DNA of 64,000 nt from Candidatus Methylacidiphilales bacterium (GCA_028713655.1 JAQTNW010000010.1:13908-77907); one strand, 5' to 3'. Shown: positions 1 through 64,000, counted from the first letter of the stretch. Notes: a model not told the origin generated them from the letters alone. Made by a program: numbers and translations.

Positions 1-1
1 C

Positions 2-427
2 ACCTTCGACATTGTTTCCGCAAAACGCGAATATCTCGGCGGCGTCATCGCCCCGGGGTTGAACGCCATGACCGATTACCTTCACGAAAAAACGGCGCTC
101 CTGCCCAAAATCACAATCCGGGAACCCCGCCACGCCATCGGCAAAAGCACGATCGAGGCCATGCGTGTGGGAGCTGTCACCGGCTATCGCGGGCTTATTC
201 AGGCCGTGCTGGATGCCATCCAAAAACAAATGCGGGCCAGGCACCTGACAGTCGTCGCCACCGGCGGACACAGCGCTTTGATTGCGCGCCACGCCCCATT
301 CATTCAAATCGTAAATCCCCTGTTGACTCTGCAGGGACTTCAGTTCATAGCGGAAAACTATTCTAATAAGTCACCTCTACCTGAAAGCAAGTCCAGCATA
401 AGGCACCGGGCTAAAAAAGCGCTCTGA
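2..427 (+). CDS. coaX: Type III pantothenate kinase, C-terminal part (5' end lies outside the window)
   Basis: The frame is open from the window edge. The translation TFDIVSAKREYLGGVIAPGLNAMTDYLHEKTALLPKI...VVATGGHSALI resembles the conserved C-terminal half of CoaX. Confidence 0.8.
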   Translation, partial: TFDIVSAKREYLGGVIAPGLNAMTDYLHEKTALLPKITIREPRHAIGKSTIEAMRVGAVTGYRGLIQAVLDAIQKQMRARHLTVVATGGHSALIARHAPFIQIVNPLLTLQGLQFIAENYSNKSPLPESKSSIRHRAKKAL

Positions 428-506
428 TAATCCTGGAATATGCTTATAAATATAATTTAGATAAAATACACTTGCCTTATATTCAATTTTTGGCATTTAT
501 TCAACC

Positions 507-1943
507 ATGTTGGCCACAAAAACTGAGCTTTTGGCCATTCTACGCCAATACAATCCATGGTGGCAGGATACCCGGTTGGTTGATCTGCCAAAATGGAAAC
601 GCGCGGCTTTTCATCAAATGTTGAATTGGATCAAGAATCCACCGGCTCACCGTGCTCTCCTGCTCAGCGGCGCGCGACAGATTGGGAAGACGACCCTGTT
701 GCTCCAGGCCATCGAAGCCCTGATTGAAAGTGGCGTACCACCGGCCAAGATTTTATATGCAACCTTTGACCACCCACTGTTGAAGCTGGCAGGCTTGGAC
801 GGACTTCTTGATTTATGGCGGGAACTGGAACCTGAGCGTAATGGAACGGAGTATCTGTTCCTTGACGAAATTCAATACACCAAAGACTGGCAAACCTGGC
901 TCAAGCATCAGGTTGATTTTTTTAAAAAACGGCAGATTATAGTAACGGGATCCGCCACGCCACTCGCGGCCGAGGGACAGGAATCAGGAGTAGGCCGCTG
1001 GCATACTCTGCGTCTGGCAACACTGTCTTTTTACGAATACCTGCAAATCAAGCAAATTGCGGTACCGGAGCTTCCCGTGGTGCAATCACTCCAGTCTTTG
1101 TTTACCTGGAGCCCCCGGCATTTTTCTGAAGTGTCCGCCCAAGCGCGCCCTCTTGTTGCGGATTTTCATGAGTACCTGCTGCGGGGCGGATTTCCGCAGA
1201 GCGCCCAGGTGGAAAGTATTGCCCAGGCTCAGAAATTGCTGCGGGAAGACATCGTGGACAAAGTCCTGAAGCGCGACATGACCGCCTTGTTTGGCGTGCG
1301 CCGGGTGTTGGAACTCGAGCAAACTTTTCTTTATCTATGCCTGCACGACGGCGGGCTGCTCGATATACCCGATCTGTGCAAAAATCTCCAAGTCAAGAAG
1401 CCGACTGCAAACAACTTTATCGCGTTGTTGGAATCAACCCATCTGATTCACCGCCTGCCGCCATTTGGCTACGGCAAGGAGATCCTGCGCGCCCGCTATA
1501 AGTTGTATCTGGCAGACGCCGCCATTGCCCCTAGTGTGATGTTAAAGGGAAAATCACTGCTCGAAGATCCGGCTGCGCTGGGTGTGGCGGTTGAAACGGC
1601 ATTCTTCAAACATGTTTACACGCGCTACTATGACCGAAGCATCGGATTTTCCTATTGGCGGGGAAAGAAAGACCACGAAGTGGATATCATCGCATCAGTT
1701 GAACAGCGTCTTGTGCCCTTCGAAATAAAATACCGCGCACAGGACACGGGGGCCGGCGACCTGAAGGGCATGCAGGAATTTTGCGCGGCAAAAGGGGTGG
1801 AACAGGGTTATGTGATCACCAAGCAAATCACAGATTTTTCAGTCATGCCCCTGCCAAAGACCGGCGTTCCTACGCATATCCTAAAAATTCCAGCCCCCCT
1901 TGCATGTTACTGGCTGGGTCGTTCCGAAGTTGAAGGTGGCTAA
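507..1943 (+). CDS. AAA+ ATPase of the AAA_14 / DUF4143 type
   Basis: The 478-aa product has Walker A GARQIGKTTLL and Walker B-like YLFLDEIQ. The length and the C-terminal winged-helix-like region are typical of AAA_14+DUF4143 proteins. The leader at 428-506 is AT-rich. Confidence 0.75.
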   Translation: MLATKTELLAILRQYNPWWQDTRLVDLPKWKRAAFHQMLNWIKNPPAHRALLLSGARQIGKTTLLLQAIEALIESGVPPAKILYATFDHPLLKLAGLDGLLDLWRELEPERNGTEYLFLDEIQYTKDWQTWLKHQVDFFKKRQIIVTGSATPLAAEGQESGVGRWHTLRLATLSFYEYLQIKQIAVPELPVVQSLQSLFTWSPRHFSEVSAQARPLVADFHEYLLRGGFPQSAQVESIAQAQKLLREDIVDKVLKRDMTALFGVRRVLELEQTFLYLCLHDGGLLDIPDLCKNLQVKKPTANNFIALLESTHLIHRLPPFGYGKEILRARYKLYLADAAIAPSVMLKGKSLLEDPAALGVAVETAFFKHVYTRYYDRSIGFSYWRGKKDHEVDIIASVEQRLVPFEIKYRAQDTGAGDLKGMQEFCAAKGVEQGYVITKQITDFSVMPLPKTGVPTHILKIPAPLACYWLGRSEVEGG

Positions 1944-1973
1944 AGATTACAGGTTTGAATATAATCCATCCCC

Positions 1974-2768
1974 ATGAATCGGATTGACACATGTTTTAAG
2001 CAGTTGGCCGCGGAAAATAAGAAGGCTTTCGTGGCCTACGTCGTGGCCGGCGACCCCCACCCTTCCAAAACGCACGGCATTGTCCTGGCGCTTGAAAAAG
2101 CCGGGGCCGACATCATTGAGCTTGGCCTCCCCTTTTCCGACCCTCTCGCAGACGGTGCCGTCAACCAACTCGGCTCCCAACGCGCGCTCGAGGCCGGCGC
2201 CACAGTCAAAGGCTTGTTTGAGGCCGTGAAGAAAATCCGCAAGGAAAGCCAGATCCCCCTCGTTCTCTTTACCTACTATAATCCCATTTTCCATCTTGGG
2301 GTCGCCGAATTTGCCCGCCAGGCGTCGGAATCCGGCATCGACGGCGTGCTCATCCTGGATTTGCCACCCGAGGAGGCGAAGGCCGAATGGCCCGCCGAGT
2401 CCGCGCTCAAGCGTATTTCCCTGATCGCACCCACCACTCCGGAAGACCGCATTCGCCAAATTGCAAAAAGCAGCTCCGGTTTCATTTATTATGTCTCAAG
2501 GGAGGGCGTCACGGGCATGCAGGACAAATTGGCTTCGGGTATCCCGGCCCAAATCTCCGCCATTCGCGCGCACACGAAGCTCCCGATTTGCGTGGGATTC
2601 GGCATTTCCAACCCCGAACAAGCCGCCGCTACAGCCGCGTTGGCCGATGGCGTCGTGGTGGGCAGCGCGATTGTGAACCGGATCGCAGAATGGGGCAAGA
2701 GCCCGGAATTACCCGCCCAACTGCGCGCCTTTGTACAACCTTTGGCCGAAGCCACTCACGCCGTATGA
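1974..2768 (+). CDS. trpA: Tryptophan synthase alpha chain
   Basis: The 264-aa product contains FVAYVVAGDP, ADIIELGLPFSDPLADG and YYVSREGVTG, which are characteristic TrpA motifs. Confidence 0.9.
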   Translation: MNRIDTCFKQLAAENKKAFVAYVVAGDPHPSKTHGIVLALEKAGADIIELGLPFSDPLADGAVNQLGSQRALEAGATVKGLFEAVKKIRKESQIPLVLFTYYNPIFHLGVAEFARQASESGIDGVLILDLPPEEAKAEWPAESALKRISLIAPTTPEDRIRQIAKSSSGFIYYVSREGVTGMQDKLASGIPAQISAIRAHTKLPICVGFGISNPEQAAATAALADGVVVGSAIVNRIAEWGKSPELPAQLRAFVQPLAEATHAV

Positions 2769-3187
2769 GCCGTTATCTTTGCCTGGACTTTGGGACCAAA
2801 CGCATCGGGGTTGCGGCCTCGGATGAAAGCCTGACGCTGGCCACTCCCATGCCCTTTATCGAAGCCTTTCCGTTCAAGCCGTTTATCAGTCAATTAAAAA
2901 AAATAATCCTGGAAAAAGAAGTTACGCTGATTGTCATCGGCATCCCCCGTAACATGGACGGCTCCTATGGCCCGGCGGCGGCAAAAGCCCAGGAATTCGT
3001 CCTCCGCCTCAAGGAAATCCTGGTCGTTCCGATAGTAACCGTCGATGAACGGCTCAGTACCGTCGAAGCCTCCCGCCGGTTGCGGGAATCGGGCAAAAAG
3101 GCAAAAGATCAAAAAGCCATTATCGACAGCAATGCGGCCCGAATTATGTTGCAAAGCTACCTTGACGCTAAATCAAATTTCATCTAG
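2765..3187 (+). CDS. ruvX: Putative pre-16S rRNA nuclease / Holliday-junction resolvase-like protein YqgF
   Basis: I chose the internal ATG at 2765, which overlaps the trpA stop as ATGA. MSRYLCLDFGTKRIGVAASD...GIPRNMDGS...VDERLST is the YqgF/RuvX signature. The longer tracked ORF (from 2387) is an out-of-frame read-through of trpA. Confidence 0.85.
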   Translation: MSRYLCLDFGTKRIGVAASDESLTLATPMPFIEAFPFKPFISQLKKIILEKEVTLIVIGIPRNMDGSYGPAAAKAQEFVLRLKEILVVPIVTVDERLSTVEASRRLRESGKKAKDQKAIIDSNAARIMLQSYLDAKSNFI

Positions 3188-3200
3188 CAATCTAGCAGTT

Positions 3201-3872
3201 ATGAAAAACGGAATAGGCAAACTCATTGGTGTATCGGCAGCGGGACTCTTTTGCATGACGCTCAGCGCTTGGGCCGGTGCGGGTGATTTATCGAAACAGG
3301 TTCTGACCAAGGTCGAGCCCGTAGCTCCGCTCTTCACGGAAGACCGGATTGAATTCCAGGCCATGCAGGGCGCCTTGTTTTCACAAAACGACATCGGGCC
3401 GAGCATACCAACCTATGATTACGCAAAAACCACCCTCCGCCTGGGCTGGATGCTGGACACACCGGCAGGCGACGGCAGTTGGTACGACGGCAACTTTGAA
3501 GCCGTGATGGAAATTTCCACCAACTTCGTCTTCAGCGGCTTCGGAAACGTCCACGTCGGCCCCACTGGTTTGGTGCGTTACAATTTCGTCCAACCCGGCT
3601 GGAAAGTGGTGCCCTACGTGCAGGGCGGCGCCGGTATTGTCTATTCCGACGGCTATCAAACCAGCTCGCAGCGCGCCCTTGGCGGATGCATTGAATTCAC
3701 GCCCCAGGCAGGCGTCGGCATTCGTTGCCTCCTCAACAACAACTGGTCGGTGGATCTGGAAGCTGATTTTGAACACATTTCAAATGCCGGCATTTATTCC
3801 CGTAACCTGGGCGTCAACGCAATCGGCGGCCAGGTCGGCTTTAGCTACTTTTTCGACAGGCTCTGGCAATAA
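3201..3872 (+). CDS. Outer-membrane acyloxyacyl hydrolase / lipid A 3-O-deacylase (PagL-like)
   Basis: I set the start at MKNGIGKLIGVSAAGLFCMTLSAWA, which looks like a signal peptide. The C-terminal FEHISNAGIYSRNLGVNAIGGQVGFSYFF matches the PagL-family HxSN catalytic motif and ends in an aromatic-rich terminal beta-strand. Confidence 0.6.
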   Translation: MKNGIGKLIGVSAAGLFCMTLSAWAGAGDLSKQVLTKVEPVAPLFTEDRIEFQAMQGALFSQNDIGPSIPTYDYAKTTLRLGWMLDTPAGDGSWYDGNFEAVMEISTNFVFSGFGNVHVGPTGLVRYNFVQPGWKVVPYVQGGAGIVYSDGYQTSSQRALGGCIEFTPQAGVGIRCLLNNNWSVDLEADFEHISNAGIYSRNLGVNAIGGQVGFSYFFDRLWQ

Positions 3873-3897
3873 TAAGAAAAATCCCGTTTACAAAAAG

Positions 3898-3926
3898 GCG
3901 CGCGGAATTCCCGTGCGCCTTTTTTG
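3898..3926 (+). terminator. Rho-independent terminator after the PagL-like gene
   Basis: The hairpin ggcgcgcgg-aatt-cccgtgcgcc has 9 pairs including one G-T. It is followed directly by tttttt. Confidence 0.6.
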
Positions 3927-4090
3927 TGTCGCCGCAGCCCGGCGTGCGGATGTAGCACGGCCGTCCCGGCTGCGGGTTTCAACAGCGTCTCGCTGCTAAA
4001 ATTGTTGCAGTCGGAGCAACTGCCAAACACAAGGATTGTCGGCTGATTTTTACAGATTCCAATCCTGCAATCCGCATTTATGCTTCTTAT

Positions 4091-4858
4091 GTGATAAAGA
4101 CGCTCAGGAACCACAAACTGTTGATCGCCTACGATGGCACCCCCTTTGCCGGCTGGCAAATCCAGGGGAAAAAGCCAACCGTCCAGGGCCATCTGGAACA
4201 GGTTCTGGCCCGCTGTTGGGGGCATCACGTCACCCTCTACGGATCGGGACGCACCGACGCCGGAGTTCACGCACACGGCCAGGTTGCCCATTTCCGTGCC
4301 GAACCCAAATTTCGCGATTTCTCCTCCCTGCAATCCGCCCTCAATTTTTATCTCCCCCGCGAAATTCGAATTCTGCAGGCCAAATACGCCCCCGAAACCT
4401 TTCACTCCCGGTTTTCCGCCAAGGGCAAGGAATACCGCTATCGGATCGCCCAAGTGCCGTTTCTGGACCCTTTTGAAATCAACCGCGCCTGGCATGTGCC
4501 GCGCAAGCTGGATATCGACGCCATGGAAAAAGCCGGGCAATTGTTCGTCGGAACCCATGACTTCGCGTCCTTTACCAGCAATCCCGGCTACAAGCGCGAA
4601 ACAACCGTCCGCAGCATCCGCAGCGTCCGCTTCCAGCAACAGGGAACGATCCTCGCCATCTCCTTCCGCGGGGAAGGGTTTCTCTACCGAATGGTCAGGA
4701 ACCTTGTCGGCGCCCTTGTCAAGATCGGCCACGGACGCATCACGCAGCAGGAACTGAAAAAAATCCTGGAGGCCCACAGCCGCAGCGCCGCTCCCAACAC
4801 CGCGCCCGCCTGCGGCCTTTATCTGGAAAAGGTTTTTTACACGGACCGCTATGTTTAA
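4091..4858 (+). CDS. truA: tRNA pseudouridine(38-40) synthase
   Basis: The product contains LLIAYDGTPFAGWQIQ and GSGRTDAGVHA (catalytic Asp motif) and is 255 aa long. Confidence 0.9.
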   Translation: MIKTLRNHKLLIAYDGTPFAGWQIQGKKPTVQGHLEQVLARCWGHHVTLYGSGRTDAGVHAHGQVAHFRAEPKFRDFSSLQSALNFYLPREIRILQAKYAPETFHSRFSAKGKEYRYRIAQVPFLDPFEINRAWHVPRKLDIDAMEKAGQLFVGTHDFASFTSNPGYKRETTVRSIRSVRFQQQGTILAISFRGEGFLYRMVRNLVGALVKIGHGRITQQELKKILEAHSRSAAPNTAPACGLYLEKVFYTDRYV

Positions 4859-5306
4859 CATCGTGCTTCTCAAGCCTGAGATCCCGCCGAACACCGGGAA
4901 CATTGCCCGGCTTTGCGCCGCCACCCGCAGCCGTCTCCATCTCATCGAGCCCCTCGGATTTTCCCTCGACGAAAAGCAATTGAAACGCGCCGGAATGGAC
5001 TACTGGGAGCATGTGGATTGGAAAACCTGGCCCGATTGGCCGACCTTTTTTGAATCGATCACGGGGCGGCGCTTTTTCCTGTTGAGCACCAAAGCCAAAA
5101 CATCCTACGCCAGCGCCCGCTTTCAGGATGGCGATTATCTGATTTTCGGCCCTGAAACCCGGGGCCTGCCGGAAAGCCTGCTGGCCGCCCACCCCGGCCA
5201 ATGCCTGACAATCCCCATGCCCAACCCCGAAGCCCGGAGCCTGAACCTCTCCACCTCCGCAGGCATCGTTCTCTACGAAGCCCTCCGCCAGACAGGAAAG
5301 ATTTAA
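4851..5306 (+). CDS. trmL: tRNA (cytidine/uridine(34)-2'-O)-methyltransferase, SpoU/TrmL family
   Basis: MFNIVLLKPEIPPNTGNIARLCAAT and the C-terminal SLNLSTSAGIVLYEA form the SPOUT knot motif. The gene overlaps truA by 8 nt. Confidence 0.85.
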   Translation: MFNIVLLKPEIPPNTGNIARLCAATRSRLHLIEPLGFSLDEKQLKRAGMDYWEHVDWKTWPDWPTFFESITGRRFFLLSTKAKTSYASARFQDGDYLIFGPETRGLPESLLAAHPGQCLTIPMPNPEARSLNLSTSAGIVLYEALRQTGKI

Positions 5307-5514
5307 CGCAGAGGGCATAAGAAGCCAAGGCGCAGATAACCTTTGTTATTTACAATGAAGGACACAAAGACTTTATCCGCAGATTATGAGGATTTTCACA
5401 GATTGCATTTTTTGAATTCTTTCCGTTCCTATGCGACTCTATTTAATTTTTTCACTCGCCGAAAAATGTCTTTTGGTGTTCCCGCGCCTTTGCGTCTTAT
5501 GCCCTTTGCGTTAA
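5303..5514. repeat. IR-bounded miniature unit (31-bp imperfect terminal inverted repeats)
   Basis: The reverse complement of ttaacgcagagggcataagaagccaaggcgc (5303-5333) matches gcgcctttgcgtcttatgccctttgcgttaa (5484-5514) at about 27 of 31 positions. The interior carries other family motifs (tttcacagattgcatttttt). Confidence 0.7.
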
Positions 5515-5587
5515 ATCCTGTTTTTTACGGCGCCTCCGCGCCGAACCCGTCATTGACTCCGCAGCCTGTTGTGCCGAAAATACAGCC

Positions 5588-6688
5588 ATGATCCGTGTAC
5601 TCGGCTGCGCGGCCCTGCTTGGAATGCTTTCAATGCCCGCCCCGGCGTGGTCCGAAGTCACGCCCAAAATCAAACCTGTCACTGCCGCCAAAAAACATGT
5701 CCCGCCCGTCCCCGATCTGCCCCCGCAGGCCCTGAAAGCCGCCGACACCTATTCGATCCGGCATCGCGGACTCGCCCTCCTCGTCATTCAAAACAACCGC
5801 ATCCTGCTTGAAGACTACCAGGAGGGAAGCGGGCAGGACGTCAAACACCGGATCTACAGCGGCACAAAAGGATTCTGGACTCTGGCCGGCCTCGCGGCGA
5901 CCGAGGACGGACTGCTTCATCTCAATGAACCCGTTGCCGATACTCTCCCCCAGTGGTATGTCGATCCCAGAAAGGCGCCTCTGTGCCTCTGCGAACTGCT
6001 CAATTTTACCAGCGGCTTGGAACCCGATTTTCCGCTTCACGGGATCGATGGCTCCAATCGCGACACCCGCGCCATGCGGGACAAAATACTCGCGCCACGC
6101 GGCCAGGCTTTTATCTACGGGCCTGCCGCCATGCAGGTTTTTCATGAAGTCCTCAAGCACCGCCTGGCGGATTGGAACGAAACGCCCACTGAATACCTCG
6201 AGCGCCGCGTTCTGTACCCGCTCGGGCTCGGCCCGCAACGCTACCTGCCCGACAGCGACAACAACCCTCTCATCGCATCGGGTTTTATGATTACCGCTCG
6301 CGAATGGGCGGCGATGGGGCGCTGCCTTCTCCATCGGGGCTGGCCAATCCTCGCAAACAATTCCCTGACACCGGCTTTACGGGGCAGCAGCGTCAACCCG
6401 GCGTACAGCCTTGGTTTCTGGAACAACCATGCGGTCACGGCTCCGGATGCCAATGAAGTCGATATCGAGGAAATGCTGGAACTCGATTGGTACCGGCAGA
6501 ACTGGAGTCATGCCGTGCTGTCGCTAGCCGCGCCGCCCGATCTGTTTGCCAGCATCGGTTCGGCGGGGCAGCGGCTCTACGTCGTCCCGTCCAGGAATCT
6601 TGTCGTCGTCCGCCTCTCCCGCGACAGCCATTTCAAGGACTCCGAGTTCCTCCAATGCCTCTTCGGGAATCCCCAGTCACTGCAATAG
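5588..6688 (+). CDS. Secreted serine hydrolase, beta-lactamase-related family
   Basis: The signal peptide is MIRVLGCAALLGMLSMPAPAWS. An SxxK motif (YSGTKGFW) is present, and the 366-aa length fits the family. Confidence 0.7.
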   Translation: MIRVLGCAALLGMLSMPAPAWSEVTPKIKPVTAAKKHVPPVPDLPPQALKAADTYSIRHRGLALLVIQNNRILLEDYQEGSGQDVKHRIYSGTKGFWTLAGLAATEDGLLHLNEPVADTLPQWYVDPRKAPLCLCELLNFTSGLEPDFPLHGIDGSNRDTRAMRDKILAPRGQAFIYGPAAMQVFHEVLKHRLADWNETPTEYLERRVLYPLGLGPQRYLPDSDNNPLIASGFMITAREWAAMGRCLLHRGWPILANNSLTPALRGSSVNPAYSLGFWNNHAVTAPDANEVDIEEMLELDWYRQNWSHAVLSLAAPPDLFASIGSAGQRLYVVPSRNLVVVRLSRDSHFKDSEFLQCLFGNPQSLQ

Positions 6689-7220
6689 CACGGGTTCTCG
6701 CGCAAAGCCGCAAAGCAAATCATTTTTAACCGCAGATGGACGCGGATAAACACAGATGAAAAAAAAACGGAAAATATCCCCCTTATCAGCTCTCCGCTAT
6801 ACACAAGTACTGGATCGCCACGGCCCATGATGGGCCTCGCGATGACGAACAGATCGAGTCTGCATACTTCGCCGGCACTACACCCCACGCACCCGTGTCA
6901 CTGCGAGGAAGGCTTGCCCGACGCGGCAGTCCAGAGGCCATGTGGCCGATATCTGCAATGCCGTCTCGTTAATTTCGGAAAGCAATTTGGAGAGTAGAAA
7001 GCCATAAGCAGCATATAACATATCAATATATTCTTCATGTGTTATAATTGATAAGGATTTTGATACTTCCGAAAGGCTATTACGTCCAGACACTGGAGGA
7101 AAGCCGAAACCCAAAGCGGTGTCGGTCGGGTGGCTGCCCGACTTGCCACCGCACTCCACATCCAATCGCCTCTCATCCTGTTAATCCTGTCAAAAATGTG
7201 TTTTGCTTTGTGTCTCTTTC

Positions 7221-7310
7221 CTATCCGTATCCATCCGCGTTATCCGTGGTTAAAATGTTTTCCTCTGTGTTCTGTGGCCAAAACTTCGCGGCTTGGCATC
7301 TTTGCGCGAG
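7221..7310. repeat. Composite ~100-bp repeat (atccgtggt...ctgtggccaaa...ttgcg), copy 1
   Basis: It is co-linear with 34695-34801 in the same orientation. It ends a few nt from the stop codon of addA (minus strand). Confidence 0.75.
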
Positions 7311-7313
7311 AAA

Positions 7314-10300
7314 TCAAACCTCAATCCGCTGCCCGGTCGCGGTGCTGTACAAAATCCGGCGCGTCACACTGCGCCCCAGCCGCTTTTCCAGCATGTCCCC
7401 ATACGCCGACAACTGCGCCGCATAAATCGACTTCAACCTCGCCGCAAAATCCTTTTCCGTTTCGTCCGGCTTGCAGCGATTTGTTTTCCAATCCACCACC
7501 CCGCATTTTCCTTCTGCATCCACCACAATAAGGTCGATGACGCCTTCCATTATTGCCTCGGGCGACAGCGGGGCCGAAAACGGGATTTCGCTCAGGAAAA
7601 CCGATTCGGACCCCAGCAATTCCTTGTAAAACGGTCCGGCAAGAAACAATTCCATCTCCTTGAAACCTCTTTCCCGAAATCCAGCCGGCGCGAGCGCGCA
7701 TTTTTCGCGCAAATAATCCCCATGCCCGCCCTGAGACGACTTCCACGGGAACTGTTCCATAACTTCATGCCACCAGGTGCCATACTCCATTCCGCCCACA
7801 ACTGTCTCCATCCCGGCCTCAACGCGGAACTCATTCCCGTCCCCGTGAGCCGCCAGTTTATGGGGAAGCACCATCCTGACAATCTGTTTGGCGGAATCAA
7901 CGGCCTTCCGGATCAAATCCGCATCAAGCGCCGGCTCCACGCCGCGCTCCGTGCCGATCCCGGCTTCAGGCATAAAATCCGTCTCCCCAATCGAGTCTTT
8001 CCAATCCACTTCCTCCCTGCGGATCAAACCCAAAAAACTGGGGGTGCTGCGTTTGTAAAAGCCCTGGCTGTCCGGCAGTACCAGCAATCGCCGCGCCCGC
8101 GTCATCATGACATAAAACAAGCGCTGGAATTCCAGGTCGCGCGCTTCCTGTCTTCGGGTTTTGTTCTCCTCAGTCATCGTCAGCGGATTAAAATGCGCCT
8201 GCAGTCGCCCCTCTAACTTTTCAATCAACGGATACTCGGTTCTGTGCTGTCCGATCATTCTTCCCAAACCGGGCGCCACCACCACCGGCCATTCGAGCCC
8301 CTTTGCCTTCATCGAAGTCAGCAACTGGATTTCAGCCGACCCGCCCGTGGCAATCCGCGGCGATTTGCCCAGCTCATTTTTCAATCCATCAACCCAATCC
8401 AAAAAATCGACCCCTTCAGCTTCCGCAATCAACGCGGCGCGGCGCAATTCCTGCAACGGCTCCGCTTCCTCGCCAATGGCCAGAATCCTTTTCTCCAACG
8501 CCATCCGTTCCAGCAGCAGCTCAATAAAACGGCTCAACCGAAATATGCCGTCAGCTTGTTGCTTAAGCCATTCTCCTCGCAGCTCTCGAAGCTCCGCAAG
8601 CGCCTTCGCGGTCCGCTCAAAACACATGGCCGCCGAATTCAAATTCAATCCTTCCGGGCGCTCCTGATGCACCCGCAGCAATTCGTCATCCGCAATTCCG
8701 TAAATTTCCCGCAAAACACCTATCAACTCGAAGCGGTCAGACGGGTGCAGCAAAACCCATAACAAGGCCACGGGCCAACTGTAACCCGGCAATTCGGAGC
8801 GCTGCTCCTTGGATGAAACCATCCGGACCGGCAGCCCGGCGGTTTTGAGTTCTGACGACATGACCGACAACCAGTCAATGCGGGGACAGAGCACGGCAGC
8901 CTCCGACCAACTTGAAATTCCAAGTCCCTTCAGTCCCTGCTCCGCCATCCACGCCGACACCTGCCTCGCCTCCTCGCGAAACAATTCTGCGACCTTGCCG
9001 TCCTCCGGCGCTTTCAAATTCAAGATACGAACCCCTCCTTCCGGCGCATCGGGTCGCGGCTCCAGTCTCCTAAAATGCACCAAAGGCTGGTCCAATCTTC
9101 CTGGAAAAACCGTGTTGACCGCGCGGATCACGGCCTGCGGGCATCTCATTGTCACGGAAAAATTCAGGACCTGCCCCCCCTTCCCGCTTTGAAAGGCACT
9201 GACAAACTTGTGATATTGGGCCAGGTCCGCCCGCTTGCTGTAGATGGTTTGCTGGTCGTCTCCCACAAAACAAAACGATCCGGGGCGGGGCGGAGCGGCC
9301 TCCGTCTTTGTCGGCCACTCATATAGCTCCGCCGCTCCCGGGCGCGTGAGTTCTGTGAGGATGGCGAACATGCTGGAATCGGTATCCTGGGCCTCGTCCA
9401 GAATCACGATAAAATCCCGCTCCCGCAACCGCTGCAGCACCTTTTTGTTATCGAGCAGTTTTTTCGCCCATGCCACCATGTCGTCGTAGGTCAGATAGCC
9501 CTGGGCAACCCGGTAATCGCGATAACACAACGCCACCAGGGCCGCGAGATGGGAGGCGCAGGTGTTCAGCCAACTGACATACGGCTGGAACCCATTCCGA
9601 ACGGCTTCAGCAAACTCCTTCCCGCCCTGCTCATAATGCGGCAGTTCGAGATAACCGTCATCCGACTCATAATCTTTCAGCCATTGCCGGAGATGTTCCT
9701 GGTGCCGGGCCAGCGTCTCGACGGCTTTGCCGCGCGTCTTCGCTTCAAATGCGCCGCTTAAATCCAACACCGGGCCGGACCGGGCCGGCGCCCGCCCGGC
9801 GATTGCCTCAGCGGCATCCGGCGGCATTTCCCTGGCGAGCTTGAGGATTTGCTCAAAGGTATAATGCCGCAACACACGGGCCGGAATTTCCGGGTCCACC
9901 GTTTCCGGCCAGGCATAATCCGTTTCCACAAAGCGGTACCAAAGCCGCTCATCGTCTTCCTCCAGCAATTGAACGCTGGACGGCAGACCCAAATGCCTGC
10001 CTTCCTCCCGCAACAGCCTCAAACAAAAACTGTGGATGGTGCCGAAATAAGCCCGGTTGAATTCCCCCAGCACCTGTTGCCGCCGGCCGGCATCGCCTGA
10101 CAAATGACGGAACATCTCCTGGCGCGTCCGCACCCGCAGCTCTTCCGCCGCCAGCACACCATACGTCACCACGGCCAGGCGCGGCAGGCAACTGGGTTCG
10201 CCGCGGAGAATCCGAGCTTCCTCCCGGCAGGCCAGCGCGACGATTCTTTGGACGATCGCCGTGGTCTTGCCCGCGCCCGCGCTGGCGGAAACGCAAAAGT

Positions 10301-10358
10301 TGAGACCCAGTTCCTTGACAAATCTCTCGCGGTCATTTGAATCAGCCAGCGCTTTCAT
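7314..10358 (-). CDS. addA: UvrD/Rep-family helicase with C-terminal PD-(D/E)XK nuclease (AddA-like subunit)
   Basis: The 1014-aa product has Walker A SAGAGKTTAIV and DEAQDTD (motif II). The C-terminal GVIDLIVVDAEGKCGVVDWKTN is a D...DxK nuclease motif. Confidence 0.8.
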   Translation of the reverse strand: MKALADSNDRERFVKELGLNFCVSASAGAGKTTAIVQRIVALACREEARILRGEPSCLPRLAVVTYGVLAAEELRVRTRQEMFRHLSGDAGRRQQVLGEFNRAYFGTIHSFCLRLLREEGRHLGLPSSVQLLEEDDERLWYRFVETDYAWPETVDPEIPARVLRHYTFEQILKLAREMPPDAAEAIAGRAPARSGPVLDLSGAFEAKTRGKAVETLARHQEHLRQWLKDYESDDGYLELPHYEQGGKEFAEAVRNGFQPYVSWLNTCASHLAALVALCYRDYRVAQGYLTYDDMVAWAKKLLDNKKVLQRLRERDFIVILDEAQDTDSSMFAILTELTRPGAAELYEWPTKTEAAPPRPGSFCFVGDDQQTIYSKRADLAQYHKFVSAFQSGKGGQVLNFSVTMRCPQAVIRAVNTVFPGRLDQPLVHFRRLEPRPDAPEGGVRILNLKAPEDGKVAELFREEARQVSAWMAEQGLKGLGISSWSEAAVLCPRIDWLSVMSSELKTAGLPVRMVSSKEQRSELPGYSWPVALLWVLLHPSDRFELIGVLREIYGIADDELLRVHQERPEGLNLNSAAMCFERTAKALAELRELRGEWLKQQADGIFRLSRFIELLLERMALEKRILAIGEEAEPLQELRRAALIAEAEGVDFLDWVDGLKNELGKSPRIATGGSAEIQLLTSMKAKGLEWPVVVAPGLGRMIGQHRTEYPLIEKLEGRLQAHFNPLTMTEENKTRRQEARDLEFQRLFYVMMTRARRLLVLPDSQGFYKRSTPSFLGLIRREEVDWKDSIGETDFMPEAGIGTERGVEPALDADLIRKAVDSAKQIVRMVLPHKLAAHGDGNEFRVEAGMETVVGGMEYGTWWHEVMEQFPWKSSQGGHGDYLREKCALAPAGFRERGFKEMELFLAGPFYKELLGSESVFLSEIPFSAPLSPEAIMEGVIDLIVVDAEGKCGVVDWKTNRCKPDETEKDFAARLKSIYAAQLSAYGDMLEKRLGRSVTRRILYSTATGQRIEV

Positions 10359-13207
10359 TTCACGCTCTCCCGTTCGTGCGTCAAGGCCGCCTTTGCTTCC
10401 AGAATTTGAAGGTCCACCGGCACTGTCGCCATGGGCAGCATCTCAGTCCTCTTATAGTCATCGAACAAGGCCCCCTTCATGCCAAACCGACAGCTCGCCA
10501 GCAAGCGTGCCGCCAGCGCCAGGCCGCGCCGGGCCGATTCCGCGTGTTCGCCGGTCAGGTTGCACCCGCCGGAAGTCCGCGGGCTCAGGCACTGTACGGA
10601 CACGGTCTTGGCCCCCTGCTCAAGCGCGAGCAATAAATAGCCCGCAAATTGCAGCCCTTCCCCGCGTTCCAATTGCTGCGGCGTGGGTGTCTGGCGGCGG
10701 CTGGTTTTGAAATCCACAATCCAGGCGTCCGACCCGCTCCACTCTGCCCTATTTCGAAGAACCAGATCCATCCTGCCGCGCAATGCCAGAATGCCGCCTT
10801 CCGTCGTGACATGCCCTTCTATAGGCTCTTCCGATTTGACAATTTCCCATCTCCCGGCATCCTGCCGGCACAGCCTCGACAGACACTCGCGAACGGCCCA
10901 GCGGCAGGACTGAAAAACCGTTTCCCGCCAAAGCGTACGCGTTGCGAGAAATTCCTCCCGAAGTTGCCGCTCCACTTCCTGTCGTCGTTTTTCCAATTCC
11001 GCGGCGCCGGGCAGGCCATCCTTCAAACAGCGGCGTATCCACTCATGCGCAAGAATCCCGGTGATCCAGCGTTCGTTGCGCTCAAAATTTTGTTCCTGCG
11101 CGCTTTCCGCGCGAAAGAGCTGGCGAAGGGCAAAGGTGGCCGGATATTCACAGGCTTTCTCCAATCCCGTCACCGACCAGCTCCGGTTCCCACCGCTGCC
11201 GGGCGGATAGCAAAAGCTGTATTCGTCAAACGGAAGCGCCGGATCCATGCGACGGCGGCGCACTTCCGCCAGATGTCTGGCCTCTTTCCCCGCCAATATG
11301 GCATCACAACCGGCCGACAACGTCGGCCTGGCGTCACTCTGAATCCGATCCTCCCAAAGTTTCAAGACGGGTTTGTCTCCGGCCTCGAGCATCAGGCACT
11401 GCAAGAAAAGTTCGTTTGGGTAAAGCGGCTGGACAGGATTCAACGTGTCGAATCCCTGCGCCAGCAGGGCGGCTTCGCCACGGCAATTTTCCAACAGATC
11501 CATGAGCCGTTTCTGTTCCAGCCGCGCGAGATCGAGCGTCGCCAGCAGGCGGCCATAGCCCGGACCCCGCTTTTGATTCAGGCTCCTTCTGAGCCCGTCA
11601 TCCAAAAAGGGATTTTCATCCCTCGAGATCGGCCAAACTCCTTCATTTGAATCCAAAAAAATCAGATGTTTCCATGACTGATAACTTGCTTTCGCTAAAG
11701 TAACCAGCGCCACCTTGGCAAAGGGATGGACGGCTTCTTCATCCCGCGCAAAGCGCGCGGACTCCAGCAACTCATTTACATACTCCAGAAAGGCGCGGCC
11801 CTGGACCCTGCGATCCGCCAGTACGGCATCCAGACGCGACCACAGGGGTTCCAGGCACTCCACGCCGACGCCCAGGCAGTCGCACGCGGCCTGCCATTTT
11901 GTTTTCAGTTCCGCCCAGCCGGCTTCCTGCGGCCATGCGCCCAGGCCTTCCGCCAATTTTCGGGCTGCCTGCAAAACGGGGCCTGCATCCGGGCCGATTT
12001 TCTCCATCAATAACGGCACCCGCCGGGTCGGGCATCCGCCAAAAATATCATGCAGCCCCGCTCTCAAACGGACCGGGTCGGGCAACCTGGCTGCACCCGG
12101 TATTTGCTGCGCGGCCGCCAGCAGCGAAAGAAATTCTTCGACCATTTCCCCGGAGAGATAATATCGGGCCAGGCATTTTTGCAGCACTGCCGAAGCATCC
12201 GGCGGCACACGTCCACCCGCTTCATCCTGCACAGGAATCCCGGCCTCCAGCAATCGTCGCAACAACAGGCGGCCTGTCGGGCTTGACGGGGGCGCCACCA
12301 CGCCGATCCGATCCTCGCGTCCGCAATCCGGAAGCCATTTCAGAACCTGACGTTCCGCAAGATCCACTTGATCTTCCTGGGTGGCGCCTGTCATCAAAAC
12401 CGGCGCCGCCGGAACGGATTCGCCTTCGCCCCGTCGAAACAGATGTTCAACCAACGCCTCGTTGGTGGAGCGATAATCCGAAGCCGGGCAAACATCATGC
12501 CCGACTCCGCAGACGCGCTCCAGCTCCTCGACCCAGGCCATGTCAGGATCTGCGATGGGCAACGGAACATACAATTCAGAACTTGCCGCGGCGCGCAGCG
12601 CAGCTTCCAAGAGCAGTTTTTCAGGATAAAATCCGGCGTCCCACGCCCAAAAGCAAAGGTGGAGCGGGGCGGAAACCGGCTTGCGCGCCCGGGCCAGCAA
12701 GTCCGTGTCGATGGCCGAGGTCCATGCCTTGCTGGCGGTGAGAACCTTCAGCCATCGCCCGATGGGGGACGGAACTTCTCCCATGTCGGTTTCATCGCCG
12801 GACCAACCAGCCCGTCCCAGATCATCCAATGCCTGCAGGCAGGGGCCGGGATTCAAGGCTACGGCGCGCGCCTCGGCGCTGTCATGTTTCAATGCCTCCA
12901 GTTTCAGTAGAAATTCCAGGCTCTCCCGGCCCAGAAGCCGTGTTTCGGAACCTAACAATCGACTCAGTTCCTTTCTCAGCGAACCTGCGGTAAGAAAACG
13001 GATTCCGAGCAGGGACAAGCCTTCCAACCCCGCCCGGCGGCGTATCCATGCGGCCTGAGCCGTGTCGGCGGCGACCAGCCATGCCTCCTCCCCTGCGAGA
13101 CAAACCGACGCCTGCGCTTGCAGCCAGTCCTTCAAACCGCCTTGCCATGCGTCCTCCGCAAAGCGAAACAGCCGGATGGCATGGTGTGAGGAAGGTTTAG
13201 CCTGCAT
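10355..13207 (-). CDS. addB: PD-(D/E)XK nuclease family protein (AddB-like partner subunit, no Walker A seen)
   Basis: The 950-aa product carries the C-terminal nuclease motif RGRMDLVL...AWIVDFKTSR. Its stop overlaps the addA start by 4 nt, which indicates one operon. Confidence 0.6.
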   Translation of the reverse strand: MQAKPSSHHAIRLFRFAEDAWQGGLKDWLQAQASVCLAGEEAWLVAADTAQAAWIRRRAGLEGLSLLGIRFLTAGSLRKELSRLLGSETRLLGRESLEFLLKLEALKHDSAEARAVALNPGPCLQALDDLGRAGWSGDETDMGEVPSPIGRWLKVLTASKAWTSAIDTDLLARARKPVSAPLHLCFWAWDAGFYPEKLLLEAALRAAASSELYVPLPIADPDMAWVEELERVCGVGHDVCPASDYRSTNEALVEHLFRRGEGESVPAAPVLMTGATQEDQVDLAERQVLKWLPDCGREDRIGVVAPPSSPTGRLLLRRLLEAGIPVQDEAGGRVPPDASAVLQKCLARYYLSGEMVEEFLSLLAAAQQIPGAARLPDPVRLRAGLHDIFGGCPTRRVPLLMEKIGPDAGPVLQAARKLAEGLGAWPQEAGWAELKTKWQAACDCLGVGVECLEPLWSRLDAVLADRRVQGRAFLEYVNELLESARFARDEEAVHPFAKVALVTLAKASYQSWKHLIFLDSNEGVWPISRDENPFLDDGLRRSLNQKRGPGYGRLLATLDLARLEQKRLMDLLENCRGEAALLAQGFDTLNPVQPLYPNELFLQCLMLEAGDKPVLKLWEDRIQSDARPTLSAGCDAILAGKEARHLAEVRRRRMDPALPFDEYSFCYPPGSGGNRSWSVTGLEKACEYPATFALRQLFRAESAQEQNFERNERWITGILAHEWIRRCLKDGLPGAAELEKRRQEVERQLREEFLATRTLWRETVFQSCRWAVRECLSRLCRQDAGRWEIVKSEEPIEGHVTTEGGILALRGRMDLVLRNRAEWSGSDAWIVDFKTSRRQTPTPQQLERGEGLQFAGYLLLALEQGAKTVSVQCLSPRTSGGCNLTGEHAESARRGLALAARLLASCRFGMKGALFDDYKRTEMLPMATVPVDLQILEAKAALTHERESVK

Positions 13208-13478
13208 ATTTCATACTCATTTTAATGATCAACCAGTTAGTACCGTGGCACAACAGTGGAAAGACTCGCACTGAGCCTATGCAGGCTACTGCATGATTTA
13301 ATGCCACATCACCCACGCTGTCAAAACCCGTTCTTTCCGGAATAAAACCTGTTTTGCCTCATTGAGAGGAGCCGGGCAAAGACAATTTAAAGTGAATACG
13401 CAAGCACATGGATCGCCACGGCCCAGCTCCGACATGCGTCGCGAGTGTTCCAGATGGGCCTCCTAATGAACAGATGTG

Positions 13479-13711
13479 ACAAGATGTTGAAAGATAGAAT
13501 GTTAGCTAAAACGCCAACGGCGTTTCGTCCTTCAGCCCAGGGTTGATCCGAGCTTGTCGAGGATCTACCCTGGGTAAAATCAAAAAATCATCCCGAACCC
13601 TGAAAGTGGTTCCGGCGATTGCATGAAACAGACGCTACCCCGAAAGCTTTCGGGGTAGGCCTCCAGTTCATTCCCGCTCAAAACACCTTCTTGAAAGGTT
13701 TGGGTTCTCGC
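13479..13711. repeat. Copy A of a ~102-bp repeat, interrupted by a 131-bp nested element (13536-13666)
   Basis: The arms 13479-13535 and 13667-13711 align to the reverse complement of 22584-22685. The left arm has one mismatch and the right arm a few. The intervening 131 bp is absent from the other copy. Confidence 0.85.
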
Positions 13712-13893
13712 GATGACGAACAGCCCAGGTCAGCATGCATTGTTGGCACAAGACCTCACGCGCAGCATCATTGCAAGGAGTCCCGATCCCACCGCCTTTG
13801 GCGGGTATCGGGACGACGCGGCAATCCAGAATTTTATCCCGCAGTTTTTGCAAGCTATTTAGATAACGCCACATTAGCATTTTCCGGAAGTTG

Positions 13894-14826
13894 ATGAAAA
13901 CATCATCCCAGTTCCATTCGCTCACTCCGGACGAATATGCAGGGCTTCAAGCAGTCGAAACCAACGCCTTCCGCCTGCTCACAGGGCCAGGCGGTTGGGC
14001 CGAATATTATGCCGGCACCGTACTTCTTTCCGCGACCGCCAAGCCGGACTTTTGGCCCTTGAAAAGCGCCGCCCTGGATTTGTGCCAGGCCCTGAAATTG
14101 AGCGTCGGCCCGGTCTTTGGCCGGCTCCTGGCCAAAACCCAGTCCGGCCAAACAGCCCCGGAACAGCTCGACGGCCCGCCGGATGCCCCCACCAGCTTCA
14201 ATGTCTTGGAATCGGGGCTCCGCTTTAAAATCGATCTCAGCGCGGGATACTCCATCGGTCTGTTCATCGATCAAACTCAAAACCGCCGTTATTTACAAAG
14301 GCTCCGGCCCCGGCGCCTTCTGAACTGCTTTTCCTATACCTGCGCCTTTTCCGTCGCCGCCGCCGCACTTGGCGCCGAAACAACCAGCGTGGATATTTCC
14401 AAAAAAGCCCTCGAATGGGGCCGCTCCAATTTCGAGCTCAACGGCATCGAACCTGCCGGGCATCGTTTCTTTGCGGATGATGTGCGGGAAGCCCTCGCGC
14501 GTCTGGCTCGGAGAAAAGAACGCTTCGATTGCATCATCCTGGACCCTCCCACCTTCGCCCGATCCCACAAGGGAAAAGTCTTCCAGGTCGAAGATGAAAT
14601 GGAGGCGTTGATCCGGCAGGCGCTGGCCTGCCTTTCTTCCGGCGGCTCGCTGCTGGCCTCGACCAATTCCCGCCAGATCAACCAGGGCGCGCTCCTGCCC
14701 ATGGCCAGATCAGCTCTTGCAACTTGTCAGATATCCGCATCATTCCACCAGGAACCGCCGCCGCCCGGGTTCCCGCCATCCGCCATGCCCGCAACGCTGT
14801 GGTTGCTGGCCAGGGAAGGGAAATGA
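13894..14826 (+). CDS. Class I SAM-dependent rRNA methyltransferase (RlmI/RlmK-like catalytic domain)
   Basis: The product contains LLNCFSYTCAFSVAAA, SVDISKKALEWGRSNFELNG and FDCIILDPPTFA, the last being the DPP(T/S)F motif. I prefer the ATG at 13894 to the TTG at 13891. Confidence 0.7.
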   Translation: MKTSSQFHSLTPDEYAGLQAVETNAFRLLTGPGGWAEYYAGTVLLSATAKPDFWPLKSAALDLCQALKLSVGPVFGRLLAKTQSGQTAPEQLDGPPDAPTSFNVLESGLRFKIDLSAGYSIGLFIDQTQNRRYLQRLRPRRLLNCFSYTCAFSVAAAALGAETTSVDISKKALEWGRSNFELNGIEPAGHRFFADDVREALARLARRKERFDCIILDPPTFARSHKGKVFQVEDEMEALIRQALACLSSGGSLLASTNSRQINQGALLPMARSALATCQISASFHQEPPPPGFPPSAMPATLWLLAREGK

Positions 14827-14980
14827 CAACCCCGACAGTCATCGCAAGTGGAATGAGCACACATGGATCGCCACGGCCAGAAACAACACACCCCGAAGCG
14901 GTCGTCGCGGGGACCTTTCCGCCCCTCTGAATAGAGGGGATTGCGGTTTGACATCGGCTTTAAATAGGCAAAAATAAGGC

Positions 14981-15508
14981 ATGTTCGATCTCGTTGACAG
15001 CGTGGCAATGAGAAGGATTTTTTGGGATTATTTGCAAATCGTCCTTCTGCATCCCGAATCGGCCCGTATCTTCATCATCGCCTTTTTGACCGCCTTTCTT
15101 TCCATCACGATCTGCTTGGCCCAGGTACATAGCCTGGGCAATGCGGCACGCGGCTCTCTCTTTGCGGGGCTGTTCGTTACTCTGATCTCCTCCATCGGCC
15201 TGCTTGGAACCGCAACCTTGGCTAACAGATACGTCCTGCCGCTCGTCAATAACCCGGACTTGAACATCACCATTGTCAACGGCTGCGTGATTGCCGCGTT
15301 CCTGCTCATGATCGTTCCCTTCACCCGCGCCTTATTCCGCGCAAGTTATGCAACCAGCCTCGGCTCCTGGATTATTGCCCTCCTTGTGGCGCTCGTGCTG
15401 GTTTACGGCGTGCATACCATTGTCAAGCCGCGGTACAATGACAAGCCCGCGACGCCGGCTGCTGTTGAAAAAAATCTCGAGGACGCCAAAAAGAAAATCC
15501 ATTTTTGA
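14981..15508 (+). CDS. Hypothetical integral membrane protein (about 4 TM segments)
   Basis: The 175-aa product has four long hydrophobic segments. I recognise no family. Confidence 0.45.
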   Translation: MFDLVDSVAMRRIFWDYLQIVLLHPESARIFIIAFLTAFLSITICLAQVHSLGNAARGSLFAGLFVTLISSIGLLGTATLANRYVLPLVNNPDLNITIVNGCVIAAFLLMIVPFTRALFRASYATSLGSWIIALLVALVLVYGVHTIVKPRYNDKPATPAAVEKNLEDAKKKIHF

Positions 15509-15527
15509 CCCCCTTGTTGGCTTCCTA

Positions 15528-16724
15528 CTAACCCGCACTTGTGAGGGTCAGGCGAAGAAGCTCCGCAGGGGCGCCTATCCGGCACGGGAACCAGTCGCCA
15601 CAGCCATTCGACACCACAAGTGAAGAGCGCTCCTTTTGATAAAGGCCGCTCCAATACCTGAAAAACAACGGCCCGCATCCCACATTCCCAAACATCAACT
15701 GGCCCCCATGCGTATGGCCTGACAACACCAGGTCGGCGCTTCCCAAGGCGGAATCAAAAAGATGGGGATGATGCGCCAGAAGAATGCGGACATCCGTCTT
15801 TTCCCGTACTGCCGGGAAAAGCCGATCCATTCGCACCTCTTCCCTCCTGTAATGGCTTCCAAACCAAGGAAGGCCCGCCATGTACAAGTTGCAACCCCGG
15901 ATCTGGAGCACCTTGTTGGAATTATGAAGATAAGGCAGCCCGGCTTTGGCGCAGGCGCCCGGCAGCGCGCCCTGGCCCGCAAAATAGTCGTGGTTGCCTT
16001 CGCATATAAAGATCCCGTAACGGGACTCAACGCGCTTGATGCAAGCCATGGCCGCCGGAAGTTCCGTCACCGAATCGTTAATCAAGTCGCCCGTCACAAC
16101 CACCAGGTCCGATTTGAGTTCGTTGGCCGTGTCCGATATGACACGCAATTTTTCGGGGCCGCAAAAAAGCCCCGAGTGAAGATCGCTCATGTGGGTGATG
16201 GTGAAGCCCTCCATCGCCGCCGGAAGGCCGGGGACGGGAATTTTCAACTCGCGCACGCGAAGATCGTTGCGGGTGATTGTACCATGAACGCCGGCGCCGA
16301 GGGCCGCTGCAGGCGCCGCGCCAAAGGTGGCGTAATAAAGAAACTTGCGGCGTGTAATCCCTTCCGAAAGCGCCGCTTTATCACAGGCGGCACGTCCGGA
16401 TTTTTCACGGCAAAAATCCCTGATCTTGAGCGCCAGCCAAGCCAGCAGGGCGATGACCGCAATCGGCGGCATCAAAATGAGGTTCCAAAACATTCCGATC
16501 GCAAACTCAGCATAAAACCAGTGCTGCAAAAAGGGCCGCCAGCCCGGCGGCGCGCCAAGCTGAAGCGCCAAAAATCCGATTACAGCCACAAACCATATCC
16601 ACAAGCCAATCCTCACCTGCGGCGTGAGCAGGGAAAGGCGCCGAAGGACGGAGAGAGTCAAAAAACAGGCCAACAAATTAACAAACGGAAAATAAAGCAG
16701 GATCGCGAGAATGAAGACTCTCAT
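15528..16724 (-). CDS. Membrane-anchored metallophosphoesterase
   Basis: Several N-terminal TM helices are followed by the calcineurin-like motifs HMSDLH, GDLIND, GNHD and GHTHGG. Confidence 0.75.
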   Translation of the reverse strand: MRVFILAILLYFPFVNLLACFLTLSVLRRLSLLTPQVRIGLWIWFVAVIGFLALQLGAPPGWRPFLQHWFYAEFAIGMFWNLILMPPIAVIALLAWLALKIRDFCREKSGRAACDKAALSEGITRRKFLYYATFGAAPAAALGAGVHGTITRNDLRVRELKIPVPGLPAAMEGFTITHMSDLHSGLFCGPEKLRVISDTANELKSDLVVVTGDLINDSVTELPAAMACIKRVESRYGIFICEGNHDYFAGQGALPGACAKAGLPYLHNSNKVLQIRGCNLYMAGLPWFGSHYRREEVRMDRLFPAVREKTDVRILLAHHPHLFDSALGSADLVLSGHTHGGQLMFGNVGCGPLFFRYWSGLYQKERSSLVVSNGCGDWFPCRIGAPAELLRLTLTSAG

Positions 16725-16764
16725 GGCAAACCGCCCGACCCGGCCCAGTATCTGTTGGTTGAGT

Positions 16765-18951
16765 TCAATTCCGCCTCACATCGCCTGCTGAAACTTTCAA
16801 TTCATGCGCCGCCTGCGCTTCCGGTGCTTTGGCTGCCTGGCTGTCGGCCTTCAACGGTGCAAAAAAGATCGGAATGATCAGGATCGCCATGATGTTGGTC
16901 ACCTTGATCATGGGATTGATCGCGGGCCCAGCCGTGTCCTTATAGGGGTCGCCCACCGTGTCTCCGGTCACCGAAGCCGCATGGGCGGGTGATCCCTTGC
17001 CTCCAAAGTGGCCTTCCTCGATATATTTTTTGGCATTGTCCCAGGCGCCGCCGCTGGAGGTCATGGCAATGGCGACAAACAGTCCGGTCACGATGGTTCC
17101 CACCAACAATCCACCCAGAACGACAGGGCCTAACACATGATTAAATCCAGCTACGACCACAACCATGACTATGGGAAGCAAAGCGGGTAAAATCATTTCG
17201 CGCAGCGCAGCCTTGGTCACGATGTCCACGCAAGTCCCGTAATCGGCCTTGACCTTGCCCGTCAAAATGCCGGGGCTTTCCGCAAGTTGCCGGCGCACTT
17301 CCCGCACCACGGCGCCCGCAGCCTTCCCGACGGCATCCATGCTGTGCGCGGTGAAGACAAACGGCAGCAGGCCGCCCAGGAACAGCCCGATAATCACTTT
17401 CGGTTGCTCCAGTGAAAATACAAAAACCTCGCCCGGCACATAAATCTGCAATTCGTGGACATAGGCGCCGAACAGCACCAGCGCCGCCAGACCGGCCGAG
17501 GCGATGGCATACCCCTTGGTCACTGCTTTCATGGTGTTGCCGACCGCGTCCAGTTCGTCCGTGATTGCCCGCACTTTCTTCGGCAGCTTGGCCATCACGG
17601 CGATGCCTCCCGCGTTGTCGGTAATGGGGCCGAATGCGTCCAGCGAAATGATGATCCCGGCCATGCTCAACATGGCCATGACCGCAATGGCGATGCCGTA
17701 AAGCCCGGCCAGTTGGTACGTGCAAAGAATGGCGATGCCGATGCAGCCGACGGGCAGCGCCGTGGCATGCTGGCCCACCGCCAGCCCGGCAATAATATTG
17801 GTGGCATGGCCCGTTTCAGACGCTTCGGCGATTTTTTGAACAGGCCGGTGTTCGGTCGCCGTATAATAATTGGTGATCACGACGACCACAAAGCTCATCA
17901 CCAGTCCGGCCAGGGCCGAAAAATAGATCGACCACGCGCTGCGCTGCGCACCTCCAAGCTCAAACGAAGCCGGAAACAGGGCGAGCGTCACCGGCAACAG
18001 CAATACCGCTGTGACAACTGCGCTGACCAGCACCCCTCCGCGCAACAGGCGGGCGGGACGGTCATTTTTCAAATTCACATACAGAATCCCGGCAATCCCG
18101 CCTATCACTGAAATTGCGGAAATAATGAACGGACACGCGATGGCGGCCTGCTGAAGGACGCTGCCGATCCCCGCTTTTTCACCCAGCATCAAGTACGCCG
18201 TCAGCACGGCGCCAATCAGACTAACCACATAGGTCTCAAACACATCCGCCGCCATGCCGGCGCAATCGCCCACATTATCACCCACGTTGTCGGCAATTGT
18301 AGCCGGGTTGCGCGGATCGTCCTCGTCCAGATTGCTTTCGATTTTGCCCACCAGATCCGCCCCCACATCCGCGGCCTTGGTATAAATACCGCCGCCCAAA
18401 CGGGCGAAAACACTGATGAGGCTGCTGCCCAAAGCCAGGCCCACGAGGCTGTTGATCGCCTCTGGAATGCCGAGAAAATGTGTAACCGTCAGATAAAAAA
18501 CACCCACGCTCAACAGCGCAAGGCCGACGACGAGCATGCCCGTGACCGCTCCACCGCTAAAGGCGACACGAAGCGCCTTGGCGCGGCTGGTCTGCGCGGC
18601 AAAGGTTGTGCGAACGTTCGCGATCACAGCAACGCGCATGCCCAGGTACCCCGCAAGCAGGCTGCACGCCGCACCCAGCAAAAAGCCCAGGCTGACGACG
18701 ATATCTTTGCGCAAGATCCAGAGCAGAATAAAAAGTATGACGGATATCACACTGATGGTTGCCACTTGGCGGTTCAGATAAGCCCGCGCACCCTGCTGGA
18801 TGGCCAGCGCAATTTCGCACATGCGTTTGTTGCCCGGCTCTTGCTTGCGCACCCAGCAAATCAAGGCAAGCGCAAAGGCCAAGCCGATGAAAGACGCCAC
18901 AAGTGAAATCTGCACTCCGTATGCTCCAAAATCCTGCAATATTGAACCCAT
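16765..18951 (-). CDS. hppA: Membrane-bound proton-translocating pyrophosphatase, probably K+-independent type
   Basis: The 728-aa product contains [18 protein letters not shown] and [22 protein letters not shown]. The [10 protein letters not shown] motif has Lys where K+-dependent enzymes have Ala, according to the A/K rule as I recall it. Confidence 0.9.
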
Positions 18952-19111
18952 AAGTAATATTTTCCTAAATAAACGGTTTCAGCCCGGTATGCCGTAAACG
19001 GCAATTATGCGGGTGGATTAAGTTATGGTTTCAGCATATCCGCGCAACTTTTTTTTAGGCACTATATTCAGTCTCTTTATACCCCCATTAACCCGGAACC
19101 TTCACCCGATT

Positions 19112-20179
19112 TCACCCTTCCAATCCCACGGATTGGCACAATACCTTGAACGACCCCCCCGCGCCAGTCTCATCGGTCAACTGCCGGATGCGCAACATCT
19201 CATCCACCGTCTCGCTCGCAGTTGAGACATGCGCTTTGATAAAGTCTCGCTGGGTGGTGTAAAATTCCGTCTGGAACCCCTCCGCCTCACCCCAATTTAT
19301 GAGATCGGTAAAATTCACATCCGCCGTCAAATCCTGCCTTCCAAACCTCTGATAAACCTGGAGGCCCTGCAAAACCTGATGCTGAAAATAGGCGCGTATC
19401 GTGCCGGACGGGCGGCGCTCATACAAATCTCCGGCCAATTCACCGTAATCAACGGTCAAAATCGCCCCGCACTTCAACAATCCCGCCCACCCCGACAGCC
19501 AACTGCGGTACGAGCCATGAAGTTCACAGCGCTGGCCTTCCACCGGATTGGCCAGGGTGGAAAAAATGGAGAATTGGCCCGGGTCCAGGCGTTCCGGGCC
19601 AAAATCCACCAGTTGTTCCCGGACCACATCGCCCGCCAACTCCAGAACAACTTCCTTCCAGGCCCCGTTTTTCCAAACAATCTGGATGCAAGGAAAGGCA
19701 TCCACGAATTCATTCGAATAAATCAAGGCCTTGCCTCCGCATTTTTCCAGCGCCTGCTCAATGGAATCATGCCAGGAGCAGCGGAATCCGCGCAATCTGC
19801 GGCGCTGCTTTGCCCGCAGGGAAGGCGACATCTCAACCAAGTGGACATGTGTAAACCAGGACCTCCATAGCGGCATTGAGCGGAGTACATTTCGCGCCAT
19901 GGCGCCTGTTCCGGCCCCCACTTCTATAATATGCCAGCTTTTGTGGCCAAAAACGCGGGGCGCATTTTCTTCAAGCCAGCGCGCAATGGCCCAAGCCAAA
20001 ACCGGATGAATGGTGGCCGATGTGGAGAAGTCGCCCCGGGGCCCGACATTCTTCACGGCGCTGGTATAATAACCGAAGTGAGGGTCGCCCAGCGCCGCTT
20101 CCATGAAAGTTTCAAACGAAACTTTACCCCCCTTAGCCTTCAACCAGTCCCGAAAATCCGGCATGGCCAAAGCCTGCAC
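19112..20179 (-). CDS. SAM-dependent methyltransferase, MidA/NDUFAF7 (DUF185) family
   Basis: The product contains PHFGYYT and GPRGDFSTSATIHPVLAWAIARW, plus the SAM motif IIEVGAGTGAMA. Confidence 0.75.
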   Translation of the reverse strand: MQALAMPDFRDWLKAKGGKVSFETFMEAALGDPHFGYYTSAVKNVGPRGDFSTSATIHPVLAWAIARWLEENAPRVFGHKSWHIIEVGAGTGAMARNVLRSMPLWRSWFTHVHLVEMSPSLRAKQRRRLRGFRCSWHDSIEQALEKCGGKALIYSNEFVDAFPCIQIVWKNGAWKEVVLELAGDVVREQLVDFGPERLDPGQFSIFSTLANPVEGQRCELHGSYRSWLSGWAGLLKCGAILTVDYGELAGDLYERRPSGTIRAYFQHQVLQGLQVYQRFGRQDLTADVNFTDLINWGEAEGFQTEFYTTQRDFIKAHVSTASETVDEMLRIRQLTDETGAGGSFKVLCQSVGLEG

Positions 20180-20255
20180 TATTCACCAAAAACAATCAAA
20201 TACCCTGCAAAATCTCTCGCACAGCAACCCCCGGATGTTAAATTCACGGCAGGAT

Positions 20256-20435
20256 ATGGAACCGAACAAACATAAAAATAATCTGGCCACCGTCCTGACT
20301 TTTGCAGTCGGGACCGTGGTGGTTACTCTGACCGCAACCCTGCTGGCACAATTTTTTCTGAGCAAATCAGAGGAACATTCGGCGCGGCTCGCCAGCGGCG
20401 AATCGGATTACGAGCGCAAACACCCTTATTCGTAA
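20256..20435 (+). CDS. Possible small single-pass membrane protein
   Basis: The 59-aa product has one hydrophobic helix, LATVLTFAVGTVVVTLTATLLAQFF. The upstream part of the tracked ORF (from 20103) overlaps the MidA gene in antisense. Support is weak. Confidence 0.25.
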   Translation: MEPNKHKNNLATVLTFAVGTVVVTLTATLLAQFFLSKSEEHSARLASGESDYERKHPYS

Positions 20436-20563
20436 AATAAGCGGCGGTTGAAACTTTATTCGCGGCGACAGCCCTTGGGAATGGTTGCCGTGAAATAAGT
20501 CGGCCCAAACTCAGCTTGAGTTTCGGCTGGACTGCGCACCCCTCGCGGCGCTTTAGTGGAAGC

Positions 20564-21499
20564 ATGCATATACCCAGCAGCATGCTTCATGGGGCGGTTT
20601 GCCCGGTGACCGCGGCAGTTAGCGCCATTGGATTAACAGCCACCGCAGCCCTCGCGGCCCAGGCCCGGGAAAAAGCTTCCCCCGCCCATTTCGGCGCCGT
20701 GACAGCCTTTATTTTCGCAGCCCAGATGCTCAACTTTCCGGTCCAGAACGGTACTTCCGGCCATCTGCTCGGCGGCGTGCTCGCAACCGCCCTTCTCGGA
20801 CTGCCTTTCGGCATCCTTTCCCTTGCGCTTGTGCTGGCCGTGCAAAGCCTCGCCTTCTCCGATGGCGGCCTTGCGACTCTCGGCGCCAACGTCCTCAACA
20901 TGTCCCTCATCGGCGCCGGACTCGGCGGCCTCTTTGCACAATTCCTGAAATCCCGGGCCCGGAATCTTTCAAACCTCCCGGTTCTTGCCCTCGCCTCGTG
21001 GGTTTCCGTGCTGCTGGCGTCTCTTGCCTGCTCCGCCGAACTCGCGTTGGGTGGCACAACCTCCTTCACCGAGGCCGCGCCCGCCATGCTTGGCTCTCAT
21101 GCTTTGATAGGCATCGGCGAAGCCCTGATCACAGCCGCCGCTTTCTGGTTGTTCTCCAGCCTTGAAGAAAACAAGGCCCATACCGTACCGCAAAAAGCGT
21201 GGCCCGTCCTCACAGCCGCCGCGCTCATCGGGCTTTTGCTCAGCCCCTTCGCCAGCAGTTATCCGGATGGTTTGGAATGGGTGGCCGCCCGCTGTCATTT
21301 CCTGCACAACAGTGCTCCGTCGTTTGTCGCACCATTGGCCAATTATACAGTGCCGGGCATTGCGCATCCGTTCGTTTCAACCGGTTTGGCCGCTCTGATC
21401 GGCGCCGGCATCTGCTTCCTGGCAGCCTGGGTTTTGGGCCAATTCCTGCAGACGCGCAAACAATTCGCGGCCACGCCCCGGACAAGCACAAAGCGTTGA
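20564..21499 (+). CDS. cbiM: CbiM/NikM-type metal (Co/Ni) ECF transporter substrate component fused to a PDGLE domain
   Basis: I set the start at MHIPSSML, matching the CbiM N-terminal MHIxDG-type motif. The product is a multi-TM protein, and its C-terminal ASSYPDGLEWVAAR is the eponymous PDGLE motif. Confidence 0.75.
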   Translation: MHIPSSMLHGAVCPVTAAVSAIGLTATAALAAQAREKASPAHFGAVTAFIFAAQMLNFPVQNGTSGHLLGGVLATALLGLPFGILSLALVLAVQSLAFSDGGLATLGANVLNMSLIGAGLGGLFAQFLKSRARNLSNLPVLALASWVSVLLASLACSAELALGGTTSFTEAAPAMLGSHALIGIGEALITAAAFWLFSSLEENKAHTVPQKAWPVLTAAALIGLLLSPFASSYPDGLEWVAARCHFLHNSAPSFVAPLANYTVPGIAHPFVSTGLAALIGAGICFLAAWVLGQFLQTRKQFAATPRTSTKR

Positions 21500-21564
21500 C
21501 AATTTTAAAAGTGCAAATTTAAAGCCGCTCTTTTCATTGCAGGAAACAGCACCAAAAGTTAAGT

Positions 21565-22452
21565 TTGCCCATGTCTTCAAAACGCATCCCTGTCCTTCTC
21601 GACACTGATATAGGTTCGGATATCGACGACGCCGTTTGCCTGGCCTATCTTCTGGCCAATCCCGCCTGCGAGCTGCTTGGAATCACGACGGTGACCGGCG
21701 ATACGGTCAAACGAGCCAGCATGGCTTCGGTCCTCTGCAAGATCGCCGGGAAACGCATCCCCATCCACCCGGGCAGGCGGCAGCCTCTGCTCATAGAACA
21801 AAAACAGCCTCACGTCCCCCAGGCTGCGGCCCTGGATCGATGGGATCACGACACCGATTTCAGCCAGGGCGAGGCCATCGAATTTATGCGCCAAACCATC
21901 CGGGCCCGCCCGGGTGAAGTGATCTTGTTCGGCATCGGCCCCATGAGCAACATCGCCGCGCTTTTCGCCGCCGATGAGGAAATCCCCAGACTGCTGAAAG
22001 GGCTGGTGTTGATGTGCGGGGTATTCTCTCAACACAATTCAGCGCTGGAATGGAACGCCATGCTGGACCCCACGGCGACCGCCCTTGTGTACCGAGCCGC
22101 GCCGCCGTTTCACCGCTCAATCGGCCTCGATGTGACGAACCAAGTGACGATGCCTGCGGACGAGGTGCGCAAGAAATTCCAAGCTCCGTTGCTCAGGCCG
22201 GTACTCGATTTTGCCGAAGTCTGGTTTGAACATGCCAGGATGATCACATTTCACGATCCTCTGGCGGCAACGACCCTTTTTGATGACACGATCTGCGGTT
22301 TTGAACCGGGCCGGGTTGAAGTCGAGTTAAAGAGCGACCATGCGACCGGCGCCACGCTTTGGTATCCCAAGGACCCGGCGGGACACCACGAAATCGCAAC
22401 CACGGTCAATCCCTCCCGGTTCTTCGATCATTACTTCAGTTTTTTCAAATAG
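21565..22452 (+). CDS. Nucleoside hydrolase (inosine-uridine preferring family)
   Basis: The N-terminal [21 protein letters not shown] is the DxDxxxDD fingerprint. The product is 295 aa long. Confidence 0.8.
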
Positions 22453-22583
22453 AGAAAAGCCGGGTTTGTCTCGGGCTTGGGAAAAGATATTTTTGGAAAT
22501 CAAGCCCTGGGCGATTTTACAGGACCACATCAACGGACACTAAAGCATGTTGTATTTATTCTGCCGCATGTTCATGCGTTATT

Positions 22584-22685
22584 GCGAGAACCCAAACCTT
22601 TCAAGCAGATGTTTTGAGCGGGAATGAACTGAAGGACGAAACGCCGTTGGCGTTTTAGCTAACATCCTATCTTTCAACATCTTGT
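22584..22685. repeat. Copy B (uninterrupted, inverted orientation) of the same repeat
   Basis: The sequence runs gcgagaacccaaacctttcaag...ggaatgaactgaaggacgaaacgccgttggcgttttagctaacatcctatctttcaacatcttgt. A partial third copy (ttttagctaacat) lies at 62047-62060. Confidence 0.85.
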
Positions 22686-22700
22686 TCAATTTGCTCTAAA

Positions 22701-23342
22701 TCAGCGGTGAACTGTTTGTATCCGCTTTAAAAAATTGCCCATGAGCCGCAGCCCGTTGGACTGGCTCTTTTCCGGGTGAAACTGGAACGCCGCCAGATTT
22801 CCCATGCTGATCCCGCTGGCAAATGAAATGCCATAGTCGGTCATGCAGGCCGCCAACCCTTTATCCTCGGGCTCGGGATAATAGGAATGCACGTGGTAAA
22901 AATATGACTTCTCCGGCAGCTCCTGAAACAGTTCCTTCCCTTCGTTCACCGGCCTGACTTCATTCCATCCCATGTGGGGCACCTTGCCCACGGAGTCCGG
23001 AAAGCGCCTGACTTTGCCCCGTATCCAGCCCAGCCCCGCCACTCCGGGAGATTCCTCGCTTTCTTCAAACAACAATTGATACCCCAAACAAATGCCGAGA
23101 AAGGGTTTGCCGGACTTCAGCCAATCCAAAACAGGCGCCGCCAGGCCGCGTTCGCTCAAGTTGTTCATCGCATCGCCAAAGGCCCCCACGCCCGGCAGCA
23201 CGATGGAATCAAAACCAACCAGCTCCTCCGCGCAAGCCACGCGGCGGACATCGGCCCCCAGAGTTTGCAGGGCCTTTTCAACGCTGCGCAGGTTCCCACG
23301 TCCGTAGTCGATCAATCCGATTTTCACTGTCTTAGCCTGCAT
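22701..23342 (-). CDS. hisH: Imidazole glycerol phosphate synthase, glutamine amidotransferase subunit
   Basis: The product contains IGLIDYGRGNLRSV, LGICLGYQLL (catalytic Cys) and FQFHPEKS. Confidence 0.9.
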   Translation of the reverse strand: MQAKTVKIGLIDYGRGNLRSVEKALQTLGADVRRVACAEELVGFDSIVLPGVGAFGDAMNNLSERGLAAPVLDWLKSGKPFLGICLGYQLLFEESEESPGVAGLGWIRGKVRRFPDSVGKVPHMGWNEVRPVNEGKELFQELPEKSYFYHVHSYYPEPEDKGLAACMTDYGISFASGISMGNLAAFQFHPEKSQSNGLRLMGNFLKRIQTVHR

Positions 23343-23405
23343 GTCTCAGCCATTTTGAAAAAATTTCAATCCAGGCAGTTTTGCTTCCGGGCTTGAAACG
23401 GAAAA

Positions 23406-23990
23406 CTATAACCTGCCCTTGGTGCTGGGCAAGCCCTTCACCCGGGAATCCTTGCGGCACGCCATGTCGAGCGCCTTGGCCAGCCCCTTGAAAATGGATT
23501 CCGCAATATGGTGCGCATCCCGCCCGTAGAGCAATTCAATGTGCAGGTTCATGCCCGCGTTCACCGCCAGGGCGCGCATGAATTCCTCCAGCAACTGCAG
23601 CGGAAAATCCCCCGCCTTCCGGCGTTGCGCGGGCACGCGGAATTCCAGGTAGGGCCGGTTGCTCAAATCCACGACCACGCGGCTCAGGGTTTCATCCATC
23701 GGAAGATAGGCGTGGCCGTAACGGTTGATCCCCCGTTTGTCGCCTAACGCATCCTTGAGCGCCATTCCAAGCACAATGCCCGCATCCTCGACCGTATGAT
23801 GATAATCCACCTCCAGATCGCCCCTGGCTTCAATCTCGAGATCAAAAAGCGAGTGCTTGGCAAACAAGGCCAGCATGTGGTCGAAAAAACCGATGCCCGT
23901 GGAAATTTTTGACTTTCCCTGCCCGTCCAAATTCAGCTTGAGCCGGATCCTGGTCTCGTTTGTATTGCGTGTGATTGTGCTTCTTCTCAT
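23406..23990 (-). CDS. hisB: Imidazoleglycerol-phosphate dehydratase
   Basis: The product contains [31 protein letters not shown] and HHIAESIFK. Confidence 0.92.
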
Positions 23991-24054
23991 AGGACAATAA
24001 ATTCATATCCGGCGCATCCGGGAGCAGCCGCAGCACTCCAGATCCCGCCCGGCA

Positions 24055-25320
24055 TTATTTCTTCGCAAAGCGGACCGCCACGGACGCTTTATGCGCCGTC
24101 ATCCCCTCCACCTCCGCCAGGGTTTCAATCGTCTTGCGCCCCCTCTTCAAGGCGTCCTTTTCATAGCGGACAAAACTCGTCTTGCGTACAAACTGATCGA
24201 TCGTCAGGCCGCTGAAGCTCCGGGCGGAGCCGTTGGTCGGATATTCATGGCTCGGCCCCGCGGCATAATCCCCCGCTGCCACCGGTGAATAATCCCCGAT
24301 GAAAATCCCGCCGCAATTCCGTATTTTTTTCCCGAGATCCTTGGCGCCCGCGCAAACCAGCGAGAGATGTTCAGGCGCTATCGCCTCGACTATCTGGACT
24401 CCCTGTTTGAGATTTTTCACGAGCAGCAAGGTGCATCCCAGATTGAGCGTTTCACGCAAATATTGGATGCGCGGATGCGCGACAATTTGCCGCTCGATTT
24501 CCTCTTTCACCGCCTCGATCAATTTTTTTTCCGTGCTGATAAGAAAAATCTGGCTCCCCGGCCCGTGCTCCGCCTGGGCCAGCAGATCCGCGGCCACGAA
24601 CGCCGGTTTGGCGGATTTATCCGCGAGCACGGCAACCTCGCTCGGCCCCGGGATGAGGTCCACCCCCACGCGCCCAAAGATCTGCCGCTTGGCTTCAACC
24701 ACAAACGCATTGCCGGGTCCGTACACTTTGTGCACCGCCTTGATCGATTCAGTCCCGTACGCCATCGCCGCTATCGCCTGTGCGCCGCCCACCTGGTAAA
24801 TTTCAGTCGCGCCCGCCAGTTTGATCGCATAATGCAACACCGGGTTGACCGGCGGCGGTGTACAAACCACAATCGACTCCACCCCTGCGGTCTTTGCGAG
24901 CGTGATCGTCATCAGAGCCGAAGACACCAACGGAGCCGTACCGCCCGGCACATAAATGCCGACACGCTCCAACGGTTGGTAAATTTCGCCGACCTGCGCG
25001 CCTTCATGATTTTTACCCAGCCACGATTTTGGAAGGCAGGGGCGGTAAAATTTTACAATGTTCCGATGCGCTTTGCGCAAGGCCTCCTTGATTTCGGACT
25101 TCGGCGCGGGCGGCTTTGAAGTCAAAGCCAACTGCTCCCGGGTGACCGATGTGCTGGCAAATTGGTTGGTGATCTCGACGACGGCGCGGTCGCCTTCTTT
25201 CTGCACCCGGTTCAAAATTTGGCGCACCTGCAACACAACCTCGGGTGGCGTATCCGACATTCGTTTCAACTCGGCAACTCGGGCGCTGAAATCAGATTGC
25301 TCGTACGATAAATATTTCAC
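24055..25320 (-). CDS. hisD: Histidinol dehydrogenase
   Basis: The 421-aa product contains GIYVPGGTAPLVSS, AGPSEV and DLLAQAEHGP. Confidence 0.92.
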   Translation of the reverse strand: MKYLSYEQSDFSARVAELKRMSDTPPEVVLQVRQILNRVQKEGDRAVVEITNQFASTSVTREQLALTSKPPAPKSEIKEALRKAHRNIVKFYRPCLPKSWLGKNHEGAQVGEIYQPLERVGIYVPGGTAPLVSSALMTITLAKTAGVESIVVCTPPPVNPVLHYAIKLAGATEIYQVGGAQAIAAMAYGTESIKAVHKVYGPGNAFVVEAKRQIFGRVGVDLIPGPSEVAVLADKSAKPAFVAADLLAQAEHGPGSQIFLISTEKKLIEAVKEEIERQIVAHPRIQYLRETLNLGCTLLLVKNLKQGVQIVEAIAPEHLSLVCAGAKDLGKKIRNCGGIFIGDYSPVAAGDYAAGPSHEYPTNGSARSFSGLTIDQFVRKTSFVRYEKDALKRGRKTIETLAEVEGMTAHKASVAVRFAKK

Positions 25321-25485
25321 AGAGGTTCCTTGCTTCGCCGCAGAGCAACGGCTCCGCTATGTAAGCGTTTGATTTTAACAGCCTTCCAGCAAATGGAAAG
25401 CAGGATTATTGAGCTGAAAAAACGCAAAACACTTTTTACAAAGAGATCGCGAAGAACAGGAAAAATGAATGTTAAAACCGGATTG

Positions 25486-25932
25486 TTACAGCTTTTTAAG
25501 CTTCCGCTGTTCCCATAACAATTCAGCGCCCGGCTGCAGGGTCAAAATGGCATAGCCGGATGGAACACCTTTGTTGGGCTTGCCGACAGTGCCCGGATTC
25601 AGAAAACGCACCCCACCAATGGTTTCATCCCGCGGCACATGCGTGTGGCCGTGCAAACAAACATCCGTATTTTCCGGCAGGGCGTGGGGAGGAATGTGTT
25701 GGAGCCGGAAACGGATTCCACAGCGGTTCAAATCCAGCACCGGCGGCCAGGCGGATTCGGTGTCGCAATTCCCGCGAACGACGCGGATGGGCACGCCTAA
25801 AACGTGAAAACGATCCAAAATGAAGGGACTTACGACATCGCCCAGATGCCAGAGTTCATCCACCCCGGCCAGGCCAGCCAACACTTCCTCAGCCAACCGG
25901 TCGTGCGTGTCCGCCACCACACCGATACGCAT
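25486..25932 (-). CDS. Small metallophosphoesterase, YfcE/MJ0936 family
   Basis: The 148-aa product contains MRIGVVADTHD, WHLGDV, RGNCD and HGHTH. Confidence 0.75.
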   Translation of the reverse strand: MRIGVVADTHDRLAEEVLAGLAGVDELWHLGDVVSPFILDRFHVLGVPIRVVRGNCDTESAWPPVLDLNRCGIRFRLQHIPPHALPENTDVCLHGHTHVPRDETIGGVRFLNPGTVGKPNKGVPSGYAILTLQPGAELLWEQRKLKKL

Positions 25933-25941
25933 GCCCGGAAC

Positions 25942-26523
25942 CTAGGCCGCGCTGTGCGCTTTCTGAAAGCGGGACGGCAGCATGCTCGGAAGTCCCGACT
26001 GGGCGACACTCCACTCCATGCAAAATACAAAGAAGCAGGTAAAGGCCACATCCCCCAGAAGGGTGTTGCGGAAGAAGTAAATCGTCGAAGGATAGCCGGG
26101 TTCGCCAATCGTCAGGGATTGCACCCAACCGGCCATGGTTTGCGCATACGCGGGATTCCCAAGCCATGAGGCCGAATTGGTCACCACATAAAACAACAAC
26201 GAGGAACCGAGAGCCCCGCCGGCCAGGGTTTTCCAATTCTTATGACGGGCCACCCAGACGCCAAAAAACGACGCAACCGCGTAGCAACCATAGCCTGCGA
26301 GCATTTCACCCCGAAACAACGACACACCGTAGTGGACATTCAGAATGATGTCGGAAATCATCAAAGCCAGCAAAGGAACCAGCACGGCCAGCTTTTTGCG
26401 GGAATAAAGCGCGCCGCAAAAGGCAATCGCCATAATCGGGGCAAAGTTCGGAAGCCAATCGACAAAGGGCGCCGAAATGCGGTAAACCACTGCCAGAACC
26501 AAAAGTGCAAGCCATAGAATCAT
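25942..26523 (-). CDS. Integral membrane protein (resembles the PNF(A/T)PI family that I recall being annotated DUF6580)
   Basis: The 193-aa product has about 6 hydrophobic helices. The N-terminal LPNFAPIMAIAFCGALY resembles that family. This is assigned from memory only. Confidence 0.45.
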   Translation of the reverse strand: MILWLALLVLAVVYRISAPFVDWLPNFAPIMAIAFCGALYSRKKLAVLVPLLALMISDIILNVHYGVSLFRGEMLAGYGCYAVASFFGVWVARHKNWKTLAGGALGSSLLFYVVTNSASWLGNPAYAQTMAGWVQSLTIGEPGYPSTIYFFRNTLLGDVAFTCFFVFCMEWSVAQSGLPSMLPSRFQKAHSAA

Positions 26524-26597
26524 ATAAGACCGATGTTACGTTCCAAAGTTTACAATGGCAAACTCAATTTTCAACCCCATCCCAAAACCAAGGATAA

Positions 26598-27047
26598 ATG
26601 ACAACTCAAAAAAAATTCCTGTTGATTGACGGGCACAGCGTCATTTTTCAATGGCCCGAACTGCGCCGTTTGCATTCTCAAAATCCTTCAAAATGCCGGG
26701 CTGCGCTCACCGCGCTGCTTGGAACCTTGCATGACACCTCCAACTGGCTGGTCACTCTGGTCTTCGACGGCAAGACCGGGCCGAACGAACCCGCACGGCC
26801 CGGTGCCATGGCCGTGATCTACAGCCAGGAAGGACAAACCGCAGACAGCATTATCGAGCGGTTGGTGGGACAGGCCAATGATCCCTCGCTTGTTTATGTG
26901 GTGACGGCGGACGAAGCCGAACGGATCACCGTGGAAGCCGCTGGCGCATTTGTCTATTCACCAGACTGGTTGGCGGGCGAAATCGAACAAAATACAGGGC
27001 AATGGCAACAGGCGCTTAAGGATGTGCATAAAAAGGCTAAATGGTAA
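26598..27047 (+). CDS. NYN-domain protein (YacP/Rae1-like putative RNase)
   Basis: FLLIDGHSVIFQWPEL and VTLVFDG are followed by SADSIIERL and YVVTADEAE, a typical YacP layout. Confidence 0.65.
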   Translation: MTTQKKFLLIDGHSVIFQWPELRRLHSQNPSKCRAALTALLGTLHDTSNWLVTLVFDGKTGPNEPARPGAMAVIYSQEGQTADSIIERLVGQANDPSLVYVVTADEAERITVEAAGAFVYSPDWLAGEIEQNTGQWQQALKDVHKKAKW

Positions 27048-27172
27048 AAAATCATCATTTTGATATTTTTTACTGGTTTTTCTCTGATGAGGCACTCTAT
27101 CATTGCGACTTAATTTATTTGGGGCTCTATTTTATAACTTGTTAATAATCAGGTGCTCTACAGGAGTTACTA

Positions 27173-28003
27173 ATGTCAAAGTTGGGAAAACTATTTTGTG
27201 TCATAGCGGTCATTGCTTCGCTCGCTTCAGCTGCACTTGGGTTTCTTTTGGCCACTAAAAAGTCCGGCTACGCCAAACAGTTAGGGGCTGTGGAAGATCA
27301 GCTTCGAAAAACTCCCAACGTCAGCTACCAGTCTGATTTCAAGAATAATCCGGACGAGCCCGCTGCAACGGTTCAAAAAGCCGCCGGTATTCTCAAAAAA
27401 ACCAAGGATGATTTGGACGCCACACAGGCTAAATTGACGGAATCCACAGGCCAACTCTCCGAATCCCAGTCGCAAGTCCAAAAGTTGACCACGGAAGTGA
27501 CCTCGACCAAAAAGGATTTGGAGTCCAAAACCACCCAGCTTACCGAAACCACCACGAATCTCCAGGCTGCCCAAACCGAGTTGAAGGATTTTAAAGACCA
27601 ATTGGGCGGACGCAAATTATCCGATATCCTGGATGAATTGAAGAAAACGACGGAAGATTCCAAAGTTCTCAGTGCTGAGAAAAAAATCATCGAAGACAGC
27701 CTCGCCAAGAGTACTGCCGAGTTGAAAAAATACCAGGAACTGGAACAATTGGCCAAAAACCACGCCGCGCCCATGGATTTGAGCGGCAAGGTGGTCGCCA
27801 TCAACAAATCCTGGAACTTTGTCGTGCTGGATCTGGGCAAGGACAACAAGCTGAATGAAGGCATCGATCTGGCTGTTTATCGCGGCGACCAGTTGATCGG
27901 GAAAGTCAGGACCGTCTCCGTGGATGCCACCACCGCCATAGCCGATATCCTTCCTGACTGGACCAAAACCGAAATCCAGGTGGGCGACAAAGTACTTTAT
28001 TGA
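27173..28003 (+). CDS. Membrane-anchored coiled-coil protein, unknown function
   Basis: The N-terminal anchor is LFCVIAVIASLASAALGFLLA. A long heptad-rich T/K/E/Q segment follows, and the C-terminal part looks like a beta-rich domain (GKVVAINKSWNFVVLDLG...VGDKVLY). Confidence 0.5.
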   Translation: MSKLGKLFCVIAVIASLASAALGFLLATKKSGYAKQLGAVEDQLRKTPNVSYQSDFKNNPDEPAATVQKAAGILKKTKDDLDATQAKLTESTGQLSESQSQVQKLTTEVTSTKKDLESKTTQLTETTTNLQAAQTELKDFKDQLGGRKLSDILDELKKTTEDSKVLSAEKKIIEDSLAKSTAELKKYQELEQLAKNHAAPMDLSGKVVAINKSWNFVVLDLGKDNKLNEGIDLAVYRGDQLIGKVRTVSVDATTAIADILPDWTKTEIQVGDKVLY

Positions 28004-28033
28004 ATTCCGCCTGCTGCGTTATATATTTACACC

Positions 28034-28216
28034 ATGCAGCGCATGAACCGCTTATTTCTTGTTTTTGCAGGCTTCCTTCTGCTGGCCTCGTTCAGCGGCT
28101 GCGCCTCTCCCGATAAAAATACAGCCAATTCCGACCACGAACCCACTTCCACAGTCCCGTGGAACAGGCCCGAATCCTGGGAAGGCAAAGGCGTTCTCGG
28201 CGGAATGATGCAATAA
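28034..28216 (+). CDS. Small lipoprotein
   Basis: The 60-aa product has a signal peptide with a lipobox, LLLASFSGC. Confidence 0.45.
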   Translation: MQRMNRLFLVFAGFLLLASFSGCASPDKNTANSDHEPTSTVPWNRPESWEGKGVLGGMMQ

Positions 28217-28227
28217 AAGCAGAGTGT

Positions 28228-28269
28228 GGAATGCGGAATTTTTAATTCTGACTTCTGACTTCTGACTTC
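28228..28269. repeat. 'taattctgac' family with a (ttctgac)x3 heptamer tract
   Basis: The sequence is ggaatgcggaatttttaattctgacttctgacttctgacttc. Related copies lie at 62051-62090 and 46559-46603. Confidence 0.8.
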
Positions 28270-29279
28270 TTCCCTGTTAAAAGAGCTTCCGCAATCTGCA
28301 CCGCATTCCAGGCGGCCCCCTTCAGCAGTTGATCCCCGCTGATAAACAAAGCCAGGCTGTTTTCGCGCGAAGGGTCCCTGCGGATGCGGCCCACCAGCAC
28401 ATCCAGGTCCCCGGTGGCTTCCAACGGCATTGGAAAATGGTTCTTTTCGGCGTCATCCACCAGCCGCACCCCGGCCGCCCCGGACAAAACCTTTCTCGCC
28501 CGCTCGACCGAAACCGGCTTTTCCGTCTCGATCAACACGGACTCCGAATGCGCCCGCAGAACGGGCACACGGATGCAGGTCGGAATAATTTCAAGCTCCG
28601 GCAGGTGGAATATCTTCCGGATTTCCTCGATCAGCTTGTTTTCCTCCTCGTTGTATCCGTTGGCGGCTACTTTTGTGTTATGCGAAAACAGATTGAAGGC
28701 GATCTGGTGCGGAAAAACCTTTTTTTCAATCGGACGCTTTTCGACATGGGCCTCCACCTGATCTTCCAGCTCGGCCATGGCCTGGGCCCCCGCTCCGCTG
28801 GCGGATTGATAGGTTGAAACCACGATCCGCTTGATCCCAAATTCCCGGTGCAGCGGCCCGATGGCCACGGCCAGGATCGCAGCGCAGCAGTTCGGGTTGG
28901 CAATCAGGCCCTTGTGTGAATCCAGGTCCCCGGGATTGACCTCCGGCACGACCAAAGGAGTTCCCGGCTGCATGCGAAAGGCCGATGAATTGTCAATGAC
29001 CACCGCGCCGGCCTCAATGGCCTCGGAAACAAATTGCCGGGAACGGGTTGCCCCGGCGCTGAAAAACGCAAAGTCGATACCCTTGAAAACCCCGCTCTTG
29101 AGTTCTTCCACCGGCCACGACTTTTCCTGAAATTGGAGATGCTTCCCAGCCGAACGCGCCGAGGCCAGCAGCCTGAGCTGCGAGACAGGGAACTTGCGCC
29201 GTTCCATCACACGCAAGATTTCCACTCCGACCGCTCCGGTGGCGCCCACCACGGCCACATGGTATCCGTTTGCCTTCAT
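28242..29279 (-). CDS. asd: Aspartate-semialdehyde dehydrogenase
   Basis: The 345-aa product contains VAVVGATGAVG, NPNCCAAIL (active-site Cys) and STYQSASGAG. The last codons and the stop are encoded by a repeat (see findings). Confidence 0.92.
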   Translation of the reverse strand: MKANGYHVAVVGATGAVGVEILRVMERRKFPVSQLRLLASARSAGKHLQFQEKSWPVEELKSGVFKGIDFAFFSAGATRSRQFVSEAIEAGAVVIDNSSAFRMQPGTPLVVPEVNPGDLDSHKGLIANPNCCAAILAVAIGPLHREFGIKRIVVSTYQSASGAGAQAMAELEDQVEAHVEKRPIEKKVFPHQIAFNLFSHNTKVAANGYNEEENKLIEEIRKIFHLPELEIIPTCIRVPVLRAHSESVLIETEKPVSVERARKVLSGAAGVRLVDDAEKNHFPMPLEATGDLDVLVGRIRRDPSRENSLALFISGDQLLKGAAWNAVQIAEALLTGKKSEVRSQN

Positions 29280-29413
29280 AAAGGGGAAAAAGCCTAGGAT
29301 TTTCCGGGCGCCTTCGCAAGCGGAGAATAAAAAACGATTGCCAAGAGGAATAATCCCGACTAATGAATCGGACAGTTCTTTGCGAGAAATAAACCGCGCA
29401 CCGTTTGCGCGGA

Positions 29414-29618
29414 ACGATCAGCAGTGACAGGGAATGCCGTGAGAACCGGCTACAGTTGCGCTGCGGTATCGGGTGACAAACTTCCATTCGGCTGAAATCA
29501 GCCGGAGCAGAGCCAATCCCTTCGGGGGTGAAGGCGGGAGTGAGGCGGGATCTTGGAATCTCAAATTTGAAATTTCAAATCCCAGAACCCGGAGTCCGAA
29601 TATCTGCCTGTTGATCCT
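29414..29618 (+). promoter_or_regulatory. Cobalamin (B12) riboswitch
   Basis: The element contains AGGGAA, the hairpin gccg-ugagaa-ccggc, the core GCGCUGCGGUA, and a B12-box-like AGUCCGAAUAUCUGCC at 29593-29608. P1 candidates are gatcagcag and ctgcctgttgatc. It lies 137 nt upstream of a TonB-dependent receptor. The match is to the consensus as I remember it; no covariance model was run. Confidence 0.65.
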
Positions 29619-29754
29619 CATGCGTCCAGCCCATGCCGAAAGGAAAAGGCCGGACGATAAACTTCATCGCTGAAATGAAGCGTGAGAGCAGGTCAAGCCG
29701 GACCCAAATCGCAACCCGGCCTGTTCTGCTCTTGCCACAAAACAGGAGTAGAAC

Positions 29755-31779
29755 ATGTTGAAGACCCGTTCCCGCCTATTATTATTGGCAACGGCCGCAT
29801 TTGCGGCGTTCGCCCTCTCATCAGGCCATTGCCAAGCCGAGGAAGCCCCCCAGGAAAACAAAACACAACCCGCGCAGGCCGCCACCCCGGTCCAGCCCGA
29901 TAGCACCCAGTCCGCTTCTTCGGAAGACTCAAAAAAAGAGTCGAAGAAAGAAAAAAAGAAGGAGCAGGACTCCGATGAAATCGTAGTCACCGCGACGCGT
30001 ACCGAAACGCCTGTTTCGAAAACGGGCGCTTCGACCACAGTAATTACACGCCAGCAAATTGAAGACCAGCAACTGCACACGGTCGCGGAAGCCTTGGAGG
30101 AAGTTCCGGGCGTGGCTGTTGCCCAGTCTGGAACTCCCGGGCAGGTCACCGGCCTCTTTATTCGCGGGACAAAAACCGAGAGCACCCAGGTCATCATTGA
30201 TGGACGCCGCATCCCCTTCAACCTGGCCGGCAGTTTCGGCGTGGAAAACCTCGCGCTCGACGACGTGGAACGCATTGAGGTCGTGCGCGGCCCGCTCAGC
30301 TCCGTGCAGGGCGGCCCGGCCATCGGCGGCGTCATTAACATCATCACCCGCAGCGGCAAAGGCCTCGATAAACCGGAATTCACCGGTGGATTTGAAGCCG
30401 GCTCCTTTCAGACCTTTCACGAACTGGCCAGCGCCCGCGGCGCCTGCGGGCCGTTTGACTACAGCGTCCAGGCGGGCAGGCTTGACACCGACAACGAGCG
30501 TCCTAACAATCAATACCGCCTGACCAACGTCACCACCAAGGAAGGCTACCAGATCAACGATCAGTTGTATGCCGATCTGCTTTTCTTTTACAATCTGGCC
30601 GACGTCGGCACGCCTAACAGCGTGAGCGATCCGGAACCAATTGCCAGCTTGTTGCGCGAAACCTGGATGATTTCACCGGGACTCGACTACAAAACAACCG
30701 ATTGGTGGGAACAAAAGGTTTATTACAGCCACAGCCAGCAGCGCCAGGTGGCTTCAGACTTCAAGCAAGCCGCCAACTTTTTTCCGCCCCCCGCTACTCT
30801 CAATTTCGGGCAAGACAACCGGGTACAGGTCGATACCGACCAGGTGGATTACCAGAGCGATTTCCAGATTGCGCAGCCATGGAAATTGAGCGCGGGATTT
30901 TCCATGACCGATGCCCGGTATTACCGCAAGATTGATGTGCCAAATGAGTTCAACTTCCCCGCTACACCTGCCGGTACAACAGATGTTCAAAATAATCTCA
31001 CCAACAGCGCCGGCTTTCTGCAAAGCCAATGGGAGATTGTTCACGATTTGAACGTCACGTCCTCCATCCGACTCGATCATGAATCCGACTTTGGAGACTA
31101 CATCACCTGGCGTACGGGCGGCAGTTATCGCGTTCCGGTCACCCGTTCCCTCGTGCATGCGAGTTACGGTACGGCATTTTCTCCTCCGACTCCGCAGGAC
31201 ACCGCATTGGCCTTCGGCGGAAATCCCATGCTCACGCCTGAGCTTAGCAAAGGCTATGACGCGGGCATCGAACAGCCTTTCTGGGACAACAGAATCAAGG
31301 CCTCGGCCACCTACTTCCACAACGACATCAGCAACCTGATCATCTTTGACAGCATGTTCACGCTGCACAACATCGGGCAGGCCCGGACCCAGGGCGGTGA
31401 ATTCGGCCTCTCCGTTTCGCCGATTCAGGAATTGACACTGTCAGCCAATTACACCTATCTCGACGCCTGGGATCTCTCGAACAACCAGCCGCTGGCGAGA
31501 CGCCCGCGCAACCAGATGTCCTTCAATGTGATTGGAAAGCCATGTTCTGCGGTTGTGCTGAACTTGGGCGGACTCTGGGTTGCGGACCGGACGGACGGCT
31601 TCAATCCCACCCCGATTGAGGATTATTTTGTTATGCGCTTTGCCGCCTCATATAAGGTTAATCCGCATCTGGAAGTCTTCGGCCGGATCGAAAACCTGCT
31701 GAACGAATCCTACGAAGAGGTGCGCGGCTTTCCCGCATTGGGCCAGGCGGCCTATGCCGGCTTCAAGCTGACGTATTAA
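29755..31779 (+). CDS. btuB: TonB-dependent receptor, BtuB-like (vitamin B12 / corrinoid uptake inferred from the riboswitch)
   Basis: A signal peptide is followed by the TonB box/plug DEIVVTATRTETPVSKTGASTTVITRQQIE. The 674-aa product looks like a beta-barrel protein and ends in YAGFKLTY. Confidence 0.8.
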   Translation: MLKTRSRLLLLATAAFAAFALSSGHCQAEEAPQENKTQPAQAATPVQPDSTQSASSEDSKKESKKEKKKEQDSDEIVVTATRTETPVSKTGASTTVITRQQIEDQQLHTVAEALEEVPGVAVAQSGTPGQVTGLFIRGTKTESTQVIIDGRRIPFNLAGSFGVENLALDDVERIEVVRGPLSSVQGGPAIGGVINIITRSGKGLDKPEFTGGFEAGSFQTFHELASARGACGPFDYSVQAGRLDTDNERPNNQYRLTNVTTKEGYQINDQLYADLLFFYNLADVGTPNSVSDPEPIASLLRETWMISPGLDYKTTDWWEQKVYYSHSQQRQVASDFKQAANFFPPPATLNFGQDNRVQVDTDQVDYQSDFQIAQPWKLSAGFSMTDARYYRKIDVPNEFNFPATPAGTTDVQNNLTNSAGFLQSQWEIVHDLNVTSSIRLDHESDFGDYITWRTGGSYRVPVTRSLVHASYGTAFSPPTPQDTALAFGGNPMLTPELSKGYDAGIEQPFWDNRIKASATYFHNDISNLIIFDSMFTLHNIGQARTQGGEFGLSVSPIQELTLSANYTYLDAWDLSNNQPLARRPRNQMSFNVIGKPCSAVVLNLGGLWVADRTDGFNPTPIEDYFVMRFAASYKVNPHLEVFGRIENLLNESYEEVRGFPALGQAAYAGFKLTY

Positions 31780-31826
31780 AAAACTGAACCGCTGGCTCCG
31801 AAATTCGGCGCGGGCACGTGCAGACC

Positions 31827-31880
31827 GATAAACACGGATTCGAGAAACGCAGAGAATATCCGCGTCCATCCGTGTTTATC
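31827..31880. repeat. Hairpin unit of the 'ggataaacacgg' family (13-bp arms, 28-nt spacer)
   Basis: gataaacacggat (31827-31839) is the reverse complement of atccgtgtttatc (31868-31880). Confidence 0.85.
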
Positions 31881-32051
31881 CGCGGTTCCACATGTCTTGT
31901 AACCTGGCTCCGAGCAAGAACCAGCAAATGGAGCCATGCTGCCATCAGGAAACTTTTTCGTATTCTTCACGTTCTCGCCACGGATTTTCCTCCAATACCG
32001 GGGAAAATTCGAAGCAGTTGAACCACGGACTCCGACATCCGTCGCGAGCGG

Positions 32052-32444
32052 GTGGACACGGATAAACACGGATTATGGTTGAAGAGCGAAACTGAGACTA
32101 TTATCTCCTGTGCTTTTGAGGTACTGAATGGGCTCGGTCACGGGCTGTTGGAAAAGCCATACGAAAATGCCCTCGTCGTCGAGCTGGGTTTGCGAGCTAT
32201 TCCATGTGAGCAACAGCGGCGTTACGATGTCCTCTACAAAACTGTTAAAGTTGGCGAATATGTGCCCGATCTTATCGCTTTCGGGAACGTAGTGGTGGAC
32301 GCCAAGGTCATTGAGCGCATCACCAACCATGAACTGGGCCAGATGCTCAACTACCTCAAAATCACAGGTCATCCTGTTGGTCTCATCCTCAATTTCCAAC
32401 GCCCCCGTCTTGAATGGAAGCGTGTGGTGAACACTGCTTCATAA
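32052..32444 (+). CDS. GxxExxY protein (PD-(D/E)XK nuclease-fold family)
   Basis: The eponymous motif is GLLEKPY. VPDLIAFGNVVVDAKV resembles a D...D/ExK core, and LNYLKITGHPVGLILNF is also present. The first 7 codons (GTG start) are read from a flanking repeat, so the true start may be the TTG at 32079. Confidence 0.8.
   Translation: MDTDKHGLWLKSETETIISCAFEVLNGLGHGLLEKPYENALVVELGLRAIPCEQQRRYDVLYKTVKVGEYVPDLIAFGNVVVDAKVIERITNHELGQMLNYLKITGHPVGLILNFQRPRLEWKRVVNTAS
32057..32073. repeat. Left 17-bp inverted repeat flanking the GxxExxY gene (cacggataaacacggat)
   Basis: It is the perfect reverse complement of 32465-32481. Confidence 0.9.
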
Positions 32445-32464
32445 AAACTAAAAAATCCGCGTCC

Positions 32465-32481
32465 ATCCGTGTTTATCCGTG
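32465..32481. repeat. Right 17-bp inverted repeat flanking the GxxExxY gene (atccgtgtttatccgtg)
   Basis: It is the perfect reverse complement of 32057-32073. The longer string atccgcgtccatccgtgtttatccg is also present at 31857-31881. Confidence 0.9.
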
Positions 32482-32549
32482 GTTCAATTCAAACCACCGG
32501 ATCTGATTCCGGCATGGCTGAATCAGGATTGCAGGCAGAAGCGGTTTAG

Positions 32550-32876
32550 GTGATGATAAACGCCATGAACGTGGCCGAATTGCCCATCCGGATTGACCGC
32601 GAGAAGATCGCGGAGTTTTGCCGCGCCCGTGGCATCCGCAAATTGAGCTTGTTCGGTTCGGTGTTGCGAGATGACTTCGACCCGGCGCGAAGCGATGTGG
32701 ACGTGTTGGCAGAATTGCTGCCCAGTGCGCGGCCCGGCTGGGAGTTCTTCGGGTGGCATGAAGACCTGGCTCCCATCATTGGACGCAAGGTGGACCTGCA
32801 CACACCCAATAGTTTAAGCCAGTATTTCCGCGATGAAGTGTTGCGGGAAGCAATGACTGTTTATGAGCAGGCATGA
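32550..32876 (+). CDS. mntA: Nucleotidyltransferase-family antitoxin (MntA-like)
   Basis: LSLFGSVLRDDFDPARSDVDVLAE is the minimal NTase GS...DxD motif. The 108-aa gene overlaps the downstream HepT-like frame by 14 nt. Confidence 0.75.
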   Translation: MMINAMNVAELPIRIDREKIAEFCRARGIRKLSLFGSVLRDDFDPARSDVDVLAELLPSARPGWEFFGWHEDLAPIIGRKVDLHTPNSLSQYFRDEVLREAMTVYEQA

Positions 32877-33206
32877 TCCCAAAATAACGCTACGGCAGGT
32901 GGCCGATCATGCGCGGCAGGCTCAGGAACTTTGTGCACAGAATAAGTTGCCTCAAATCCTCGCCGACTGGCAAAAACGGGCGGCGTTTGAGCGCGTCATG
33001 GAAGTTCTGGGCAAGCCGTAAAACGACTGCCTGCTGACTTGACGGCTCGATATCCAGCAGTGGATTGGCGCGGCATCGCAGGGATGCGTGACCGGGTCAG
33101 CCATGGTTATGATACAATTGATTATGGTCTTTTGTGGCAGGCGGTGGAAACGCGTGTGCCCGGATTGCTCATCACGGTCGAACTGATGCTCAAAGATTTG
33201 AAGTAA
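32863..33206 (+). pseudogene. hepT: HepT/DUF86 (HEPN) toxin gene disrupted by a 1-nt frameshift
   Basis: Frame 1 gives MSRHDPKITLRQVADH...FERVMEVLGKP and stops at 33019. The other frame continues VKRLPADLTARYPAVDWRGIAGMRDRVSHGYDTIDYGLLW...KDLK and stops at 33204-33206, with an Rx4H HEPN motif. The total of 344 nt is one short of a multiple of three. Confidence 0.65.
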
Positions 33207-34535
33207 TCAAATCACCGGTTCTGATTCCGGCCCGGGCGGCGGAAGCTTTTTGACCAGGATCTTGTCAATCCGCTGGCGGTCCATGTCGAGAATTTCAAAC
33301 TGGAAATTTTTCCACTTCACCGTTTCGCCTTCGGCGGGAATGTGCCCGAGTTGCTGCAGCACAAAACCGCCCAGGGTCTGGTAGTCTCCCTCGTCCTCGC
33401 CGCTCAATTCCCGGATTCCAAGCGCTGCTTTCGCGTCGTCGGTCTCCATCATGGCATCCACAAGCCAGGTGCCGTCGTCGCGCTTGCGCGCCTGCGGTTT
33501 GTTCCGAAGTTCCTTTTCCGGCAATTGTCCCACGATGGCTTCCATCACATCCTTGAGAGTGGCCACGCCCTGGACGGATCCGAATTCATCCACGGCCAGC
33601 GCAATGTGGCTCCGCGTTTTCTTGAATTCCTCGATCAACTTCCCGGCGGGCATCGTCGTCGGAACATACAATGGCGCGGTCACCACGCTTTTGAGATCCA
33701 CATTCCCCGTCAGTGAAATGTTCGCCCAGAGCGATTTCACAGAGACCAGGCCCACCACGTTGTCGCGAGTACCCTGATAAACCGGGAAATGCGAGTGGCC
33801 GCTGCCGGCGATCTTGCGCCAGTTGTTTTCGGGCTCGTCGCCGATATTCAGCCAGATGACCTGGGCGCGCGGCGTCATCAGGTCATCGACCGTCTGTTCG
33901 TCCAGATTCAGGACGCCTTCCACCATCTCCTTCTCGGATTTCTTGAAAACGCCGGCCGTCAGACCCTGGTCGATCAACACCCGCACCTCTTCTTCCGAAA
34001 CCGGAGAATGCTCCGCCTTTTTAACACCCATCAATGCCAGCAAAATGTCGCTGCAGGCGTTCAAAAAATTCACGATATAGGAAACGGAGCGCGACATGGC
34101 GTCCATCGGGCCGGCCATGAATTTGGCAATGGTCTCCGGGTGATTGAGTGCCAGACGTTTCGGAACCAATTCCCCGATCAGCACCGAAAAGAACGTAATC
34201 AGTGCCACAATGATGGCCAGACTGATGTCATGGGCGTAGCGCCCCAAAAACGGCAGGGGCTGAAAAACGGCGCCGAGGGCTTCAGGCAACGCGGACGTAC
34301 CGATCGCGCCCGCAAGCACGTTGATCAATGTGATGCCCACCTGGACCGTGGAAAGGAAACGTCCCGGCGCATTGGCCAGTTCCGAGGCCAGTTTGGCGCC
34401 CGGCTCCCCATCCTCCGCCATGGCCTGGAGACGACTCTTGCGAGAGGCCACCAGCGCCATTTCCGCCATGGCGAACAAGCCGTTGCCCACGAGGAGCACG
34501 GCGATGAAAATAATCTCAATGGCTATTTTTGACAT
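33207..34535 (-). CDS. CNNM/TlyC-family hemolysin-like transporter (DUF21 + CBS pair + CorC_HlyC)
   Basis: The 442-aa product has 4 N-terminal TM helices containing FAMAEMALVASRK. A CBS region (VDDLMTPR...) follows, and the C-terminal part is a CorC-type domain (GGFVLQQLGHIPAEGE). Confidence 0.85.
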   Translation of the reverse strand: MSKIAIEIIFIAVLLVGNGLFAMAEMALVASRKSRLQAMAEDGEPGAKLASELANAPGRFLSTVQVGITLINVLAGAIGTSALPEALGAVFQPLPFLGRYAHDISLAIIVALITFFSVLIGELVPKRLALNHPETIAKFMAGPMDAMSRSVSYIVNFLNACSDILLALMGVKKAEHSPVSEEEVRVLIDQGLTAGVFKKSEKEMVEGVLNLDEQTVDDLMTPRAQVIWLNIGDEPENNWRKIAGSGHSHFPVYQGTRDNVVGLVSVKSLWANISLTGNVDLKSVVTAPLYVPTTMPAGKLIEEFKKTRSHIALAVDEFGSVQGVATLKDVMEAIVGQLPEKELRNKPQARKRDDGTWLVDAMMETDDAKAALGIRELSGEDEGDYQTLGGFVLQQLGHIPAEGETVKWKNFQFEILDMDRQRIDKILVKKLPPPGPESEPVI

Positions 34536-34543
34536 GGTTACAA

Positions 34544-34577
34544 AGTTTTAAGTCTTAAGTTTAAAGTTTTAAGCTTC
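34544..34577. repeat. 'ttttaagtttaaag' family abutting a minus-strand start codon
   Basis: The sequence is agttttaagtcttaagtttaaagttttaagc. A related copy at 59849-59910 is split by a 33-nt hairpin-containing insert. The first copy begins 8 nt upstream of the CNNM ATG, and the second lies directly upstream of the ArnD-like ATG. Confidence 0.7.
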
Positions 34578-34694
34578 AGATATTCATCTCGGTTCATTTT
34601 CTTAACCCGTGGCTGCTTTTCCAAATCCTATCCACTTTTGCGTATTTTGCGGCTAACAAACCCCCTTGTCTTCCCCCTTTTCAGGGGGATGTTT

Positions 34695-34801
34695 GTCGGT
34701 TTTCTCATCCGCGTTTATCCGTGTCCATCCGTGGTAAAAAATCTCCGTGTTTTCTCTGTGGCCAAACTTTGCGCCCTGGCGTCTTATGCCCTTTGCGTTA
34801 A
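34695..34801. repeat. Composite ~100-bp repeat, copy 2
   Basis: The sequence is catccgcgtttatccgtgtccatccgtggtaaaaaatctccgtgttttctctgtggccaaactttgcgccctggcgtcttatgccctttgcgttaa. It ends 7 nt from the stop of the class V aminotransferase gene (minus strand). Confidence 0.75.
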
Positions 34802-34808
34802 TGGTTTT

Positions 34809-35990
34809 TCAGCGTCCTGAAGCGTATTCCGCACAGGTCTCGACCAATTGGTCAAGCTCCTGTTCGGTGTTGTAAAAATGCGGTGAAACCCTGAAAAGCT
34901 CCTCTCCCGCGCGGTTGTGCCGGAGTGAAACAGAAATTTTCTTCTCCTGCAACCGCGACATCAGGCCCTTCCGGTCGCATTGTTTGGGAAAATAAAACGT
35001 CAGGATTCCGGAGCACTCATTCTCGGAAATGTCGCGCATGCCATAGAGGTCAAAACCCAGCGCCGTCAGACGTGGAACCAGATAACGCCGCAGTTCCAGA
35101 AGCCGCGCTGCCACCGCATTCACCCCGATTTCCAACAGAAATTCCATGGAAGCCTGCATGGCCAGGATGCCGGGGACATTCAAACTGCCCGGCTCATAGC
35201 GCCGGGCGCCTTCGTAAAACTCAATGGTGTCCTGGGCGATGAAGTTGGGCGATTGCACGTTCCAGGACCCGAGCAGGGCTGGCCGCAGGCGGCCGAAGTG
35301 TTCCTCCTTTACATAAAAAATCCCCGCTCCGAGCGGACCTAACAACCATTTGTGTGAATCCGCGCTGAGAAAATCCACATGCTCCACCGAAAGCGGGAAC
35401 GCCCCCAGCGTCTGGATGCCGTCCAGGCAGAACAAAACTCCGCGCTCATGCAGCTTTTTCCCAATCCCCTCCGCATCGATCCGGTAGCCGCTGATAAAAT
35501 TCGCCGTGGCCAGCGCCACCAGCTTTGTTTTCGGTGAAAGCTCTTTGCGCAGCGTTTCCCAGGTGATTTTTCCGGGCTCGCCCGGCTGGAGAAACCGCAC
35601 CACCACTCCGCGCGCTCTCAGCTTGATCCACGGATAGACATTGGCCGGGTAATCATCCTGATAACAAATCACCTCATCGCCCGCCTGCCAAGACAACCCG
35701 TCTGCGACAAGATTCAATCCCAGCGCGGTGGGGCCCAGCAGCGCAATTTCGGAGTCCTTCGCGCCGATCAGGTTTGCCGCAGTCTTGCGCGCCCGCTGCA
35801 CCCGCATCCAGACCGCCGGACCTTCCTGCTGGTCCTCACAGGCCTGATCCGCAAACCAACGCAGGGCTTCACAAGCCGGTTGAGGTAAGGCCGTGACGCC
35901 CGCATGCGCGAAAAAAGCGCGGCTCTTGGCCACCGGAAAAAGTCGGCGGCGCAGCTCTTCGTTGCGAAGCACTTCGGTGAGCGTGTTCAT
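34809..35990 (-). CDS. Aminotransferase class V-fold PLP enzyme (cysteine desulfurase / selenocysteine lyase-like)
   Basis: The 393-aa product has the PLP-lysine motif SADSHKWLLGPLGAG. The overall layout fits class V. Confidence 0.75.
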   Translation of the reverse strand: MNTLTEVLRNEELRRRLFPVAKSRAFFAHAGVTALPQPACEALRWFADQACEDQQEGPAVWMRVQRARKTAANLIGAKDSEIALLGPTALGLNLVADGLSWQAGDEVICYQDDYPANVYPWIKLRARGVVVRFLQPGEPGKITWETLRKELSPKTKLVALATANFISGYRIDAEGIGKKLHERGVLFCLDGIQTLGAFPLSVEHVDFLSADSHKWLLGPLGAGIFYVKEEHFGRLRPALLGSWNVQSPNFIAQDTIEFYEGARRYEPGSLNVPGILAMQASMEFLLEIGVNAVAARLLELRRYLVPRLTALGFDLYGMRDISENECSGILTFYFPKQCDRKGLMSRLQEKKISVSLRHNRAGEELFRVSPHFYNTEQELDQLVETCAEYASGR

Positions 35991-36003
35991 GGCCTGCGGG
36001 GAA

Positions 36004-37242
36004 TCAAAGGACGTCCACGGCCAATCCGGCTGTGATGTCTTCCCCCGAATCCACCCGGGATTTGAGCACGGCTGCCGAGGGGGTTTCGGCCCTGAGCCTG
36101 GCCACGATGCCGGGCAGGACGGCCAGCACGCGGTCCACTTCCTGCTCCGTATTATACACGCTGAAGGAAAAACGCAGGGCAGTCAGCGCCAGTTCCTTCG
36201 GCACGCCCATCGCGCGCAGCACATGCGAAGGCTCAAGCGAGCCCGTCGTGCATGCGGAACCGGCCGAGGCGCAAATTCCATACTGGTCGAGCATGATCAG
36301 CAGGGCTTCAGCCTCCACTCCGCTGAAGGAAATGTTAGTGGTGTTGGGCAGGCGCTTTTCCGCATGCCCGTTCCGTTGCGTGCCCGGAATGGACGACAGC
36401 ACGGCGTTCTCAAACTTGTCCCGCAGCCCGCGCACCCGCGTGTCTTCGTCACTCATGTTTTCCCGGGCCTCGTCCGCCGCCTGACCCAACCCCACAATCG
36501 ACGCCACATTTTCCGTGCCGCCGCGCTTGCCCTTCTCCTGATGCCCGCCCAGCAGCATCGGCACAAACTTGGCCCGGCGCCGCACATAAAGCACGCCCAC
36601 GCCCTTCGGCGCATGAAGCTTGTGTCCCGAGACGGATAGAAAATCAATTTTCAGATCGTTGAGCCGGATCGGAATTTTTCCCACAGCCTGCACCGCATCT
36701 GTATGGAACAGTACGCCGCGCGCGCGGCAAAGTTCTCCGATCTCCTCCACTGGAAACAACACGCCGGTTTCATTGTTCGCCCACATGAGCGAAACAATCG
36801 CGGTGTCGGGACGCAACGCCTCCTCCACCTGCCGCGCCTGCAACGTGCCGTCCGCCGCCACCGGTAAAATGGTGACGCCGTAGCCCAGGCGTTCCAAGTG
36901 CTCGGCTTGGTTTTTCACCGCCGAATGTTCGGTGGCGCTGGTAATGACATGCCGGTGCCCGGTGGTCTGGAGTGCGGAAAGGATCGCGGTGTTGTCCGAC
37001 TCCGTCCCGCAGCTTGTAAAAATCACTTCCCTGGCATCGCAGCCCAGCAACGCGGCGGTCTGTTCGCGGGCCCGCTGCACCGCATCATTCACCTCGCGCC
37101 CGATTTGGTATGCGCTGGAGGGATTGCCGTAGTACTGCGTCAGATATGGCACCATGGCCTCGAAGACCGAAGGGCTGATCTGCGTCGTGGCATTGTTGTC
37201 AAAATAGATGGTTTTCCGCTTTGTCATGATTTCACTCTCCAC
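36004..37242 (-). CDS. Cysteine desulfurase, NifS/IscS type
   Basis: The product contains IYFDNNATT, FTSCGTESDN and SVSGHKLHAPKGVG (PLP Lys). SAGSACTTG is the catalytic Cys loop. Confidence 0.85.
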   Translation of the reverse strand: MESEIMTKRKTIYFDNNATTQISPSVFEAMVPYLTQYYGNPSSAYQIGREVNDAVQRAREQTAALLGCDAREVIFTSCGTESDNTAILSALQTTGHRHVITSATEHSAVKNQAEHLERLGYGVTILPVAADGTLQARQVEEALRPDTAIVSLMWANNETGVLFPVEEIGELCRARGVLFHTDAVQAVGKIPIRLNDLKIDFLSVSGHKLHAPKGVGVLYVRRRAKFVPMLLGGHQEKGKRGGTENVASIVGLGQAADEARENMSDEDTRVRGLRDKFENAVLSSIPGTQRNGHAEKRLPNTTNISFSGVEAEALLIMLDQYGICASAGSACTTGSLEPSHVLRAMGVPKELALTALRFSFSVYNTEQEVDRVLAVLPGIVARLRAETPSAAVLKSRVDSGEDITAGLAVDVL

Positions 37243-37287
37243 CCGCGGGGCCTTTCGGTTCGCAGGTTGAAGGGATAGGATATCAGA

Positions 37288-37935
37288 TCAGTCGCTTAAC
37301 TCAACATTCCAATAAGCAACATCAAGGAAGTGCTTCCAGGAATCATGCGGGACCGTGGAGATCTGGATGTTGATGAAAGTCCGGAGCTTGGGCTTCTTGG
37401 GCTTGCGTAACAAAACCATGCTCGCCTCATGGGGCAAACGGTTGCCTTTCCGGGTGTTGCAGGGAACACAGGAGGCCACCACATTCTCCCAAGTCGTCCG
37501 CCCGCCGCGGTCGCGCGGCATGACGTGGTCGATGTTCAAGTCTTTGCGTTCAAACGGCTTGGCGCAATACTGGCAGGTAAAACTGTCCCGCTCGAAAATG
37601 TTATTGCGGGTCAACTTCACCTCTTTGCGCGGCAGGCGGTCAAACATGAGAAGCACAATAATCTGCGGGACGCGGATCCTGAAATTCACGCTGCGCAGGC
37701 ATTCCTCGTCATGGGATTGCTGGGAAAAATCGCTCCATTCGGAAAAATCCAGGGTCAAATATTCGCCATTGGACGCATTAACCACTTGGGCATGCCCCAG
37801 ATACAGCAGGGAAAAAGCCCGCCGCACTGTGCAAACACTCACAGCCTGCCAAAGCCTGTTTAACACTAAAACAGGGCGATTTAAGATCGTATCCACCTGG
37901 TTGCCTCGGTAAAAAAGGACGCAAATTGCTACCAC
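37288..37935 (-). CDS. HNH endonuclease
   Basis: CQYCAKPFERKDLNIDHVMPRDRGGRTTWENVVASCVPCNTRKGN is a CxxC...H...N...CxxC HNH core. An N-terminal VLVLNRLWQAVS domain is common in this family. The start is uncertain. Confidence 0.75.
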   Translation of the reverse strand: MVAICVLFYRGNQVDTILNRPVLVLNRLWQAVSVCTVRRAFSLLYLGHAQVVNASNGEYLTLDFSEWSDFSQQSHDEECLRSVNFRIRVPQIIVLLMFDRLPRKEVKLTRNNIFERDSFTCQYCAKPFERKDLNIDHVMPRDRGGRTTWENVVASCVPCNTRKGNRLPHEASMVLLRKPKKPKLRTFINIQISTVPHDSWKHFLDVAYWNVELSD

Positions 37936-38053
37936 AAGTCGCTTTCGGGGTCAACTTAGGAAGAAAATCAGGCCGAATCGCCAAAAAGCTAAATTTTTTT
38001 TAGTGAGTAACTTAGCTGAATAGAGATTGCGTTTTTACTCATAAATATGTTAA

Positions 38054-39811
38054 ATGCCTCCCATGACTCGGTTCCTCTTAGCCGTATTCTTGCTTTTGAT
38101 GTCCGGTTTGGCCTCACAGGTCCTTTCCGAAACCTCGCCACAGGATCAATACCTGCAAATCTACCTTCTGATTCAAGAGGCTGAAAAACTGGAACTTGCA
38201 GGCCAAAAGGCCTCCGCTCGCGAACGCTACACCGTCAGCCAGGATCGCCTGGAGAAACTCCCGAAAGACTGGGAACCGACCATCGTCAATTACCGCATCC
38301 GTTATTGCAAAGATAAAATTGAAAAGCTGGCCGATGCCAAGGATGAAAATCCCAGCGACAACGTCCCGCCCATTCCGCCCGATCTGGGAACGACTCCGCC
38401 TGCCCAACCCGCTCCCGCCCCTGCTCAACCGGCGCCTGCGGCCTTGGCGCCCACAATTGAGACCCCTTCTTCCACCAATCCTTCCAATGCATCGGATGAC
38501 CCGGCCGTCCTGAAAAAACGCATCAACGATCTGGAAAGCCAACTCAGCGACACGAAAGAACGACTTGAACAGGCTCAACTCGAGGCAGCCACTCTCCGCA
38601 CCAAGGTGACCGAATTGGAAGCCGCCGTGAAGAGCGCCCGCGAAGGCACCCCGGATGAAAAAGTCACCGCCCTGATGGAAGAAAACAGGCAGTTGAAGGA
38701 AAAACTTGTTTCCGCTGAAACGCTGGCTTCCAACCTGCAGAACGGCAGTTCGCCAGAGTCGCTGACCACCATGCAGGAGCAGTTGAAAAAGATCCAGGAC
38801 CAGCTTGAACTTGCGAAGCAGGAAAACACGGCGCTTCGCCAGACCAGCGACGAATATAAGAAAAAGATGGAAGAGGCGCAGAAGAATCTGGACGATGCCA
38901 ACGCCAAGCTGGCCGCCATTCCAAAAGATAATCCGCTGCAGAAGGAAAATAGCGTCCTCCGCGATATCCTGAAACGCGAAATGGCCGAACAGACCCGCCG
39001 CGAAGTGGCCAAACGCATCGCCATGGAAGAGCTCGAAGGCCTGGCCATTGATTCGGAGAAACTCAAAACCCAGATCACCCTGCTCGGCTCACCGCTTATT
39101 CAACTCTCGCCCGAAGAAAAGGATCTGTTGAAAGAACCCGCCGCCGTAGCCCTCGAAACCGACAACAGCGGCAATTTTTCGATGAAAAAGGATGATCTCG
39201 GCGCAACGGACTATTCCACGCGCCCGAAAGTCCCGCCGGAGCTGAAGGACACCGCCAAGGAAGCCAACGATCTCTTCGCACAACAAAAATTTGATGATGC
39301 CGCGGCCAAATATCAGTCGATTTTGAATGCCTATCCCGATTCGCTGTATGCCCTGTCCAACCTGGGTGTGGTGCGTTTCCAACAGGGCAAATACGCGCTG
39401 GCAGAAGAATTTCTCCGCAAAGCGGTGAAACAGGCCCCGCAGGACGCCTTTTCGCATTCGATCCTGGGAATCGCCCTGTACCAACAGGGCAAATACGACG
39501 ACGCCGTGCAAATCCTGACCCGCGCCGTGGCCTTGGAACCGAACGATCCCAAGACGCACAATTACCTGGGCATTTCGGCCTCGCAAAAGGGCTGGCAGGA
39601 AGCCGCGGAACAGGAATGCCGCAAGGCGATTGAATTGGATCCCCAATATGGCGACGCCCATTTCAACCTGGCTGTAATCTATTCGACCCAACGCCCGCCC
39701 TCCCGCGAGCTCGCCCGCCGCCATTACGAACGGGCTCTGGAACTCGGCGTTCCGCGCGACCCGCAATTGGAGAAACTGGTTTACTCCAAGGAAAAACCCG
39801 AAAAGCCCTGA
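38054..39811 (+). CDS. Secreted TPR-repeat protein with a central coiled coil
   Basis: After a signal peptide come a Pro/Ala-rich linker (PAQPAPAPAQPAPAALAP) and a long coiled coil. Three to four C-terminal TPR units follow (YALSNLGVV..., HSILGIALYQQGKYDDA..., HNYLGIS..., HFNLAVIY). Confidence 0.65.
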   Translation: MPPMTRFLLAVFLLLMSGLASQVLSETSPQDQYLQIYLLIQEAEKLELAGQKASARERYTVSQDRLEKLPKDWEPTIVNYRIRYCKDKIEKLADAKDENPSDNVPPIPPDLGTTPPAQPAPAPAQPAPAALAPTIETPSSTNPSNASDDPAVLKKRINDLESQLSDTKERLEQAQLEAATLRTKVTELEAAVKSAREGTPDEKVTALMEENRQLKEKLVSAETLASNLQNGSSPESLTTMQEQLKKIQDQLELAKQENTALRQTSDEYKKKMEEAQKNLDDANAKLAAIPKDNPLQKENSVLRDILKREMAEQTRREVAKRIAMEELEGLAIDSEKLKTQITLLGSPLIQLSPEEKDLLKEPAAVALETDNSGNFSMKKDDLGATDYSTRPKVPPELKDTAKEANDLFAQQKFDDAAAKYQSILNAYPDSLYALSNLGVVRFQQGKYALAEEFLRKAVKQAPQDAFSHSILGIALYQQGKYDDAVQILTRAVALEPNDPKTHNYLGISASQKGWQEAAEQECRKAIELDPQYGDAHFNLAVIYSTQRPPSRELARRHYERALELGVPRDPQLEKLVYSKEKPEKP

Positions 39812-39865
39812 CAAGGGGAACAAACTATTGTTTACCCACGCGTCGGCGTCCTTTGTTTGAAAGAT

Positions 39866-39895
39866 CCCCCTGATAAGGGGGAAGAAAAGGGGGTT
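39866..39895. repeat. C5/G5 repeat family (ccccctgaNaagggggaagaaaagggggtt)
   Basis: Near-identical copies lie at 61002-61031 (same orientation) and 34659-34688 (reverse complement). The 39.9-kb and 61.0-kb copies stay similar for about 30 nt further. Confidence 0.85.
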
Positions 39896-39923
39896 TGTGT
39901 TCTCCGCAAGCAACACATTCCTC

Positions 39924-40096
39924 GCGCCAAGATCGCAAAGAAACGCCACGTGATGCAAAAACCACGTTTTCACACGAAGACGCTAAGAGATATCCGCGAG
40001 AGTCCGGCAGTTAAGAACCAAGAACAGTTTCCCTCTGTGGCTGTGTGGCTCCGTGAGAGAACCCGCCTTGCCTGGCGGGCTTTGCGATCTTGGCGC
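39924..40096. repeat. IR-bounded miniature unit (perfect 17-bp terminal inverted repeats)
   Basis: gcgccaagatcgcaaag (39924-39940) is the exact reverse complement of ctttgcgatcttggcgc (40080-40096). Confidence 0.85.
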
Positions 40097-40174
40097 AAAA
40101 CGGATTTCAGGATCTGTTCATGATTCAATCTTGCAACTGAACACTCGCTTGCAGCGCCGCAGGTCGTGACGGCC

Positions 40175-41905
40175 CTACTTCGGCGCAGGTGCGGGCGGAG
40201 CGTCCTGCCAGGTATCCGTCCGGAAGGGGGAAGCAGGCAGACCTTCCTTGTTGTACAGATCAACAGGCGGGGAATTTGCCCAACCGTAACGGACAGCCAC
40301 CGGCGCGGGAACTTGATCGCTCGTTACGACCACTTTGTCGCCATCAATCTCGGCCCTGGCCCAAAGCCAATTCTTGTCATCCCCGGCAATCGCAAAGCCG
40401 GTCAATTCAGCCGGTATCTTTTGGCTCCAGGGAGGCCCGCCAATTTTCAGGCCACCGCCGACATTCGTGAAACTGATGATGATCTTGTTGCCCTCAACCT
40501 TCATGGAATCGTAGATCGGGCCTGAATAAACCAGGTCCTGCCCATACGCAATATGCCTGGCCGCGAGCGCAAGGCGAAGGCCGACATCAAGTTTGTCCTT
40601 CGGATGAATGTCGGTTGTGTTTCCGATGTCGATGGTGACGGCCATGCCGGTATTGGGCAGAGCCAGTGTCTTGGTCTGCGCTTCACGCAGCCAGGGCCAT
40701 GTCCCTTCGCAAGGCAGCTTGGCCGGCGCCGTGAAATTTGCCAGTTGCACAAAGAGAAAGGGAAACTCGCCCTGGCTCCATTTCTCGCGCCAGTCGTTGA
40801 TCATCCGCGGGAAAAGAATGGCGTATTCTTCGCCGCTCTGCTTGCTTCCCGCGTTGGCTTCGCCCTGGTACCAAATGGCGCCCTTGATTGCGTAGGGCAC
40901 GAGAGGGGCGATCATGGCGTTGTATAGGTTGGTAGGCCCATACGCCCCGCCACCCGGGGCGACCGGCGGCTTCGGCGCCGGGCGTGAAGCAGCCGGCTTT
41001 GGCGGCTCTGGCTTGCTGTTGGCAGCGGCTTCAGCGGATTGTTTGGCCCAGGCCTCCATCTGAAGCTTCAGCGGATCGCCCACTTCCTGGTCCCACAATT
41101 TTTTCGCCTCCTCATATTCGGCCGCCTGCTTTAAAAAATCAGAGTACGCCTGCGGGAAGTTGACGGCATTTTTTTGGCAAGCTTCCACGTAATGCGCAAG
41201 CACGGCATCTTTTTGCAATCCATCCAAACTCGTCCAGGACTGTGCGGGAGTCCCGCCCCAGGATGTGCTGATCAAGCCGACGGGACGCCCGATTGAATGC
41301 TGGATCTCACGGCCAAAAAAGTAGGCAACGGCCGAAAAACCCTGCCAACTGCCATCCTTGGCCACGGTCTCCGGCGTACAAACCTGCCACTTGCCCAACA
41401 AACTGTCCGCGGGAACAGGACCGATATCCTTTTGTGGAGTCGCGTAGAAGGCCTTGGGTACGGTGAAAAGCCGCAGTTGCGGTTCATCGGCTTTGGCGAT
41501 GACATCAGGCTGTCCAAGATGAGCCAGGCCGAATTCCATGTTGGACTGGCCGGAAGCGATCCAAACATCGCCAACAAGAACATCCTGAAAAGTCAGGGTA
41601 TTGGCACCCGCAATCGTCAGAACCTGCGGCGCCGCCACTGTCCCGTTCGCAGGCAACGGCGCGAGATCGACACGCCAGTCGCCGTTGGCGTCGGCGGTGG
41701 CCGTTGCCGTCTGCGCGCCCAACGTGACTTTTACGTTTTCCCCCGGCGCAGCCCAACCCCAGACCGGAATTTTGGCTTCCTGCTGGAGCACCATGTGGTC
41801 CCCAAAGATCGCCGGCATTTTGACTTCCGCGGTTGTCGGCTGAAGATTCGCAAATAAAAAGACACTGCTGATTGATAAGAAAAGTTTGATAAAACGGGAG
41901 ATCAT
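40175..41905 (-). CDS. Sialate O-acetylesterase family (SGNH-like) protein
   Basis: After a signal peptide, GDVWIASGQSNMEF matches the GQSNM catalytic-Ser motif. The 576-aa product has beta-sandwich-like termini. Confidence 0.75.
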   Translation of the reverse strand: MISRFIKLFLSISSVFLFANLQPTTAEVKMPAIFGDHMVLQQEAKIPVWGWAAPGENVKVTLGAQTATATADANGDWRVDLAPLPANGTVAAPQVLTIAGANTLTFQDVLVGDVWIASGQSNMEFGLAHLGQPDVIAKADEPQLRLFTVPKAFYATPQKDIGPVPADSLLGKWQVCTPETVAKDGSWQGFSAVAYFFGREIQHSIGRPVGLISTSWGGTPAQSWTSLDGLQKDAVLAHYVEACQKNAVNFPQAYSDFLKQAAEYEEAKKLWDQEVGDPLKLQMEAWAKQSAEAAANSKPEPPKPAASRPAPKPPVAPGGGAYGPTNLYNAMIAPLVPYAIKGAIWYQGEANAGSKQSGEEYAILFPRMINDWREKWSQGEFPFLFVQLANFTAPAKLPCEGTWPWLREAQTKTLALPNTGMAVTIDIGNTTDIHPKDKLDVGLRLALAARHIAYGQDLVYSGPIYDSMKVEGNKIIISFTNVGGGLKIGGPPWSQKIPAELTGFAIAGDDKNWLWARAEIDGDKVVVTSDQVPAPVAVRYGWANSPPVDLYNKEGLPASPFRTDTWQDAPPAPAPK

Positions 41906-41938
41906 ATTTTTTGCGGGTGATTGTTGTAAAAGTTACAT

Positions 41939-43642
41939 CTACGCCGCCGCAAATGTCATCTGAAAAAGCGTGCCCTGGCCGAGCTTCGATTTGACCGAAA
42001 TCCTGCCCTGATGGTTTTCCACGGTCTTGTACACCAGCGCCAGCCCCAGACCCGTGCCGCCTTTTTTATGGCTGAGAAAAGGCTGGAACAATTCCTCCTG
42101 TCGTTTCCGGCTCATTCCCTCGCCCGTGTCGCGGACCCCCACCCCCACCATCCGCTGTTTGCCGGACCGGACATAGCGCGCGGACAACGTCAAAATGCCG
42201 CCCTCCGGCATTGCCTGGCATGCGTTGAGAACCAAATTCAGGATCGCCTGCTCCAATTGCGCGCGATCACCCCGGATGCGCAACGGCCCGGACGACATCT
42301 GCATTTTTATCTCGATCCTGCGTTCAGCCAATGTGTGGCGGATCAGGAGTGCGACATCCGCCAACAAACTTGTGGCGTCAATTTCCTCCATAGACGGCTC
42401 CGAAGACCTCGCAAACGTAAGAACCTGGTCCAGAATGCGGTTCATTTGTTTCATTTTGGTTTCAATCAAGGCCGCATCACGCGCGAGGCCTCCCTCCAGC
42501 TTCATCTCGCTCAGCATGGAATGAAACAGCATCTGCACAACGGTCAACGGATTCCGGATTTCATGGGCGATCTCCGCAGCCAGCCAGCCCAGCGCCGATA
42601 GCCGTTCCGAGGCGCGCAGGTCTTCCTCGACCTGCACCACACGCTCAAGCAAGCGGACCTTGGCAATGGCCACGGCAGACAATCCCGCCATGGCGCTCAA
42701 GAGCCGGATTTCCTCGTTGGAAAAACGGTGCAGTTGCTCGGTATAAACAGAAAGGACCCCAAGCGAGCGGCCCTCAAAAATCAGCGGAACCGAAAGCAGC
42801 GAGAACAGCCGTTCGCGCCGCGCCAGTTCCATGTGCTGAAAGCGCTCGTGCGCCTGCACGTTCAAAACCGTCAGGGGTTTCTGGCGCTTGACGACCACGC
42901 CTAACAATGATTCCGAAACCAGCAGGTTGGGCTTTCTGACGTAGGCCTTTGAAGCGCCTTCCCAGGCTTTCAAAACAAGTTCTTCCCCGTTTTCCGAAAG
43001 CAACATCAGCGAACACAGCCTGGCTTTCATCAGGCGGCAGGCATCCCTGGCAATGCTCTGGAGAACACTTTCCGGATGCTCCTCCGAAATGATGACCTGG
43101 CCCATGTCGACCAGGGTCTCCAGTTGCTCGCCCTTGACGCGGAGCTGGTTGATTTCCCAGGCCATGCGGATCCAGTCAGATGCGTCCCTTGCGAGCTGGA
43201 GCAACAGCTTCTCATGCTCCTGCGTAAAGGCGTCCCGACGTGTACTATCGACGTTGAGAATCCCGATCACCTGCCCCTTGAGATCCAGAGGGACGGCCAG
43301 CTCGGACTGGATCTTGGAATCCAATTCGACGTAACGCTTTTCCTCATGTACATTGCCCGTCCGATACGGCAGCCCCGTGCTGGCCACCCAGCCGGTAATA
43401 CCCTCTCCAATCCGCAATTTGGTGCGCTTTGCCATGGCGCTCAGTCCAACGGATGCCTCGATGTCCAGGGAACCGGTATTTGGATTCAACAGCATGAGTG
43501 AACCCCGGTCGGCTGAGACCAGTTTGACCGACATATCCAGCACCCGGCACAGCAGATTTTGCGGGTTAAGCAAAACTTCCAAATTCTTGTTGGGAAGCGC
43601 ATTTTTCATGTTTGCGACCCGATTCCTTATTCCTCGGTCCAA
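41939..43642 (-). CDS. Sensor histidine kinase with tandem GAF domains
   Basis: Two GAF-like regions are followed by the H-box AHEIRNPLT, an N-box LNLVLNACQA, and the G-boxes VRDTGEGM and GGTGLGLA. I see no TM helix. Confidence 0.8.
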   Translation of the reverse strand: MDRGIRNRVANMKNALPNKNLEVLLNPQNLLCRVLDMSVKLVSADRGSLMLLNPNTGSLDIEASVGLSAMAKRTKLRIGEGITGWVASTGLPYRTGNVHEEKRYVELDSKIQSELAVPLDLKGQVIGILNVDSTRRDAFTQEHEKLLLQLARDASDWIRMAWEINQLRVKGEQLETLVDMGQVIISEEHPESVLQSIARDACRLMKARLCSLMLLSENGEELVLKAWEGASKAYVRKPNLLVSESLLGVVVKRQKPLTVLNVQAHERFQHMELARRERLFSLLSVPLIFEGRSLGVLSVYTEQLHRFSNEEIRLLSAMAGLSAVAIAKVRLLERVVQVEEDLRASERLSALGWLAAEIAHEIRNPLTVVQMLFHSMLSEMKLEGGLARDAALIETKMKQMNRILDQVLTFARSSEPSMEEIDATSLLADVALLIRHTLAERRIEIKMQMSSGPLRIRGDRAQLEQAILNLVLNACQAMPEGGILTLSARYVRSGKQRMVGVGVRDTGEGMSRKRQEELFQPFLSHKKGGTGLGLALVYKTVENHQGRISVKSKLGQGTLFQMTFAAA

Positions 43643-46413
43643 AGGGCCCGTTTCACCGCCCGGAGGACATTTCGCTGCTGTTCCACGTCAATCAATTTCC
43701 GTCCGACCACATCGGTCAGGTAAAACGCATCCAGCGCGGCGCCTTTCTCCGTTGTGATCCGGGCGTTTGCAATGGAAACATGATTGTCCGCCAGCGCCTT
43801 CGATACCATGTACAACAATCCAATCCGGTCGGGCGCCACCAGATGCAGGAGCGTATATTGATCCGAGCTCTCATTGTCCATCCAGGCCGCGATCCGGACG
43901 ATCTCTTCGTCAAACAGGTAGTTCCTTCCACTGCCGCGCGTCCGAACAATTTCCCGCCCGATGTCATAATCGGAATCCGACAAAGCGCTGGAGAGAGCAT
44001 CCCGGAACATCCTCCGGTCATAATCATGGCTTACGGCCTCATGCTGCTCCGTGCAAACACGGAAGCGGTCGATCACGATGTGATCCTCCCTCGTCCAGAT
44101 ATCAGCGCTGAGAATGTTCAAGCCCGCCATCGAAAAGGCCCCGGCAATGGTCGAAAAAAGCCTGTCCCGGTCCCAGGTCACAATGGTCGTTTCCGAATGC
44201 GCTTCGGCCACACGGTCGCGCCAACTAATGACAGGCCGCAGGGGATCATTGTCCTCGCGCAGTTGTTGCAGGAAAAATTCGTGGACCAGCTTCAAATCCT
44301 CGACCACCCGCTGTTCTTCCGCCTCATTGAGATAACTCTCCGGCAGCGAAGAGAAATGGGCCTCGCATTCACCCGCATCGACTTCACCCTGCAGTTGCTT
44401 CAGCACCTGTCCGCGCAGAAGCTTCCGCTGCCGTTCCGCCTTGCGCAGGAATTCGTCCTCGCCCTGCAACATGTCCCGCGTCCGGCGGTACAACTGCCAC
44501 ACCAGCCCCTCTTTCCAGCCCGACCATGTGGAATCTCCAAGCCCCTGGACATCCGCAAACGTCACCAGCATCAACATATCAAGCCGCTGCGCGTCCTGAA
44601 CAAGGCGCGCAAATGATCGGATGGTCTGCGGGTCATCCAGATTCCGGCGTAACGCAAATTCCGTCAGGGTCATGTGATGGTCCACCAAAAAACTGATGAG
44701 CTGCAGCCGGCGGCCTTCCATCTTCATGCGCTTCGCGAAGCGGACCGCATACTGGGCGCTGACTTGGTGGTGGTCGCGCGAGTTGGCAGCTTTTCCCGTG
44801 TCGTGCAATATCAGAGCCAGATACAAAATGCCGGGATGCTCGCATTCCAGCAGCAGTTGCCGGTATTTCACATAAGGCTCGCGCTCCTCCTGCAACACCA
44901 TGTCCAATTGCTCGATGCAGCGGAGCGTGTGCTCATCGGCCGTGTAGCGGTGGTAAAATTCATGCTGCACCAGGCAGTCCAGCGGGCCGAATTCCGGGAT
45001 TAATTTGCCCAAAACCCCGCACTCATGCATGGCGCGCAGGATGCGTCCAACCTCCCCCTTGCGCCGGACGATGCTCGTCAGCATTTCGCGCACCTCGGGC
45101 AGCCAGAGAAAGCGCCGGTTCACCACGCCCAGCTTGCGCCGGATCGTGCTTTCCAGGTCGGAGCTGAGGCGCGCGCGCCGCTGCTGCATGATTTGAAACA
45201 CCTGCACCATGCGCAGCGGGTCTTCCGAGAAAACATTGCCGGATGCGGCGCGAAGCTCCCCGTGGGAAAGAACAAAACCGTTGATCACTTCCTCCCGTTT
45301 CATCCGTTTCGGGAGCATGCCCCAGAATAACGAGGGTTTTTTCTCCTGCCGTCCGGCAAGCCGCCGGGCCAGTGAGTCAGCGACCAGATAAATGTCGCGG
45401 CTGTGATGATAGTAATCCCGCATCAGCGCCTCCGTGCGGCGCAGGATTGTTTTTTGCGGATACTTGAGGCTGTCCGCCACTTCACCCTGCAAGCGCAGGG
45501 TCAGCGTGTCCCCCCCACGTTGTTGGAGATAATGAAGCGCGTTCCGGATTCGCAACAGAAAATCATAACCCAGATCGATGTCCTTCCGCTCGCTGGGGGT
45601 CAGCAACCCCTCCGCCTGCAGCCCAACCGTGGAATCAATGCCCCGCAACGCCTTTGAAAGCCAGATCAGGTTCTGGTAATCCCTCAGGCTGCCGCACCCG
45701 TTCTTGACGTTCGGCTCCTGCAAAAACACCGTGTTGCCGTATTTTTCATGCCGTTTGGCCTGGTCCTCCAGACGCCAAAGCGCATATTCCTGCTCCCGGC
45801 CTTTCACACAAACCCGGTCGAAACGGCGTAAAAATTCGGCAAATAAATCCTCCGGCCCGGCCAGTAATGTCGCTTCCAAATACGCCGTCCGCGTCTGCAA
45901 ATCCTCGCGCCCCTGCTGGATGGCCTCGTCGATCGTGCGGCTGGCATGCCCGACCTTCATCCCGATGTCCCACAACAAGTAAAGCACCTGTTGGATGGTG
46001 TCCTCGATGAAGCGCTTTTGAATCCCGTCCGAACCCGCGCACTCATATAAAAAAAGCACGTCAATGTCGCTGTAAGGAGCCAACTGGCCGCGCCCGAACC
46101 CGCCCGTCGCCACCATGTCCAGCCGCACTTCTCCCCGCTTCACGCTGTGCGATTTCTCCGCGTTTTCCAACGCCGCATTAAAGATGTGCCGCAACACCAC
46201 GCTGAATAAATTGGATCGCTTCTGTGCGCTCTCCAACCCGCTGTCTCCGGCTTTATGCGCCAGTTGGATCCGGTGTTCCTCGATCCTGAAAAAATTCCTG
46301 TAAAGATCCAGCAAATCGGTCGGGTTGCGCTCTGCTAGATTCAACAGTTTGCGCTCGGCATGCTTCAGCACCTTGTCCAAATGTCCGCCCATAAAAGATA
46401 TGTGTAAAATCAA
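43627..46413 (-). CDS. glnD: [Protein-PII] uridylyltransferase / uridylyl-removing enzyme
   Basis: The 928-aa product has the NTase motif GGFGRGQLAPYSDIDVLFL, the HD domain LALILHDTGKA, and two C-terminal ACT-like repeats. It overlaps the kinase gene by 16 nt. Confidence 0.85.
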   Translation of the reverse strand: MILHISFMGGHLDKVLKHAERKLLNLAERNPTDLLDLYRNFFRIEEHRIQLAHKAGDSGLESAQKRSNLFSVVLRHIFNAALENAEKSHSVKRGEVRLDMVATGGFGRGQLAPYSDIDVLFLYECAGSDGIQKRFIEDTIQQVLYLLWDIGMKVGHASRTIDEAIQQGREDLQTRTAYLEATLLAGPEDLFAEFLRRFDRVCVKGREQEYALWRLEDQAKRHEKYGNTVFLQEPNVKNGCGSLRDYQNLIWLSKALRGIDSTVGLQAEGLLTPSERKDIDLGYDFLLRIRNALHYLQQRGGDTLTLRLQGEVADSLKYPQKTILRRTEALMRDYYHHSRDIYLVADSLARRLAGRQEKKPSLFWGMLPKRMKREEVINGFVLSHGELRAASGNVFSEDPLRMVQVFQIMQQRRARLSSDLESTIRRKLGVVNRRFLWLPEVREMLTSIVRRKGEVGRILRAMHECGVLGKLIPEFGPLDCLVQHEFYHRYTADEHTLRCIEQLDMVLQEEREPYVKYRQLLLECEHPGILYLALILHDTGKAANSRDHHQVSAQYAVRFAKRMKMEGRRLQLISFLVDHHMTLTEFALRRNLDDPQTIRSFARLVQDAQRLDMLMLVTFADVQGLGDSTWSGWKEGLVWQLYRRTRDMLQGEDEFLRKAERQRKLLRGQVLKQLQGEVDAGECEAHFSSLPESYLNEAEEQRVVEDLKLVHEFFLQQLREDNDPLRPVISWRDRVAEAHSETTIVTWDRDRLFSTIAGAFSMAGLNILSADIWTREDHIVIDRFRVCTEQHEAVSHDYDRRMFRDALSSALSDSDYDIGREIVRTRGSGRNYLFDEEIVRIAAWMDNESSDQYTLLHLVAPDRIGLLYMVSKALADNHVSIANARITTEKGAALDAFYLTDVVGRKLIDVEQQRNVLRAVKRALWTEE

Positions 46414-46638
46414 GAGTAGCCGCCGGACCGGATCGAATCAACCGGCAATCTGAGCTTCCATTCAAGTTTTCCCGCCTTCGTGTGGAATCCTGGGGTAGAT
46501 CAGGATTGGGAGCAAGAGATGGAGTTTGAGTAGGAGTTGCGCCCTTTTTCTTAATTCATAATTCCGCATTCCTAATTCTGAGTTCTGCATTCATCATTTC
46601 CGGCTTGTTCCCAAACTCCAGCGCCGGATAATCCCTTC

Positions 46639-47388
46639 ATGCCGAAATTGGGCGTCAATATCGATCATGTGGCCACTCTCCGCCAGGCCCGCTACCGTGG
46701 AGCGGGCGCCGGACACCCATTGGCCGAACCCTCCCCCTTGCAGGCCGCCCTGGCCGCTCTGGAAGCCGGCGCTTATTCAATAACAGTTCACTTGCGTGAA
46801 GACAGGCGCCACATCCAGGAGCAGGATGTTCTGGATCTCAAAAAATCCATCCGCGCCCCGCTCAATCTCGAAATGGCGGTCAGCGAAGCCATGTCCGAAT
46901 TTGCCATCAAACTCAAACCCGCCGATGTCTGTCTGGTCCCTGAAAACCGCCGGGAAGTCACGACCGAGGGCGGTTTGAATGTGCGGGAACGGTTTGAAGC
47001 CGTGAAAGACACCGCCCATCAACTTGGCAAAGCCGGCATCACCGTCAGCCTTTTCATCGATCCCGAACTGGAACAGGTGCGCGCCTCGGGAAAAACCGGA
47101 GCGCCCTGCGTCGAACTCCACACCGGCGCTTATTCCAATGCCCTGGACAGCTCCGGCAAAAGCCGGGAACTGCAGCGTCTCAAAGAGGCTGCCGAATTGG
47201 CCCACAGCCTCGGCCTGCAGGTCAACGCCGGCCACGGGCTGAACTACAACAATCTCGCCTCTTTCCTGGCCACCCCCCACCTTGACACCCTTAACATCGG
47301 CCACGCCATTGTTTCGCGGGCCATTTTCACCGGAATGAACCAGGCGGTGCGCGACATGCTCGCCCTCTTGCGGAAACAACCTTCATGA
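46639..47388 (+). CDS. pdxJ: Pyridoxine 5'-phosphate synthase
   Basis: The 249-aa product contains LGVNIDHVATLRQAR, ITVHLREDRRHI and NAGHGLNY. Confidence 0.92.
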   Translation: MPKLGVNIDHVATLRQARYRGAGAGHPLAEPSPLQAALAALEAGAYSITVHLREDRRHIQEQDVLDLKKSIRAPLNLEMAVSEAMSEFAIKLKPADVCLVPENRREVTTEGGLNVRERFEAVKDTAHQLGKAGITVSLFIDPELEQVRASGKTGAPCVELHTGAYSNALDSSGKSRELQRLKEAAELAHSLGLQVNAGHGLNYNNLASFLATPHLDTLNIGHAIVSRAIFTGMNQAVRDMLALLRKQPS

Positions 47389-47780
47389 ACAGCTCAATTC
47401 TGGGCACGGGATTGGACCTCGTGGAATGCGAGCGCATCCGCCTCTCCATTGAAAAATTCGGGGACCGCTTTCTCAACAGGATTTTCCTCCCAGCGGAGCA
47501 GGCGTACGCCGGGCGGCACAAATTTCCCCACCGACATCTCGCCGCCCGGTTTGCCGCCAAGGAAGCCGCGAGCAAGGCATTCGGGACCGGCATCGGGGAA
47601 CAACTTGGCTGGAAAGACATTGAAATCCGGAACAAGGAGAGCGGCGAGCCCTACCTGGTCTTGCATAACAAGGGGTTGGAACTTTTAAATGCGCGCGGCG
47701 GCGCGGGCCTGCTCGTCAGCCTGACTCATACCGACCATTATGCGGCCGCCAGCGCCATCCTGCTCTCAAAGGACCCGTAA
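47385..47780 (+). CDS. acpS: Holo-[acyl-carrier-protein] synthase
   Basis: The product contains ILGTGLDLVECERI, FAAKEAASKA and SLTHTDHYAAA. An ATGA overlap links it to pdxJ. Confidence 0.88.
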   Translation: MNSSILGTGLDLVECERIRLSIEKFGDRFLNRIFLPAEQAYAGRHKFPHRHLAARFAAKEAASKAFGTGIGEQLGWKDIEIRNKESGEPYLVLHNKGLELLNARGGAGLLVSLTHTDHYAAASAILLSKDP

Positions 47781-47785
47781 AAATC

Positions 47786-49270
47786 ATGAAAGTCGTTTCC
47801 GCATCCATCATGCAATCCTGGGAAAAGAGGGCTTTTTCAGCGGGGGCCACCACCGAAAACCTGATGGAAATCGCCATCAACGGCTGCTTTGAATACATCA
47901 CCCGCCGTTTTCCAACACCGGGCCGCGCCCTGTTCCTCTGCGGCAAGGGGCACAATGGGAACGACGGCCTCTGGCTCGCCCACCGGATGCAGGCGGGCGG
48001 CTGGCAAGTCGGGATTCTTCTTTCGGAAGCGCCTGAAATGCGCAAAGCCGTTGACTCCGACGCAGTCCGGAAAATGCAGTCATCGGCAAAAACGGAAATC
48101 GGGGCGCATGACCCCTGGCTGGAAAACACCGAACCGGCTCTGGTATTTGATTGCCTGATCGGGGCCGGAGCCGCCGGCCAACCCGAAGGTGTTAGTAAAA
48201 AAATCCTCGAATGGTGGGCGGCCGCCCGCAGGAACTGGCACGTCACAATCAGCATGGACAATCCTTCCGGCCTGAATCCGGACACCGGGGAAGCGGCCTC
48301 CTGCGCCTTCCAAGCGGATTTCACTTTTGCCATCGGAGCCGTCAAAAAGGGCTGCCTCGAAAAGGACGGACCTCAAACCTCCGGACGCCTGGTTCCCATA
48401 CCCCTTCCGCTCCCCCAACAGGACTCGGAAACGTTGCCTGATTTTTTTGACCTGGTTTCGGCGCGCGCAATGGCCGTCGGGCTTTCCGCCACAACGCATA
48501 AATACCGCCGCGGTTCCGTTTCCATTTTTGCCGGCAGCCCGGGGTTTGCGGGCGCCGCCGTGCTGGCGTCGCGCGCGGCGTTGCGCGCCGGGGCCGGCAT
48601 CGTCCGGCTGTTCTCCCACCCCGAATGCTACAACCAACTCGCCCTGGCCACGCCGGAAATCATGGTCCGGTCCTGGGATGAAAAGTTGCCGCCCGAATCC
48701 TCGGCATCTTCCGGCGCGTGGGTGATCGGCCCCGGTTTCGGGACGGATGCCAGGGCCTCGGCCAAACTCAAACTCCTGCTGAAGTTCGCGCCTTGCCCCC
48801 TTGTTCTGGATGCGGATGCTCTGGCTCTGCTTGCGAAGCAGCCGCAACTTTTGTCCCTGCCGGGAGTTCCCTTGATTCTGACGCCGCATGAAGGGGAATT
48901 TGCCCGGCTGGCATGCCGGGAAATCACAGACCGACAGGCGGAATCCTCCGCCTGGGCGCAACAAAACAAACAAGCCACGCTGCTTCTGAAAGGCCCTAAC
49001 ACTTTGATCTCGCAGTCCGGCAGGATGCCCTCTTTTAACGGCAGTGGCCATCCGGGCATGGCGACGGCCGGTTCGGGGGATGTGCTTTCCGGCATGGTTG
49101 GAAGCCTCCTGTCCCAGGGATACAGCCCCTTCGACGCCGCCCGCCTCGGCGCATATTGGCACGGGCTGGCCGCTGAAAGCGCCCTGCTCCGCCAGACGGA
49201 ACAGACATTCAGCGCAGGGGATTTGATCGAACATCTGGGTGCCGCGTGGCGTGACATTCGGCCCTATTAG
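47786..49270 (+). CDS. nnr: Bifunctional NAD(P)H-hydrate epimerase / ADP-dependent dehydratase
   Basis: The N-terminal YjeF_N part has CGKGHNGNDG. The C-terminal carbohydrate-kinase part has HKYRRGSV and ATAGSGDVLSG. The product is 494 aa long. Confidence 0.85.
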   Translation: MKVVSASIMQSWEKRAFSAGATTENLMEIAINGCFEYITRRFPTPGRALFLCGKGHNGNDGLWLAHRMQAGGWQVGILLSEAPEMRKAVDSDAVRKMQSSAKTEIGAHDPWLENTEPALVFDCLIGAGAAGQPEGVSKKILEWWAAARRNWHVTISMDNPSGLNPDTGEAASCAFQADFTFAIGAVKKGCLEKDGPQTSGRLVPIPLPLPQQDSETLPDFFDLVSARAMAVGLSATTHKYRRGSVSIFAGSPGFAGAAVLASRAALRAGAGIVRLFSHPECYNQLALATPEIMVRSWDEKLPPESSASSGAWVIGPGFGTDARASAKLKLLLKFAPCPLVLDADALALLAKQPQLLSLPGVPLILTPHEGEFARLACREITDRQAESSAWAQQNKQATLLLKGPNTLISQSGRMPSFNGSGHPGMATAGSGDVLSGMVGSLLSQGYSPFDAARLGAYWHGLAAESALLRQTEQTFSAGDLIEHLGAAWRDIRPY

Positions 49271-49314
49271 GCCTTATTGACTCCAGTTTGCAAAAATTGC
49301 TATAATGCCATCGC

Positions 49315-50709
49315 ATGCCCTTTACCAAGCACAAGATTCATCACTTCATACTCCAGTGCGCGGATGGCGCCGTGGCTTGCATCGCATTCATTCTGGCCTT
49401 TTACCTCCGCAGCAGCATCGGCCCAACCGTCAGCCCGGTGAATCTTCAGGACATCGGCACCTTGAGTGATTATGTCTATTGGCTTCCGTCCATCGCATTC
49501 CTGGCGCCGCTGATTTTGACCCGGCTTGGCTTTTATAACCTGGGCGTCAACCAACATAAGGGCCTGGTTCTGAATATCTGCCTTCAAGCCTCCATCCTGT
49601 TGTTTCTGCTCCTGGTCGTGCTTCTCTTCATCTTTAAAGACCAGCAAAGCCGCCTGGTCTTCCTGATCTTTGTGCCGATTTGCACCCTTTTCCTGTTCCT
49701 GCGCCAGGTTTTATATCTCGCGGAGCGCCGCTTGTCTTACCGCCGAAAAGAACGCCGCAAAAACATCCTCCGGGTGACCGACCAAACGGGTTCCACCGGA
49801 TGGTGGAAGGACCTGGCAAATCATCCCGAGTTTGGGCTGCACCCGGCCGGGGAAGTCAACCTCACGAACACCTCAAAGGAAAAATTCATCCAGATCCTCC
49901 ACGATGAAGCCATCGAGTTTGTGATTCTTGACGTCAAATACAGTTCTTTTGAAAAGGTGGTGGAGACGGTGAAGGCATGCGAAAATGAGGGTATTGAAAT
50001 CTGGCTCGCCACCGGCCTGTTCGACACAAGGGTCGCCCACGCCAAAGTGGGGTATTTTCTCGATCGTCCGGTCCTGATTTTCAGTTCGACCCCGGACAAT
50101 TCCTGGGAAATTCTCTGCAAGGAACTGCTGGATCGGGCGGGCGCCCTGGCGTTGCTGCTGGTTTTTTTCATGCCCATGCTTCTCATCGCCGCAATCATCA
50201 AATCGTCCGGAAAAGGCCCGGTTCTTTTCCGCCAACAACGCAGCGGGCATTACGGGAAAGCCTTTGAGATGTACAAATTCCGTTCCATGGTCACAAATGC
50301 CGAACAACTCCAGGATGAACTCCAGCGCCTCAACGAAATGAGCGGCCCCGTTTTCAAAGTCAGCAAGGATCCCCGCATCACCCCGTTTGGGGCCTGGCTG
50401 CGCAAAACGAGCCTCGACGAATTGCCCCAGCTCTTCAATGTCCTGAAAGGCGAAATGAGCCTGGTCGGCCCGCGTCCGCTACCCATCTATGAGACAAAAG
50501 CCATTTCTGAAAATGCCCAGCGTCGGCGCCTCAGTGTAAAACCCGGGCTGACCTGCCTCTGGCAAATCCGCGGGCGCAATCATGTCACCAACTTTGAGGA
50601 TTGGGTCGGCATGGACCTCGAATACATCGACAACTGGTCCATCTGGCTGGATTTCCAGATCCTGCTCATGACCATTCCGGCCGTGCTGTTTTCCCGTGGC
50701 GCAAAATAA
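49315..50709 (+). CDS. Polyprenyl-phosphate glycosyl-1-phosphate transferase (WbaP/exopolysaccharide initiating sugar transferase)
   Basis: Four to five N-terminal TM helices precede the C-terminal Bac_transf motifs KFRSM, DELPQLFNVLKGEMSLVGPRP and PGLTCLWQ. Confidence 0.85.
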   Translation: MPFTKHKIHHFILQCADGAVACIAFILAFYLRSSIGPTVSPVNLQDIGTLSDYVYWLPSIAFLAPLILTRLGFYNLGVNQHKGLVLNICLQASILLFLLLVVLLFIFKDQQSRLVFLIFVPICTLFLFLRQVLYLAERRLSYRRKERRKNILRVTDQTGSTGWWKDLANHPEFGLHPAGEVNLTNTSKEKFIQILHDEAIEFVILDVKYSSFEKVVETVKACENEGIEIWLATGLFDTRVAHAKVGYFLDRPVLIFSSTPDNSWEILCKELLDRAGALALLLVFFMPMLLIAAIIKSSGKGPVLFRQQRSGHYGKAFEMYKFRSMVTNAEQLQDELQRLNEMSGPVFKVSKDPRITPFGAWLRKTSLDELPQLFNVLKGEMSLVGPRPLPIYETKAISENAQRRRLSVKPGLTCLWQIRGRNHVTNFEDWVGMDLEYIDNWSIWLDFQILLMTIPAVLFSRGAK

Positions 50710-50750
50710 ACCCGGCTTAATCAGACGGCACACATACAATTGAATTTTTT

Positions 50751-50851
50751 ACCACCAAGACACAAAGACACCAAGGATGCGGGCTGTCTAATTGCAATTC
50801 ATGGATCACTACTTGTTTCGCCAGACTTTTCCCTCTTGGCGCCTTGGTGGT
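50751..50851. repeat. IR-bounded miniature unit upstream of rlmN
   Basis: accaccaag (50751-50759) is the reverse complement of cttggtggt (50843-50851). Extended imperfect pairing follows (caccaagg / ccttggcg). Confidence 0.6.
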
Positions 50852-50879
50852 TCAACTGGGTTGTTTTGAGTAAAAATCC

Positions 50880-51935
50880 GTGAGCGCCGAAACCCGATTC
50901 CTTCTCGACCAACCGCCATCGGAATGGCAACTCTCTGACGCCGCAGGATACCGCCGCAACCAGCTCATTGAATGGGTTTTCGCCAAACGCGCGAAGACCT
51001 TTGGCGAAATGAGCAATCTGCCCGCCGCCATGCGCGACGAGTTGGGCAAACAATACCACCTGCAACCCCTCGAACTTGCGCGCATCCAGGGATCGGGCGA
51101 CACCACCCGCAAGTTCCTGTTCCGTCTTTCTCAAGGCGACTACATTGAAAGCGTCCTCATCCCCGCTTCTCCCGCCTTGTACGGAGGACGATCCGACCGC
51201 TTCACGCTTTGCGTCTCCACCCAGGTCGGCTGCGCCTACGGATGCAAATTTTGCGCCAGCGGGCTGGAGGGTTGGAAGCGCAACCTCAGTCCGGGAGAAA
51301 TCGCGGCCCAGATCATGGAAGCAGAACGGGCGGGCGGACGTAAAATCAACAACCTGGTCTTCATGGGGATGGGAGAGCCCCTCGCCAACTATAACAACTT
51401 GATGACGGCTATTGAAATCATCAATGCGCCGTGGGGCCTCAACATCGGCGCCCGCCATATCACCATCTCCACCAGCGGCCTCGCCCCCCGCATCCGCGAT
51501 CTCGCGGAACAGCCCCGGCAATTGCGCCTCGCCATTTCACTGCACGGCGCCACCAACGAGGTCCGCAATAAAATCATGCCGGTCAATAAAAAATACCCCC
51601 TGGAAACGCTGCTCGACGCCTGCGCCTGGTTCCAGGAACGGAAAAATAAAATGATCACCTTCGAATACATCCTGATCGAAGGCGTCAACGACTCCCTCGA
51701 ACAGGCCTCCTTGCTGGCCAAACACGCCAAACGCCTTCACGCCAAAATCAACCTCATTCCCTACAATACGGTGGAAGGACTCGAGTGGCGCCGCCCGTCG
51801 GACCTTGTGGTACGGGCGTTCGCGGCGGCCGTCAAGCAGGGAGGCGCTTCCGCCACCGTGCGCTTGGAAAAGGGCCACGATATCGACGCCGCCTGCGGCC
51901 AACTCCGCCTCAAGGAACTCCGGAACGCGGCTTAA
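50880..51935 (+). CDS. rlmN: 23S rRNA/tRNA (adenine-C2)-methyltransferase, radical SAM
   Basis: CVSTQVGCAYGCKFCASG is the CxxxCxxC cluster. GMGEPLAN and the C-terminal DIDAACGQL are also present. The start is GTG. Confidence 0.9.
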   Translation: MSAETRFLLDQPPSEWQLSDAAGYRRNQLIEWVFAKRAKTFGEMSNLPAAMRDELGKQYHLQPLELARIQGSGDTTRKFLFRLSQGDYIESVLIPASPALYGGRSDRFTLCVSTQVGCAYGCKFCASGLEGWKRNLSPGEIAAQIMEAERAGGRKINNLVFMGMGEPLANYNNLMTAIEIINAPWGLNIGARHITISTSGLAPRIRDLAEQPRQLRLAISLHGATNEVRNKIMPVNKKYPLETLLDACAWFQERKNKMITFEYILIEGVNDSLEQASLLAKHAKRLHAKINLIPYNTVEGLEWRRPSDLVVRAFAAAVKQGGASATVRLEKGHDIDAACGQLRLKELRNAA

Positions 51936-52028
51936 GGAATGCCATTTCGCAGCAGACGCCGAGCGCCCATGTTTTCGATCCACACAGATTTGAGTGGCCA
52001 AATTTTTGGAATTCGTATAGTGGTAACC

Positions 52029-52379
52029 ATGATGAAAAGCACCTTTTACTACTGCCGCTGGATCCCCGTTGCCCTGTCCTTGGTCGCGCTCGGCTGCGCC
52101 AGCAACAAAAATGACGCCACCGAAGTCCCGTTGCCGACTCCCTCCCAATCGGAAGCTCCCGCTGCCAACACCACTTCCGCGCCCGCCGCAACGCCCGCAA
52201 GCACCGCATCCACGGCGTCTGCCACACCCACCGCATCGGGCAAGACTTATACGGTCAAGTCGGGGGATTCGCTCTGGAAGATCGCCCACAAGAACCATGT
52301 GCATGTCGAGGACATCAAGAAATTGAATAACTTGACTTCCGATGCCCTCAAGCCGGGCCAGGTTTTGCAGATGCCCTGA
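52029..52379 (+). CDS. LysM-domain lipoprotein
   Basis: I set the start at MMKSTFYYCRWIPVALSLVALGC, which ends in a lipobox. An Ala/Thr/Pro linker leads to the C-terminal LysM domain YTVKSGDSLWKIAHKN...LKPGQVLQMP. Confidence 0.65.
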   Translation: MMKSTFYYCRWIPVALSLVALGCASNKNDATEVPLPTPSQSEAPAANTTSAPAATPASTASTASATPTASGKTYTVKSGDSLWKIAHKNHVHVEDIKKLNNLTSDALKPGQVLQMP

Positions 52380-52454
52380 TTTAGCCGGATAATGGCAAAA
52401 TCAGATGTGGGGTTGGGACTGTCTCAACCCAAATAACAGATTCAGAGCAAACGA

Positions 52455-52913
52455 ATGTCGTGGCGTAAGGTTTCATCTTGCATGTGCCTTGGAATGGCCG
52501 CGGCATGGCTGGCTTCCTGCGCCGGTAATTCACGCAACGTCAGCGAGGTGCCGCCCCCCGCATCGTCGGGAAACTCTCCGGCCGCCACGGAAAATCCCCT
52601 CGACCGCCCTCCACCGGAAGGCCCGCCGCCCTCCGGCGTCGCCGCCTCAAACTCGCGTCCTGTAATTTATGACTATCCGGGGCCGACACAAAAAATTGAA
52701 CCCCAGAAGCCTCATGCGGCGGCGGCGATCTCTACAGCCCCGGCCCCCGCTTCCGAAGCACCTGTGACATCCGGAAAAACCTATGCCGTGCAGACCGGTG
52801 ATACGCTGTGGAAAATCTCTAACAAGAACGGCGTGACTGTACAGGCCCTGAAACAAGCCAATGGCTTGACAAGCGATACGATCAAGCCTGGCCAGGTGCT
52901 GCAGATCCCGTAA
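52455..52913 (+). CDS. LysM-domain lipoprotein (paralog of the preceding gene)
   Basis: The lipobox is AAWLASC. A Pro-rich linker leads to the LysM domain YAVQTGDTLWKISNKN...IKPGQVLQIP. Confidence 0.65.
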   Translation: MSWRKVSSCMCLGMAAAWLASCAGNSRNVSEVPPPASSGNSPAATENPLDRPPPEGPPPSGVAASNSRPVIYDYPGPTQKIEPQKPHAAAAISTAPAPASEAPVTSGKTYAVQTGDTLWKISNKNGVTVQALKQANGLTSDTIKPGQVLQIP

Positions 52914-53000
52914 AAGCCGGCCACAGAACACAGGTTCTCGCGCGTACGCCCTGTTTCTTTTGAGGGTTGCAATCTCACTCTACAATGCGACATTTATGTA

Positions 53001-54056
53001 GTGAATGTGCAGGATCTATCCAAAAGGGGTTCGCTCGGCGAACAGGGGCAAGGGGGGGGGATTCATGACTGGAAGGAAATCGTCCAGAAGTATCAAACCC
53101 CCTCCATTGGCCGCAGTACATGGCAGATTGTGAACACGATTGTGCCCTATGTCCTGCTGTGGGGCCTCATGTATTTCTGTCTGGCTGTTTCCTACTGGCT
53201 GGTCGTCCCGCTGGCAATTCTCGCCGGAGGATTTCTGGTGCGGACATTCATCATTTTCCACGACTGCACACATGGTTCCTATTTCAAATCACGCATGGCC
53301 AACGACATCCTTGGGTTCTTTACAGGGGTCATCACTTTCACACCCTATCACCATTGGCGCTGGCAACATTCCATCCACCATTCAACCGCCGGTGATCTGG
53401 ACAAACGCGGCATGGGAGACATCTGGACCCTGACCGTGCAGGAATATTTGGAGTCATCTCGCGCCAGACGCTTTGCCTACCGGCTGGCCCGCAATCCATT
53501 CGTTCTTTTTGTTGTGGCGCCGATGATTCTGTTTCTTGTCCTGAATCGCATTCCATCACCCGAGGCCAAAAACCGCGAGCGCGTCTGGACACATGCCACA
53601 AGCCTGGGCATTGTCATGATGGCCCTGCTCCTGATCTCGGTCTTTGGGCTCAAGGCCTATCTGATCATTCAATTGACCATCCTCCTCGTAGGCAGTGCAT
53701 CCGGGGTGTGGCTTTTCTATGTACAACACCAGTTCGAAGACGTTTCCTGGGAAAGGCATGAAAATTGGGATTTCTCACAGGCCGCCCTTCAGGGCAGCTC
53801 CTTCTACAAACTCCCAAAAATTTTGCAGTGGTTTTCGGGCAATATCGGCTTTCATCACATCCATCACCTGAGCCCCCGGATTCCGAATTACCGCCTGGAA
53901 CGCGCGCATAAATCCGAGCCCCTCTTTCAAACGGTCAAGCCGCTAACACTCCGCAAAAGCCTGAAATCTTTCAACGTCCGGCTCTGGGATGAAAAACAGC
54001 GCAAGCTGGTCGGTTACCGAGCCCTTAAGGCCCATCACCGCAAGGTCGTAAAGTAG
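53001..54056 (+). CDS. Membrane fatty-acid desaturase
   Basis: The three His boxes are HDCTHGS, HHWRWQHSIHH and HHIHHL. Four hydrophobic helices are present. The GTG start is uncertain. Confidence 0.8.
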   Translation: MNVQDLSKRGSLGEQGQGGGIHDWKEIVQKYQTPSIGRSTWQIVNTIVPYVLLWGLMYFCLAVSYWLVVPLAILAGGFLVRTFIIFHDCTHGSYFKSRMANDILGFFTGVITFTPYHHWRWQHSIHHSTAGDLDKRGMGDIWTLTVQEYLESSRARRFAYRLARNPFVLFVVAPMILFLVLNRIPSPEAKNRERVWTHATSLGIVMMALLLISVFGLKAYLIIQLTILLVGSASGVWLFYVQHQFEDVSWERHENWDFSQAALQGSSFYKLPKILQWFSGNIGFHHIHHLSPRIPNYRLERAHKSEPLFQTVKPLTLRKSLKSFNVRLWDEKQRKLVGYRALKAHHRKVVK

Positions 54057-54101
54057 CCAGTACGCCTCATCTGCTTCTGAAAAGCTCTGCAGGGCATCTT
54101 G

Positions 54102-55739
54102 TCAAAAGTGATACATGCTTTTGAGAATTGCATGGATTAACTCTGTGATTCTACCGGCCAATGTCCCCCATTCCTGGGCATTGGAGGGTGCAAGTCCAAA
54201 TAAGGCCGGGAATGGAAACAGTAGGCAGGCAAAACTAAAACCTATCGTGGACAAAAATGAGGCGTCTGTCCTTGGCCAGGTGGTTTGAGCTCTGATCAAC
54301 CTGATCGTCTCCATCAAATCTTTTCGCTCTTGATGCTGTTCATCCTTGAGCTTCCTCAAATTGCCCTCCAAAGATTTGACCTCTTCGGTTTGCAAGGAAA
54401 CAAGTTGCCTGCGGAAGACGAGGGCGGGTCCGGCCAGCAAAAACAGCAGCGCCAACCCCACGGCAGCAAGGCCCAGAATTTGCAAAATCGGCATCAAATG
54501 AAAAACCTGGCTTTCAGTGCGGGCATCCAGGGTGTTATAGCCCTGCAAAAAGAGAAAAGAAGCGCCAATCGAAATGGCCAGCGCGATCAAATTATAAACA
54601 CGGAAGACCGGGTCCATCCCGAACCGTTTTTCCGTATCACGCAACCATGGGTTAAGGGCAAACGCCGAAGTCCCCCGGTGAGGCAGCAGATTGAACATCA
54701 ACAAAACATAAAAGATGATTTTGATGGCAGCCCATCCGCAAAAACCATGGAAAAGGCCTTCCATAACCAGGGCGCTGATCAGGAATGCGCGATAGAATAG
54801 GAAATCACACCTGTCAAATTTCTCCCTTCCTCCATTTGCAGATGCTTTCAAAAGCAGCCTCTTTTCACCAGCGGATTGCGGGATATCCACCCCAACAACA
54901 AGAGGATCCAGTCCAGGGCCTCTTGTTAGCAGATGCGAAGCGACCAACGGTTTTGTATCCAATGAGCCATACTTGGCCTCAAAAGCCACCTGGGAAGCCA
55001 AAGCCGCAGACAGCCGTGGGGTGTAGAATTTATCCTCAATCAGCCGGGCTCTGCCAGTTTCCCCATCGGGATTTTGGTTATAATCCTGGACCCATTGATA
55101 GAGGCAGGGAGTCTGCACATATCCGATATAACTCCATGGATGCTTGGAAAGGTCCCCCGACTCGAGTTTATCCATGGATCCATATTCCTTGTGGAAATTA
55201 AGTCCCAGCGTCACAAGCATCAAAAGCGCCAGGATCGGCAGTGAACACCTGTTCAGTTTTTGTATAAACCGCTGGACGGAACCAGCCAAACCCTCCTCAA
55301 TCATGCCGGTTCGGATCATTTCATGGGTGGAAATGCCTATATGACGGCAAAACTGGAATGTCACCCAAATGAACACCGGGGCAATAAACAAATAAAAAAG
55401 ACCGTGATTCAGTTCCCCCAGGTATCCATAGACGTGCTCGGCGCTGGCGCTCAAAACAGGAGTATTCGTTCCTTCAACAGGCGGAAAAAACGTTGCCGTT
55501 ATTTTCAATACCAGCAAATCGGTCCGAGCCCAATGCGCAAGAAGCAGGACAAGGATGCAAAAGACAAGGGAAATGCCTGACAGAATCCACTGCAAGACGG
55601 ACGCGGAGGAAATGGCAATTTTAGAGGCCCAAGGCCGGAACTCTTCCAGAAACAGCCAGTCTGCAGATGATTCCTGCCCCGATTCCATAATGACGTTCCG
55701 TGCTTTGTAGCTGGACTGGAATTTCAACCCTATTCCCAC
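54102..55739 (-). CDS. Hypothetical polytopic membrane protein (about 9 TM, hydrophilic loop, coiled-coil segment)
   Basis: The 545-aa ORF begins 6 nt downstream of the stop of the preceding gene. It has multiple long hydrophobic segments and the heptad-like stretch EEVKSLEGNLRKLKDEQHQERKDLMETIRLIRAQ. I recognise no family. Confidence 0.55.
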   Translation of the reverse strand: MGIGLKFQSSYKARNVIMESGQESSADWLFLEEFRPWASKIAISSASVLQWILSGISLVFCILVLLLAHWARTDLLVLKITATFFPPVEGTNTPVLSASAEHVYGYLGELNHGLFYLFIAPVFIWVTFQFCRHIGISTHEMIRTGMIEEGLAGSVQRFIQKLNRCSLPILALLMLVTLGLNFHKEYGSMDKLESGDLSKHPWSYIGYVQTPCLYQWVQDYNQNPDGETGRARLIEDKFYTPRLSAALASQVAFEAKYGSLDTKPLVASHLLTRGPGLDPLVVGVDIPQSAGEKRLLLKASANGGREKFDRCDFLFYRAFLISALVMEGLFHGFCGWAAIKIIFYVLLMFNLLPHRGTSAFALNPWLRDTEKRFGMDPVFRVYNLIALAISIGASFLFLQGYNTLDARTESQVFHLMPILQILGLAAVGLALLFLLAGPALVFRRQLVSLQTEEVKSLEGNLRKLKDEQHQERKDLMETIRLIRAQTTWPRTDASFLSTIGFSFACLLFPFPALFGLAPSNAQEWGTLAGRITELIHAILKSMYHF

Positions 55740-55745
55740 TCAAAA

Positions 55746-56135
55746 TTATCGCGCCCGGGCTTTGGCGGTCCTGCCCTGGATATTCGCCTCATTTTTCTTT
55801 ACCTCCTTGACCATGGAAAAATATGTCAGGACAGAATTCCACAAGCCGGAACCCCCGCTCGCGAGGAGGCCCAGGGCGAGTACGCCTGCATAGGGGTTGA
55901 TCGAATCCAGTCCCTTGACTGTGTTGATTGCGGGCCAAGCAAGCCACGATGTCAGAACACCGCCCAGCATGGCCATGAATTGCAACATGGCCTTCCGTCT
56001 TCCTTCCAGAACCGGGTTTACATTTTGAGTGTTCAAGAACGGACTCAGACCCTTGAGGATCTCCACCAAACGCTCCGATGCAACGCTCAAAGCAAGAATC
56101 AACGCCACCAACGAACTTAATTGATCAATTCCCAT
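55746..56135 (-). CDS. Hypothetical small membrane protein (3 hydrophobic helices, basic tail)
   Basis: I moved the start to the ATG at 56135 (MGIDQLSS...) because GGAAGGAG lies 6 nt upstream of it. The hydrophobic helices include LSSLVALILALSV, AMLGGVLTSWLAWPAI and AGVLALGLLASGGSGLW. Confidence 0.5.
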   Translation of the reverse strand: MGIDQLSSLVALILALSVASERLVEILKGLSPFLNTQNVNPVLEGRRKAMLQFMAMLGGVLTSWLAWPAINTVKGLDSINPYAGVLALGLLASGGSGLWNSVLTYFSMVKEVKKNEANIQGRTAKARAR

Positions 56136-56307
56136 GATTACTCCTTCCCTTGTAATATAATAATATCCCAACGATGACACAGCCTGTGTCTGAAAACTTC
56201 AATTCACCGCATCCGAGCAAGAATGGGTCAGGGGTCATATCTTGATAAACGATAGAAGCTTAAGTTTTTTGTCGGAAAATGACTGTTGCCCCGTTTTCCC
56301 GGCCCAA

Positions 56308-56649
56308 CTAAACAAGCGTGCCTTTGGCTAGCTGAATCAACTGGTCCAGCACTCCGAGCGCGGAGATGATGTTGTTTGCAAGGTTTACTTCATTTTCAAT
56401 ATCTTTCCGCACTTTATCGAGTGTTGTGGTGGAAGCCTTGATGTTCTTAACGCTGTTGGCGGCCACTTGTGCCCAATCCACTAATTCTATGATGCGCAGG
56501 CGACTGATTTGATTGTCTAATTCCTCGCTGTCGTCCTGGAATTTGTCTGCATCCTCGAGTCTTCCACTGTGGCGGCACACGCGCATGAGATGGTCCGCCA
56601 TTTCGCTTGCGTTCGTCAGGGCGATAAGAGTGTCCATGCGGTTGCTCAT
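56308..56649 (-). CDS. Hypothetical small acidic helical protein
   Basis: The 113-aa product has no TM segment. AAGGAA lies 9 nt upstream of the ATG, and the gene starts 24 nt after the lipoprotein gene. I recognise no family. Confidence 0.45.
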   Translation of the reverse strand: MSNRMDTLIALTNASEMADHLMRVCRHSGRLEDADKFQDDSEELDNQISRLRIIELVDWAQVAANSVKNIKASTTTLDKVRKDIENEVNLANNIISALGVLDQLIQLAKGTLV

Positions 56650-56673
56650 AGTTCAAGTTCCTTGAGGTGAAGG

Positions 56674-57753
56674 TTAGTTTGAGTTCTTGTTCGCCTTTTC
56701 GTTGGCGTCGTTCAGGTCTTTGTAGAGCTTGTAAAGCTTGGCCCCTGTGTCAGCCATACTGGCTATGGCGGAGAGGCCTGCGCTACCCTCAGCCGCCCTG
56801 GCCAGTTCGGAGTGCGATTCGGGCAGTGATGCGTATAACTTGGCCATTCCCCCAAATAGAGCCCACCGCTTGATGGTTGAATCGTTGAGCGTCACAGCGT
56901 TTGCCACCACCTTCTTGCGTTCGTCCGGCGCTGCAGAACCGAAATCCTTCTCTAGTTGCTTGAACTTGGCCACATAGGCATCACGCACATATCCTGACAG
57001 GTTGTAAGTCAGTTCAAGACCAAGATTCGAATATTCCTCGATAGCATTCTGATTGGTTTGGATGGCTTTGCGGAGAGCAGCACTTTGCTGGGATTTGATA
57101 TATTCACGGAAAGCTCCTGTTGCTGCGGTGGAAAAGATGGCTGCCTCCTGGCCTGATCCGACCTTGAGATGCTGGGTGGCATTATTCAGGTTCTTGTTTA
57201 AATTTCCGGCCATTTTTGAGAAATCGTCATCGCTGATGAATTCCTTGCCCGCCAGGGCCGCCAAGGCCTGGGTGTATTTCAGATAGGCGCCGTTGAAGTC
57301 ACTGATGCCTTCGGCCATCCGTTGTGGCACATAGTAATTGTTCATCCACTTCGATGCTTCGGAAGGTGCCTGTGTGCTGTCGCCCGGTTGTCTGGCACGG
57401 GCTACTTCCGCTGTACCCTTTTCAATGTCTGCGTCATTCTTCTCAAGGCCTGTGATATTCCAGGAGCCGTCTCCGGAATTGCCCCAGTAATATTGCTTCC
57501 CGTTGTTGCTCTCGAAATGCAGTTTGAGCCGATCAAAGTCATTCGGGCCGATGGAATTAATGAGGGCTTCGCGACTCTGGGCAATGGCCTCACTGAGGGC
57601 TTGGTCAGTGGCGGTGTCGACTGAGGCTGTGGCTGTCGAAAAGTCCTGGAACGGTTTTGGATTGGGGGCAGCACAACCAGCCAAAACCAACCCGCCCAAC
57701 AAGGCAGTCAGAGAAAATATTTTAAAGCCGCAATTATTGTATAACATCCTCAT
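56674..57753 (-). CDS. Hypothetical lipoprotein
   Basis: I moved the start to MRMLYNNCGFKIFSLTALLGGLVLAGC, which ends in a lipobox; GAGGA lies upstream. The product is N/K/Q/A-rich and probably helical. I recognise no family. Confidence 0.55.
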   Translation of the reverse strand: MRMLYNNCGFKIFSLTALLGGLVLAGCAAPNPKPFQDFSTATASVDTATDQALSEAIAQSREALINSIGPNDFDRLKLHFESNNGKQYYWGNSGDGSWNITGLEKNDADIEKGTAEVARARQPGDSTQAPSEASKWMNNYYVPQRMAEGISDFNGAYLKYTQALAALAGKEFISDDDFSKMAGNLNKNLNNATQHLKVGSGQEAAIFSTAATGAFREYIKSQQSAALRKAIQTNQNAIEEYSNLGLELTYNLSGYVRDAYVAKFKQLEKDFGSAAPDERKKVVANAVTLNDSTIKRWALFGGMAKLYASLPESHSELARAAEGSAGLSAIASMADTGAKLYKLYKDLNDANEKANKNSN

Positions 57754-58092
57754 GAATGAATTCCTCTGCGAGGACGCTATATAATACCAACTTCTTGTCA
57801 AAGCAAATTGCTAATAATAATGAATCTTAAAGTAACCTAACATAGTTAATGTTCAATATATTACAGCGCTTTGGCACCATCGGCTGCATGTCTCGGCCAC
57901 TTTGAAAAATCAGCTCGCCTACCTCTTGTACAAGGGTCAAGGGTGAGAGGACAAGCACGGAAAGTATGCTGGCTATAGCAGAATAACAGGGGAAAGACCC
58001 CCTATCTATCGATATGTCGCAGAACTGTTACAAAGCCGACACCAAAAAGTCACAGTTAGATGTACAAGCTAAACCTGTAAAAAGTCACCCCT

Positions 58093-58884
58093 ATGGCACA
58101 CTATCGAACCGCTTGGATTTCAGATATTCACCTCGGCACCCGGGGCAGCAAGGCTGGCGCCGTCCTTGATTTTTTAAGAGACCACGAGTTCGACACCCTC
58201 TACCTCGTTGGCGACATCATCGATATTTGGGCCTTGCGCCGCGGGATTTTCTGGCCGCAGGAGCATAACGACGTCATCCAAAAGCTGCTGCGCAAATCCC
58301 GCAAAGGCACCCATCTCATTTACATCCCCGGCAACCATGACGAGTTCGTGTACAATTTCCTCGGCCAGTTCGGCGATATCCACATCCAAAAGCATGCCAT
58401 TCACGAAACAGCCGATGGACGCAAGATCCTGGTCATCCATGGACATGAACTGGATACGGTCATCCAAAACATCGGATGGCTGGCGCATGTGGGCGATTTT
58501 GGATACCAGATTTTGCTGCAGCTCAACGGGTTCATCAATTTCTTCAGGCGTCTGGTCGGACGCGACTACTGGTCGTTAAGCGCCTATGTTAAAAACGAGG
58601 TGAAGAATGTGGTCAGCTTCATCGGCAACTTTGAAGTGGCTGTCGCGCATTATGCCCGCAGTTACAATGCAACCGCGATCCTCTGCGGCCACATTCACCG
58701 CGCCGCCATCCGGAAAATCGGCAATGTGGAGTATTATAATTCCGGCGACTGGGTTGAGAGTTGTACCGCGCTGGTGGAGGATTTTTCAGGAAAAATCGAA
58801 CTGCTGCAATTCGAGCCCAGCGTAAAGCCCAGAACCCAACACGAGCCCGACCCCGTCGCGCTGGAAGAATTGGCCGAGGTCTAG
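58093..58884 (+). CDS. Metallophosphoesterase, UDP-2,3-diacylglucosamine diphosphatase (LpxH)-like
   Basis: The 263-aa product contains WISDIHLGTRG, YLVGDIIDIW, PGNHDE, HGHE and CGHIH. The precise substrate is not determinable from the sequence. Confidence 0.55.
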   Translation: MAHYRTAWISDIHLGTRGSKAGAVLDFLRDHEFDTLYLVGDIIDIWALRRGIFWPQEHNDVIQKLLRKSRKGTHLIYIPGNHDEFVYNFLGQFGDIHIQKHAIHETADGRKILVIHGHELDTVIQNIGWLAHVGDFGYQILLQLNGFINFFRRLVGRDYWSLSAYVKNEVKNVVSFIGNFEVAVAHYARSYNATAILCGHIHRAAIRKIGNVEYYNSGDWVESCTALVEDFSGKIELLQFEPSVKPRTQHEPDPVALEELAEV

Positions 58885-58933
58885 AACCTTTATAAAACTG
58901 TATCCATCGGCGTCAATCTGCCTCCATCCGTGG

Positions 58934-59848
58934 TTAAAAAAGCGTTTTTGCGCTGCCCTCCACCACCGCCAGCGTACCGCTGCGGCCATCGACCCTTCCC
59001 ATTTTGATTTCCGAAACCGGCAATGAATCCCGATGCAGCACTCGCGCTGCTTCCTCCAGCGAATAAAATTCAATGCCCTGCCCTGCAGCCCCCTTCAACA
59101 ACTCTCCGAAAAGCTCAAGATACGCCAAGCCTTCCAATTCCGCGTGAATGGTCAGCACGGAGTCCCCGCCCGCTTTCAACAACTTGAGATAATGCGGCAC
59201 AATCCGTTCCGGAGGAAATTCAGGACGGCCCAATAATTCATCCAAAGTCGGCAGGGTTGTCGGGATTTGAAGCGTACGAAAAGTCTGGCCCTGCATGGAC
59301 GGAAGGAAGGGCTGCCGACCCCGCGCATCGCTCGCGTATAGAAGCCCGGCCTCGTCATAAACCGCGAGGCTGCCGGGGCTGCACTGCCAGCCGGGAGCGG
59401 CGGCCGACCGGGCTTGAACGCCGAAAATCCGCACAAACTCCTCCTGTGCCGCTTGAAACTGCCGTCGTATTTCAGCCAGCGGCATGACGCTCACATAATC
59501 CTGCCAGGTGAAATGATCGTAACAATGAATGCCCACCTCGAATCCGCGGTTGCGGACCTCTTTCATGACATCCTCATTGCGCCTGCCGATATGAGGCGCG
59601 GGCAGCAGGGTTCCGTTCAACATGGTGCGCCACCCGTAATTCGACGCCACGCGGGTGCGCATGACTTTTGAAAAAAAGCCGGGCCGGAAAATCCGGCGGA
59701 TCGCTTTTCCCGTATTGTCCGGGCCCAGCGAAAAGAAAAACGTGGCGGGAACGCCGTGGAGGCGGCACAATTCCACGAGAGGCAGGACCCCCTCGCGCGT
59801 ACCTCGGTCGGTATCGACATCGATCTTAATGGCAAGTCGGGATGGCAT
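58934..59848 (-). CDS. Polysaccharide deacetylase family, ArnD-like (4-deoxy-4-formamido-L-arabinose-phosphoundecaprenol deformylase-like)
   Basis: LAIKIDVDTDRGTREGV and ATFFFSLGPDNTGKAIRRIFRPGFF resemble the ArnD N-terminal region. The product is 304 aa long. Confidence 0.6.
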   Translation of the reverse strand: MPSRLAIKIDVDTDRGTREGVLPLVELCRLHGVPATFFFSLGPDNTGKAIRRIFRPGFFSKVMRTRVASNYGWRTMLNGTLLPAPHIGRRNEDVMKEVRNRGFEVGIHCYDHFTWQDYVSVMPLAEIRRQFQAAQEEFVRIFGVQARSAAAPGWQCSPGSLAVYDEAGLLYASDARGRQPFLPSMQGQTFRTLQIPTTLPTLDELLGRPEFPPERIVPHYLKLLKAGGDSVLTIHAELEGLAYLELFGELLKGAAGQGIEFYSLEEAARVLHRDSLPVSEIKMGRVDGRSGTLAVVEGSAKTLF

Positions 59849-60115
59849 ATTTTAAGTTTAAAGTTCGCGCCAGGCGAATCCGTCCGGTGGCGGATTTCTA
59901 AGTTTTAAGCAATTGTGTTATTCACACATTATGGGGATTTTCACAGATTCCAATTTTTAAAATCCCTCCCCTCTCCCTTCATCTGCGCAGAAATTTGTGC
60001 TCCTTCGCGTTTCCTTGCGGCCTTCCTGTAAAATTATTTTCTTTTGCGCCTTGGCGTCTTGCGCCCTCCTGACCGCTTTAGCTTTACGCCGCGGCGCTTT
60101 GCGTTAAAGCTGTGC

Positions 60116-60898
60116 ATGCAAGCGATGCACATGAAGAAAGACCAGCAACTTTTGTTCATTGAAAAATTAGCCCGCGCAGCCGGCGAGGTCATTCGACCTT
60201 TCTTTTTCAACCCGGACCTGGCGGTTGAACTCAAAGCCGATCAAACGCCTGTCACAATGGCGGATCGCCGGGCGGAGGAAGTGATCCGCGAATTGATCCA
60301 TAAAAATTATCCGGGACATGGAATTATTGCGGAGGAATTCGGGAACGAAAACGAACAGGCGGAGTTTGTCTGGGTCGTGGACCCCATCGACGGCACAATT
60401 TCGTTCACATCCGGTTGTCCGCTGTTTGGCACTTTGATTGGACTTCTGCACCAGGGCAAACCGGTGCTGGGCTGTATTTACCAGCCCGCGCTGGAGCAAA
60501 TGTGCATTGGAGACGGATCGGTTACGCGCTTGAATGGACGGCCGGTTCGGGTGCGCGAAACTTCCTCCCTGCCCCAAACCACGGTGTTGGCGACTGATCT
60601 GGCGAATATTGCGAAGCATCAAAATTTTTCCGCGTTTGAAAAATTACGGCAATCCGCGCGGATTTTCCGCACCTGGGGGGATTGCTATGGCTACCTGCTT
60701 CTATCGTGCGGCCTGGCGGATGTCATGATGGATCCGATCATGAATCCGTGGGACCTGCTGCCGCTCGTCCCCGTTGTGCGCGGCGCGGGCGGAATCATCA
60801 CCGCATGGGACGGATCGGATGTGCTTAAGAGTAATTCCTGCGTCGCAGCCGGGCCCAAGCTGCATGGCGAAGTCATCCGCATTTTGAATGCTGCTTAA
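60116..60898 (+). CDS. Inositol monophosphatase family protein (possibly histidinol-phosphatase HisN-type)
   Basis: The product contains ADRRAEEVIRELI, IIAEEFG, WVVDPIDGTISF and WGDCYGY. I set the start at the ATG at 60116; the upstream part of the tracked ORF is repeat DNA. Confidence 0.8.
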   Translation: MQAMHMKKDQQLLFIEKLARAAGEVIRPFFFNPDLAVELKADQTPVTMADRRAEEVIRELIHKNYPGHGIIAEEFGNENEQAEFVWVVDPIDGTISFTSGCPLFGTLIGLLHQGKPVLGCIYQPALEQMCIGDGSVTRLNGRPVRVRETSSLPQTTVLATDLANIAKHQNFSAFEKLRQSARIFRTWGDCYGYLLLSCGLADVMMDPIMNPWDLLPLVPVVRGAGGIITAWDGSDVLKSNSCVAAGPKLHGEVIRILNAA

Positions 60899-61147
60899 AA
60901 CTGGAATTGCACCACGAATGAGACGGATCCACGCGGATACAAGACTTTCGAATCACGAAACGAATTCAAAACCATTTAGGATTGAAACAATCTGCCTTTA
61001 TCCCCCTGACAAGGGGGAAGAAAAGGGGGTTGCTTTCCGCAGAACAACAATTTTCTCACGTCCGCCAAGGGACGGATTCGTCCGGTGTGCGAACAAGAGA
61101 CGCAAAAGAATACATTTTTAACCGCAGATGTACCGCCAAAGCATGCC

Positions 61148-61768
61148 TTACTTTTGCTTTTTGTATGAAAGTGTCTCGTCGTTATCAGGGTCACCAATGG
61201 TGAAGTTCAATAAATATTCTGACCACCACTTTTGAAGGCTTAAGCCTCCGTAGCCGCCATGCTTTATGGTACCATCATTAATGTTGCAACTGAGGCTATA
61301 GCCCGGAAAAGATTTTTTAATCTCCCAAGTCCCGGAACCTGAAAGAAATCCATTGTTGGATTCACCTGTTCCATTAAAGACGCAATCTGGAACATTTTTT
61401 AATTCGATGAGACGTGAGGGGTAGATGATAATTTCTGATTCAGGAATGCGGGAGTATTTTCTTTGCCTTAACGACAATTCGGATGTTTTGCATAAAACAT
61501 ATTTGCCTGTGATGTCTTCGGTTTCGGGTTTGTGTGAAAGGTATAAACCGTAGAAGTCCCAAAAAATATGGCCAATGCACAACAGCGCGAACGCTGCAAA
61601 AGGCAAAACAAGCATAAGCAGGCTTGCGGCTGGGAGGCCAGCCAACCATTTGAGCCAAGTCCATTTTTTAAACCAGCCCAGAATAAAAAAGCCGGTAAAA
61701 GTTAGAAGTATGAATAAGCAGGCCGCTGCTATGATCAGCCAAAATACAAAAACAAAACCAAGACCCAT
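61148..61768 (-). CDS. Hypothetical membrane protein (3 N-terminal TM helices + soluble C-terminal domain)
   Basis: The 206-aa gene is AT-rich: one 60-nt line counts 37 % G+C. Repeat clusters flank it. I recognise no family. Confidence 0.45.
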   Translation of the reverse strand: MGLGFVFVFWLIIAAACLFILLTFTGFFILGWFKKWTWLKWLAGLPAASLLMLVLPFAAFALLCIGHIFWDFYGLYLSHKPETEDITGKYVLCKTSELSLRQRKYSRIPESEIIIYPSRLIELKNVPDCVFNGTGESNNGFLSGSGTWEIKKSFPGYSLSCNINDGTIKHGGYGGLSLQKWWSEYLLNFTIGDPDNDETLSYKKQK

Positions 61769-62069
61769 AATTTCGGATAAAAATTGTTATTTTCCTCTCC
61801 AACTATCCTGCATGAATTTGAGCTCTGAACAAGCCGTGATTGGGCAGTGGTGTATGCGCCGCTGATGGATTCTGGCTTGCCGCGTCGTCGGGCTTGCCCT
61901 CCTCCTCGCAATGACGGGGCGGCATGGGCGAGAGACTGACGGAATTCATTCAGGGTTCGGGGTGATTTTTTTATTTCCCCCAGGGTATCCGCCTCCGCAA
62001 ATGCTTCGGCGTGAAACCGTGGGCTGAAGGACAAAACGGCCTTGCCATTTTAGCTAACATTCTGAATTC

Positions 62070-63995
62070 TTAATTCTGACTTCTGAATTCTCCCGGGTTT
62101 CCCTTCTTTTCCTCGAAGAACAACAGCCGCAGGCTGTTCAAGACCACGATCACCGTGCTGCCTTCGTGGCCGATGACGCCGAGAGTCAGCGGGATGTAAC
62201 TGCCCAGGGCACTGACAACCAGAACAGCGATAACACCGAGGGAAATCGCCAGGTTTTGTTTGATGATCCGGTTGGCCTTGCGGCTCAGTTCATAGGCGTA
62301 TTTGAAATTTTCCAGCCGGTCCTGCATCAACACCACGTCGGCCTGTTCCAAAACCGCATCCGATCCGCGCAGGCCCATGCCCACGGCCACATAGGCCGCC
62401 GCCAGGCTCGGAGCGTCATTGACGCCGTCGCCCACCATGGCCACATGTTCGCCCGCCATTTCGCATTTCTGAATGAAGGCCACCTTGTCCTCCGGCTTCA
62501 AGCCGGACCGCACATCCTCAAGACCGAGTTGCTTCGCCACCTTCGCGGCGGCTTCAGGCCGGTCGCCGGTCAGCATGGTGACGCGCAGCCCTTCCGACTG
62601 CAGCTTTCGCAAAAGCGGCGCGCTGGCTTCACGGACGGTGTCGAGAAGCAAAATCCGGCCTCGAAGCTCTCCGGCGACGACGACGGTTTCAGTTACTCCA
62701 ATATCAGGTTCCGGAAGTTCCTTTACCCATGCGAGTTTTTCAAACAGGCTGCGCCGGCCAAGTTGGATTTCCTCCGCATGGCCCTGGACGCGGCCACTCA
62801 CGCCCATGCCTGTTAGGGAATGGAATCCTTCCACCGGCAAAAACGCCAAATTTTCTCCCCTGCCCTTGAGTGCGATGGCGCGGGAAACCGGGTGTGATGA
62901 ATGATGGCTGAGTGAGGCCGCCACTTGCAGGAGTTCGTTTGCCCGCCCGGGAGGCAAAGTCTCAATGCCGATGACTTCGAGTTCACCCGTGGTCAGGGTT
63001 CCGGTTTTATCGAGTGCGACCCGTTTGATTTCCCCCAGTTTTTCAATGGCCGCCCCGCCCCTGAAAAGAACCCCGCGGCGCGCGCCCGCGGCGATGCCCG
63101 CCAGGATGGAGGAAGGAATCGAAAGCACGAGCGCACATGGGGAAGCCACAACAAGAAGAATCATGGAGCGATAAAAGGCCGACTTTTCTCCAGGCCGATC
63201 CAGGAAGGGGGAAAGGCCGAGGACCAGCCACCAGACCAGGAACATGACAAGTGTGAGAGTCAGGATGGCATAGGTGTAACGGGTGCCGAATTTGTCCGTG
63301 AACTGCTGCGAAGGGGCCTTGCTGCTCTGGGCCTCTTGAATCAAGCGGATGATTTTTGCAAGGGAGCTTTCATCCGCTGTTTTCGTGATGCGGGAATCCA
63401 CCGCACCCCAAAGATTCATCGTCCCGGAAAAAACGGTATCGCCGCACTGCTTATCGACCGGAACCGATTCACCGGTCAGGCTGGATTCATTCGCTGCGGA
63501 AGCGCCTGAGAGAACCTCGGCGTCGGCTGCAAATTGTTCGCCCGGGCGGGTGCGGATCACCATGCCGGGTTGGAGTTGTTCCACCGGGATGCGTTTTTCC
63601 GTTCCGGAGGGCTCCACGACGTTGGCTTCCTTGGGGGCATCCTTGAACAGGCTTTTGATCTCGCGTTCAGTCCGGAACAAGGCCAGGTCTTCCAACGCTC
63701 CACTGGAGGAAAATAGGAACAGCAGGGTGGCGCCTTCCCACCAGTGTCCGACTGCTGCGGCCCCCGCGGCGACAAACAGCATAAGAAAGTGGACGTCCAG
63801 GGTGCGTTTGCGCAACAGTTCCCAGACATCCACAGCGGGAAACCATCCGCCGGCGATGTAAGCGATGAGATAGGCGGCAATGGCAGCGGCGGAGTGTTCG
63901 CCGTGGAGGGATTCCAAAATGAAGCCCGTGGCGGCGCCCAGGCCACAGACACCGGCGGCGGCCATCGCTTTTTTCCATTCCGCAGCTTCCCGCAA
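62070..63995 (-). CDS. Heavy-metal P-type ATPase, P1B-4-like (Co/Zn type)
   Basis: The product contains DKTGTLT, GDGVNDAP and ASPCALV (the SPC motif). HEGST in the last TM region is, as I recall, the P1B-4 signature. There is no N-terminal HMA domain, consistent with that subgroup. The start is 5 nt from the window edge, so an N-terminal extension cannot be excluded. Confidence 0.85.
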   Translation of the reverse strand: MREAAEWKKAMAAAGVCGLGAATGFILESLHGEHSAAAIAAYLIAYIAGGWFPAVDVWELLRKRTLDVHFLMLFVAAGAAAVGHWWEGATLLFLFSSSGALEDLALFRTEREIKSLFKDAPKEANVVEPSGTEKRIPVEQLQPGMVIRTRPGEQFAADAEVLSGASAANESSLTGESVPVDKQCGDTVFSGTMNLWGAVDSRITKTADESSLAKIIRLIQEAQSSKAPSQQFTDKFGTRYTYAILTLTLVMFLVWWLVLGLSPFLDRPGEKSAFYRSMILLVVASPCALVLSIPSSILAGIAAGARRGVLFRGGAAIEKLGEIKRVALDKTGTLTTGELEVIGIETLPPGRANELLQVAASLSHHSSHPVSRAIALKGRGENLAFLPVEGFHSLTGMGVSGRVQGHAEEIQLGRRSLFEKLAWVKELPEPDIGVTETVVVAGELRGRILLLDTVREASAPLLRKLQSEGLRVTMLTGDRPEAAAKVAKQLGLEDVRSGLKPEDKVAFIQKCEMAGEHVAMVGDGVNDAPSLAAAYVAVGMGLRGSDAVLEQADVVLMQDRLENFKYAYELSRKANRIIKQNLAISLGVIAVLVVSALGSYIPLTLGVIGHEGSTVIVVLNSLRLLFFEEKKGNPGEFRSQN

Positions 63996-64000
63996 ATGCG

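What the first reader, a model, noticed from the sequence alone, without database searches (positions are those of the whole stretch)
54102..57801. Low-GC four-gene envelope operon with no recognisable family membership
Four co-directional minus-strand genes run from 57753 to 54102, with gaps of 24, 172 and 6 nt. They sit between a fatty-acid desaturase gene and an LpxH-like gene. The products are: (1) a 359-aa lipoprotein with lipobox LVLAGC that is N/K/Q-rich; (2) a 113-aa acidic helical protein with no TM segment; (3) a 129-aa protein with three hydrophobic helices and a basic tail, preceded by GGAAGGAG; (4) a 545-aa protein with about nine hydrophobic helices, a hydrophilic loop of roughly 140 aa and a heptad-like segment. 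I recognise no catalytic motif or named family in any of the four. Hand counts of five 60-nt lines in the block give 38, 48, 45, 52 and 57 % G+C, against 60 % for a line counted in addB, so the block looks compositionally foreign. A periplasmic lipoprotein, a cytoplasmic adaptor and two inner-membrane proteins could form an envelope-spanning machine or a membrane-acting defence/abortive-infection module. That interpretation is inference only.
Basis: partly seen in the sequence, partly recalled or inferred. Interest (0 to 1): 0.7.

Follow-up and report, generated by a model that had tools for sequence, protein, structure and literature searches.

The report
Rare seven-helix membrane sensor cassette
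Four foreign-looking genes are real, but they are a patchwork rather than a conserved machine: the largest one is a stand-alone copy of a very rare, undescribed seven-helix membrane protein that other bacteria fuse to kinase and TIR domains and keep in defence islands, so it is most likely an envelope sensor or channel for stress or anti-phage responses.

Summary
The four minus-strand genes exist as described, and none matches Pfam, NCBIfam, PADLOC, PHROGs or PDB sequences. The block has 50.2% GC against 55.9% for the rest, and its codon usage is atypical, most clearly for P3 and P4. It is not a conserved four-gene unit.

P4 (528 aa, true start probably M18) belongs to a real but very rare family: 113 clusters among 1.84 billion representatives. 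Two AlphaFold models have pLDDT 93 and no significant PDB or viral fold match. The domain has seven TM helices, a cytoplasmic N-terminus and a periplasmic alpha/beta ectodomain. In 15 representatives the whole domain follows a Ser/Thr kinase, a TIR domain or a trypsin-like domain. Homologues lie inside a type III R-M system, beside toxin-antitoxin pairs, KAP NTPase, caspase/kinase genes and an ECF sigma factor.

Only the closest homologue (52% identity) keeps P1-like and P2-like neighbours, and it has no P3. P3 is a separate small 3-TM family that elsewhere precedes PLD-like or PLC-like genes.

Best reading: an acquired accessory cassette built around a new envelope-sensing or channel-type 7TM module. 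The only full-length fold resemblance is a weak, reproducible one to insect odorant/gustatory receptor channels, and it is unproven.

The parts
56674..57753 (-). P1: 359-aa predicted lipoprotein (lipobox LVLAGC, Cys27), helical and N/K/Q-rich. Orphan gene.
   Evidence: ORF and sequence. The only hit in 5.8 billion proteins is itself. No Pfam, PADLOC, NCBIfam, PHROG or PDB match. The positional counterpart in L001 shows only weak collinear similarity (z = 2.5).
56308..56649 (-). P2: 113-aa acidic helical protein without a TM segment.
   Evidence: It is 25% identical (pairwise E = 1e-3) to the 129-aa gene at the same position in L001. No library or PDB match.
56136..56307 (-). 172-nt spacer between P2 and P3, with the Shine-Dalgarno sequence GGAAGGAG at 56141-56148.
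   Evidence: Sequence. No Rfam match at E <= 1. No consensus promoter or intergenic terminator was found on this strand.
55746..56135 (-). P3: 129-aa basic protein with 3 TM segments, N-out/C-in topology and a basic tail. It belongs to a separate small family with the motifs ASERLVEIxKG and LGLLASGGSGLWNSVLTY.
   Evidence: Hydropathy and pI. Eight metagenome loci carry homologues at 43-51% identity. It is absent from the closest P4 locus L001. It has the most atypical codon usage in the window (z = -3.9).
54102..55688 (-). P4: 528-aa 7-TM protein (an alternative GTG start at 55739 would give 545 aa). It is a stand-alone member of a rare, undescribed membrane-domain family.
   Evidence: Family of 113 cluster representatives. 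AlphaFold model with pLDDT 93.2 and pTM 0.92. No significant fold match in PDB or BFVD. Fusions to Ser/Thr kinase, TIR and trypsin-like domains.
55161..55688 (-). P4 residues 1-176: cytoplasmic N-terminus (family motif LSEF), TM1, an external beta-hairpin, TM2 (motif GYLxExNHGxFYLxxAP) and TM3.
   Evidence: Alignment A3. Model secondary structure. The fusion proteins place this end directly after the cytoplasmic TIR or kinase domains.
54813..55160 (-). P4 residues 177-292: predicted periplasmic alpha/beta ectodomain carrying the conserved motif GYVQxPxLxxW..FN (G189 and Q192 are invariant).
   Evidence: The location follows from helix parity and the K+R distribution.
54105..54812 (-). P4 residues 293-528: long TM4 (conserved W319 and K323), a cytoplasmic loop with PxxxDxxxRFG, TM5 (YN), a very long TM6 that continues into a cytoplasmic helical hairpin, the QxTWP kink, the last TM helix and a C-terminal helix.
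   Evidence: A divergent member shows the same layout.

Best explanation
The block is a laterally acquired, lineage-specific accessory cassette. It is not a conserved four-gene machine.

Its core is P4, a stand-alone copy of a previously undescribed 7-TM membrane domain. The domain has a cytoplasmic N-terminus, an external C-terminus, a periplasmic alpha/beta ectodomain of about 115 aa built on loops EL1 and EL2, and conserved motifs on both faces of the membrane. Across bacteria this domain serves as a membrane-embedded input (receptor) module. It is placed directly behind cytoplasmic Ser/Thr-kinase, TIR or trypsin-like domains, or encoded next to kinase, caspase, restriction-modification and toxin-antitoxin genes.

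I infer that P4 senses a periplasmic or envelope cue, such as envelope damage or invader contact. The exported lipoprotein P1 may help present that cue. P4 would then convert the cue into a membrane-level response. In the stand-alone form the response would be either ion flux through the helix bundle itself or action through its small neighbours: P2 as a cytoplasmic adaptor and P3 as a holin-like or immunity-like 3-TM protein.

Shown: the family exists, its fold is confidently predicted and unmatched, and its fusions and genomic contexts are as stated. Inferred: the topology, the sensing role and any role in defence.
For: Family and fold. A profile search found 113 cluster representatives, 68 of them at E <= 1e-10. 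Two independent AlphaFold models, of P4 and of P0089 (21% identical), have pLDDT 93.2 and 93.6 and the same 7-helix layout.

Fusions. The whole domain follows a Ser/Thr kinase (9 representatives), kinase plus TIR (2), TIR alone (3) or a trypsin-like domain (1). The LSEF motif sits directly after the enzyme domain, which places the N-terminus in the cytoplasm. The K+R density in the loops agrees with this topology.

Contexts:
- L005: between the res and mod genes of a type III R-M system.
- L003: beside an integrase, a QatA/PifA-like KAP NTPase and an M78 peptidase.
- L011: beside Mrr_N, HNH and a Zeta toxin.
- L006-8: beside a BrnT/BrnA toxin-antitoxin pair and an IS21 remnant.
- L012: in a cluster of an FHA-sigma54 activator, a caspase, a CHAP protein and a kinase with a peptidoglycan-binding domain.
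- L021: the kinase-TIR-7TM fusion lies directly downstream of an ECF sigma factor. Such pairs are known sensor-kinase/sigma modules (PMC8999054).

Neighbours and composition. Exported or lipoprotein genes recur next to family members: window P1, L006 DUF4403, L009, L010 and L021. Block composition and codon usage are atypical. The family is absent from phage, plasmid and viral collections.
Against: - No model of a known defence system matches any of the four proteins.
- The window flanks are housekeeping genes with no defence or mobility genes and no flanking repeats.
- Some homologues sit in non-defence contexts: L004 lies between SulP and SecA, and L010 lies among exported proteins.
- About 85% of family members have no output domain, and no partner gene recurs by sequence. 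A pure sensor reading therefore leaves the output unexplained.
- There is no kinase in the window.
- Conserved polar residues in the membrane (K323, the NHG motif, QxTWP) would also suit a transporter or an enzyme.
- The context sample is small, 11 loci, and mostly metagenomic.
Confidence: 0.45

Rival explanations
1. P4 is a self-contained ligand-gated or stress-gated ion channel that acts as an abortive-infection-type effector. On this reading it is a bacterial relative of the 7TMIC fold of insect odorant and gustatory receptors. The kinase and TIR fusions would then be regulators, and P3 would be its antidote or helper.
For: Most family members are stand-alone genes, often lone genes in defence islands. 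In both fold searches the only full-length alignments are to insect OR/GR channels: AgamOR28 with E = 0.31, and MhOR5 and BmGr9 with TM-scores of 0.32-0.37. The family shares the 7 TM helices, the cytoplasmic N-terminus, the long TM4 and TM6 and a split last helix that define 7TMICs. Bac7TMICs exist, and true 7TMIC hits often score poorly in Foldseek (10.1101/2023.08.30.555482). There are conserved charged and polar residues within the TM helices.
Confidence: 0.25
2. The four genes are unrelated orphan genes that happen to lie side by side in a variable region. They share no function, and P4 alone carries whatever function exists.
For: The four-gene unit is found nowhere else. P3 has its own distribution and partners. 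P1 has no detectable homologue. There is a 172-nt spacer with its own ribosome-binding site before P3. Codon-usage scores differ between the genes.
Against: All four are on the same strand with short gaps and no intergenic terminator-like site. The order P1-like, P2-like, P4 recurs in L001 although the sequences have diverged strongly. An analogous order of lipoprotein, small helical protein and P3 occurs in L013.
Confidence: 0.13
3. This is a housekeeping envelope-biogenesis or transport complex linked to the neighbouring lipid genes (desaturase, LpxH-like, deacetylase).
For: It lies among lipid and envelope genes. The set comprises a lipoprotein plus inner-membrane proteins. P4 has a conserved periplasmic motif.
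Against: The family is extremely rare. One locus was found in 185,579 species genomes, and there are two close homologues among 5.8 billion proteins. Neighbours vary and composition is atypical. In no other locus examined is a family member flanked by these lipid genes.
Confidence: 0.08
4. This is a remnant of a phage lysis cassette or a holin-dependent (type 10-like) secretion cassette. P3 would be the holin, and P1 and P2 would be spanin-like.
For: P3 has the class I holin topology and a basic tail. It has a weak PHROG hit (E = 0.03). Homologues of P3 precede PLD-like and PLC-like genes that lack signal peptides. In L012 a P4-like gene lies near peptidoglycan hydrolases.
Against: There is no endolysin in the block. 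No phage or viral-contig hit was found for any of the four proteins. P1 is far larger than an o-spanin, and P2 has no TM segment. No holin family model matches P3.
Confidence: 0.07

Closest known systems
7TMIC superfamily (insect odorant/gustatory receptor channels and the Bac7TMICs of Himmel, Moi and Benton 2023)
   Same: Seven TM helices, a cytoplasmic N-terminus and external C-terminus, long TM4 and TM6, and a last helix split into a cytoplasmic part and a membrane part. These are the only PDB structures that align over the full length in two independent searches.
   Different: The scores are not significant (E = 0.3-3.7, TM-scores 0.25-0.37). The family has a large structured extracellular domain where 7TMICs have short loops. 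There is no sequence-profile link, and the oligomeric state is unknown.
Transmembrane Hanks-type sensor kinases paired with ECF sigma factors (PknT/EcfP, PknS/EcfK; PMC8999054, PMC13147305)
   Same: In 11 family representatives the 7-TM domain follows a Ser/Thr kinase domain. One such gene lies directly after an ECF sigma gene.
   Different: The window protein has no kinase, and there is no kinase or ECF partner in the window. I did not check the membrane domains of the characterised kinases. The L021 sigma factor was not assigned to an ECF group.
Membrane effector modules of anti-phage signalling systems (SLATT, and the 2TM/4TM effectors of CBASS, Pycsar and Thoeris)
   Same: Association with TIR domains and defence islands. 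Stand-alone membrane proteins that could depolarise the cell.
   Different: No SLATT or PADLOC model matches. The domain is much larger (about 450-530 aa, 7 TM), has an ectodomain, and has no linked nucleotide cyclase or SMODS gene.
Class I holins and the small immunity proteins of pore-forming colicins (comparison for P3 only)
   Same: About 130 aa, three TM helices, N-out/C-in topology and a highly basic cytoplasmic tail. P3 genes are encoded next to membrane-active proteins.
   Different: No holin family model matches. There is no endolysin or colicin gene nearby. The partners are a 7-TM protein, a PLD-like protein or a PLC-like protein.

Membership tests
7TMIC superfamily | Seven transmembrane alpha-helices | tested here: met
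   AlphaFold helices 29-53, 93-126, 137-176, 293-334, 359-389, 401-446 and 476-499 in P4. P0089 has the same count. The hydropathy profile agrees.
7TMIC superfamily | [quoted passage not shown] | tested here: met
   Cytoplasmic TIR or kinase domains are fused directly before the LSEF motif and TM1. K+R is enriched in the predicted inner loops. The external C-terminus follows from parity only.
7TMIC superfamily | Extracellular loops shorter than intracellular loops | tested here: not met
   EL2 is about 116 aa in P4 and about 63 aa in P0089. Together with the EL1 hairpin it forms a folded domain.
7TMIC superfamily | Long TM4-TM6 and a split TM7 | tested here: inconclusive
   TM4 is 42-45 aa, TM6 is 46-53 aa and TM5 is only 29-31 aa. 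The last helix is broken at the QxTWP motif (452-466 / 476-499). This was judged from secondary structure only, because the model coordinates could not be inspected.
7TMIC superfamily | Tetrameric cation channel | not testable with these tools
   No multimer prediction or electrophysiology was possible.
SLATT / known defence-system membrane effectors | Match to a SLATT (Pfam) or PADLOC membrane-effector model | tested here: not met
   No such hit for P4 or for 113 family members. The only PADLOC hits are to the fused kinase and TIR domains.
Known anti-phage defence system (any in PADLOC 2.0) | At least one gene of the block matches a system model | tested here: not met
   The best hit is P2 against Drt5 at E = 0.0056 and 14 bits, which is not credible.
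Holin (for P3) | Small protein with 2-4 TM helices and a charged C-terminal tail | tested here: met
   Three hydrophobic segments, pI 10.1 and the tail KEVKKNEANIQGRTAKARAR.
Holin (for P3) | Match to a holin family, or adjacency to an endolysin or a phage context | tested here: not met
   No Pfam hit, and only phrog_20258 (unknown function) at E = 0.03. No phage or viral match. No lysin gene in the block.
Bacterial lipoprotein (for P1) | Signal peptide ending in the lipobox L-[AS]-[GA]-C | tested here: met
   The sequence MRMLYNNCGFKIFSLTALLGGLVLAGC was read directly. No SignalP or LipoP run was possible.
Sensor Ser/Thr kinase / ECF sigma module | Kinase domain in the protein or in the locus | tested here: not met
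   There is no HRDxKxxN motif in any frame of the window. The feature is met only by other family members.

The most novel reading that the evidence does not exclude
The P4 family is a divergent bacterial branch of the 7TMIC fold, the ligand-gated cation channels known as insect smell and taste receptors. On this reading it gained a periplasmic ectodomain and was recruited into prokaryotic conflict and stress signalling: fused to TIR and Ser/Thr-kinase domains, or deployed alone as a sensor-plus-channel that depolarises the cell on envelope attack. This would give a bacterial 7TMIC a first functional context and link chemoreceptor-type channels to immune-type signalling.
Probability: 0.22. Interest if true: 0.85.

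Novelty: new variant of a known kind. Interest (0 to 1): 0.55.

Why it matters
The finding would add a new, structurally unmatched membrane input module to the set of bacterial stress and immune signalling parts. Its fusions to TIR, kinase and peptidase domains and its insertion in defence islands make it directly testable by phage challenge, envelope stress and membrane-potential assays. If the resemblance to insect chemoreceptor channels is real, it would give bacterial members of that superfamily a first biological context. It also shows that an apparent four-gene operon can be a mosaic of independently mobile parts.

Tried and rejected
- Curated libraries. Pfam, NCBIfam, PADLOC and PHROGs gave nothing credible for the four proteins. 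PDB sequence searches with single proteins and with the family profile found only a designed coiled coil.
- Word-indexed protein search. It found only the query itself plus two homologues for P4, and the query alone for P1. Repeating it with the 32-sequence alignment added nothing.
- Genome-collection scans. The scan with the broad alignment failed because no stretch was conserved enough. The narrower alignment found one locus.
- Phage or plasmid origin. tblastn of P3 and P4 against phages, tblastn of P4 against plasmids, and four viral-contig scans were all negative.
- Recurrent partner genes. All-against-all BLAST of neighbours across the first 11 loci found no shared family.
- P1 against the L001 upstream ORF. 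The similarity is not significant (z = 2.5). The L013 lipoprotein and its 112-aa neighbour show no similarity to P1 or P2.
- Mobile-element boundaries. No flanking repeats, tRNA genes or integrase were found.
- RNA elements. No Rfam match in the block.
- GHKL-ATPase reading of the L002 upstream protein. I suggested this by eye, but neither Pfam precomputed hits nor PADLOC confirmed it, so I do not rely on it.


Full report
**Observation.** The region holds four co-directional minus-strand ORFs:
- P1: 56674-57753, 359 aa, lipobox LVLAGC.
- P2: 56308-56649, 113 aa, pI 4.9, no TM segment.
- P3: 55746-56135, 129 aa, pI 10.1, three hydrophobic segments and a basic tail. GGAAGGAG lies 5 nt before its ATG.
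- P4: 54102-55739.

P4 probably starts at M18 (55688), giving 528 aa. The NCBI call for this MAG (Methylacidiphilales bacterium, PHD76_05075) and the alignment with its homologue both begin there. The gaps between genes are therefore 24, 172 and 57 nt.

The flanks are housekeeping genes: a fatty-acid desaturase, an LpxH-like metallophosphoesterase, a polysaccharide deacetylase, an inositol monophosphatase and a P-type ATPase. There are no tRNA genes, no meaningful flanking repeats and no Rfam match.

**Composition.** The block is 50.2% GC against 55.9% for the rest of the window. It falls in the lowest 2% of equal-size windows. Gene GC values are 1.3-1.8 sd below the mean of 42 ORFs. A synonymous-codon likelihood score gives z = -1.5 (P1), -1.3 (P2), -3.9 (P3) and -2.5 (P4).

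**No known family.** Pfam, PADLOC, NCBIfam and PHROGs give nothing credible for any of the four proteins. PDB sequence searches also find nothing. That part of the finding stands.

**P4 belongs to a real, very rare family.** The word-indexed search of 5.8 billion proteins found only the query itself and one homologue, P0002 (52% identity); repeating it with the family alignment added P0004 (47%). A full HMMER profile search of 1.84 billion cluster representatives found 113 proteins at E <= 1e-3, 68 at E <= 1e-10 and 19 at E <= 1e-30. Most are 450-600 aa long.

An alignment of 32 full-length members shows these motifs:
- LSEF at the N-terminus.
- GYLxExNHGxFYLxxAP.
- NR.
- GYVQxPxLxxW..FN.
- EGxFHxFxxWxxxKxxFW.
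- PxxxDxxxRFGLxxLxxxYN.
- GP.
- A coiled segment.
- QxTWPxxDxxF.

The invariant residues are P104, G189, Q192, D351, Y365, Q468, W471 and P472.

The named members are all Verrucomicrobiota: this MAG, Luteolibacter sp. Populi and a Chthoniobacter MAG. A pattern scan of 185,579 species genomes recovered a single locus. No member was found in phage, plasmid or viral-contig collections.

**Structure.** AlphaFold2 with an 81-sequence alignment gives a confident model of P4 (pLDDT 93.2, pTM 0.92). The elements are:
- Helices at 29-53, 93-126 and 137-176.
- A beta-hairpin at 59-87.
- An alpha/beta region at 177-292.
- Long helices at 293-334, 359-389 and 401-446.
- A return helix at 452-466.
- A kink at QTTWP.
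- A helix at 476-499 and a C-terminal helix.

A second model, of the divergent member P0089 (21% identical), is equally confident (pLDDT 93.6) and has the same layout with a shorter ectodomain.

Foldseek against 350,542 PDB chains and against BFVD gives no significant match for either model. In both PDB searches the only alignments that span the full length are to insect odorant and gustatory receptor channels:
- AgamOR28: E = 0.31.
- MhOR5: TM-scores 0.33/0.37.
- BmGr9: TM-scores 0.32/0.36.
- Gr43a and Orco also appear.

The other hits are partial matches of long helices to ABC exporters or TolC.

**Topology.** The fusion proteins carry the whole P4-like domain, not a fragment. The LSEF motif follows directly after a cytoplasmic TIR or kinase domain, so the N-terminus is cytoplasmic. 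Seven helices then place residues 177-292, together with the EL1 hairpin, in the periplasm and the C-terminus outside. K+R density agrees: 0.17-0.22 in predicted inner loops IL2 and IL3, against 0.05-0.09 in EL1, EL3 and the C-terminus. This topology is inferred, not measured.

**Fusions.** Fifteen of the 113 representatives carry an extra N-terminal domain:

| N-terminal domain | Number | Representatives |
|---|---|---|
| Ser/Thr kinase | 9 | P0072, P0074, P0081, P0082, P0085, P0097, P0102, P0109 and others |
| Kinase plus TIR | 2 | P0084, P0098 |
| TIR alone | 3 | P0083, P0093, P0096 |
| Trypsin-like peptidase | 1 | P0077 |

PADLOC matches only these enzyme parts (PD-T4-6-type kinase, ThsB-type TIR). 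It never matches the membrane domain.

**Genomic contexts.** Twelve loci were examined in addition to the window.

| Locus | Family member (identity to P4) | Context |
|---|---|---|
| L001 | P0002 (52%) | A truncated helical ORF, a 129-aa P2-like gene (25% identity, E = 1e-3), then the P4 homologue. No P3. |
| L002 | P0004 (47%) | A different 684-aa upstream gene. Trypsin-like proteins, pYEATS and a P-loop ATPase nearby. |
| L003 | P0005 | Integrase, QatA/PifA-like KAP NTPase, SSB, DUF932, M78 peptidase. |
| L005 | P0010 | The homologue and two small genes lie between the res gene and the mod gene (MTase_III, E = 4e-287) of a type III R-M system, next to a DUF433/DUF5615 pair. |
| L006-8 | P0116 | An exported DUF4403 protein directly upstream, a BrnT/BrnA pair and an IS21 remnant. 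|
| L009 | P0019 | An exported beta-barrel-like protein upstream and a DDE transposase downstream. |
| L010 | P0020 | Three exported proteins upstream. |
| L011 | P0039 | Mrr_N, HNH, Zeta toxin, DUF5131. |
| L012 | P4-like gene (25%) in a Chthoniobacter MAG | FHA-sigma54 activator, caspase, CHAP protein, the P4-like gene, a kinase with a peptidoglycan-binding domain, an M15 peptidase and Band 7. |
| L004 | P0017 (Luteolibacter) | A lone gene between SulP and SecA, with an IS110 nearby. |
| L021 | P0123 | The kinase-kinase-TIR-7TM fusion lies directly after an ECF sigma gene. An exported 366-aa gene overlaps its stop codon. |

No neighbour family recurs by sequence. Exported or lipoprotein neighbours do recur. 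ECF sigma factors encoded next to transmembrane Ser/Thr kinases are known sensor/sigma modules that respond to envelope stress (PMC8999054).

**P1, P2 and P3.** P1 has no homologue other than itself in the large database. Its positional counterpart in L001 shows only weak collinear similarity (z = 2.5, with 4 of 100 shuffles reaching the score).

P3 is a member of an independent family, with eight metagenome loci at 43-51% identity. Its conserved motifs are ASERLVEIxKG and LGLLASGGSGLWNSVLTY.
- In L013 it follows a 168-aa lipoprotein and a 112-aa helical protein, and it precedes a PLDc_2 protein of 548 aa.
- In L017 a damaged copy precedes a Zn-dependent phospholipase-C-like protein, with a 507-aa lipoprotein downstream.
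- In L018 and L020 it is frameshifted.

The L013 lipoprotein and helical protein have no detectable similarity to P1 or P2. P3 has the topology of a class I holin: N-out, three TM helices and a basic cytoplasmic tail. It matches no holin model, and no lysin gene is near it.

**Interpretation.** The four genes are a mosaic: P1-P2 travel with P4 in one other place, and P3 travels independently with other membrane-active partners. They are not a conserved envelope-spanning machine.

The informative gene is P4. Its domain is large and conserved on both membrane faces, and it carries a folded ectodomain. It sits behind kinase, TIR and peptidase domains, or beside kinase, caspase, R-M and toxin-antitoxin genes. 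The most economical reading is a new membrane-embedded input module for stress and conflict signalling.

In the stand-alone form the output is unknown. Candidates are ion flux through the bundle itself (the channel rival) or action through operon partners such as P3. I give the sensor-cassette reading 0.45 and the self-contained channel-effector reading 0.25. I give smaller weights to accidental juxtaposition (0.13), housekeeping envelope function (0.08) and a lysis or secretion cassette (0.07).

**Comparison with known systems.** The family fails the membership tests for SLATT and other PADLOC effectors, and P3 fails those for holins.

For the 7TMIC superfamily, using the criteria of Himmel et al. 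(bioRxiv 10.1101/2023.08.30.555482):
- It meets the helix number and the cytoplasmic N-terminus.
- It plausibly meets the long TM4 and TM6 and the split last helix.
- It fails the short-extracellular-loop criterion.
- It reaches only non-significant fold scores.

**Verdict.**
- The "no family" claim is right.
- The "operon as a unit" claim is not supported.
- The defence idea is indirectly supported for P4 only.

The P4 family itself is a worthwhile lead. It is rare, confidently folded, structurally unmatched and linked to immune-type and signalling domains. Interest 0.55.

Noticed in passing
window 61148-61768 (-): A 206-aa orphan ORF with the lowest GC (41.7%) and the lowest codon score in the window after P3. 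It has two N-terminal hydrophobic helices and no Pfam match. It may be a second foreign insertion about 3.4 kb from the block.
   Followed up: partly
window 27173-28003 (+): A 276-aa low-GC (49%) protein with a signal-anchor and a long S/T/K/E-rich coiled-coil region. No Pfam match.
   Followed up: partly
window 51939-52379 and 52455-52913 (+): Two tandem small proteins, each ending in a LysM domain and each with a hydrophobic N-terminus that contains Cys, so they look like lipoproteins. They lie just upstream of the desaturase.
   Followed up: partly
L005 4201-14056: A P4-family gene plus a 111-aa gene and a 411-aa TM/coiled-coil gene are inserted between the res gene (ResIII/REase_III) and the mod gene (MTase_III, E = 4e-287) of a type III restriction-modification system. 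A DUF433/DUF5615 pair is fused or adjacent.
   Followed up: partly
L012 959-14592: A co-directional cluster in a Chthoniobacter MAG: FHA-sigma54 AAA+ activator, caspase (C14), CHAP protein, P4-like gene, Ser/Thr kinase with a PG_binding_1 domain, a small lipoprotein-like gene, an M15 peptidase with PG_binding_1, and zinc-ribbon/Band 7. It looks like a programmed-cell-death or envelope-signalling module.
   Followed up: partly
L021 8171-13940: An ECF sigma gene (PF07638) lies directly upstream of a 1280-aa kinase-kinase-TIR-7TM fusion. The stop codon of the fusion gene overlaps an exported 366-aa gene by 4 nt.
   Followed up: partly
L013 5129-8137 and L017 5985-9639: P3-family genes precede a PLDc_2 protein (L013) or a Zn-dependent phospholipase-C-like protein (L017). 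Neither has a signal peptide, and both have lipoprotein genes nearby. This may be a small-TM-protein plus membrane-lipase module of unknown role.
   Followed up: partly
L002 7798-9378 (-): A 526-aa product whose N-terminus hits Ribosomal_L27A (uL15-like) and whose C-terminus resembles the neighbouring trypsin-like (Nal1_C-type) protein. It lies next to a prokaryotic YEATS gene. The fusion is odd and was not examined further.
   Followed up: no
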